A DNA stretch of 63,000 nt, filler included, from Collodictyon triciliatum (taxonomy: Eukaryota): NCBI GenBank assembly GCA_043381765.1. It is 13 parts of 13 records of this genome, joined end to end, with 100 filler letters (N's around TTAATTAATTAA, not from the genome) between each part and the next. Parts side by side here need not be neighbours in the genome. Positions count along the whole stretch, not along the records: positions 19,309 to 26,936 come from JBHJMP010005818.1; 12 more parts are not named here. The stretch is one strand, 5' to 3'. The notes beneath the pieces were generated by a model. The model saw only the letters and a program-made list of their open reading frames with translations, did not search any database and was not told the DNA's origin. This document shows positions 1 through 63,000 of the stretch, piece by piece (within the stretch, counting starts at the first letter, position 1; every line of letters begins with the position of its first letter). The translations under genes were made by a program, and so were the position numbers.

Positions 1-16518: not shown

Positions 16519-18940
16519 TTCAGTCCAGCATGCATAAGTTTAATTATAATTCCTATCATCATAGAATGCTAGCTTTCGGTAACGTGTCAAACCGTTCATA
16601 TTCCTCAGGTGTTATAAGGTCTTTAAATAATGCAGGGATGACATCAGTTCTATTATAATATAAGGATAATTTCATTACCGTTCTCATTTTCTTTTATCCA
16701 ATCACAGATAGAGAAAATGCAATGGACAAATTTGAATTAACTTTTTAATTATCCAGAGAAACTGACCCGCATCCAGGGTCAGGGCATTTGATATCAAAGA
16801 CACTTCCTTCTTTAATATGAGTGGAGCAGTTAAGCTTTACGCACTCTTTGCAAAAGTAATGTTGGCATCCGTTTATGCGGAAAAAGTCCGTTCCTGGTAA
16901 ATCCGTGAAGCAAACACCGCACGTTTGTATATTTTGTAAGAAGATTTCTTCCGTTTTTTTGTAGTTATGCATCAGGATATTGACAAACTAAATTTTGCTT
17001 TGTATGTGAGTGGCCTACATGACTAATAAATTATTGATTTCCGTGAAAAAAATTAAGAGTATTAAAAGCCACATTGTCCGTGCAAGGAAGAGGAGGGGGG
17101 AGAGTACTTTTTTCTCTTCGCCTTTTTGGAAAAGCATGGCTCTTGAATCTGCTGTATTCTAGAAAGAAATCGAAAAATAGTTGAATCCTATAAATACACG
17201 CAAAAAAAAAAAAGAATGAAAGAAAGAAAGAGATGGGAATGTAAGAATAATGAGAAAGAATATTCTGTCAGTAAGGACATGATAAATAAAGGCAATCTCA
17301 CTTCTTCATTCGAATCAGATGAAATCAGTATTGGTGAAGTCAGTCCAAGCTCGTCCCACATACCGGTCTTAAGCCAATCAATCCAAGTATAAATGATTGG
17401 AGATCCGCCCATTTCAGACCATAATTGATCCAACTTTTGACATATTCTAAATTCAAAAGTACAAATAAACATGAATATCATCCTGAGCAAGATGAATCAA
17501 ATAAGGTGGAGGGAGACGCAAACAAGTGCGGGAAAGATATGTGTCGTGTCAATTTAAACTGGTGAAGACCAAGATGGTGATGGTGGTAAAAATGCTATTT
17601 ACTCAGTCAACTGCGCATAGGTGAGCCAATCGCAACCAACTTGGAATATTGGGGGGTTGCAAGATGGATACGTTGGAGGAAGCATAGCATAGAATACAAG
17701 GGCAGGGAGAAAAGAAACATCAAGAGAGCCCCCATTCTGACTCGTTATAGTGATTGGAGAGTTTGGTGGATCAATTTGGACCATGACCTAAAGATATATG
17801 TTTGCAGAATTAAGTGACTGTGTTGGTTGCACAGACATCACGACCTGGTTGTGTTGATTATTGCCTGAATTGTGCGAGGATGGTCAGTGGACTGCATGAT
17901 TTGAATATCTGGCCCAAGGATTGCATCAAGCGCAGTCATCTGGGATGGATATGTGAACACATCAATGATTTATACAACTTTCATGTATATTTTTTTCATC
18001 TGCAACTGATTCCCGCATAGTGCGGGATACTATGTAATCACTTTCTGTCATAATGTTATCGATGCAGAAAAATTTTATAGGATTAATAGACACCAAACAT
18101 GTACATAAAAAATTGCATCGGAAAAACAATATCATTTGGAGAAAGTGTGAATATGTGAGCAGTAACATTTTTTTTCCTCCTTGGATATTAGTTTATTTTT
18201 TTTTGGTTAGTTTTCAACAGTATTCAAGAAGGGAATGAGGCTCACTAACCTCATCTTGTTGCTCTTGTTCATCTTGTTCGTTGCCCAGCTGGAGTTCTAT
18301 TTGATTTAGTTTGCTATTGAGATTCACTTAAAATTGATGAACATAAGGCATTTATGAGACGTTTGATGGCCGCTCGTATGATATGGACAAATAAATCAGC
18401 TCTTCCGTCTGCTTTCCTCCATAAAATCGCTATGATCTAAAGTATCACTTTGACAAAGGAGTAAAAAAAAAAATTATTCAAGAGCAGTTTTCCTTACTGA
18501 GGCTGAGCGCCTGTCCGAGCGGCGAGAACTGAGATGAGTCCGCAGAGGAAGAAGAGGCCATGCGTCTATTGCTTTTTTTATCCTTCTTGTAAATATTTAC
18601 GAGAGGGTCATAGGCAAGCTCAGCTGCAATATGAAACGACTCTGACTGTTTTTCATCTCATCCTTTGAGTGCTCTACAGCGATGCGAACATGATCGTTCA
18701 AATACTTTGGTTGCTTTTGTATGGTGAGTCGCAAGATTTACTTTGTAGAGAACTTGAGTCTGCAACGAAGTATATGCACATACATATATTCTTGTTGTGT
18801 TCCGGCTCAGTCGCTTGGCGGCTGCGATTCGTGTGTGCATCTGATTCAGAATGGGATTGGAGCGTCGAATCACTTGGCTGAAAAATACAATGGATTGTTC
18901 CAATAAGGCATGCATTCTCTGATTCTAGGATCTGTTTCAT
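14710..18940 (-). CDS. RNF14/ARA54-type RBR E3 ubiquitin ligase (RWD-RING1-IBR-RING2 plus extra C-terminal Cys/His module); multi-exon, start uncertain
   Basis: RWD LPPTYPS..WL..LDQLW..IIYTWIDWL; RING1 CGVCF..CQHYFCKEC..CPDPGC; IBR YCPRC..CSNCFFTYCSLC..WH; RING2 CPNC..GCNKMTCICGSYFCYLC..YDHF; tail NNNHMRCWQCQAQFCFLC..CRQHS-TGA ending at 14710. Confidence 0.9.
16424..16518 (+). repeat. (ATT)n microsatellite, intronic
   Basis: About 31 units. Confidence 0.95.
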
Positions 18941-19109
18941 GGAAAAGTCCTGACTTTTCTGATCCTTTGACCAAGGAAGCGGGTGGTGCTTGCGATTCCG
19001 CCGCCCACAAGCGCCGGGCTCATCTCGGTTCTGCCCTTATATTTTTTTTAATGGTTTTTCATTATTTTTTTTTTAAGAATACTTTGTTTTTTCCAGGGTA
19101 TTTATGATG

Positions 19110-19208
19110 TTTTTATGGTGTTTTTATGGTGTTTTTATGGTGTTTTTATGGTGTTTTTATGGTGTTTTTATGGTGTTTTTATGGTGTTTTTATGGTGTTT
19201 TTATGGTG
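19110..19208 (+). repeat. 11-nt tandem repeat (TTTTTATGGTG)n at contig end
   Basis: About 9 copies running into the linker. Confidence 0.9.
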
Positions 19209-19308
19209 NNNNNNNNNNNNNNNNNNNNNNNNNNNNNNNNNNNNNNNNNNNNTTAATTAATTAANNNNNNNNNNNNNNNNNNNNNNNNNNNNNNNNNNNN
19301 NNNNNNNN

Positions 19309-19656
19309 GACGAAATCCGCGTCCTGTTGAAGCGAGCACGTAGGCCTGGCCGAGGTCCTGAATTCCTGAGCCGATGGCTGATGCGTTTTTAAGTTTCCAG
19401 TCGGTATTTCCCAGGGTTGTCAGCCTTTTCCCAGGAAATTTGCGGCGGTGATTGTGCTCACCAGCGGGTTGGCAATTGTCTGGAATGCAGGTTTGATTCC
19501 TGTTCCCTGCAGCCCCAACTCGACCAGCTCACCGCTTGCCCGATTCAAATCCGAGTAGGCTTTGTCTAATCGTTGCAGTTTGTTTAATGCGTTGTCAGTG
19601 TGCCGCGTAAGAAAGCGATCGACACCTCTGGCTTGTTTTCTAACATCAACAATCAT
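19309..19656 (-). pseudogene. Uncharacterised viral-type gene, apparently frameshifted near 19430, runs off the contig
   Basis: 78-aa ORF; a one-base shift continues as KRLTTLGNTDWKLKNASAIGSGIQDLGQAYVLASTGRGFR to the contig edge. Confidence 0.45.
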
Positions 19657-19835
19657 ACATTAGCCAAGAAATTTTATATAAGTTATATTATGAGCTTAAA
19701 ATACAGAACTCTTAATTCTTTATCACTACAAAAAAAAATATTCATTGGTTTAAAGATTGGTTTTCGAAACAAGATCAAAAAATAAATTTTGAAGATGATT
19801 CAAATCGTTTAACGGGTTTAAATTTCAATTATATA

Positions 19836-22800
19836 TTGTCCTATACTCTACCACCAAAAGTTAGTCCTGAAGATTTAAGGAAGGCCGCTAAAGAATTTCA
19901 AGAGTTGTATTGGAATACTAGAAAAGAAAAAGAAACAACTTACTCAAAAGAAGAATTTATTAAATTAGAGAAATTATATGAAAAGGGCTTTGGTGAAAAA
20001 ATGCCAAAAGAAGTAGATACATTGGATGAATTATCAAAAGAACTATTAGAAGAACCATTTCTACTTCCGTATCACATTACTGACTCGGACCCGGAACCGG
20101 TATTTCAATCAAATCGTAAAACATACACTAAAGACGATCTGGAAACTATTGAGAAATTTATAGAAGTAAATAAAGAAGAAGAAAATAATCCAAACATGCC
20201 AAGTTGGAAATATATATTGGCCTTTAAAACAGACCCTCCAGTAGGTATGACTCCTGAACAAATGGAACAGGCTGTAGAAGATGAGGTGTATAAAGCTGAA
20301 GATCCAGATAGACGTAGAAAGTACAATCAAAAACAAGTTATTACTTTAGAAAAAATGATAGACGTCATATTAAAAGATAATCCTAATGATTCCAGTCTTC
20401 AATTGGCAGTGCTAAAATATGAAGTGGCATTTTCTATGAAACCTCCAGATGGCATGACTAAAACAGAAATGAATAATGATACAGAAGAAAGATGGCGACG
20501 AATCGAAGAAGAACGTAAGAAAGAAGCGGATGAAGAAGAAGATAAGGGACGATTGGATTCAAAAATAGATGAGCTAAATGCGTATTTTGCACAATTTGAC
20601 GATGTAATAGAAAGCCCCGAAGGAGAGAAAACATTGCAAAAAATGGCAGACGAGGTTAAACAAGAAATTGGAAATAAAAAAAGAGTATTTGACAATCGGA
20701 TACCTTCAGAAAAAAAATGCGCGTGGGCAGAGAGTAGCATCTAAAGTTTACACAGGTATGAATCTTTGCTTTAAAGAGTGGTATAAACACAGAGGGTTTA
20801 GTTATAAAGATGACGTTCCAAAAGATTTTGGTGACGAAAAGGAATTTGAGTTTATGGATTACATGGACAATGAATTTGACGAAGACGTGCGATTATATCT
20901 TTATAGCTTTGCTGCCAACGAAGAATTAGAATATACAGAAGAAGAAATTTTGGACTTGATATGGTGGAATATTGCGTATTATAGATTTATTGCTCTGCTT
21001 GAAAAAGAAGTACAAAACAAACAAGAGGCAGATGCACGTGCAAAAGGAGCTTTTGAAAGTAACGCCGCGCGAGAAAGACAATTAAAACAGATTGAAGAAG
21101 AAAAAGAAAAAAAAAGATAGCTAGCCCTTGAAAAAAAAAACGGGCTGAAGAGGAACTGGCTGAAAAGTTAAGAAAAGGACAAGAAGTGCAAAGACTTAAA
21201 CTTAATAAAGAAATTTTGCAGGAATATCACAGAAGATATTTACAAAATACGGACGAAACTATTGCCCAAGACCCACAGGGAGCAAGAAGAGTCAATGATG
21301 CATTGATTTCGTTTGCAACACCAGCAACAGTAATAAACGAGGAAGAACTATTTAAACAAATTGTAGATTCTCTCAGTCAGGGTGAGTTAATTGAATTTGG
21401 TAATAAATTGGCCACAGATCTACAAATATATGTCAGAGATTTTTTGACGCAAAACGCCCCTGAACAAACAAATGAAGGTGTTGTTAAATTTTATAACTCA
21501 TTGCCACCCGAGCTACAAGAATACATTAAACAGCTCAGAGATTTCAAATTAGAATGTGAAAAGGTAATGCAAACTAGAGCAGAGGTTGTTAAAACAACAG
21601 AATTAGCACTAATCCCAACCGCGGAACTAAATGAAGCTTATAAGGAATTGATAGACCGTGAAGAAAAAGATCTTGAAGCAATAATGAACGATTCACTTAA
21701 TGCCAAGTTAAACGAATTTGATGATATAAATTTTAGTAATTTACTTGCACGGTCAATTGTAAGCATGATACAAACAAGTGCGCAGTTATCTCGTGCGGCT
21801 TTATCACAGTCCATGCAGAATTTGTTTACTACTTTTGAGCGCTCACAATATTTTAATCAATCCAATTATGCCGCTAGGGCACAGAGAACATCTAGCATTA
21901 TATTTGGGCCTCAAGTCCTGGGAACGGCATCACCAAACACTACATTTAATCCTGACCAAACAACGATGAGTATGTTAGGCTCGATATTAACTCCTGCACA
22001 GTCTTTTCTAAATCAAAGCATACAACAGCTGGATCAATCAGGAACATTTACACAGGCACAGACCGCGTCTATGCTCAACGAATCTACTATAGAATTAAAT
22101 CCTGATGCATCAAATATGAGTGCAGGGTCATTTATGGCAAACACTCCTATAGCACAAAGCATTACAAACACGCCTACATATACTCAGCGTAGCGGATTTG
22201 GTACAAAGAGTACAACTGATTTTAAGAGCCCATTACCAGTTAGTAAAACTGCGAGAGAATTATTTGGTCCAGCACAAACACCAAACAGAACTAATGTTCC
22301 CGATACTAGCAAGAGTATCAGTATCACCAACATAACACAAAAATTAGCTGATATGAGCAATAGATTAAATCAAATAAAAGAACAAAATGAAACAAATAAA
22401 ATAGAAAATATTGAAACTCAAAAAATATCTGAAGATTTGAATCTAGATAAAGATTTAACACCTGCATCTCTAGAAAAACAAGCAGATGAATTAATTAAAA
22501 AATTAGCAGAACACGTAGAGCTTTTACAACAAAAACTAGATAATGCATATGAACAAATCGATACATTGGCTATTGCGATGAGTAATCAAAACGAATATAT
22601 ACAAGAACTTCAAGACACTGTTAATACTGCGTCTCAACTGGCAACTGGCTTGATGCAAGACAAAGAAATTTATCAAAATAAATTACAGGACTTGGGCGTG
22701 CAAATGGATAACGAACGTGCCCGCTTTGAGGAACAACGTGCAGCTCTCAACAAGATTATACCAGGCAACTATAGCGTCGGATTTGATACAACAAACATTT

Positions 22801-24459
22801 CAGTTGCACCTTCAGTAACAAAGACACCAAAAACACCAAAGATACAAGAAACAAAAGAAACTAAATCATAGTTCTAGTTTAAGCACAGCAGAGTTAGTAA
22901 ATTGAAGAGACAATTTAAAAAAAGTTCAGGATAGTTATAAGCAAAAGAGACAAGCACTAAATGCACAAATACAACTGAATAGAATTCGGGAATTAGAAAG
23001 TCAAGTACAAACTTTAATATTGTTACAGGAGGCACCCGACACTAAAGATGTCGAAATAGAAGATCTTAAAGAACAGATAAATAATTTAAATGCATTATTA
23101 AATCTTGAAAATCCTATTGTTATTGAACAAACTCAAACAATACAAGATTTACAGAATTTCATTGGAATATTACAAGCCCGAGGAAAAGAACTTGCTGATA
23201 CAGCTACTTTTTATTATAACGCTGCGTTTCCTGCAGTTCCCACAGATGAACCAGGGACACCAGTAGGAAGAGCTCCTCGCGAGGATACTCCCCAGAGTGC
23301 ACAACGACAAATTGCTGTAAGACAAGCCAGTCCAGGGGCCCCACCTAGTCCTTTTATGGTACCTGGCCCTTGGCAATTTGTTGATGATTTTCCAGCTCTA
23401 CCTCCGGCTGCACCTCAAAACCTGCAAGCAGACCCTAGAATACAGGTATTACCTACTAGCCTTCCTCGCCCCACTGCAGCTATGGTACTTGCTCAAAGTC
23501 CCGTTCAACCTCAACGTCAACAACAACCACTTGGTCTGCCACCTCTGCCACCTGTGTCTCCGGTTGTTCCTGGAAGATTGGCTGCAGCAAGAGCCATGGC
23601 TGGGGCTGTTTTTAATGTTGGCGCTGGCTTAGCCCAAGCTGCAGTTGGCGCTGGCGCTGGCATTTTCCAGGCGGCAGGTGATGCAGTACGAGGAAATATT
23701 TTCGGTGGTAATAATATGGCGGCAAACAGAAGAGTTTCAATGCAAGCAGCAACACCAAGTCCTATAATGGCAGCAGTACCATTATTTCCTCCCGGTAGGG
23801 GCGGCGGCGGTGGAGGCGGTGGCGGTGGAGGCGGTAGTCAACAGCCAATATTTAACCCAATGCGTCCTCAAGTATCGGACAGCCGTGAATACGGCAATCA
23901 ATCACGATTTGCTAGAAAAGTATCGAGGTATATCGAACAGGGTAATCCAGCAAGAGCTAATGATTATGGTATAGTAGATAAGCAAACTTTTGAAGCAGCC
24001 ATGAGAGAATTTAATATTGAATATGTCGATTTAACTCCTGACACTAGTGCGCTTATGGACATACTAGAATTATTTTTTGAAGGCAACATTCCAGGCCTAC
24101 AAAGCGCATTAAAAACATACCGTAAAGAAGGGTCATGGCCTCTCAAGTACAAGCCGAAATACGGAGACACGACTGACCAGAAACTGAGAAACGTCGCTTT
24201 TCTCCCCCAGCAAAACCTGGGCAGGGTCGTCAACTCTGACCTCGGTACCATCATTATTCCGGGCCAATCAAATTACAACATCCGACGAGAGGGGCTCAAT
24301 TACGTCGTCTACGGCGGGGGCCAGAAGCGCGCATTCGGCTCGGCCAGAGACGCCCAGTTCTTTGTCAGCTCCGGTGCATTTGGCCGCAAATCTTACGGGC
24401 CTGTCACAGAGCGTGTCTTTGGAACACCTATTAAGAATCTTTCACAGGCTATTTATTAA
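19836..24459 (+). pseudogene. Giant acidic/coiled-coil/Pro-Gly-rich protein gene (~1500 codons) split into four ORFs
   Basis: ORFs 19836-20744, 20668-21120, 21186-22871 and 23020-24459 are bridged by coding-like sequence (KR*LALEKK/RAEEELAEKLRKGQEVQ; KQKKLNHSSSLSTAELVN*RDNLKKVQDSY); shifts lie near A-rich runs; no introns. Confidence 0.65.
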
Positions 24460-24488
24460 ACAATTGTTATTATAATAAAAATTGTTTA
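24457..24488. terminator. 32-bp AT-rich palindrome between convergent stop codons; candidate bidirectional hairpin 3'-end signal
   Basis: TAAACAATT-G-TTATTATAATAA-A-AATTGTTTA is self-complementary except for one G/A mismatch. Confidence 0.7.
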
Positions 24489-24489
24489 C

Positions 24490-26574
24490 TTATGGCTTGG
24501 ACCAGCCTGTTACTACCCACTTATTTAATGTTTTATGACACATAATTGTCCAGCATGACCCAATTGGAATATTTTTAGATTCGCCAGCATTGAAAGCTGT
24601 TTGTGTGCCATCGGACCACAAATTTACACTATCTGAAGAAAATTCTACTTGAGCAAAAGCACTTGCGAACCCACCCTGGTCAAGGTGTATAATTTTAATA
24701 GTCCATCCATCTGGAATAGTAGCAGTATTTGCAGACGGAAGCAATAATTTTGCGGTTACATTGTGTTGAGTAGGACGACTAATAAAATATATCGGAGGAC
24801 TATTAGTACCGAGAGTTATAACTCCTGACGTGTTATGGGTATCAAACTCTTGGATTGGGCATCTCGCTAGTTCAAAATGTCTATCAAATAAGCATCTATC
24901 AGGTCTAAAAATTACATTCCGAAGCGAATTGACAACAATACTTACAAAAAATTCTCCGCTAGCTGTTCCGCCTCTGATGCAATTTGTACTCGAAACAACT
25001 GTACCAAACCTAACTTCATTTCCCGCAGGTAATTCTACACAACTCGGAGCAATGTATCCACTCACGGTTAGATTATTTGTGATTGATGCGCTACCCGAAG
25101 AACTGAACCCGGTAGCTGAAACTGTTTCTGGGAAACTTGCATTGCTTGCCATCCAATGTGAAGTAATGTACCAGACATTATCAATAAATTCACAGTGATG
25201 AGTTGCGTCTTTTGATACAGTGGTTGCCGTAGAATGATTAGTTACTAGGCCCCCTTGATAAATTCGTAAAGTAACACCCGCAATTGGCGTAAACTGAAGA
25301 ACAGCGCCTGATAAATTGCTATTCGGCACAATATCAAATGACATTCCATTTGTAAAGCCAGAGCTAAGAAATCTTAATACCACAGGTGTAAAACCCCCCA
25401 TATCAACTATAACATTGTTACTAAATGTTGCGCCCAGGTCGAAAGTTTGACTGTTGGCAGTTACAGTAATTACATTGGTTGGTTGAATGATCTGTTGAGA
25501 TATTGTTAAATTGCCGTTGACAGTCGCTGCTGTATTTGAAACAGATAATGTATTTACACCCTGTGCACGAAGAGAAACGACATTACTGTTACAAACAACT
25601 CTATTGTCTCCACTACTAGCAAAGCGATACCCCGCTGTGTCTCCATCCGGTGCTTGAAATCTGGCATTAGTTGTCACTGTTTGAAAGTGATCATTAAAAT
25701 TCACTCCTATTCGCATTCGTTCAGTTCCGTCTGTGCTAAAATTTATCACATTGTCACTTCCATAGATACCTGATTGCGGTACCGTCGAGTCACCAAATAA
25801 AAGAGCTGGAGCAGCTGCCGATCCTGCTGTGTTTAAATTTAATTGGCCTGAGATTGTAGGAGTCACCGCGTTGGAAACAACATATTGGCTATTTTGAACA
25901 CTGACTGTTCCAGCCTCTATAAACAATCTTTGTCTTGTCCCTGATTGATTACCAACATTAAATCGCATAGTCCTTACATTTGAACCATCTTCTCCTAAAA
26001 CTATATTGACATTATCAAACCCTCTCAACGTACCAGGATCGGTTGAGAAAGTCAAGGGAACCGATAAAGTGCTACCATTTTGATCCCACGTTTGTCTTGC
26101 AACATTTCCAGTAATAATACCCATTACATTGGTCGATGAAAGACCATAAAGGCCTGTATTGCTGGCACCAATTCTTATACCTGATGAACTCCCAGACCCT
26201 GTCCGAATAATATCGATGGATGGATTATCAGTAAATGAATATGTGCCTGCACCCGTTGAATTTAAAATTTGACCTGTAGCTGATGGAGTCGGTACCTGGT
26301 TCACTGTATCCCAAAAAACTGATGTGCCATTTGTTTCTAGAAATTTTCCAGCTTGCCCGGCTTGTGGAGGAAGCTCTCCTTCAATTCCGGTATACTGATA
26401 ACCAGTTGCTGCATCATTTACTTCCAAAAATTTATTTGCATCGGCTGCCGTTATCGTTGGCAAAACGAAACTTGACTGAGTTGTATCTGTGTATTCACCA
26501 TTTGTCCCGTCTGTCACAAAACTATAATCATAAGGGTATCTACTTGAATTTGATCCGATTTCGTATGAAGTCAT
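24490..26574 (-). CDS. Viral fibre/receptor-binding protein, 694 aa, intact
   Basis: G/S/T/N-rich beta composition; phage tail-fibre-type repeats LPPQAGQAGKFLETNGTSVFW and GSAAAPALLF..SGIY..INFSTDGTERMRI; two head-like modules ending NVWYIT and NKWVVTG. Confidence 0.75.
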   Translation of the reverse strand: MTSYEIGSNSSRYPYDYSFVTDGTNGEYTDTTQSSFVLPTITAADANKFLEVNDAATGYQYTGIEGELPPQAGQAGKFLETNGTSVFWDTVNQVPTPSATGQILNSTGAGTYSFTDNPSIDIIRTGSGSSSGIRIGASNTGLYGLSSTNVMGIITGNVARQTWDQNGSTLSVPLTFSTDPGTLRGFDNVNIVLGEDGSNVRTMRFNVGNQSGTRQRLFIEAGTVSVQNSQYVVSNAVTPTISGQLNLNTAGSAAAPALLFGDSTVPQSGIYGSDNVINFSTDGTERMRIGVNFNDHFQTVTTNARFQAPDGDTAGYRFASSGDNRVVCNSNVVSLRAQGVNTLSVSNTAATVNGNLTISQQIIQPTNVITVTANSQTFDLGATFSNNVIVDMGGFTPVVLRFLSSGFTNGMSFDIVPNSNLSGAVLQFTPIAGVTLRIYQGGLVTNHSTATTVSKDATHHCEFIDNVWYITSHWMASNASFPETVSATGFSSSGSASITNNLTVSGYIAPSCVELPAGNEVRFGTVVSSTNCIRGGTASGEFFVSIVVNSLRNVIFRPDRCLFDRHFELARCPIQEFDTHNTSGVITLGTNSPPIYFISRPTQHNVTAKLLLPSANTATIPDGWTIKIIHLDQGGFASAFAQVEFSSDSVNLWSDGTQTAFNAGESKNIPIGSCWTIMCHKTLNKWVVTGWSKP

Positions 26575-26590
26575 ATAAATACATACAAAA

Positions 26591-26936
26591 TTATTCTACG
26601 GGAACGAGCTTGAGCGTAATGTCAACACTTGCCGTCTGCGGGAAGTTAACTAGATTGTTGTACTGGTCAATAAAACTTATATTGAATCTTGTCGGCAAAA
26701 CCGAAAAGACAAGTTGTGTAAATTCTTCTTGGCTTTCTTCAATAAATGTATACTGGTATTTACTATTACTTAGATTCAATGGACACCGATAAGCAATATC
26801 AAAACGCTCAGGGATATCTGTGTTGAAATTCAGATTTGTAATTCCCTGGATAGTCATAAAAAAATAAGAGTACGGTTGTAAATTTCCAGGATTCGGCAGA
26901 TATTTTTTAGGAGTTGTTTGCAGAGGTAATTCAAAT
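26591..26936 (-). CDS. C-terminal part of a putative minor capsid (penton) protein, truncated by the contig end
   Basis: Frame is open to the contig edge: ..LQPYSYFFMTIQGI..DIAYRCPLN..RFNISFIDQYNNLVNFPQTASVDITLKLVPVE, resembling the I-x-I-x-x-x-D-x-x-G/N-x-x-x-D/N-F..TL end of PLV/Polinton pentons; 16 nt upstream of the fibre ATG. Confidence 0.55.
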
Positions 26937-27036
26937 NNNNNNNNNNNNNNNNNNNNNNNNNNNNNNNNNNNNNNNNNNNNTTAATTAATTAANNNNNNNN
27001 NNNNNNNNNNNNNNNNNNNNNNNNNNNNNNNNNNNN

Positions 27037-30000
27037 CCCTCAGTCAACTTGGCGACAGGAATCGGCTCCAGTCCACTTTGCTTGGCAGACTTATGACAGA
27101 TACATTTATTAACCTTCCTCTCAATTCATTTTTTATGCAGAAAATAAACATATCCAAAAAAAATATTAAATGATGAATACCGTGCAAGATTCATGGGTAT
27201 GAATGGTCGATACAACCAGGGCAACATTAGCTGGCGTTTCTTTGGGCAACCAGGTCAGCAGATGCGGAGCTGGCGTTCCTTGCGACGGGTGGATTTGGTT
27301 GATGGCATCGATGAGGAAGACAAACTTCTCGTCCCTATAATACATAGTTTAATGTCAATTTTTTATTCGATTCTAGTATTTTAATTTCGATTTAAAAAAT
27401 AAATAATACATAAAAATTAAATTTTTACTTGTTTTTCTCCTGAATCATCTTCAGCAAGCCCTGGAGTCCCTCTTTTTCGTATTCTGGTGATAAAAAAAAA
27501 TAATAAATGCATGAAGAATTATACGATATTTGAATTAAAAAGATAAAAGTAAAATAAAATACAATACCAGCTTCTTCCTTCTTTTCCTCGACAAAGTTGG
27601 CAGAGTTTGCGACCAAAGTCCAAAAGCGAATCGAAACACTAAAATAAAAAAAATATTTTTAGAAAAACCAAAATAAAATGTCTGCAGCATATATTAAAAT
27701 TAGAAATAAAAAGAACGTACCTTTCCACGTAGTTGCTGAGATTGGTGCATCCGACAAAATGGAAAAAGACATGCAGCCCAGGATGCTTCAGCCCTTCGAA
27801 GTCTCTCGCTGTAGCAGCCATGAGTGACGACTTTCCAATCCCAGACTCGGCAGCAAGAACGATGATTTTGGATTTCTCGGTGTTCAGCTGATTCATGGCC
27901 TAATGAAAATAATTATTGATAAGAAAAGAATAGCAAAACATATTATTGTCATTTTTAATTAATTTATCTTTATCTTACTTGCTCCGTGATTGTCTTGAGA
28001 AGCTCCTTTCTTCCGCCAAACCCAGCCAGTCGATGCATCTTGAACTGGTGCTGCGCTTGGTCTTCAGGGTCTCTCACCTAGGATATAGTTATGTCAACAA
28101 AATGTAAATGAAATGAAATATATCTCACCAATCAATACTGATATACATTAAAAAAAATAAAATAAAAAATACAGTTTGCTTCCCAAAGTCACGCTCGATG
28201 GCGTAGGTGAGATGGTATGTCACAAAGTCCGAATACTCCTTCGCTCCCTTGTAGACAACATGCCCGAACTTGGCCTTGACTTTCCCTTTGAGCTCGTCCT
28301 GCCTCTTACGCTAAAAAAAACATTAAAAAAATATATGTCAAGAAATCAAATCATTAAATTAACGTAACATAATAAGATAAAAAAGAAAATTAAAGACTTT
28401 CTATCAATTTTTACCGCCTCTTCGTTTTCAGCTTGGAATAGCTTTCTTTCTTCCTCGCTCTTGGCATGTTCGACAGCATAGTGCTCATCGCGGAGGTAGA
28501 AGAAGGCGCGGCTGCATGCTGGTTTGTCAATCAGACAGGCATACTGAATCTGAACATGAATATATAATTTAGAGAATAATTTGTTAATTTTTCAATTATC
28601 ATTCATGAAAAGATAAAGAATAAAATATAGATATTCGCTTCACCTCGTATTCAGTCACACTCAGCCCAGGCATTCCGTCAATGAATGGGAAGCGGCTATT
28701 CGTTTCACTGCGCCATTCCACCCAGACGTCCTTCATGGTGGCATCAGGCTTGGTATTCAGCAGCTCCTCGAGGCGGGCTTGTTTATTCAGCTCCGTTTTG
28801 TTCTGGTCAGGAATCCAGCCGTAACGCGCACCGAGGGAACACACAAAGTATGGACACTTTCCGATAGAATCCAAGCAGCGAATCACAACCTTGAAAGTAA
28901 CAGGAGGAAATTGAAGCTCATTATTTTAGAAATTGCAGCATAATGAAAATTTTAAAAAATAACGAATTAATAATATTCTGATTACCCATCCCTCGCTACT
29001 GTCCACAGAAGTCAGTCCCCAGCGCAAATCGATAAAGACAAGGTCCACTCCCTTCGATTTCGCAAGTCTTTTCAACCTGACATTAAAAATTATATTGTAA
29101 GGAAAATAAAAACATCAAATTATCGTTCCTTATCATAAATTTATTATAAAAATATATTGAACTAACTCAGGGGCTCCATTCTTGAAAAACTCGTCTCTTT
29201 CTTTCTGCATGTCACGGAAGGTCGAGGAAAGAAAAACACGGATGACACGCTCGTCAAAGACGATGAGCGGCAATGGTGTTGGTGTCAGGTATCTTNNNNN
29301 NNNNNNNNNNNNNNNNNNNNNNNNNNNNNNNNNNNNNNNNNNNNNNNNNNNNNNNNNNNNNNNNNNNNNNNNNNNNNNNNNNNNNNNNNNNNNNNNNNNN
29401 NNNNNNNNNNNNNNNNNNNNNNNNNNNNNNNNNNNNNNNNNNNNNNNNNNNNNNNNNNNNNNNNNNNNNNNNNNNNNNNNNNNNNNNNNNNNNNNNNNNN
29501 NNNNNNNNNNNNNNNNNNNNNNNNNNNNNNNNNNNNNNNNNNNNNNNNNNNNNNNNNNNNNNNNNNNNNNNNNNNNNNNNNNNNNNNNNNNNNNNNNNNN
29601 NNNNNNNNNNNNNNNNNNNNNNNNNNNNNNNNNNNNNNNNNNNNNNNNNNNNNNNNNNNNNNNNNNNNNNNNNNNNNNNNNNNATTGGAAATTATATTTC
29701 GGCATGGTTCAAAAAATTAAAAAAAAAAACCTTAAATATGAAAGATTAAAAGGAGGTGTATTTTGTTACCCCAAGACTTCCCAAATGGCCAACACTTTGC
29801 CCAATAAGATACTGGAGCATTGCATTGAGCAAATCTGTAAGAATATTTATATGTCAGTTACCCATACAAAACAAATGGATGATATATGAAAAATTCCAAA
29901 ATCAGTTCCCATTAAAACAAATAAAGCAAACCAGCGTAATGGGCCTGAGAAGCAACAGCCTCATAACGCATATTCAATTTCAGAAACCAATCAACAATGA

Positions 30001-30421
30001 GTTTTTGATTCTCTTCAACAAGAACCTCCTCCTCAATAGCTTTGTCACTGATATTAATACAGGGATTAAATACCAATCCACGAAAGAAATAAATTAATAA
30101 AATTGTGAATATCATAAATAAATCATACGCAAACAAGCGGGAGTGGTAGCTTCCCAAGGACTTTCCGGTAACCGCCTCAATCAGCATGGCTAAAAAGAAT
30201 CCGTCCATTAAGTCATCGCGGATGTTCTTCGCCTTGAGCTCGATTTTTCCCAGGTGGTGGTTCACCCATTCCAGGACAGCCTGTGCTCAGTTGCCAGGTT
30301 AAGTAATCAATTCTCTTCTATATATAAAATAATTATTGATGATAATGTATGCATTTGTACAGACTTCGTCAATGGTGACAAGGCTGACGTTGGCCTCGGT
30401 GCTTGTTTCGGTTGCAGACAT
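27037..30421 (-). CDS. DUF4062 plus NACHT-like STAND NTPase (TEP1/NWD/NPHP3-type) with an N-terminal calponin-homology domain; multi-exon, 3' incomplete
   Basis: IRVFLSSTFRDMQKERD, IDLRWG, FVCSLGARYGWIP, SVTEYE; Walker A AESGIGKSSL, FFHFVG, Walker B FLIDAINQ; CH-like WVNHHL..IRDDLMDGFFLAMLIEAVTGK lies upstream of a scaffold gap (29296-29683). Confidence 0.8.
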
Positions 30422-32099
30422 GTTTCAAATCTTCCTATTCCTTCGTGTGTGTTGCATAAAAAACATCGTATTCATGGGTTATAATATATGCCAATTATCA
30501 ATAAAATTATTCTACTTTTTCATAAATGGAAGTTGTTTGATATATCAATTTATATTTTGAATGCGTTTTAGATAATTTCGATAGGCTAATAAGATTATAT
30601 TGTATTAAAGCTTAAAGCTCAAAATTACAACTCTAAATATCTTTATTTTTCTTTATTATGAAATAAACTATTCGTCAATACGAATATATCTCAATATGAG
30701 ATGAATTCTGTGCTTTTTGACTGCTTTTTTTGTAATTAATATGGATGTGATTTGCTTATGCATCATACAGCCACTAAACATTCTCTTAATGCTAAATACT
30801 TCGTATAATACAAGAAATGTGATGTATGCAAGTCTGCGTGATAGATTGATATTCTTCCAGGTCGACTTATATAATTCCTTTGAGTCTATTCGAAATTGTG
30901 CAAATGTCCCAAACTATATGTGGTGGTTAGTATATTCCCACAGAATGAAAAATTCACAAACAAAATAAAATTGTAATACAGATACTCGTGGACTACTCTC
31001 CGTTAATTATAGCCTGGGATTTTCATCGTGAAGGCTTTACGTGGGATAAAAAAAAACCAAACCACCACCGCTTAAGTTTTCCAGGTTTTAGGTGCTTGCC
31101 TTACATTCAACGTGAGCGTTTTTTCCAAATGTGCCTTGCAGTAACTGACAAATCATGAAAGATAATCTTCGTTAGGAATTGTCCTTGTAAAATATTACTA
31201 TTCGAGTGAAAAAGTAAACTTTCATTTAGCATGAAAATAAAATAATTCTGACTTCATAATATTGCACCTTGAATTGCTTGCCCAGACTGTTTTAGTGTGA
31301 GGCGCGTCTCCAAGAACCCGCACGCTCTTTTTGGAGAGCTCTTGTATGAGTTGCTCTTTCTTGAGCGATGCTTATTCTTCCATAGCTCCGGGTGGTTGGG
31401 TTTAAAATGGTCGACATTGTCTTTCTATACTTGAAAGGTCGTTCTGTTAGTATTTGTGGCGGTGTTCACCATGATATTTTCTTTAGGCTTTTCCCTTGTG
31501 TTCTTCGACAGAGTACGAAATAGAAGGGAAACGTAACATAGAATAATTTTTATACTTTGGGTAGTTCTGATGTTGGATTGTTATTCAGCGCTTCATTCAT
31601 CAAAAACACCTTTTGACCATTGAAGAATACTGTGAATATGAGTTGTTTGTTGTTTTTCACGTACCTTCGATGTCGCCCTTGATGAAGCCCGGAGGAATGC
31701 GGCAGATAATGGGTAGCAAAGAGCTGGCCTCTCTCGTTATGGGCACATAAAAAAAGNNNNNNNNNNNNNNNNNNNNNNNNNNNNNNNNNNNNNNNNNNNN
31801 TTAATTAATTAANNNNNNNNNNNNNNNNNNNNNNNNNNNNNNNNNNNNNNNNNNNNGTTTTTTTTATTGTTTTTTTATTGTTTTTTTATTGTTTTTTTAT
31901 TGTTTTTTTATTGTTTTTGACTGTTTTTTCTTTTGTTTTTGACTCTTTCGAGCGATTCAGAGATTGCATTTTAATCAAAACTCGAACTTTGTTAACAAGT
32001 TGGTTAGTGTGTCTATATCTGGAGATTATATACTTTTATGTCTATTCCCACAAAATGATATAAATATCGCATCATATATCGAATTTTGATGTTTTGTAG

Positions 32100-33420
32100 T
32101 GCCAAAGTTGTTGATATTAAAGAACCAGCAGTCAATAACCAACTCTGAGAAGAAAAGAATATAAGCTTCTACCTCATGTATCAACCATTATCGGCGATGC
32201 ACATTCAAAGTCATACAGAACGAGTAAGCCGATTGATGTTCTGCTTCGTCATGTAATATCCATGGAGTATATCGACTTCGACGTAATAGGTATTAAAGAG
32301 TCAAGAAAGATTTGTGGGGGTTGAGACAGTTGGGTAATTATGAATAGGGATTGGATAAAATCTCCAAACCATTCTGTGCCTTTTAGACATTTATTGCTCC
32401 TTTTTCTTATGAGCCCACCAACATTAATAAACAAATCGATGGAAAATCGGCATATCCGTTTGTAAACTTGACCATAAAACTATGTTGCATACCTCAACTT
32501 CGAGCTTGGGAAATCATTCATTCCACATAAAAAACGCGGCCTTTGGTGGATGAAATAATACCATGCCCGTTTAATTGGATTTACAGTGCAATATTTTTAT
32601 TTTCTTTTTATCTTCTTAGATATTGCCTATTATTGCATGATTATTTGTATATGTTTGAGTTTAAGTTTTGGTTCAATATGCAACAGAGAAAATATACTTT
32701 TCGTTTGTCTTCCTACCCACTTTGTAACCGTTTTTGTAGCTCCGTGATGCGCAAGAATTATTTTATGGTTATCTTATTACAGAGCAATCGCAACTTATCA
32801 TTTAACAACAAACCACTGCTCAGATGGAGAAAGGTGATAGTTAATTGGTGCGTGTTTGCTCAGATGTCTAACGAGTGCATCAGCTAGGTGGTTGACGTTG
32901 CATCGCATTCCTTTGCTCGGTTCCTCATTGAAGCCCCTATCCTCATTCATCATTCAACAGCGACTCTAATGAGCAGCATTTACCTTCCATTCATTCAGCT
33001 GCTCGACACACAAATATGAGTTTGTCTCTTTATCTCGCAAAACGAATGAATCCTGTTGCGTGCTCACTTTCTCTTCCTGTCGGCCATGTGTTTGCTGCCG
33101 GGCTCTGCAATCTTTCATCCCTATAAACTTTGAAAAGGCGCATTCCTTTGGTCTGGTATTCCAACTCCAACAGTCAAGGACACTGGATTTGTGAAGTCGT
33201 CGTCCCTAACAATATGGTTATGAGAAGAGAACAATACGCTTTCACATTCGGTTTTTTCGTGCTGTTGCTTCTTCGCTTGTTCTGTGGCAAAATTTGGAGG
33301 CTTGGCCGCAAGTATATATCTTGAGAATATGTAAACCACTCTTTGTTTTCGCCGTTAACACAATCTCTTAAAGGTAAAGTCTGTCAGGCCCTGGTTTGTG
33401 GGATTGGCATAGGAAAATAT
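32100..33420 (-). mobile_element. Possible highly decayed L1-like ORF2 remnant
   Basis: Intronless stop-riddled coding-like sequence with KPGPDRL (cf. KSPGPDG) and PITSKSIYS (cf. post-RT 'KxxY' region). Confidence 0.25.
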
Positions 33421-33639
33421 ACATATTTAAGACCGCATATATCACGTTTATTGAAGGAGAGGAGAGAAAAGGAAAGTTTGTCATTGTGAAATAGGAAATT
33501 AGACAGGCAAGAGAGCGATAGGGTCACGAGATAAAAAAAAAAGGCTGAGAGTTCAACGGCTTCTTTGATAACTAATCATCAATACAACATAGGAAAAAAG
33601 GAAAAGGAAAAGGAGTAAAAAGGAAAACAATATTTAAGT

Positions 33640-36480
33640 CTAGGATTCATGAATCAGGAAGTCAATTGATGCGTGCAAAACATCCTCGGGAACAAATTTT
33701 GCAATTGCGTGGTCAACAAACAACTCATCAATAAGTGGATTTCGGTCGAGTTGATGTTTGGTATCCTTCTTCCGTTGAACAGCTGCCTCATACATGTCGG
33801 TCACCTGCACAAATATTTCAGGCATGCACTTATAGAGTATACTCCAGTCTTATCATTTTCCTTCTTTCCTCCATGCTAAAGTCGAATGACAAAACGTAAG
33901 TTCAGAAAAAAAAAGGAAGAATGAAAGGAAGGGAGGACGGTATAAAAAAAAACCTTATCACATATCTCAGCTCTTCGGTGGGCTCTTTGGGTGCTCCTCT
34001 GCAACTGCACTTCGTTCTTGGGGCTCTTCTCACTCTCAAGAAATTTTATCTCCAACGCAGGCAGGGTGAGTGGTTTATCCTGCAACCTCTTTGGATTTTA
34101 ACTTAGTGTTAAGAGCAACAATCAATCACAGTAGCCCCACATATTGTTTCCAATTTTTTTTCTCAATGCTTTACTCACGCTGCGACGAACACGTGTTTTC
34201 AGGTAGTCGACAAAGACATTCGTATAATATTTCCCCGGTTGTTGTGGTTGAATTTTATCTGGGAGGTCAACCCCATTCTGTGTAGAGTATTGATGCACAA
34301 TTTGGGAGAATAATCCTAGATTTGTTTTGTTTAAGATATCAGATGAGAGATTTGTGGTAGAAAAAATTGTGGTATGATGCGGATAATGTGTTCATATGAG
34401 ACACATGAAACAGGATTCAGCCGGAAAACACTCAACTCGCGACTCCACAAAGAATTCGTGATACCTGGTGTTTTTTGAGGCGGTTGTTCAGTGGTTCTGG
34501 ATAAGATTTCCTCCTCAGGAATAGTTTCGACTTTTGTGTGGATAGGGTGAGTCAACGCTAGTATATCTTTCATTCTTATGCTACGAAGATGAGGTTTTTC
34601 ATGGTCCGGAGAGGGCGATTTGTTGGCGCCTGTAAAAGAAGACACTCTTTACGAAAATGCTTTTGAATGTGAAACGATGTTGTTTTTTTTAAATTCGATG
34701 AGGTGTTGATACAAGAAAAAAACATTGTACTAATTACAAAAAAAAATGGTGGGAGATGCCGGTTTTACACAAGAAAAAAACTCTCCCAGGTGTTACTCCA
34801 TTAATAAAAATTTCTAGGAAGATAGGTCGCTATATTTCTCACCATTCAATAAAATTGAGCTTTTCTGCTCACGTATTACGAATGTGGGTGATGGAGACGT
34901 GGAATGTATCGGAGTCGGTGATGACTGACTTGTTGTCTTCAAGGAGTGAGTCTTATTTTCATCGATTGATATGCTCTGGTGTGACCGTGAAAGTACGCTC
35001 TGGCTCTTTGAAAAACAAAAGCAATCGAAAAATGTCATTGAATGATAGACAGGCTGAAATTCAATAAATATATAGGAATATCAAAACAAGATAAGGGTAT
35101 TTAGATAAATAAGTGTAGAAAATAAGTGTAGAAAATCGCGCTTTTTTTCATTATCTGAACACACAAAATGGAATGACTCGTACACGATCTTTCAGCCACT
35201 TTTCCTCCTCTTGCTTTTTTTCGATCAAATCACGGAGCTTCCTCTCTACTCTTTGTTTTTCAACTTTTTCAGTCAAGAATTGATTTCTGGCGTCTCGTGC
35301 TGCTTTCTTTTTCATCTCTTCTTGTTTCAATATAGATTCTGTTCTCTGTATTGGGTGGGGTTTTTTTTGTCATGACATTATGAGTCAAAAAATGCAGCAG
35401 CGTGGATTAACTTTTGCAGGAGGATGAAAATCAAGGTTATGTATTTGCCATCGTCCAAACTTACAAGAGATGCAAGTTCCTCGATGTATCTTCTGTTTGT
35501 CGCTCGCCTCGAACCAATTGCTTTTAAATTCTCCTTAATTGATTGCGCTTGACATTTCCATTCATTGATTTTCTGTGGATTATACTGCGATATATCCTCT
35601 GTTGCAGATGTGGATGGAGATTGTGTTGAACCGCGAGACTAAGAAATAAAGCAAATTAAAGAAGCATAATGGAAAGAAATAGACAAGTTAACATGATGTG
35701 TAGAAAAGCAGTCACAAAAAGTCGATTCCAAAAAAAAAAAACGAACGAAGGTGGTATGCGATTCAGTTATACCATGGCAAGTCTCTCCATGTCAGATATG
35801 TTTTGATATATGGCCTCTAACTTCGCTGTGCAGTCTCCCATTCTGCGCCTGTCGGTCTGGAAATGTGATTGGCAAATTAAAAAGGTAGAAACCCATCTGC
35901 TTCCTCAGACTGACTGGAAAAGCATGGAGTATAATTTTCTAGCAGCCGCAAAGCGAGCCAACGTTGAACAGAGAAGACACGTAATAAGCTTATAATGCCA
36001 CCTTTTCCTGCTTTTCGATTTTGGCGAGCACAGTCCCTTCGTCCAGTGTTTCAAACTCCCTGAGGATTTCCCTGGACACCTCGGACAAATGGGCCAGACC
36101 CGATCGAGCGATGATCTTCTGGGTGGCGGTGAGCCCGTTCGACGGAGACGACGGCAGATTCAGTGTGATGTTTGGCAAGAGGGCGGCAGCGTCGAGGATC
36201 GTCGGCTTCTTCTTCCGTGTGACCAGAAAGACGGGCGGATCAGACCGAGCAGAGTCCATCGACGCCTCGTGCAGGGCCTCCATATCTGCCCAGGAAAAAG
36301 GCTGGAGTGAAAACAGGCAAAGGTGGAAGAAAAAAAAGACAAAAGATAACACAGGAGAAAGTCACAACACAGAAACTTAGTGAGTCGTCCGCGAGAGGGT
36401 TTGGGTGTCGGAAACTGGGGTGCCGATGCGTAAGGGAAAATATATCACGCAACATCTCTTTCATCTGACGCGGTTTGCTT
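33640..36480 (-). CDS. Uncharacterised multi-exon host gene, partly coiled-coil
   Basis: Series of GC-richer minus-strand exons (35990-36300, 34400-34645, 33960-34085, 33640-33825) flanked by GT/AG; no family motif recognised. Confidence 0.5.
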
Positions 36481-36676
36481 CCTATCTTTTTTTTTCTTTT
36501 TCTTATTTGAAGATTATATTTTTAACATTTTTTTTTTTTTTTCATGAGGTCGGGCACTGGATCAGATAATTCGGTTNNNNNNNNNNNNNNNNNNNNNNNN
36601 NNNNNNNNNNNNNNNNNNNNTTAATTAATTAANNNNNNNNNNNNNNNNNNNNNNNNNNNNNNNNNNNNNNNNNNNN

Positions 36677-36790
36677 ATAAAAAACCATAAAAAAACCATA
36701 AAAAACCATAAAAAACCATAAAAAACCATAAAAAACCATAAAAAACCATAAAAAACCATAAAAAACCATAAAAAATCATAAACCATAAAA
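36677..36790 (+). repeat. 10-nt tandem repeat (CCATAAAAAA)n at contig start
   Basis: About 10 copies. Confidence 0.9.
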
Positions 36791-37155
36791 AACAAAAGCA
36801 AGAGCAAAAATAACAACTAGTACAATAACATGGAATAAGTAGAATAGTCTTTGAACATGAACTAATAGCTCTATTGCTGATTTTTAACTCCTTCCATTCT
36901 CTTTACAACCCTTAAGTAACTCTCATACATACGAATAATTTCTCCTTGCGTTATTACCAGGTCTCATCGTTAATTCAATTTTATCTGATGTCCTTTCACC
37001 GCCCCTATCTCATATAGATATCAAAATCGAGAGTTTTCACCCATTTTCCTATTTACTGCTTTCATGAGAACATATGACCCGTCTTCACTGATCTGTGACA
37101 CTTGCCTGCATAATTATGAAGATACGCTGAATGAATATATTCGCTTATAAAATCT

Positions 37156-38193
37156 GTGCTAGGTATTCCTCATGAAGCACATATGGAATCTCCCTTATAC
37201 GACCTGACAGAAAAGTATCTTGTGGAGCTGCAAAAAAAGGGCCTCCTCAAGATGATGTGTGCCCCTTGCCAATCCACACCCAAAGCCCGCGGAATCATCA
37301 TACCAATTTTTGAAGATGAATCTCAACCTCACACAGTCCAACAACCAATTCCTCCTTCTATCAAAGCACATCCATCGATTTCTCATGATTTCCCAGCCCC
37401 ATCCTCTGCGCCTGAAGAAAGTCAGCATATCATCCGCTCAAGCCCGTCTATCTCACGTGAAAAAATGAAAGGATCTTCTGCACTCTCTGATGGAATTAAA
37501 AATGAATCAGGTCTAGCATCAGTACCATCTGATATACCGAATTCGTCTCAAAACCCGAATAACTCAGGGCCGCTTGGACATACTTCGCTGCTGTCACTCA
37601 CAAACTCACCAACAATAAACGCAGTTAATGCAGTACAACCATCTAAAAGCTTTAATACAGAAAACCTACTAGCAACCAATGACGACTCCAACAAGCCTGT
37701 TTGGCGTACCACATCCGATGAACTCGACTGTACCAAGAATGTTTGGACGGCCGCAGTCATTAACTAACCCAGGTATGATAAATCAATAAATACTCTGACT
37801 ATATGTAAGCACTCTACAAATGCACAAACTCTCTTTTTTTTCTTTTTTTTCTAATTTCGAAGTTGGGTATCCATAGACTTACTTAGCGACTCATTCAATC
37901 AAGATGCTGCTGATAAGTCTGATACTTCAAACGAGGGAATTCCTCCAAGTGCAGTTACATCTCAAAATGCAGTGGTAGGGCTCAAGGTACGAAGAGGAAG
38001 GAATTGGAATCATGGAAACGAAGATGGAGGGGCGGATAAAACCGGAGTCCTCATTAGGCAAAATACTCTCACAAACATGGGTCGTTCGTTGGGGGAATGA
38101 CGAATCAGAACGCCACTATAGCATTGGTCATGACAACATTTACCCCTTGATGTTGTAGACGGTCCCATAGAACCCCAAGATACTGAGACACAG
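37156..38193 (+). pseudogene. Disrupted gene with a MIB/HERC2 domain after a low-complexity region
   Basis: VVGLKVRRGRNWNHGNEDGG..G then, after a frameshift near 38075, WVVRWGND..HYSIGHDNIYPL; matches the GxRVxRGxDW..DGG..VxW..YxxG pattern. Confidence 0.6.
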
Positions 38194-39105
38194 GTTTACT
38201 TTTAAACTTTTTTTCACAACTCTGCCAAAAAGGGGCGTTTTTTTTTCCTAAAATTCCTCATGGTTTTTCAACTATAAAATAATGTAATTGGTCAAGTTTT
38301 TTTTTTTTTAGGAATAGGGGCAAAAACTAGATAATAGTGTAACTTAAAAGCGAAAACTAACAAGAAACAACAATAATATTTTTTTTTTTAAAAAAAGAAA
38401 CTCACTATACAAACCCGTTTATGTATTCTCTCTTTTACTTTATTCTGGACTGGCATACACGGCTCGGTGGATATGAAAATAGTCTGACACTGCACTTTCC
38501 GAGGTGAAATATTTCATCAGCAATATTATTCATATCCCACGTACGAATTCTATGCAAATTTAAAGCTTCCTTTCCATCATCTTTATTTTACATTACGGAT
38601 ATATGCTCTTATTTATCAAGGGAGAATCATTTGTAATAGATACTTGGCCGTATGGAAAGAAGTTTTGGGGTCTAAGCTGCACCTCACACCAAAGTCATCA
38701 CAATTTCGAAGCCAGAAGAATAAATGACGCACAACCAATATTACTGATAATCGTCCACCTTCGTACATGGACACCTATTCTAATAATATAATGTTCTCTT
38801 AAAAAACTAATCCCTTGAATCGAAAAAAGGAAAAAAAATCTCCCCAACCCTTACAAAATTCTCTGTTTAATTCTCCAGAAAACTAGGATGATGATGAATG
38901 ATTGAGTCATGCAAGGGAATGATGACGACGTTTTTCGTTGCGATATCACCTTTAAAATTAAATGGCCCTTCAACCAGACAATTGCTTTTAAAAAAAGAAA
39001 AAAACAAAAAAAAAAAAATAACAAATGGCGCAAAGATAAAGAAAAAAAAGAAAAGGGCGATAATTCAACCTGAATCGCTCCTCCTCTGTGGTTGTATAGG
39101 GAACC

Positions 39106-39807
39106 ATGGGAAACAAGCTGACCTATGAACAGAATGAACTCCTGAAGGACCTTGAGCATCTTGGAACTGACTGGTCACCAAAGAAGTCGCTCCTGCAAAG
39201 TACATGGATAAACTTGTCGTGGAAAAATATGTCCTCGTGTCCCTCTGGAGTTACGCTTCTGACAAAGCTGAATGAACTGCACCTCTTTCACAACCAAATC
39301 ACCACGCTTCCAAGGGGTATATCAGCGCTGGAGAACTTGAATGTAATTAGCCTGAGCAATAATCAAATCGAAACCATACCCCCCGAAGTATCACTGCTTA
39401 CCAGACTGACATACATGGACTTGTACGGAAATCCTGTGAGCGATAGCAAGCTGCCTCTTTGTTTCTTTTCTATCCTACATCCCTAATGAGTGCAGTTTGA
39501 AAGCTTGGAAATAATGAAAAGCATATCTTTTTCTATCGCATGAAACTGCATCATCTTCATTTCTAAATGCATTCCCTTCTGTTTACAGATACAATAACTT
39601 CCCCTCTTGTTTACGTCGCTGCGATTAATGAGAATCCTCAAGATTGAGCACAAAGGGGTGATAGGAATAAGACAGGCGCCTCGTGGTATTACTGAGCTGC
39701 CGTGTTGGTCTTGCAAGGAGCATTTAACAGACTGCGCTCTGACAATATCTGATGCTTTGCATGATTTACATCTTATCGACCATGCCTCCTTTGAGACTAA
39801 GGAATAA
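39106..39807 (+). pseudogene. Small LRR protein with an MG N-terminus, one intron and an in-frame TAA in exon 2
   Basis: LxxLxLxxNQIxxLP repeats; GT donor after LYGNP (~39437), acceptor TTACAG near 39588, then IQ*LPLLFTSL. Confidence 0.7.
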
Positions 39808-40333
39808 TCATCAAAAATATCCAACAGCCTAATATAAAACTTGCCGCGTTTTCCTTCGGTATAAGATTGTTTCGATTTATTTCTTCATGTTATCTTAATT
39901 TTAATCTTATTTAAGATAGTTCAAATAGTCGGTATCAGATGAAAGCAATAATAATAACACTTTTTCTTATTGTTTCGTTTAAACACTTTATTGATAAAAC
40001 AATGCCGAGGAAAATGCCTCCACCTCTAGGACAAAAATGAGCTATGGACAAGACAGTGAAAACCCCTGGATTGTGTGGCTGGAGTTTTTATGTTTTGGAA
40101 GGAAGGAAATGAAAAAGAAAAAGAAAATAGAAAGGAGGGAAGTGTTCTCACACGCAAACTATTCTACCCGAAGCGAATCAGCTCCAACGCGATTTCTGGT
40201 TGTATTCGAGACTGACAGAAGAGCGGATAAAGTTGCCGGGTCGATGAAAGTATGCGCCCATGGCAATTACTTCTCAAATCGATTCCGACGTGTCCTTTCA
40301 ACCGTCTATCTCAGACAAGTTTTACATCATATT

Positions 40334-41290
40334 TCATTCCACAGGATGAGTCTTTTGAGGGGACAACGGGTCACTTTCCTTGCATCTCTTGCTGGGCGAC
40401 TCTGACAAAAAGCGATACATCGTTGTTTGTCTGGTATTAGTGGAAGTGACGCTTGGCTGTCCCCTGGTTTCGAAACCATGCTTAGCCGGCAGTGGACTTT
40501 GCTTAACCGGAGTATGGATACGCGTTTGTGGTTTTAGAAACATACGCTCCTGCTTGCTCGGACTTTCATTAATGTGTGAAGTTCCAAGCTTGGATTCGAC
40601 TTGTGCTGTTTGCTCTTGCTCCTTTGTTCTCGGTGCGACGGGCTGGGGCAGGGTAAACGGACTATCTTTGGTGGGCGCTTGTTCTTGTGTTGCCTTCGCT
40701 TTGGAGTACCCTTTCGGATAAGTAACGAAGACTACCTTGAGGCCTCCTATGTTAACCATATTCACGTCAGTCTGAATGGGTAGTTTAAAGGGGATTTCTT
40801 TCAGGGCTTGGAGATGCACTGCTCTTGGGTCTTGCGATGTGCGGGCTTGTCCGGTGTTGGTGATGAATTGCTCGAGTACGAAGATTCTGAAGAGGAACCG
40901 ATATTTCCTTCCATGTCATCGTCGCTGTCGCTGTATGCGCGTATCTGCTGTGAGTCTTGTGGACTCTGTTGTTGTCTGGCCTTGGCTTCCTTGACTCCGT
41001 TGCTGCTTGTCTGCTTGGTGGGTGTATTCTTTTGCGGGGCTTTTACTTGTCGTTGTTCGCGGCCGGTGGGCGCTCTTTGAGGATGCGCTTTGGACACTTC
41101 TTACCCATGACCGTAAACTTTGCAGGGAGTTGGTTCTTGTGACAAAGAAGCTTCACCACGGCTGTGTCTGTGAAGAAGCCTTTGTCCTTTTTGATATCCA
41201 CGTGGGTCGGTCTGAATAGCTTCAGCTCCTCACGAAGGATTTGCGGCCATACGTCCAGCGGTAGTTGGTAGGGTGTTAATGAAGTCTTAA
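40334..41290 (-). mobile_element. Broken ORF1-like segments of non-LTR retrotransposon(s)
   Basis: Overlapping intronless minus-strand ORFs with LPAKFTVMGKKC and LPIQTDVNMVNIGGLKVVFVTY cores, each followed by a Q/T/K/S-rich tail; abuts an RT fragment. Confidence 0.45.
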
Positions 41291-52893: not shown

Positions 52894-54833
52894 ATGAAGA
52901 AAAGAAAACGTCTTGGGTCTGAGAAACTAAAGTATGTAAAACCACCTTATCGAAATGTAAAAACAAATCTAAAGTCGATTGTAAATAATGCGGATGACTA
53001 TGGCAAAATCAACGATGCGGTTTTATTGTGTCATAATTTGGTTACCGAAACTTATCTGTTTGCAAGGTGGTACATATTGAAATCACAACTCCCAACAATC
53101 GATGAAATGTTTTTTTTATTTTATTTTTTGTACGCTTTAAAGACTGTCGGAATTGTTTCACAAGATAGACCCGCATTTTTAAAACAACCAGATATAAGTA
53201 AAGATATGACGACTTTTTATCTCCATGATTTTCGATTCCTTTTGTCCCGAAAAGAACGATTTCTGTTGGTTAGAGTGTCTCGTGTATCACCGTACCTGGC
53301 GAAGCAAATGTTAACAGCTTATCATAATAACATTAAGGAACATTTTGTAAAGAGGTTACTGCGCTTTATAAATCAAATAGTACCTAAATATGATATTATT
53401 ACGGAACCTATTAAAAAAAAAAGCCAGAGCTACGAAAGTTAAAAAAGCCATCTTCAAGAAACTCGAAATACTGGAACAATATAAAGGATGAGCTGCAATG
53501 CATTTGCATCATATCATTTCCAGCGATATTGTAAAAACTATCGAATATAACGTCAAAGTCAATCCAAATAAGTGCATACTATGTCTGATTTACATGAATC
53601 GCATTTTTGAGGACACCGGAACCAAACTGTTTCAACCAATCCCTACAAGAACTACCGATATACCATTTTATATTAATCTAGATATTGCATGTTTGATATA
53701 TATATTAGTATCAACTGGAAAAACACTATTAAAGTAGAATATGTCAGGATGCAAAGATACCCTGTGGGATGAGTTCTTTGAAATGAAGAAGAGAGTCTTT
53801 CATCAAAGAGACTACAATTTTAAATACATGATACAAACAGGCGGCTTGGCGGTGTCATTATTGTTTGAAAAGAAAGGTATTTCAAATTCAAAATCCAAAT
53901 ATAATACCCCCCAAGAATATGTTTACATAGATGAACTTTCCGAAGGGCAGTTATCTTTATTAGCAAAAAAAATTGTTGGAGCGGACGCAGGCAAGTTTGA
54001 TTTGGTTTACATGGTGGATGAGACAGGTAAGAAATTACGTTACACGGCACACCAAAGAAGACGTGATAGCAAATCTCTAAAAAATCACAAAATACTCTTG
54101 CGCGAGAAAAAAGAAAAGTACAATGCTCCAGGGATATGGATGGAAACAGATTTACAGAATGCTGTTTCTTTTGGCCTCAGGACTTTTGAAGAGAATCAAC
54201 AGTTTGAGACATCAAGATTATCTTTAATCGATTTAGAGACAGAATCGAGTAAACATAATTCATGCACGGTCGACTATGAAAAATAGAAAATATGTATCTA
54301 TGAAATCAAGTTACCAGATAGAATTATCCAGATTTTATGAATAAGTGACTTTTCGAAAGATGAGATGGAGAAAGTATGCTAATACGAAAAGAAGTGAACA
54401 ATTGGTCATGGACAGAATCGAAAAGGCATTTGGCATGGATGTTGTACTGCCGTATGGAGACTGTAGCAGAAAATCTCCAATGAAACATTTTATGACAATA
54501 ATCGGAAGAGGATTACGAAAAATACTATCCAAACGTTTTGAACCAGTTATTGCAGATGAATTTAGAACCTCCAAGATGTGCTACAACGCGAATAAGAACT
54601 GGAATATATGACACTGAAAGGAAATTCAAAAAAAAGTGTATAGATGTCACATATGTAAAGAATGCAATCGCTCAGAAAGCAACCAAAGTGTATTCTTGAC
54701 AATGGACTTTAACAGCGGTAAAAATATACTCAAGAAAGGTCTTTTAACCCTTCAAAAAATGCATACACCTTCCTCTAAAAAACAGGCTGTCGGGTCTTTC
54801 CTGGCAGCCTACACCACTACACAACCTTTGTGA
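52894..54833 (+). pseudogene. Fanzor1 (TnpB-related RNA-guided RuvC endonuclease), disrupted
   Basis: N-terminal VKTNLKSIV..YLFARWY..NNIKEHF; IQTGGLAVSLLF; RuvC-I IVGADAG (Asp codon 53984); FY..FRKMRW..Y; YGD..GRGLRK; RuvC-II DEFRTSKMC (Glu codon 54558); CxxC zinc-finger half CKEC; RuvC-III TMDFNSGKNI (Asp codon 54705); several in-frame stops and frameshifts. Confidence 0.9.
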
Positions 54834-54907
54834 AAAAAAGTGGTGAGACCTTGGATACTAGTGCACCAGATTTACCATTCGAAAGATTGGTATACTCCTT
54901 CTAGTAT
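54784..54907 (+). ncRNA. Candidate Fanzor omega-RNA scaffold
   Basis: Three consecutive hairpins overlapping and following the ORF end: AGGCTGTCGGG/CCTGGCAGCCT; CACCACT+CACAA/TTGTG+AGTGGTG; ATACTAG..TACCATTC-GAAA-GATTGGTA..CTAGTAT. Confidence 0.6.
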
Positions 54908-55369
54908 TTAAATAATGTTGTACTCAACTAAAAAAAAAGCATGATAAATCGGACGAACTCACGAAAGTGGAGATGCCATAAGACAACTCTGTGGCATCTT
55001 TTTTTCTTTTTTTTTTTAATAACAAAAGATACGATAACGAAAAGGGCAAATAAAATTATATAAAAAAGACAAGTACAACCAGAATATGGATTTATTGGTC
55101 GTTTAAGTTTGGGACTGAACAAAAAAATCTGCATGTTTCTCATTTATAATTATAATTTTGTATAATATATATGTATTTTGGAATCTTGGAATCTTAATAA
55201 TAAACATAACACCTAGGTTTTCTCGAGAAAAAAGCTTGCGATACAGCATGACAAATTGTCGAATAAAAATCAACGTCAAAGTGTAAAAACAAACACAAAA
55301 AAAACGTCAAAATATTAAAAAAAAAAAAAAAAAGTATAGAAATGTGTTACGGAGAATCAAAAATATAAA

Positions 55370-55844
55370 ATCAAGACGCTCTCTAAGCCGCCTACAGAGG
55401 GAGGACTGGGACTCATAACGCCTGGTATTGCATGGACATCGCTCACGATGAGATGGTGGGCAGATATGCTTACCCATCCGAAAGGATTCTGGCAGCGTGG
55501 AATGTGGCACCTCATCCATCGCATATGCCCGAACTTCAAGGCACAGCTCTGTGAGAGCAGAATCCCATCACCGCCACCTAACACTCCTGAACCGCTACTA
55601 GCGCGGTGGAAGGTTCTGTATGAAAACTGTGAAATGTGCGAGTCTACCCAACTACAAGCTGTTACGGGGCCAGCTTTGCTGGGATAGAGCAAAAGGCTTC
55701 TGTATCATCAAGTCGAGAGAAGGAAGCAGCTCCTTCATCCTGTAACAAGTCACATTCCAAAAGGATGGGAGCTTCGCACCGTCGAAAAATGCAACGATAT
55801 TTCACTCCTCGAATGCAACCCCAACCACAGCCGTCCTGAACAAC
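55370..55844 (+). mobile_element. L1/Tx1-like non-LTR retrotransposon ORF2 fragment (post-RT region), 5'-truncated
   Basis: IKTLSKPPTEGGLGLITP..LTMRWW, the PxxxGGLGL motif that follows RT in L1-clade ORF2; later in-frame stop. Confidence 0.65.
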
Positions 55845-55944
55845 NNNNNNNNNNNNNNNNNNNNNNNNNNNNNNNNNNNNNNNNNNNNTTAATTAATTAA
55901 NNNNNNNNNNNNNNNNNNNNNNNNNNNNNNNNNNNNNNNNNNNN

Positions 55945-56951
55945 TCACACTGATGATTTGCTTTGCCGCGGGCGCGCTTCTGGGCGATGCCTTCTTCCAT
56001 CTCATTCCCGAAACCTTCCACCTGATTGAAGAAGGCAGCCACGGGGACGAGCATCACGACGAACACGACGACCACAACGACACCATCGCAGACGCGGGTC
56101 CGGATGCCGGGGGCCGGCGGGTCTTTGGCGTGGGGCTGAGTGCCGTTGCGAATGCGGTGCGGGTGGCTGTGCGGGCGGGAGACGAGGACGCAGACCACGA
56201 TGACCACGGCCATGGAGAAGAAGAACAAGAGGAAGAAGAAGACGACCACGACCACGCCGCTTCCATTGTCCCGATGCTCTGTCTGATGTTCGGCTTCTTC
56301 ATCTTCTTCCTGCTCGAGACGTATCTGCATTCGCGCTGCCACGACCACGGCCTGGAAAACTCCCCAAACACAGCTCGTGTTGGGCACAGCGACGAGGCCG
56401 ATAATGCGTCGCATTCGCACTCCCACTCGCATCCCCATGCGAATCCCATTGCCCACTTGGAGGACGGAATCCATCCAAAGGTCGAGAACGTCCTCGAGGC
56501 GCCGCCTGTCGGGCTCATGATGATTCTCTCGGATGCGCTGCATAACTTTGTGGACGGCCTGGCCATCGGCTCGGCCTTCAGCTCCAGCTTCAACACGGGC
56601 ATTGCCACAAGTGTGGCCATCATAGCCCACGAGGTCCCCGCTGAGTTGGGCGAGATGGCTGTTCTCTTGTCGTCCGGATACTCGAAGCTCCAGGCTGTCT
56701 GTCTGAATCTGCTCAGTGGCTCGACTTCGCTTCTGGGTGCCGTTATTGGGGTGGTTGTTGGGGAAAACATCGACAATGCGGAGCAGTATATTCTGCCGAT
56801 AGTTGCGGGCGGGTTCATCTATATCTCGTGTGTCGACTTGCTCTCGGGGATTCTCAGCTCCCATGGAACGTCGCCCATACTCTTGCGGTGGAAGCTGCTT
56901 GCCATCTGGGTCGGCATTGCAATTATGATTGGTATCACTTATCTTGAATAA
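55945..56951 (+). CDS. ZIP (SLC39, LIV-1-like) metal transporter, N-terminal ~39 aa absent from contig start
   Basis: FAAGALLGDAFFHLIPE, His/Asp-rich loops, DALHNFVDGLAIG, HEVPAELGE, AGGFIYISCVDLL. Confidence 0.95.
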
Positions 56952-58060
56952 TTAATTATTCCTTTTTATTAAAAAAAAATGAGGCCTATTCATATGCGCG
57001 CGGATAGTTGAGATACCTCAGCATATTCTTCTTTACCGTGGAAGAGGGGGGCCTTTTCACCTGTTTTTTTTCTTTTACAAAAAAAAACAACGAATAATTA
57101 AATACTTTCTTCCTGCCCCATAGTCCCTCATCCTCTGATTCCTTCTATTTTTTTTTCCCCATATAAAAAATGATAAGAATTCCACCTGGGATGATACATC
57201 TTTTTAAATCGTTGAACTCACCTGAATAAACTTAAAATAAATAAATAAAAAAAAAAGCTCGACCGAAATGGTTGCTTTTCAAACAAACCTGGCAGCTCCT
57301 GCTCACACTATTACAGAACTGCAGCACAAGGTCGCATGAATCTGTGTATTAATTTTAAACAATGGTGAGTAACAGTTTATGAAAATGTGGGTGTTATGGA
57401 TTTATTTCCTTGTAAATACCTACCGACCGCATTTTGATGGTGCAAGTTTCTCATATCATCACTTTGTGTTGTTGTAGTGGGAGTGGCATTATAAGACCAA
57501 CTATAAGAGTTGTACATCATGACAGATTCGTATAATGTGAGAGCCATGAATATTTTCACACAAAGACGGGATAATTGGAATCTGTCATGCATGTGGGTTA
57601 TATGGTGATGTGAAGCTAAATGCTAGAGTATCAAAAACTTAGCTGTGTACGATTTCTCTCAAAGCTTCATGACTACAATAGATTAGTGACGAAAGCACCT
57701 TCCAAAAGATAAACAGTAGATTTTGGGATGAAAATAATAAGAAAAAAAACAAAGGAAACTATTTATCTTTGTTAAACACAAAAATCAAACGACCCGACAA
57801 ACAAATCATCATGAACGAAGGCTTTTATTCTGTTAATACGATTGATGTAAATTCCTTTGCATTCGTCTGATGAAATGATATGGAAGAAACCAAAGGAAAA
57901 TAAAAAAAGAAACGAAGTGGTGAGGAAATCATCTGCCAATATATAGTGGAAGGAAGGAGGAGCGAAAAAAAATAAAAGAAAAACTCCCTGGTGCTGGAGC
58001 TCCGGGCCTCCGTAAATCGCACCTATCACCATGAACGAAGCATGCAATCTTTTTCTTCTC

Positions 58061-59209
58061 CTATTCGAGGTAGGATATACCAATCATGACACCTATGCCG
58101 ACCCAAATCGCCAGAAGCTTCCACTTTGTAGACACTGGGGAGGCCTCATGGGAGTTCAATATGCCGGACAACAGGTCGACACAGGATATGTAGATAAAGC
58201 CACCAGCTACAATAGGAAGGATGTAAAGCTCTGCATTCTCTATGTTGTCACCAATCACAATTCCAATAATCGTGCCAAGGATGGCAGTTGTGCCACTGAG
58301 CAGATTCAAGGTTACGGCCTGCATCTTGGAATAGCCAGAAGAGAGCAACACTGCCATCTCCCCGAGTTCGGCGGGAATCTCGTGTGCGACAATCGCAACA
58401 GTGGTTGCTATCCCAGTGTTGAAGCTTGAGCTGAAAGCCGAGCCGATGGCCAATCCATCCACAAAGTTGTGGAGTCCGTCGGACAGAATCATCATCAAGC
58501 CGATGGGCGGTGCCTTGAGGATGTCCTCGACTTGGCCTTTCTCATGGTCTCTCTCTGTGTATGGGTGGAAAGGTGGGTGGGCATGGGAAATCAAACCACC
58601 TGTGGCGTCGACTTTTTCGTCAGCCCTTAGTGGGCGCCGTTCAGCTTCCGGGCTCTCCATGCCGTGGTCATGGCACCGGGAATGGAGGTATGTCTCCAAG
58701 AGGAAGAACATAAAGAAACCAAACATCAAGCAGAGCATTGGGACAATGCTGTTTGAGTGGCTGTGCTCCTCTTCGTCATCCTCCTCCTCGTGGTCGTGGT
58801 CATGGTCATGGTCGTCTTCTGATTTAAACCCAGTTGTCCTCAAGACAGCGTGAGCAGCTGCACTTACTCCCAGAGCCAACTTGTGCTGACCTAAACCAGC
58901 AGCAGCCTGTGTGAGGCTTATGCCAGGACTGGGACTTGGGTCTGCGATGGTGTCGTTGTGGTCGTGGTCGTGGTCGTGGTCATGGTCGTGGTCATGGCTA
59001 TCTTCTTCAATCAAGTGGAAGGTCTCTGGAATGAGATGGAAGAACGTATCTCCAAGGAGCGCCCCAGCGGCGAAGCAAATCATCAAGGTAAAGACAGTCT
59101 TCTTGTATTCAGAGCCCAGAAGCGGAAGAAGGGCAAGTCCTACAAGAGAGAGGACGCTCACAATTACACTAGCGACGATTGCAGAGACCCATTCCTCTGT
59201 GTTGGCCAT
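58061..59209 (-). CDS. ZIP (SLC39, LIV-1-like) metal transporter, complete, intronless
   Basis: 382 aa; same motifs with (HD)n tracts; close paralogue of 55945-56951. Confidence 0.95.
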   Translation of the reverse strand: MANTEEWVSAIVASVIVSVLSLVGLALLPLLGSEYKKTVFTLMICFAAGALLGDTFFHLIPETFHLIEEDSHDHDHDHDHDHDHNDTIADPSPSPGISLTQAAAGLGQHKLALGVSAAAHAVLRTTGFKSEDDHDHDHDHEEEDDEEEHSHSNSIVPMLCLMFGFFMFFLLETYLHSRCHDHGMESPEAERRPLRADEKVDATGGLISHAHPPFHPYTERDHEKGQVEDILKAPPIGLMMILSDGLHNFVDGLAIGSAFSSSFNTGIATTVAIVAHEIPAELGEMAVLLSSGYSKMQAVTLNLLSGTTAILGTIIGIVIGDNIENAELYILPIVAGGFIYISCVDLLSGILNSHEASPVSTKWKLLAIWVGIGVMIGISYLE

Positions 59210-60546
59210 CTCTCTTGTGCTGTCTGGTGACTCTTTCCGTCCTTCCTGGAAGGGTGTTTACTGCGTAAGCGGAATTAAATGGATGAAGGTAAGGATTTGT
59301 TTGAACATTAGGATTCTTTGATACAAAGGTTGATGTGGAGACGTATACAGGTCATGTGTTTGATGCAACAATCGGTTGTAGATGTTTTGAGGGTTTTCCC
59401 ATCCTTTCCATCAGTGATGCATCAATTGATGTATGCGGTGCTAATTTGGCGATCGTTTGCTTCTTCTTCTCTTCCTTCCTCTTCACAACCTTCTGCCTGT
59501 GATTTGGCCCTTTGATTGTGTGATCTGGAGATGCCAATCACAACCCAACCATCAACAACACACACAACAAAGTGCAAAGAGGCTGTCGCACACCCTCTTC
59601 ATATACGGTCACGGCTATTTAAACTGGTGTGGTCTTTTTCTATAAAGCACGAGACAGTAATTTACATGTGCAAACAACAAAACATTAATTCCATCGTTCC
59701 TTTCCATGCAAGAGAATATTCCAACACAGGAGAGAAAAATAGGATTCCCCGGTGGCTCTCTCCCTTATTAAATCTCCGCTCACGGGCCTTTTTCTGCGCT
59801 ATGAAATACCATTTTTTATGTTCATGTAATTTATTTTTTAAAAAAAAAGTTCACATCTCCCGGCGGTATTGGCAGGTGCATTCATTTCAATATATCGAGA
59901 CACAAGATAGCACACAAGACCACTCTATCGCTCTATCCCAACAGGGCAAAGGGAGGGAAAGGAAAGGAAAGGAAAGGAAACTGAAATGATAAGAATAAAT
60001 AAGAAAAGAAAAGAAAAAGAGAAGAGGAACGCACCCGTTTAACAATCTCTTTGCCCTGCACCCATCCAACACCATCGGCCTCACTCCACCCTCGAAGCGC
60101 GCTTGTGTTCTTCTCCGAAGGCCAACCCAACGCCCACGAGGCCACATGAATCAGGAAATCGTTTGTTCTTTCCTTTCTGCCGGATGGAATTCGTGACTTC
60201 ATTTTCTGCACACAGACCAAAACCCAGCACGCGAAGCCTTTTCATGCGTGCAGCCCAAGCATACGAGCCCACAAAGGCCAGATATAATCCTCAACGCAAG
60301 CTTCTCACGCTTTCATTCACACAGCCATGAATCAACTGCTCATCGAATGACTGACTCGCAAGCAAGAAAACCCTCGACCAAAGATGAATCACAACAGCAG
60401 CAAAGAAGGAAGGAGAAGGCCAAGCACTTGAGAGCGACGACTAACTCATAGCTGCCCCTCCACCACGACCAGATAAAAGAAAGAGAAAGAGAAAAGAAAC
60501 CTCTTCACACCACCCGAAGCAGAGACAAAGAAGAAGAACCCTCCAA

Positions 60547-60660
60547 ATGGCCGATTCAGAAACATGGGGGTCGGCCATCCTGGCCAGCATCATTGTGAGC
60601 CTGCTTTCGCTGGTGGGGCTTTTCCTGCTGCCGCTGATGACGTCCACACACCGCAAACTC
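60547..60660 (+). CDS. First 38 codons of a ZIP transporter, cut by the contig end
   Basis: MADSETWGSAILASIIVSLLSLVGLFLLPLMTSTHRKL aligns without gaps to residues 1-38 of the 58061-59209 protein. Confidence 0.88.
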
Positions 60661-60760
60661 NNNNNNNNNNNNNNNNNNNNNNNNNNNNNNNNNNNNNNNN
60701 NNNNTTAATTAATTAANNNNNNNNNNNNNNNNNNNNNNNNNNNNNNNNNNNNNNNNNNNN

Positions 60761-60947
60761 AAGAGAAGAGAAGAGAAGAGAAGAGAAGAGAAGAGAAGAG
60801 AAGAGAAGAGAAGAGAAGAGAAGAGAAGAGAAGAGAAGAGAAGAGAAGAGAAGAGAGATGAGAGAAGAGATGAGAGAAGAGAGATGAGAGAAGAGAGAAG
60901 AGAGAAGAGAGAAGAGAGAAGAGAGAAGAGAGAAGAGAGAAGAGAAG
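60761..60947 (+). repeat. (AAGAG)n-type purine repeat
   Basis: Pentamer run grading into 7-mer variants. Confidence 0.92.
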
Positions 60948-62875
60948 ACCTCCTGTCAAAGTGTTGATATGAAAAACATCGAGGTTCCACATTAGCGGAC
61001 CAGAGCCACTCAGTAATTTCGAGAGTTGAAATTGCTCACTAAAATTTAAAATATATTTGAATGATTATATGTCCGCATTATGTGCGTGTTTTTAGTGTAT
61101 GCTTAATGAGGTGACTAACCCGGTCATAGCCGAGATGGGGGTCACGGCATTTGGCAGAATCAACCTATTGCACATCGAGTTGAATTACATTAGGTGCCTC
61201 GAAATATGCTTGACTATATTTCAAAATTGTGCGCATACGTATTAAATGTTCAATCAATCCATGAAACAAACCCTGATGAAAATGATTCGTGTGATGCCGA
61301 GAGTCTGTTTTTATCCTTTGAAGCAAGCTCATAAAATAACCAGGATTGAGTCTCCTGGTCGATTTCTAAGACAAACCAGTTAAGAAAATCGAAATCGCGT
61401 ATTTTAATGGTGGTAGGTTTCTATTGACTTACGCGCTGTTCCCTGGTTCAGTTGGAGTGACAGATTGGGAGCAAAGATGTTGCTTCCTGACCTTAGAGTC
61501 TGTATGATTTTATCAACAATTTCGGTCTGATCTGGGTTCAGGGCTGCGAGAGAAGGAGAAAAAAAACCAGCTTAGAGAATTAATCCATAGTGGTTGTCTC
61601 ATTCAAATTAAAGTGTCAAATGTTATCCATCTAGTATTATCTGGTATACTAGTTGCAAGGTCGCCCAGCATGTTAAGTATTTTCTCAAGTCCAGAGTCCA
61701 AGTCTACTTTCTGGTCAGGCATCCTGCAAATAACCAAGCATTTAAAGCGAAATACGAGATGTGTTCTATTTTCTCCTTTTTTTTATTATATAAGATACAA
61801 AAAAAAAACATGTACGCAATTTCTTAAATATATATATAAATACCAATAAATACTTTGATTTTAGGCTTAGCCGGTGCAGCTCGTGCTTCAGTTTGGAATT
61901 GTCCTTCTCCATTTTTTTGGAGAAGATAAAGTTGTCTCTCAGGTAATTCTCTGTCTTTCTGGCAAATATTGCAAAGATAAAGATGGCGATAAGCATGGGG
62001 ATTGTGAAGCCAAAGTACTGGTAAATGTTCCTGGGGATCCCAAAGGCAACCTGAGCCACAAAATAGGATACGAAAGATGCAAAGAAGACAACGACGCAGC
62101 CTTTGAAGCAGAGCCTGCAGAAAATTGGGATGCCGCTGTAGACCACGAGGATGAACGAGAGGATGATGTGCAAATCCTGATCCAGTCGGATCCAGCATGC
62201 AGCAAAGGTGGGCGCAATCGAGAGCACAAAGCAATACACAGCCGTGGTTTCGTGCATATGGTCTGCAAAGAATGTTGTGAACGAGAATGCAAAGCAAAGC
62301 AGCCCGGGAATCAGCACAGTGAGGATTGTGATGAGCGAGAGCGGAACGCGGTCGTGGGGCCATTTGATTGCGGCAGAAGGCAGACCGACGCATGTGATGG
62401 TGATTGCTGAAATCAGATAGATGCGGCGGATGTTTGCATGGAATCGGCGGTAGAAATACTGGCGATATTCTTTCTCCGTGAACGGGTCTGCAAACTCGGG
62501 CACGTATCGCTTGCGGAGACTGACTAAAGAGTACGAGTTGAGTGGCGGAGTTGCCCCGAGATTCGCTTGGGAGTCGCCGAGTTTTGCGTCAGAGTGTGAT
62601 GAGTCGCTTGAGCTGTTTGCATTTGCATTTGCATTTGCATTTGAGTTTGCATTTGAGTTTGCATTTGTGTTTACGTTTGTGTTTGTGTTTGTGTTTGTGT
62701 TTGTGTTTGTGTTGGACTGTGGATTGGAGACGGAGTTGAGTGGGATGACTGCGTTGCTGCTGAGACTGAGGCTGTTGCTGCTGCTTGCGTACAGAGACGG
62801 CGGCTCCTTTGTGAGGCGATAGACTCCGGAACTGTCCATTCGCACAACGCGTGCGGTGGCGGAAGGCGGCGGCAT
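60948..62875 (-). CDS. Membrane-bound class I cyclic-nucleotide phosphodiesterase, 5' part (about 6 TM helices plus start of catalytic region)
   Basis: FADPFTEKEY, six hydrophobic segments, ExxxRxxF; later exons VDLDSGLEK, EIDQETQSWL and WNLDVFHINTLTGG (cf. WxFD[IV]F at the start of PDE catalytic domains); the HD motif is beyond the contig. Confidence 0.7.
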
Positions 62876-63000
62876 TGGCTGCGTGTGTCCCCTTCTTTTT
62901 TCTTTTTTTTTATTCGGTTATTGTTTGGGTGGTTATTAGGCAGAGTGTATAATGCGCAACTTTCTACAGTTTGCTTTTTCTTTATGTTTATTTTTTTTTT

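Follow-up and report, generated by a model that had tools for sequence, protein, structure and literature searches.

Polinton-like viruses (PLVs) are placed in the phylum Preplasmiviricota and often carry terminal inverted repeats on their genomes, and virophages constitute the class Maveriviricetes. To our knowledge PLVs, unlike polintons and virophages, encode neither a protein-primed PolB nor an adenain-like protease, and we are not aware of a recognisable protease in Tetraselmis viridis virus S1 (TVS1), a PLV which, like the virus proposed here, is a small DJR-capsid virus of aquatic protists. PLV genomes measure about 14-40 kb (PMC12220804). For PgVV-14T / Gezel-14T and cryptophyte PLVs, two reports describe phage-tail-fibre-like virion proteins with a presumed independent attachment role, together with an S3H-type helicase and, ahead of PLV genes, giant-virus promoter motifs (10.1101/2022.07.28.501842; PMC12220804). 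Positions 19309-26936 of the window analysed here, a 63,000-nt stretch from the Collodictyon triciliatum assembly GCA_043381765.1, are very probably an internal fragment of a PLV genome that includes part of the virion module, that is, of a small dsDNA, DJR-capsid virus of eukaryotes.

The window consists of contigs chained by N-TTAATTAATTAA-N spacers, and 19309-26936 is a single separate contig of 7628 nt (JBHJMP010005818.1). The initial annotation had described it as a length outlier free of microsatellites, with intergenic gaps of 16-180 nt, and these observations were borne out: the other complete contigs of the window measure 4703-4730 nt, a tandem repeat search (TRF, score at least 80) returned 25 rows across the window and none within the contig, and the gaps between its table-11 ORFs are 16, 30, 65, 148 and 179 nt. 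Positions 27037-29295 and 29684-31756 belong to a single 4720-nt scaffold interrupted by 388 N, and the window end truncates the last contig. Microsatellites lie at the start or end of many other contigs of the window, and these other contigs have a eukaryotic appearance. The 7628-nt contig is gene-dense and both of its ends fall within viral genes, hence a host junction is absent from it. None of its seven proteins reached threshold in Pfam and PHROGs searches, and an Rfam search of the whole window returned zero families.

The right end of the contig (26591..26936, minus strand) encodes the C-terminal 114 codons of a penton (minor capsid) gene, corresponding to residues 178-291, before the gene runs off the contig. 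Across all 114 aa this piece is 92-95% identical to the 291-aa proteins of four related metagenomic loci (L003, L004, L005 and L008), the closest full-length homologue being that of L004 (95%). A structure model of the L004 protein (pLDDT 79, pTM 0.69) found as its best solved match the mavirus penton 6g41 (Foldseek E 1.9e-11, TM 0.53-0.55), followed by Sputnik 3j26_N (3e-7), adenovirus penton bases, with which the penton fold is held in common, and the PBCV-1 penton. In BFVD the best named match, and the best superposition overall, was the TVS1 protein M4QZG2 (E 2.9e-13, TM 0.69/0.67), with only 14% sequence identity; adomavirus and adintovirus pentons were also matched. Judged from this model, the piece at 26591-26936 is the C terminus of a single-jelly-roll penton protein, as expected of a PLV, and the structure search for a penton suggested at the outset thus had a positive outcome. 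A scan of IMG/VR with the penton alignment returned no relatives.

Only 16 nt separate the end of the penton ORF from the start of an intact 694-aa ORF, which agrees with the earlier statement that a penton-like gene ends directly upstream of a fibre gene. This gene (24490..26574, minus strand) is identified as a fibre by a repeat match to tail-fibre-type proteins. All 19 homologues come from metagenomes; an IMG/VR scan with the fibre gave no relatives and a PDB sequence search with its profile no matches. The N-terminal tail, residues 1-37 (26464-26574, minus strand), shows almost no variation across 14 of 20 aligned sequences and is followed by a repeat region of phage-tail-fibre type, residues 38-110 (26245-26463, minus strand), which matches repeats of proteins in loci L011-L046. 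Five of eight tested L011-L046 repeat proteins match tail-fibre PHROG families, and seven of the eight match phrog_26190. The distal half (24493-25530, minus strand) is exchangeable, the distal 346 aa being 76% identical to the L002 protein as against 25% for the rest. The fibre matches none of the Pfam domains (Peptidase_S74, Laminin_G_3, collagen, PTR) listed for PgVV-14T / Gezel-14T and cryptophyte PLVs in those reports. The monomer model is poor (pLDDT 52), with moderate confidence only at residues ~365-475 and ~580-690, and the phage fibre, spike and baseplate proteins that Foldseek pairs with it score a TM of at most 0.16 by query, so that this likeness is a hint at most.

In all 11 relatives that have both genes, a gap of 14-65 nt separates the penton gene from the fibre gene downstream of it, and penton type and fibre-tail type co-vary in 11/11 loci: pentons ending in KLVPVE occur with MTSYE-type fibre tails (5/5), and those ending in FTLR..P with MGF-type tails (6/6). 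The contig combines a KLVPVE penton with an MTSYE tail. The two regions are adjacent on the DNA, so their co-variation could reflect linkage alone, and a complex prediction with two penton copies and fibre residues 1-70 gave a score of 0.01, which speaks neither for nor against binding. By analogy, a short conserved N-terminal tail matched to penton type gives the fibre an adenovirus-like appearance. The tail contains YPYDY, which we take to be reminiscent of the adenovirus fibre-tail motif.

Downstream of the fibre gene the gene order of the contig continues with a large gene on the opposite strand and a small gene, and this order of penton, fibre, large gene and small gene is kept in L002, L009 and L010. 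The earlier proposal to extend the contig in search of further viral genes was followed through these syntenic relatives, which encode a DJR major capsid protein (533 aa; L002 and L009), a Pox_A32 packaging ATPase (L002, E 1.5e-9, 38.1 bits, cut-off 22.8; homologues in L009 and L010 by tblastn, 59% identical), a DUF5906 primase-helicase (E 4.7e-13 and 1.8e-16) and an rve integrase (E 7.5e-12, 45.9 bits, cut-off 32.6). The integrase differs from the tyrosine recombinase named for PgVV in the reports on those PLVs. For the 533-aa capsid protein the Atlas features score 0.97-0.98, with TM 0.65-0.71 to Preplasmiviricota, NCLDV-capsid and DJR clusters; a PDB sequence search with the L002 protein gave no matches. 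In L004, whose penton is the closest, a homologous gene for a 593-aa capsid protein lies upstream of the penton gene (E 3e-20), and a DJR capsid protein gene is also present in L005. In the relatives, integrase, helicase, ATPase, penton, fibre and capsid protein genes all lie within 13-16 kb. Together with the penton fold, the capsid, ATPase, helicase and integrase genes of the relatives uphold the original proposal that the contig belongs to the morphogenesis module of a small dsDNA virus. Neither 19309-26936 nor any other contig of the window encodes the capsid protein, ATPase, helicase or integrase. The longest relative, L002, measures 16,409 nt, and neither terminal inverted repeats nor circular overlaps were found in L002, L009 or L010; these contigs are possibly incomplete genomes. 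The relatives are mosaic, and the missing parts of the contig's own genome may therefore differ from theirs.

The small conserved gene occupies the left end of the contig (19309..19656, minus strand); its L009 version encodes ~119 aa, and in both L002 and L009 the major capsid protein gene follows directly downstream. The contig's ORF is 78 aa long, frameshifted and end-truncated. In tblastn the L010 protein aligned over residues 34-116 in one frame (84% identity) and 112-154 in another (79%), placing the frame change near 19422-19438, and the contig ends ~3 codons before the stop. A promoter-like motif, AAATTTCTT (19666..19674, minus strand), starts 18 nt upstream of the small-gene ATG at 19656. 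Motifs of its class (TTTCT) stand at -18/-19 of 13 capsid-module genes in L002, L004, L009 and L010, with 12 of the 13 at exactly -18; 13 of 69 occurrences fall in the 40 nt ahead of a gene, against an expectation of 1.4%, for a pattern that was defined after inspection of the data. The motif differs from the AAAATTGA of PgVV-14T / Gezel-14T and cryptophyte PLVs.

Between the small gene and the fibre lies the large gene (19690..24459, plus strand; about 1,450-1,580 codons), which we infer to start at the ATG at 19690. It converges on the fibre gene at an AT-rich palindrome (24457..24488; 21-nt arms, 95% complementary in an inverted-repeat search), possibly a bidirectional terminator. The gene is a single ORF in relatives (1188-1368 aa at the same position) and in the contig is spread over four open frames on the plus strand: f0 at 19716-20741, f1 at 20611-21117, f0 at 21132-22868 and f1 at 22906-24456, each with 49-150 leading codons that lack an ATG. 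Four separate genes at 19836-24459 (plus strand) were considered and rejected in favour of fragments of one large gene, three of which (orf150, orf561 and orf479) are colinear with the single proteins P0030 (1436 aa) and P0032 (1448 aa). Nor does an alternative genetic code explain the breaks, since the fibre gene, the penton piece and all ORFs of the relatives are open in the standard code, and an intron at 21118-21131 was rejected by eye, with no GT...AG. The encoded protein has coiled-coil, low-complexity and Pro/Gly-rich stretches and is probably a virion/structural or entry protein; the Atlas scores of its L010 homologue are 0.75-0.76. Its conserved C-terminal domain of about 175 aa (23929..24456, plus strand) is 54-57% identical to that of L010 and occurs in 15 proteins only among 1.84 billion representatives. 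These proteins are mostly 1000-1450 aa long, and the domain reaches the last residue in 13 of the 15 (P0037 ends 58 residues short and P0043 is truncated).

With four breaks in the large gene and one in the small gene, the contig copy is most likely defective, and we lean slightly towards a copy that is endogenous or decaying. The main competitor to this reading, which we consider rather unlikely, is an intact virus, whether free, episomal or a co-isolated contaminant, whose frame breaks were introduced by the assembly as homopolymer errors rather than by mutation of an endogenous copy. Assembly error is possible given that four of the five breaks fall at runs of A7-A10, and all six runs of at least seven A in the large gene lie in frame-switch zones. 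A-runs stand at 19730, 20676, 21107, 21131 and 22917. Moreover, the contig differs by a single base in homopolymer length at two frame-switch sites, 19422 (from contigs in three freshwater metagenome runs) and 20676 (from six metagenome contigs of three runs). Pieces at least 99% alike were found in freshwater metagenome runs (24 of 110 contigs), and an intact virus would also account for the lack of a host junction, both contig ends being viral. Against it, all three frames are closed at 21118-21131 and 22869-22905, which no single homopolymer error explains, and 22938 is polymorphic among the metagenome contigs themselves; the closed stretches could be true gene boundaries in the contig copy. 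The unbroken fibre gene and penton piece (about 2.4 kb) contain only one A/T run of seven or more, so their intactness argues little either way. That the frame switches at the A-runs are used through slippage, and are no defects, we regard as very improbable.

The metagenome comparison covered four runs at part of their depth, and parts of the contig left uncovered there are uninformative. In a wider search, no sequencing run shares half of the contig's words; the 20 partially matching runs, from 11 studies, are mostly labelled freshwater metagenome, with no RNA run among those listed. The description of the virus as undescribed accordingly holds in part, its relatives being already present in public freshwater metagenomes, and the contig is one more, fragmentary, member of an already known kind of virus.

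The penton fold and the gene set of the relatives, combined with the lack of a detected protease or PolB, favour a PLV fragment and not a phage. The initial annotation had left the choice between a PLV and a virophage undivided; the PLV half of that label stands, and the virophage half is less fitting as no protease was found. A virophage sensu stricto, a parasite of giant viruses whose four-gene morphogenesis core contains a cysteine protease, is improbable. Such an origin would fit the best solved penton matches (mavirus and Sputnik, which have this fold in common with the present virus), the rve integrase of the relatives, which mavirus has too along with an A32-type ATPase, and a common upstream motif on capsid genes, which recalls the use of giant-virus late promoters described for virophages (10.1101/2022.07.28.501842). 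However, neither a cysteine protease nor PolB was detected among the ORFs of L002, L009, L010 and L004 (Pfam and PHROGs; small ORFs at Pfam E of at most 10), an absence that falls short of proof, given the possible incompleteness of these contigs and the chance that distant homologues escaped detection. In addition, the penton model superposes better on TVS1 (TM 0.67-0.69) than on the mavirus minor capsid protein in BFVD (TM 0.55-0.57), and, unlike in mavirus and Sputnik, a long fibre gene adjoins the penton gene.

An origin from a giant-virus (Nucleocytoviricota) genome or from an endogenous giant-virus element is highly improbable: the penton model does match minor capsid proteins of Pyramimonas orientalis virus, CeV, CroV and klosneuvirus, as well as the PBCV-1 penton, but these structural matches are weaker than that to TVS1, and the relatives carry the hallmark genes of a small element within a short span. 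Most remote of all is a tailed bacteriophage fragment or bacterial contaminant with the fibre as a phage tail fibre, as the repeat matches of residues 38-110 and the weak Foldseek matches might suggest; the adjoining gene is a penton of mavirus/adenovirus/PLV type, the syntenic relatives encode a DJR capsid protein, Pox_A32 and an rve integrase and show no tailed-phage or bacterial context, the contig's seven proteins and ten L002 ORFs lack PHROG tail, portal or HK97-capsid matches, and phage-like fibres are already described in PLVs (PMC12220804).

Taking the contig as a PLV fragment, we propose that five penton subunits would close each capsid vertex, where a trimeric fibre may be anchored via its short conserved N-terminal tail and may bind the host cell surface via its exchangeable distal domain. 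The capsid-module genes might be co-activated through the common TTTCT-type promoter element at -18. A more far-reaching reading, doubtful when all of its parts are taken jointly, is that of a distinct freshwater PLV lineage in which a 37-residue, YPYDY-containing tail plugs the fibre into the penton as in adenoviruses and is swapped together with the penton as a cassette, the -18 promoter is borrowed and the large gene encodes a lineage-specific new virion or entry protein of 1,200-1,580 aa. In that equally doubtful combination, a TTTCT promoter borrowed from a helper giant virus would identify the helper.

In practical terms, 19309-26936 should be annotated as a viral fragment and not as host genes. 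For specialists, interest lies in how strictly penton type pairs with fibre-tail type, in a large protein family that evolves fast and has a rare conserved C terminus, and in the fixed -18 promoter element, which might be used in a search for the helper virus. Published work reports PLVs as plentiful both in waters and in the genomes of protists, whose cells they may shield from giant viruses (PMC10120064; PMC12220804).

Based on the fold of its penton and the hallmark genes of its syntenic relatives, we propose that the contig at 19309-26936 is very probably an internal fragment of a polinton-like virus (PLV) genome, carrying a penton 3′ end, a fibre gene, a large gene specific to this lineage and a small conserved one. 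The same two lines of evidence support the initial annotation, which had read the contig as a fragment of a small dsDNA virus. The window is a chain of contigs with N-TTAATTAATTAA-N spacers between members, and a scripted listing gave 14 stretches, the complete contigs measuring 4703-4730 nt and the target contig 7628 nt. Since the stretches at 27037-29295 (2259 nt) and 29684-31756 (2073 nt) form, with a 388-N gap, one 4720-nt scaffold of the usual length, and the last stretch ends at the window edge and is hence incomplete, the target contig is the sole true length outlier among complete contigs, as first noted. Its other reported properties were also recovered: none of the 25 tandem repeat rows in the window (Tandem Repeats Finder, score at least 80) falls within it, in line with the stated lack of microsatellites; it is dense in coding sequence, with gaps of 16-179 nt between table-11 ORFs (16-180 nt had been given); and the penton-like ORF (26591-26936, minus strand), open up to the contig end, lies directly upstream of the 694-aa fibre ORF (24490-26574, minus strand), which starts 16 nt after its stop.

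The remaining contigs look eukaryotic. Many have microsatellites at their start or end, long ORFs are few, and the cellular proteins comprise two ZIP transporters, an NHL-repeat protein and a GT61 glycosyltransferase; GC content is 0.33-0.47 (0.39 in the target contig), and capsid protein, ATPase, helicase and integrase genes were not found on them. One GC-rich contig (0.47) carries both ZIP zinc-transporter ORFs, which are intron-less and in opposite orientation (55953-56951, plus strand, Pfam E 2e-51; 58061-59209, minus strand, Pfam E 4e-59).

Direct searches with the window proteins gave little: none of seven translated ORFs reached the Pfam or PHROG threshold, and IMG/VR scans with the fibre and with a penton alignment returned no match. 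The 114-aa penton fragment corresponds to residues 178-291 of a 291-aa protein, being 92-95% identical over its full length (tblastn) to the C-terminus of this ORF in four metagenome contig loci (L003, L004, L005 and L008); in a fifth, L007, it aligns as two pieces (tblastn). A fibre gene lies directly downstream of the ORF in each of these loci. When the L004 homologue was folded from a 13-sequence alignment (mean pLDDT 79, pTM 0.69), Foldseek matches in the PDB were led by the mavirus penton (6g41/6g42, ranks 1-6, E 1.9e-11, TM 0.51-0.55), with Sputnik (3j26_N, E 3.1e-7), the PBCV-1 penton (8h2i_bG, E 4.9e-5) and many adenovirus penton base entries (E about 1e-5 or weaker). The top named match in BFVD was M4QZG2 of Tetraselmis viridis virus S1 (TVS1; E 2.9e-13, TM 0.69/0.67), next in rank were a DUF5901 protein of Pyramimonas orientalis virus and the mavirus minor capsid protein, and further matches included adomavirus LO5, a Qinghai Lake virophage minor capsid protein, and MELD, adintovirus and adenovirus pentons. 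The structure search that was the key test of the penton assignment for 26591-26936 thus came out in its favour. In L007:156-4278, the end of a 417-aa ORF (2762-4015) overlaps penton residues 165-203 and is followed by a frame change, and a 538-aa type I phosphodiesterase gene (Pfam E 3.8e-45) lies upstream; this locus may be a rearranged or integrated copy adjoining a non-viral gene.

Metagenome contigs searched with the fibre alignment yielded 46 loci, of which 11 (L001-L010 and L018) are true relatives and 35 share a short repeat alone. Three long relatives, L002 (16,409 nt), L009 (14,818 nt) and L010 (12,876 nt), share the gene order of the window and extend beyond it to either side: the penton gene is followed by the fibre gene, then by a very large gene on the other strand and finally by a small one. 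On the upstream side of the penton gene they encode a 240-aa Pox_A32 ATPase (E 1.5e-9; phrog_2666, 4.4e-12), a 762-802-aa DUF5906 protein (E 4.7e-13 and 1.8e-16; phrog_1156 DNA primase, 4.9e-16) and, in L009, an rve integrase (E 7.5e-12; 45.9 bits, cut-off 32.6) with a weakly matching homologue in L002. Downstream of the small gene, L002 encodes a 533-aa protein that the ESM Atlas places among capsid clusters of Preplasmiviricota and Nucleocytoviricota (feature scores 0.97-0.98, TM 0.65-0.71), some of which have a minority of members in DJR-like_dom, Capsid_N, Capsid_NCLDV or Sputnik_MCP families. In L004 and L005, which are closest to the window by penton, a 593-aa homologue of this protein (E 3e-20; 24% identity across 377 aa) is encoded upstream of the penton. 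Extension of the contig had been suggested as a check; made here through syntenic relatives, it recovered a double-jelly-roll-type capsid protein, an ATPase, a DUF5906 primase-helicase and an integrase. In L002, the region separating the helicase gene from a 148-aa gene contains an inverted repeat (5325-5524; 65-nt arms that are 89% complementary and lie 70 nt apart), which may be an origin of replication or two genome termini joined together.

Among the alternatives, a virophage has a slim chance despite the mavirus and Sputnik matches: the relatives' scanned ORFs matched neither a protease nor a PolB family, even at E <= 10 for the small ORFs, and the lack of a protease together with TVS1 as best structural match makes a PLV the better fit. 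A tailed-phage or bacterial origin, to which the phage-like fibre features described below might point, is unlikely given the penton fold and hallmark genes, and so is a giant-virus origin, which the PBCV-1 match might recall.

Four plus-strand ORFs occupy 19836-24459. Relatives have a single ORF of 1188-1368 aa at this position, and two single proteins are each colinear with two of the pieces, P0030 (1436 aa) with orf150 (E 1e-7) and orf479, and P0032 (1448 aa) with orf561 (E 6e-5) and orf479; all four ORFs thus belong to a single gene. As stop-to-stop frames on the plus strand, these are 19716-20741 (frame 0), 20611-21117 (frame 1), 21132-22868 (frame 0) and 22906-24456 (frame 1), each with 49-150 leading codons lacking ATG. 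Placement with respect to the small gene, matching that in L009, makes ATG 19690 the likely start; it is in frame 1 and reaches frame 0 through a run of nine A's. The conserved C-terminal 179 residues recur in 15 proteins among 1.84 billion representatives (full HMMER search), mostly of 1000-1450 aa, 13 of them at E <= 1e-10; the domain extends to the last residue in 13 of the 15. An ESM Atlas search with the L010 homologue gave nothing informative. Given its place in the virion module and its coiled-coil, low-complexity composition, the product may be structural or act in entry.

All six runs of at least seven A's in this region lie within the four frame-switch zones. We compared the target contig with contigs of four freshwater metagenome runs, three of which (X1, X2 and X4) span 19422 and 20676. 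At 20676, an A7 run, every spanning contig (four X1, one X2, one X4) shows a one-base length difference; one was also seen at 19422 in X2, X4 and part of the X1 depth, at the very point of the small gene's frame change against its homologue in L010 (identity 84% in one frame and 79% in the other). Such sites would fit an assembly error, the alternative to a decaying endogenous copy. However, all three frames are closed by stops at 21118-21131 and 22869-22905, so that neither break can be put down to one homopolymer slip, and we lean slightly towards a defective window copy.

Counting both strands, L002, L004, L009 and L010 together contain 69 copies of a promoter-like element, WWWTTTCT[GTA], with 13 of them within 40 nt upstream of a same-strand gene (1.4% expected); the pattern was picked after inspecting upstream regions, and the binomial p of 1e-11 is therefore too optimistic. 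The fixed spacing is striking even so, the motif starting at -18 from the ATG in 12 of 13 cases and at -19 in the other. It precedes penton (three), capsid protein (three), 112-116-aa (three), small (two), fibre (one) and 170-aa (one) genes, and was not seen upstream of integrase, helicase or ATPase genes in these four loci. Divergent pairs, such as the 112-aa and penton genes, have two inverted copies within a 34-36-nt intergenic region. In the window, the motif lies at 19666-19674 (minus strand), at -18 of the small gene, and the fibre gene has a degenerate form at -18. Virophages and PgVV-14T are described as carrying promoter motifs of their giant viruses (10.1101/2022.07.28.501842). The present element might belong to a helper virus.

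The fibre has 19 relatives (E <= 0.001) among 8000 candidates scored from a 5.8-billion-protein collection, all metagenome-derived and without a Pfam domain. Three N-terminal tail types occur among the 20 aligned fibres: a nearly invariant MTSYE-initial tail of ~37 residues with YPYDY (14, including the window; 26464-26574, minus strand), an MGF-initial tail (four) and a third type (two). YPYDY may resemble the penton-binding motif conserved in adenovirus fibre tails. Penton and fibre genes are 14-65 nt apart in all 11 loci with both, and pentons ending in KLVPVE pair with MTSYE tails (5/5, the type found in the window), those ending in FTLR..P with MGF tails (6/6). An adenovirus-like arrangement, with the fibre tail docked on its cognate penton, would predict this pairing, which could also reflect mere linkage of neighbouring DNA.

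Following the tail, residues 38-110 form a repeat (core G..GK.L.TNG....W) matching proteins of 35 other loci, often several times per locus (tblastn); of eight such proteins tested, five matched PHROG tail-fibre families and seven phrog_26190, while the window fibre itself matched no PHROG. Over its distal 346 residues the fibre is 76% identical to L002, and over the remainder about 25%; in DNA, 24457-25515 is 84% identical to L002, 26291-26936, with tail and penton, is 87% identical to L004, L005 and L007, and the left contig end is 74-77% identical to L009 and L010. The contig is a mosaic at the DNA level, and the fibre gene is thus one with an exchangeable distal part, in keeping with a role in receptor binding. 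Modelling of the fibre monomer gave a poor structure (pLDDT 52), and its Foldseek matches to phage baseplate, spike and fibre proteins (E down to 8.9e-7, TM <= 0.16) are only a hint. Phage-like fibres in PLVs and a tail-fibre-like protein in PgVV-14T particles appear in passages of PMC12220804 and 10.1101/2022.07.28.501842, respectively.

No sequencing run reached half of the words sampled from the contig; in 20 runs, which belong to 11 studies and are mostly labelled freshwater metagenome, the share was 7-23%, and no RNA runs were among those listed. In the four runs compared, short contigs with a likeness of at least 85% covered 23-28 of 30 bins, and 24 of 110 (X1) and 19 of 71 (X2) contigs were at least 99% alike. 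These matches point to close relatives of the element, or of its host, in fresh waters. PLVs in protist assemblies, phage-like fibres and mosaicism are already in print, as portions of PMC10120064, 10.64898/2026.10.13.758929 and PMC12220804 indicate; the contig adds one PLV to a known group, plus a few lineage-specific details.

Follow-up and report, generated by a model that had tools for sequence, protein, structure and literature searches.

A probable decayed Fanzor1-type endonuclease gene in a compact mobile element of the Collodictyon triciliatum assembly

Fanzors, the RNA-guided DNA nucleases of eukaryotes, attract interest as compact tools for genome editing. Fanzor1 proteins have been described in protists and in giant viruses (PMC10432273, PMC10530073), as have multi-copy Fanzor elements that come with partial copies and with guide RNAs at the 3′ end (PMC10432273, PMC10530073, 10.1101/2023.08.09.552727). 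For SpuFz1, D383 and E541 are given as metal-binding residues (PMC10432273). The RuvC-I signature of Fanzor1 is described as being of the DPG type, and the reRNA of the Fanzor1 of Spodoptera frugiperda ascovirus (SfAV) as a molecule with three stems and about 120 nt, plus a 20-nt guide (both in 10.1101/2023.08.09.552727).

The window analysed here is the whole 63,000-nt stretch of DNA taken from the Collodictyon triciliatum assembly GCA_043381765.1. We consider its region 52894-54833, on the plus strand, to be a decayed gene for a Fanzor1-type RNA-guided endonuclease, lying in a compact mobile element that runs from 52300 or before to about 54925, and we assign to this reading a probability of about 0.88. 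Intact relatives, of about 620-650 aa, combine the parts of the Fanzor1 fold: a REC and a WED region, a split RuvC domain bearing a D-E-D triad and a CxxC...CxxC zinc finger. By analogy with the characterised Fanzor1s, as their mechanism is outlined in PMC10432273 and 10.1101/2023.08.09.552727, an intact protein of this kind would take up a guide RNA produced from the 3′ end of the element that encodes it. The nuclease would go on to cleave DNA that matches about 20 nt of the flanks, thereby helping the element to persist.

The region starts with an ATG at 52894 and ends with a TGA at 54831-54833, and between these points it is divided into five stop-to-stop frames spread over three reading frames. 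A database search with the middle part of the gene (53492-54286, with the TAG as X) gave, out of 1900 candidates, 31 proteins of 470-652 aa with E ≤ 0.01, the best of which was P0001, an intact metagenomic protein of 648 aa. When P0001 was aligned to the window with tblastn, three colinear segments were obtained along 52894-54833 on the plus strand: aa 1-175 in frame +1 (52894-53421, 60% identity), aa 168-462 in frame +2 (53405-54283, 53% identity) and aa 465-642 in frame +3 (54288-54821, 59% identity). The read-through of the gene, with an X at each break, consists of 647 residues and is 56.8% identical to P0001 across 651 alignment columns, and this level of identity excludes a chance similarity. 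A preliminary description of this DNA had joined five small ORFs into a single Fanzor1 gene at 52894-54833, and the colinear match to P0001 agrees with it. A second Fanzor copy was searched for inside the window and only low-complexity matches of at most 51 nt were found. The parts of the gene are as follows.

52894-53421, plus strand: segment 1 of the putative Fanzor1 pseudogene, read-through aa 1-176, with a basic MKKRKR N-terminus and N-terminal REC-like helices
53413-53422, plus strand: A10 homopolymer with frameshift 1 (frame +1 to +2), a lesion for which a homopolymer sequencing error is possible
53423-54283, plus strand: segment 2, with the RuvC-I motif GADAG (D at about 53984-53986), cut by the TGA at 53489-53491 and the TAG at 53735-53737
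54284-54287, plus strand: frameshift 2 (frame +2 to +3), due to the loss of 2 nt and placed by tblastn, three-frame translation and other copies
54288-54587, plus strand: segment 3, with FRKMRW, the RuvC-II motif DEFRTSK and the first zinc-finger Cys, cut by the TAA at 54342-54344
54590-54634, plus strand: segment 4, a detour in a shifted frame, entered by frameshift 3 (after 54587) and left by frameshift 4 (A8 run, 54628-54635), holding the TAA at 54593-54595
54636-54833, plus strand: segment 5, with the second zinc-finger pair CHICKEC, the RuvC-III motif MDFNSGKNI, the C-terminus and the TGA stop

Other copies were looked for by comparing the contigs of four public runs (X1, X2, X3 and X5) with positions 52300-55300 at a likeness of at least 85%. 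X1 is a 43-million-letter set, either RNA or DNA, of 'organism A', which may not be the window's species; the other runs with copies are two freshwater metagenomes and one subsurface metagenome.

From the sequence, its three-frame translation and these copies we counted a total of four frameshifts and four in-frame stops. Frameshift 1 is a shift of 1 nt in the A10 run, and it is followed by the TGA at 53489-53491, where the residue of P0001 is W, and by the TAG at 53735-53737, where it is R. Frameshift 2 corresponds to 2 nt lost near 54285, and three X1 contigs have an extra TC immediately behind this position; the third stop is the TAA at 54342-54344. Frameshift 3 corresponds to 1 nt lost after 54587, with an extra T in 9 contigs of X1, 1 of X2 and 2 of X3, whereas frameshift 4 moves the frame back by 1 nt in the A8 run; the fourth stop, the TAA at 54593-54595, lies within the shifted stretch between them. 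The A10 frameshift, the TGA, the TAG and the lesions at about 54285-54345 had all been indicated in the preliminary description, and each of them was located. It had also indicated a scrambled stretch at 54585-54630; there is indeed a disruption at this point, but the stretch is not scrambled and is explained by two compensating frameshifts (at 54587 and in the A8 run), because the shifted frame 54590-54634 matches the P0001 stretch 'QNQLEYYKVKGSNKK' at 9 of 15 positions, above the nominal frame, and restores the CxxC pair. The TGAs at 54609 and 54615 appear only when the sequence is read out of frame. As two of the four frameshifts fall in homopolymer runs (A10 and A8), a sequencing error is possible for those two.

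We also considered the 75 columns that show no variation among 22 intact relatives: the window copy keeps 61 of them and loses 14, and among the residues lost are the P of DPG, the D of the TDG motif, W523 and the R of the RD motif (R603 to M). The catalytic D, E and D are all kept. Hence the gene had rightly been called dead with its three catalytic acids surviving, while the TDG-like motif that had been listed with them does not hold: the window has TGG in its place. Region 52894-54833 contains no open frame able to give an active nuclease, and the gene appears to be a Fanzor1 by descent and not a working one. It is a pseudogene, and this copy is unable to make the protein.

It is very improbable that the gene still functions and that its breaks are due to introns, to a variant genetic code, to programmed frameshifts or to assembly errors. 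Two of the frameshifts do lie in A10 and A8 runs, relatives do have W at the TGA at 53489, and many eukaryotic Fanzors are described as bearing introns (PMC10530073). However, the alignment to P0001 is gapless at every stop, and since no insert is present at any of them the interruptions are not introns. A variant code fails to rescue the frame, because all three stop codons are present: TGA, TAG, TAA and TAA occur, and at differing residues of P0001. The frameshifts at 54285 and 54587 are outside homopolymers, and the bases missing there are kept in other copies. Furthermore, the loss of 14 of the 75 invariant residues, and a tree branch twice that of P0001, also speak against a functional gene and fit a pseudogene.

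The assignment of this pseudogene to Fanzor1 comes from several searches. When the pieces of the gene were compared one at a time with the sequences of solved structures, the top matches were GtFz1 (E 1.2e-4) and PpFz1 (E 6.5e-4) for piece 1, SpuFz1 (E 0.015) and PpFz1 (E 0.026) for piece 3, and PpFz1 (E 7.7e-6) and SpuFz1 (E 0.031) for piece 4, which contains RuvC-II. The chain positions of these matches rise in the expected order. Piece 5 alone gave no Fanzor match in the PDB, only zinc-finger proteins. A profile of the 22 intact relatives (A1) matched three distinct PDB sequences at E ≤ 0.01, all of them Fanzor1: PpFz1 (E 3e-65), SpuFz1 (E 3e-62, nearly full length) and GtFz1 (E 8e-46); at the same threshold there was no match to TnpB, Fanzor2 or Cas12. 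A search of Pfam, in a copy that did not contain PF26935, with the five pieces and the read-through segments found no significant family.

P0001 was modelled with AlphaFold2 on the basis of A1, and the model had a pLDDT of 74.6 and a pTM of 0.65. In a Foldseek comparison of this model with the PDB the seven best matches were all Fanzor1 (E 9e-24 to 1.5e-20, TMq 0.53-0.65), and the runners-up were Cas12X (E 1.4e-5), Cas12f (E about 1e-5), ApmFz2 (E 1.4e-3) and TnpB (E 1.9e-3 to 3.9e-3). An alignment to Fanzor profiles and a structure prediction had been suggested as checks on the gene; at E ≤ 0.01 A1 matched Fanzor1 only, and the model of P0001 best matched solved Fanzor1 structures at E of about 1e-23. 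Sequence comparison thus supports a dead Fanzor1 in the window, and the model supports a predicted Fanzor1 fold for P0001, its closest intact relative.

The motifs GADAG, DEFRTSK, MDFNSGKNI and FRKMRW were all found in the window copy, confirming RuvC-I, RuvC-II, RuvC-III and the FRKxRW motif as first proposed. The D of GADAG aligns to D383 of SpuFz1 and corresponds to D364, invariant in the 22 relatives, while the DPG signature has become DAG. For RuvC-II we looked for an E followed by x6-C-x2-C: the E of DEFRTSKMC aligns to E541 of SpuFz1 and to DEFRTS of PpFz1, and the loss of 1 nt after 54587 splits the codon of the second zinc-finger Cys. The correspondence with D383 and E541 was mapped from the alignments of pieces 3 and 4, with residue numbers according to PMC10432273. 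For RuvC-III, expected as RDxxxxxN, MDFNSGKN retains the D and the N, and the RD motif of the family aligns to the RD of PpFz1. A partial zinc finger had been proposed; all four Cys codons of the CxxC...CxxC arrangement can be recognised in the DNA (C-Y-N-[C] and CHICKEC), with the frame broken between the two pairs. Taken together, pieces 1, 3 and 4 in order and the family profile give a colinear Fanzor1 similarity over the full length, REC region included. The Fanzor1 fold refers to the model of the intact relative P0001 and not to the window sequence. Likeness to TnpB or Fanzor2 was in no case closer than to Fanzor1.

The label PF26935 is carried by all 31 database relatives and PF07282 also by 7 of them; a full-text literature search for PF26935 found no paper naming it. 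One relative is annotated as 'Transposase, viral metagenome'. In IMG/VR, A1 matched 528 stretches, 440 of which encode relatives. Eighty loci were kept (L001-L080), with 38-47% identity to P0001 and many of them on giant-virus MAG contigs; in each, 575-637 codons can be read with no stop, and in at least two the frame extends to the end of the locus. The family is hence already known, because of these 440 stretches, many on giant-virus MAG contigs, and because of the Pfam label on every database relative. The locus is a new dead member of a known Fanzor1 family that is abundant in giant-virus genomes.

Closer relatives were sought in several ways. Exhaustive searching with HMMER, for which piece 3 was the query, yielded 448 clusters at E ≤ 1e-3, of which 88 had E ≤ 1e-10, the closest being fragments of 50-84 aa with 70-83% identity and the best long match having 45%. 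Other protein searches gave at best partial proteins with 55-56% identity, so that no long protein above about 56-62% identity to the window copy, and no close intact copy, emerged from the protein searches. A look-up of the P0001 cluster gave no further relatives, and a scan of JGI metagenomes with piece 3 gave 18 loci, all with 42-49% identity. A possibly uncharacterised family with intact copies elsewhere had been envisaged; many other copies do exist, but the family is large and labelled in Pfam, and no close intact copy was found.

A FastTree phylogeny was built from 105 distinct sequences of 112, over 625 columns, with a midpoint root and no characterised outgroup. In this tree the window copy and P0001 pair with a support of 1.0 on a long stem, and their sister (support 0.90) is a clade of 11 members that includes viral-contig sequences. 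The two thus form a distinct sublineage with no characterised member. The branch of the window copy measures 0.54 and that of P0001 0.24, which is what one expects of a copy that is no longer under selection and decays.

As regards the extent of the element, X1 contains 420 contig pieces on 52300-54925, of which 32 are alike at 99% or more, 103 at 95-99%, 161 at 90-95% and 124 below 90%, and none of the X1 pieces goes past 54926. Likeness in X2 also ends near 54925, and the freshwater and subsurface copies are mostly 85-95% alike to the window element. As many copies end near 54925, the unit is a repeated one whose right end is sharp, and in the organism of run X1 the element is present as many diverged copies. 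Its left end is at or before 52300, since contigs of X1, X2, X3 and X5 all cover 52300-52893, and the element spans at least 52300 to about 54925, roughly 2.6 kb. Ahead of the gene it includes the following part.

52300-52893, plus strand: upstream part of the element, in which about 95-135 nt around 52405-52500 are missing from several X1 contigs

In other copies the joints of this gap go from a point within 52368-52415 to a point within 52498-52540. P0001 and a twin were found on contigs of 2610 and 2597 nt, a length similar to that of a 2.6-kb unit if the left end is close to 52300; we regard this agreement as a coincidence worth testing and not as a result.

Since the relatives are found mainly on giant-virus MAG and IMG/VR contigs, one of them has 'viral metagenome' in its title, and the sister clade in the tree is made up of sequences from viral contigs, the gene could have been left by an integrated giant-virus genome, hence as part of an endogenous viral element and not as a host-resident transposon copy. 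The neighbourhood makes this improbable. In fact, the flanks are cellular, with an NHL-repeat protein at 49165-50295 and ZIP transporters at 55947-56951 and 58061-59257, and the GC content of the element equals that of the neighbouring DNA; because of these cellular genes and of the matching GC, the relic of a large viral insertion is unlikely. Moreover, the two large orphan ORFs at 21132-22871 and 24490-26595 have no close relatives in IMG/VR, and just about 2.6 kb, with a sharp end near 54925, is common to the copies, which fits a small repeated unit. A protein search with one of the ZIP transporters gave a best match of 39% identity, too low to place the host.

We also analysed the 3′ end of the element for a guide RNA, and one region stood out.

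54786-54930, plus strand: structured 3′ region with three predicted hairpins that overlaps the end of the ORF, candidate relic of an omega/reRNA scaffold and right end of the element

Its minimum free energy is -45.9 kcal/mol, versus -28.8 ± 3.5 for shuffled sequences (z -4.9), with none of 200 shuffles as stable. When both strands of 52000-55400 were scanned in 142 intervals this region had the lowest z of all (-4.77, the median being 0.02), and the strong 3′ structure was present on the sense strand only. We read it as a probable guide-RNA relic because its position, strand and three-stem shape fit the Fanzor1 reRNAs described in 10.1101/2023.08.09.552727, hence by analogy. Rfam gave no RNA family on 51500-55800, and ARAGORN gave no tRNA.

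At the viral loci, the conserved stretch begins about 55 nt ahead of the stop codon and reaches about 85-115 nt beyond it. The motif at its end matches the left end as a reverse complement, so that the viral elements have inverted repeats of about 28 nt; we judged these by eye to be present in all 25 aligned viral left ends. RNAalifold, applied to 43 of 66 distinct viral 3′ regions, gave a hairpin of 10 pairs with compensatory changes in 9 of them. A covariance model of this viral 3′ RNA (R1) had no significant match in the window: there were 14 matches at E ≤ 10, the best (E 1.9) on the minus strand at 54888-54970. Similarly, when the reverse complement of the right end was compared with 51900-52900 it scored 26, versus 27.1 ± 3.8 for shuffles, and a 20-mer search of the window for inverted repeats returned only the self-match. 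Hence no terminal inverted repeats of the type of Spu-1, SfAV and the giant viruses, which would measure about 30 nt and stand at either end, were detected in the window, and neither was a relic of the small upstream ORF of the viral loci near the window gene.

A more far-reaching reading, which we hold to be possible but rather doubtful, is that the window copy and P0001 belong to a host-resident and recently active Fanzor1 lineage of a poorly sampled protist, a lineage that would have exchanged genes with giant viruses. Intact copies encoding a working nuclease would then be among the X1 copies that are 85-100% alike. The guide RNA and the ends of such a lineage would be unlike the viral ones, because neither the RNA model nor the inverted repeats of the viral relatives have a match here.

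With respect to the significance of the locus, it adds one dead protist copy to a Fanzor1 family that is otherwise mostly found in giant-virus genomes, and it may be a further sign of traffic between giant-virus and protist genomes. Alone it raises no further question, given that the gene is broken, that its family has already been catalogued and that Fanzor1 of protists and giant viruses has been published. Its practical value is that of a pointer, both to the many copies that the source organism probably contains and to the sublineage of P0001, which has no characterised member. The window copy is a real but fairly ordinary genomic fossil.

Compared with the known systems, the locus resembles TnpB, Fanzor2 and Cas12 in the core of RuvC and zinc finger, which Foldseek detected with E of 1e-5 to 1e-3, but the likeness is far weaker than that to Fanzor1 (TMq 0.14-0.30 for the P0001 model). 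PpFz1 (Parasitella parasitica, 9CF0) and GtFz1 (Guillardia theta, 9CER) give the best direct matches of the window pieces; unlike the window gene they are larger and have extra insertions, and A1 matches each of them in two stretches. PpFz1 is from a fungus and GtFz1 from a cryptophyte, and both are outside the giant-virus-associated family.

SpuFz1 (Spizellomyces punctatus, PDB 8GKH) is similar in size, about 640 aa, and in fold, with a TM of 0.64-0.69 for the P0001 model, but its identity to this model in the structural alignment is only about 19-20%. The Spu-1 element, as described in PMC10432273, is like the window element in being compact (about 2.1 kb), and in having a single nuclease ORF and many copies, some of them partial; its guide RNA lies at the 3′ end, where the window element has a candidate relic. 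The SpuFz1 copies are intact and have 30-nt inverted repeats, whereas the window copy is broken and shows none that we could detect.

The Fanzor1 elements of the giant-virus loci L001-L080 differ from the window element in being intact, in their inverted repeats of about 28 nt and in a conserved small upstream ORF, none of the three being detectable in the window, and the RNA model of the giant-virus copies has no match there. They share with it the protein family, the ORF length and a predicted RNA structure that overlaps the end of the ORF. Finally, the SfAV Fanzor1, which is bounded by terminal inverted repeats, has a three-stem reRNA that resembles the three hairpins predicted at 54786-54930.

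In one contig (depth 21.9) of the freshwater sequencing run X3, window positions 52462 and 55142 are joined through 17 unrelated letters, and the contig is therefore without the whole Fanzor region. It may stem from a related genome, where it would represent an unoccupied site or a derivative left by deletion. When contigs of the four public runs were placed on the window, positions 54993-55029 were left out as a repeat. Directly downstream of the right end of the element, at 54960-55020, we observed a hairpin, whose arms measure about 8 nt as judged by eye, followed by a long T-rich run, and directly upstream of the element, at 51790-52170, long microsatellite and low-complexity arrays made of 6-nt and 12-nt units, plus a CTT-rich stretch.

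Among the host neighbours of the Fanzor1 copy there are two convergent genes, separated by about 1.1 kb:

55947-56951, + strand, ZIP zinc-transporter gene
58061-59257, - strand, ZIP zinc-transporter gene

The closest database relative of the second of these was only 39% identical, and the host lineage is therefore poorly sampled.

Elsewhere in the window, four long stop-free frames lie close together at 19716-26595:

+ strand, frames of 342, 579 and 517 aa
minus strand, frame of 701 aa

No Pfam family was found for any of the four, and no close relative was found in IMG/VR for the two that were searched there (21132-22871 and 24490-26595). The window also contains 44-nt runs of N, which occur in pairs roughly every 4820 nt across its whole length, and a single 388-nt run at 29296-29683; these runs look like masking rather than assembly gaps.

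For the intact relatives in giant viruses, both ends of the element were compared across the IMG/VR loci L010-L080. These Fanzor1 elements have a unit length of about 2.4 kb and are flanked on each side by an inverted repeat about 28 nt long, with the sequence TTTACACCTTT...CATTTAAAACGCC and its complement, and the last part of the conserved viral 3' RNA is the right inverted repeat itself.

A small ORF of about 60-115 aa, conserved in the viral loci, was observed inside the inverted repeats, on the same strand as the Fanzor1 gene and 50-100 nt upstream from it. Examples, by IMG/VR locus, are the following:

L012, 5362-5634, small upstream ORF
L016, 5598-5888, small upstream ORF
L001, 5740-5946, small upstream ORF

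Considering only the viral loci with an upstream ORF of at least 55 aa, the conserved one was present in 46 out of 51. A Pfam search with its protein returned no significant family. The protein is basic, has the look of a coiled coil and carries the common motif ...YTAP..YYE.HK...KKKEYAR.AYL.KKEK..., and may serve the giant-virus Fanzor1 elements as an accessory factor.

Follow-up and report, generated by a model that had tools for sequence, protein, structure and literature searches.

A putative omega-RNA scaffold of three hairpins at the 3' end of a decayed Fanzor1 gene in Collodictyon triciliatum

The window analyzed here is a stretch of 63,000 nucleotides, filler included, that joins 13 parts of the Collodictyon triciliatum genome (GCA_043381765.1), and the locus described below lies in the part that spans positions 51,123 to 55,844 (record JBHJMP010005824.1). 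On the plus strand at 52894–54833 we found a decayed Fanzor1 gene, which is collinear, in three frames, with residues 1–643 of the intact homologue P0003 (648 amino acids). A tblastn comparison with P0003 gave three collinear pieces showing 59.8, 52.7, and 58.7% identity, and the ORF fragments upstream of the hairpins described below belong to one gene. The gene is interrupted by five in-frame stop codons (at 53489, 53738, 54342, 54612, and 54618) and by two frameshifts, one near 53405–53421 and the other near 54283–54288. No intact ORF of the about 600–700 amino acids expected of a Fanzor1 is present, and the copy is a pseudogene. P0003 is the closest intact relative that we found, with 54% identity to the middle piece. 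Neighboring genes are cellular, encoding an NHL-repeat protein and two ZIP transporters, and microsatellites lie close by. The host is a cellular eukaryote.

Over the WED/REC/RuvC core, the decayed gene is similar in sequence to Fanzor1 nucleases that have been solved experimentally. With phmmer, piece P0002 matched PpFz1 of Parasitella parasitica at an E value of 5.8e-9 and SpuFz1 of Spizellomyces punctatus at 4.3e-6, and piece P0001 matched PpFz1 at 7e-6. A profile built from 17 homologues matched PpFz1 (3.6e-57), SpuFz1 (4.7e-55), and GtFz1 (5.3e-44), all three of which are solved Fanzor1 proteins. In the alignment with P0003, GADAGK, DEFRTSK, and MDFNSG retain their D, E, and D residues, respectively, and we take these motifs to be RuvC-I, RuvC-II, and RuvC-III in that order. 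In place of CCNC, the first CxxC pair reads CYNA, damaged by a frameshifted stretch that contains stop codons. Pfam searches with the ORF pieces and P0003 returned nothing significant, and the OrfB_Zn_ribbon and TNB domains went undetected in the pieces from the window. Judged by its sequence, the upstream gene is a Fanzor1, and it is dead.

Three hairpins lie at the 3' end of this gene. Hairpin S1 (54784–54810, plus strand) consists of 11 base pairs, including two G-U pairs, closed by the loop TCTTT, and is situated in the coding tail (KQAVGSFLAA). Hairpin S2 (54812–54845, plus strand) has an outer stem of 7 base pairs, CACCACT/AGTGGTG, around an inner stem of 5 base pairs, CACAA/TTGTG, and the 3' arm of the inner stem contains the Fanzor1 stop codon (54831–54833). 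In hairpin S3 (54851–54911, plus strand), ATACTAG (54855–54861) pairs with CTAGTAT (54901–54907) and encloses a hairpin with a GAAA loop at 54873–54892; the outer stem can be extended by T-A, T-A, G-U, and G-U pairs to 54851/54911. The first-pass annotation had placed the stems within 54784–54907, and both the sequence and the folds agree with it to the base. The alternative pairing that it had proposed between TGGTG (54841–54845) and CACCA (54864–54868) is possible. It had also claimed that the hairpins overlap or follow the 3' end of the nuclease ORF, and they do so on the same strand: they span 54784–54911, and their first part covers the last 50 bases of the pseudogene.

The fold is stronger than that of shuffled sequence, and it is specific to one strand. 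For the plus strand of 54784–54930, the MFE was –49.6 kcal/mol, compared with –30.0 ± 3.2 kcal/mol for 200 dinucleotide shuffles (z of –6.05), none of which was as good; this comparison with shuffled controls had been proposed as a check of the original annotation, and the structure withstood it. The reverse complement of the same segment gave a z of –1.12, with 25 of 200 shuffles folding as well. Folded alone, S1 reached –19.2 kcal/mol, a value that 0 of 300 mononucleotide shuffles matched, and S2 (–9.6 kcal/mol) and S3 (–15.7 kcal/mol) were each equaled by 2 of 300. In a local scan of 268 windows of 147 nucleotides on both strands between 51.2 and 58 kb, the scan window at the candidate had a z of –5.04, and the only lower values came from three windows of microsatellite sequence near 51.8 kb. 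Four of the 40 pairs in the three-hairpin fold are G-U, and these account for the weaker fold of the other strand; the asymmetry and the G-U pairs together point to an RNA transcribed from the plus strand. Rfam gave no match at E values of up to 1 over positions 52000–56000.

Contigs from four public sequencing runs (X1–X4; the six listed runs, none of them recorded as RNA, had shares of 0.05–0.08) were matched to positions 52800–55100 at 80% likeness. The resulting cover consists of contigs and is uninformative on expression, RNA ends, and strand, and uncovered parts were not counted except for the fade-out common to the runs. The four runs contributed 367, 124, 35, and 87 matching pieces, 80–99% alike, which together span 52800–54878 and thereby the whole gene. 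On the left side, contigs of X2, X3, and X4 cease to match at 52803, 52804, 52806, and 52813, and cover continues rightward from there; from these loose ends the left boundary of the element is placed at 52803–52813, with the left end and 5' leader occupying 52804–52893 on the plus strand. On the right side, depth in the bin 54879–54955 was 4.1, 1.1, 4.7, and 2.2 in the four runs, compared with 103, 15.8, 12, and 10.1 in the preceding bin, and it was zero from 54956 onward in all four. One X3 contig aligned as far as 54900. The gene is thus part of an element of about 2.1 kb (approximately 52804–54915) that is present in many diverged copies. Given that cover fades within 54879–54955, the hairpins lie at the right end of the element. 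At a bin resolution of 77 nucleotides, all four runs accord with the earlier placement of the hairpins at the element end. Many positions in the window differ from all contigs, and most contigs have one extra base behind 54587, as would fit a copy in the window that has decayed privately. We found no second copy within the window by blastn and no transposase inside the element.

The sequence and the fall in depth together place the right end of the element provisionally at 54912–54915 on the plus strand, and two readings of the junction are possible. The element may run from 52810 to 54912 with TA flanks and a weak inverted similarity of 12 nucleotides, or it may end at 54915, bounded by the direct repeat TGTTG(T) at 52799–52804 and 54916–54921; both are predictions, and neither is statistically strong. 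A search for an inverted repeat between the left and right ends with blastn-short returned only poly-A words, and a local alignment of the reverse-complemented left end with the right end was matched by 205 of 500 shuffles. The 3' end of the scaffold is predicted to lie somewhere in 54907–54915, and under either junction reading we infer that the first guide base would be at about 54913–54916. On the basis of this boundary and the known arrangement of Fanzor and TnpB elements, the candidate guide segment is 54913–54936 on the plus strand, with an uncertainty of about 10 nucleotides in its start. The guide start originally proposed, 54906, falls inside the last stem, and an element end at 54912–54915 probably shifts the guide 6–10 bases to the right. 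Global alignments to the covariance models R1 and R3 described below both end at 54906, and neither is significant.

A scan of metagenomes and IMG/VR with an alignment of homologues recovered 160 loci whose proteins are 37–47% identical to P0003; giant-virus MAGs account for many of these loci. Scans with P0003 and with a fragment from the window yielded no closer relatives among 53 and 175 pattern matches, respectively, in contigs of prokaryotic genomes, and only relatives of 45–46% identity in viral contigs. In 151 of 158 loci, the stop codon is followed at a distance of about 70 nucleotides by the motif GGTGTA. Column identity drops from about 90% to 30–40% directly after GGTGTAAAA (116 unique of 145 segments), and near-identical scaffolds are followed by unrelated flanks, as in L008 and L086. 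For the 10 loci closest to P0003 we wrote a structure by hand, comprising 40 pairs in seven helices. It begins with a 5' hairpin, continues with a two-part hairpin, and ends in a helix that closes over a pair of inner hairpins. Across these 10 loci the 40 pairs were 89% paired, compared with 41–46% when slid, changes on both sides occurred at 20 pairs, and none of 500 shuffles reached this result; RNAalifold by itself found 23 pairs, 12 of them compensatory. The RNA of these relatives is about 125–135 nucleotides long, and its last approximately 30 nucleotides are also the right terminal inverted repeat (TIR), TACACC...GGTGTA, with TA at both junctions. A TIR match at 24 or more of 40 positions was found in 54 unique loci of the 134 examined. 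In L002, the interval that separates the Fanzor gene from the left repeat encodes a DDE_3 transposase with an HTH domain; association of Fanzor with Mariner/Tc1 elements is known. The relatives therefore carry a covarying RNA at the 3' end of the ORF, and this RNA ends at the transposon end.

The candidate in the window is comparable to the RNA of these elements (L001–L169) in several respects. At 124–128 nucleotides, with its last helix ending 74–78 nucleotides after the stop codon, it has the same position and length, the same overlap with the ORF end, and a last helix at the element end. The order of modules is also similar, with a 5' hairpin and a two-part hairpin followed by a closing helix over one or more inner hairpins. 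It differs in having one inner hairpin rather than two and in lacking the GGTGTA end, a detectable TIR, and a transposase. Among the protein relatives whose DNA was available, none is closer than these elements, at 45–47% identity at best.

No such likeness was apparent at the level of sequence or of covariance models. A blastn search against the 160 loci gave nothing. Covariance model R1, which recovered 19 of 20 loci of the family at E values of up to 0.014 in a control, scored the candidate at 7.0 bits (E of 0.5, at 54802–54906), below a match at 52806–52867 on the minus strand (E of 0.31); in this non-significant alignment, S2 of the window is placed against the stem S1 that the relatives' RNA forms. 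Model R2 had no match on the candidate, and its best hits, at 54887–55049 on the minus strand (E of 0.006) and 53068–53202 on the plus strand (E of 0.016), were discounted because they rest on A/T runs. Model R3, built from the handmade structure of 40 pairs, gave 1.8 bits (E of 4.6, seventh of 14). A resemblance by eye of 54892–54923 to the relatives' TIR, in both orientations, was dropped because the alignment and shuffle tests given above were null, as was an HMM of that TIR, which had no match near 54.9 kb among 25 hits at E values of up to 100. By position and size, the RNA in the window is the same as that of the relatives; by sequence or covariance model it is not. Given the lack of a match at either level, of a TIR, and of a transposase, we do not file it in the relatives' RNA family; our claim is that it probably works as their RNA does, irrespective of family membership.

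The arrangement at the locus also corresponds to that of characterized systems. As described in the sections concerned of Saito et al. 2023 (PMC10432273) and Xu et al. 2024 (PMC11423790), the omega-RNAs of SpuFz1, PpFz1, and GtFz1 likewise lie on the gene strand and, either overlapping the ORF 3' end or beginning after it, extend to the right end of the transposon, with the guide at the 3' side, and their scaffolds consist of a first stem-loop and one to three more of variable length, which is comparable with the window. The protein in the window is only distantly related to these (E values of 5.8e-9 and 7e-6) and its gene is dead, and the RNAs are likened by the descriptions that these sections provide. 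The account of Fz1 omega-RNAs in Xu et al. 2024 (PMC11423790) has SL1 followed by one to three stem-loops of freely variable length, such that divergence beyond recognition at a protein identity of about 45% is unsurprising. According to the parts of Jiang et al. 2023 (PMC10530073) that deal with it, the guide RNA of Fanzor either borders on the right end and the TIR or overlaps with them, and in the relevant parts of this paper and of PMC11423790 an omega-RNA of this sort is present in every characterized Fanzor1. TnpB omega-RNAs (IS200/IS605 and IS607) and the Fanzor2 "fRNA" of ApmFNuc, as presented in those parts of Jiang et al. 2023, share the same logic of a scaffold at the right end, a guide taken from the flank, and a TAM. 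TnpB and ApmFNuc belong to a different clade, and the gene in the window differs in the absence of Pfam OrfB_Zn_ribbon or TNB domains from its pieces, in its eukaryotic host, and in an N-terminal basic stretch.

Taken together, these findings suggest that 54784 to about 54911 is probably the omega-RNA scaffold, or the relic of one, of a Fanzor1 element of about 2.1 kb that is non-autonomous and has a dead nuclease gene in this copy. The original proposal of an omega-RNA is upheld in part, by the Fanzor1 gene and its overlap with the hairpins, by the strand-specific fold, by the right boundary, and by a length and distance like those of the relatives; it receives no backing from covariance models R1 and R3 (E of 0.5 and 4.6) or from R2, which did not match. 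The plus strand would be transcribed through the 3' end of the gene, and the three hairpins would serve as a protein-binding scaffold whose last stem closes at the right end of the transposon. Roughly 15–21 bases of the flanking DNA that follows would then act as the guide, and a Fanzor1 protein would be directed to a matching unoccupied site beside a TAM. Given that the gene is dead, any function requires a paralogue, and the protein would necessarily come from an intact one. Within this scheme, we infer the production of the RNA, its binding by the protein, the exact end of the scaffold, and the guide.

The hairpins might instead be subterminal structures that operate at the level of DNA at the right end of the transposon, for example binding sites or hairpins used by a transposase supplied in trans, rather than a scaffold for a guide RNA. 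Their location within about 130 nucleotides of the right boundary of the element would suit such a role, and in the relatives the last approximately 30 nucleotides of the 3' module are indeed also the TIR used by the DDE_3 transposase. A structure required in DNA is harder to reconcile with a fold that is so much weaker on the other strand, and neither a matching inverted repeat at the left end nor a match to the relatives' TIR profile was detected here; we thus consider this explanation distinctly unlikely. Given that both roles coexist in the relatives, it is also compatible with the omega-RNA reading.

It is unlikely, although somewhat easier to entertain, that the stretch is a decayed remnant whose structure is due to chance or acts at the level of the mRNA, for instance by serving the 3' end or the stability of the Fanzor transcript, with no guide function in this lineage. 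The lack of significant homology to the relatives' omega-RNA under R1–R3 is what such a remnant would be expected to show, and the gene copy, a pseudogene, carries at least seven disabling lesions. Three independent hairpins that each surpass shuffled sequence, and that jointly do so at a z of about –6, speak against chance, and the position, length, and strand are those of the relatives' RNA; to the extent covered by the cited descriptions, such an RNA also accompanies every characterized Fanzor1. A different question is whether an omega-RNA scaffold at this locus would adopt the MFE fold at all. GGTCT (54793–54797) could pair with AGACC (54846–54850) to form an outer stem like S1 of the relatives, replacing hairpin S1 and moving the start to near 54793. 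By eye, GTCTTTC, GAAAAAGT, AGACC, and GATTT(T)ACC occur in the same order as in the relatives' consensus, and R1 places S2 of the window on the relatives' S1. These similarities are short and not significant (for the right end, 86 of 300 shuffles were as good), and the hairpin S1 of 11 base pairs is by far the most stable of the single hairpins, so that this register appears very improbable.

The other copies of the element bear on the conservation of the hairpins. In X1, depth falls from 259 in the bin 54725–54801 to 103 in the bin 54802–54878, indicating that in many copies the likeness is lower across S2 and S3 than it is across the gene; this fall weighs somewhat against strong conservation of these two hairpins. 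Two diverged copies hint at stems preserved with altered sequence, each hint coming from a single contig read by eye. An X1 contig that breaks off at 54822 retains the 5' arm of S2 and has a 3' arm that would pair with CACTAC in that arm, in a shifted register, and an X3 contig that breaks off at 54877 retains ACCA/TGGT as the base of the inner hairpin, under a different top, together with the CTTCTAGT arm.

The three-hairpin stretch is most likely an ordinary further example of a known system. If the omega-RNA reading is true, it would contribute a further architecture of Fanzor1 omega-RNA, namely a compact scaffold about 125 nucleotides long from a lineage only distantly related to the characterized ones, and it would connect a family in a eukaryotic genome with a large family of Fanzor1 transposons that insert at TA in giant viruses. 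The known picture of Fanzor function is unchanged, and the copy in the window is unable to act alone. A bolder view, which is tentative and on balance rather unlikely, would see in the element a previously undescribed lineage of Fanzor1 from a freshwater eukaryote (no protein found exceeds 54% identity to it) that is sister to the Tc1/mariner-type Fanzor1 elements abundant in giant viruses. Its compact omega-RNA of three hairpins would have been remodeled, with a single inner hairpin rather than two and with neither a recognizable TIR nor a transposase; the scaffold would have stayed intact in dead copies by acting in trans with a few intact paralogues, and the pseudogenes would amount to a distributed guide library.

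As a minor observation on the left end of the element, the reverse complement of 52808–52826 matches a linker motif of the relatives at 16 of 19 positions, as did 3 of 300 shuffles; the motif is found in 1 of 138 of the relatives' own left ends.

A large family of Fanzor1 elements was observed in giant-virus MAGs and in freshwater and marine metagenomes, at loci L001–L169, which encode Fanzor1 proteins related to that of the window element (for example, L002:1638-4953). Elements of this family are bounded by terminal inverted repeats (TIRs) of approximately 30 nt with the form TACACC...GGTGTA and with TA at the junctions, and they carry a covarying omega-RNA of approximately 130 nt, the 3' part of which is the right TIR. 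The L002 element contains a DDE_3 and HTH transposase (Tc1/mariner/IS630-type) in divergent placement, and in most loci other than L002 the left TIR is separated from the Fanzor start by just 410–490 nt.

At the left end of the window element, positions 52808-52826 on the minus strand match the linker motif of the relatives' omega-RNA, inverted, at 16 of 19 positions, with 3 of 300 shuffles scoring as well. This site was also the top match of R1, a covariance model of the relatives' omega-RNA, with an E value of 0.31. The relatives themselves carried the linker motif at their own left ends in only 1 of 138 cases.

At 54583-54593, where the nuclease has its first zinc-finger CxxC, the window differs from nearly all contigs of the four public runs, which have one extra base behind 54587 as well as two substitutions. 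Judged from this comparison of sequences, the frameshift at 54583-54593 is private to the window copy.

Approximately 55 nt past the right end, outside the multi-copy element and with no run-contig cover, lies a strong plus-strand hairpin followed by a long T run (54968-55012; –18.9 kcal/mol), for which none of 300 shuffles folded as well. This hairpin could be a terminator of read-through transcripts or part of the host locus.

Long microsatellites at 51067-52078, interpreted as repeats of the (CAAA/GTTT)n-like and (AT)n/(AC)n-like types, produced spurious repeat ORFs and, in the local scan (268 windows of 147 nt on both strands, 51.2–58 kb), the lowest z-scores for folding. Paired N runs of 44 bases recur about every 4.8 kb across 4730-60760, with a single run of 388 bases at 29296-29683; the N runs in 4730-60760 look like masking rather than assembly gaps.

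Four long ORFs in 19836-26574 (302, 561, 479, and 694 amino acids) gave no Pfam match at E values up to 0.001. Two ZIP zinc-transporter genes, at 55953-56951 on the plus strand (Pfam E value of 2.3e-51) and 58061-59209 on the minus strand (4.3e-59), are divergent to each other, and both of these genes as well as an NHL-repeat ORF at 49240-50295 are long and uninterrupted in the standard code.
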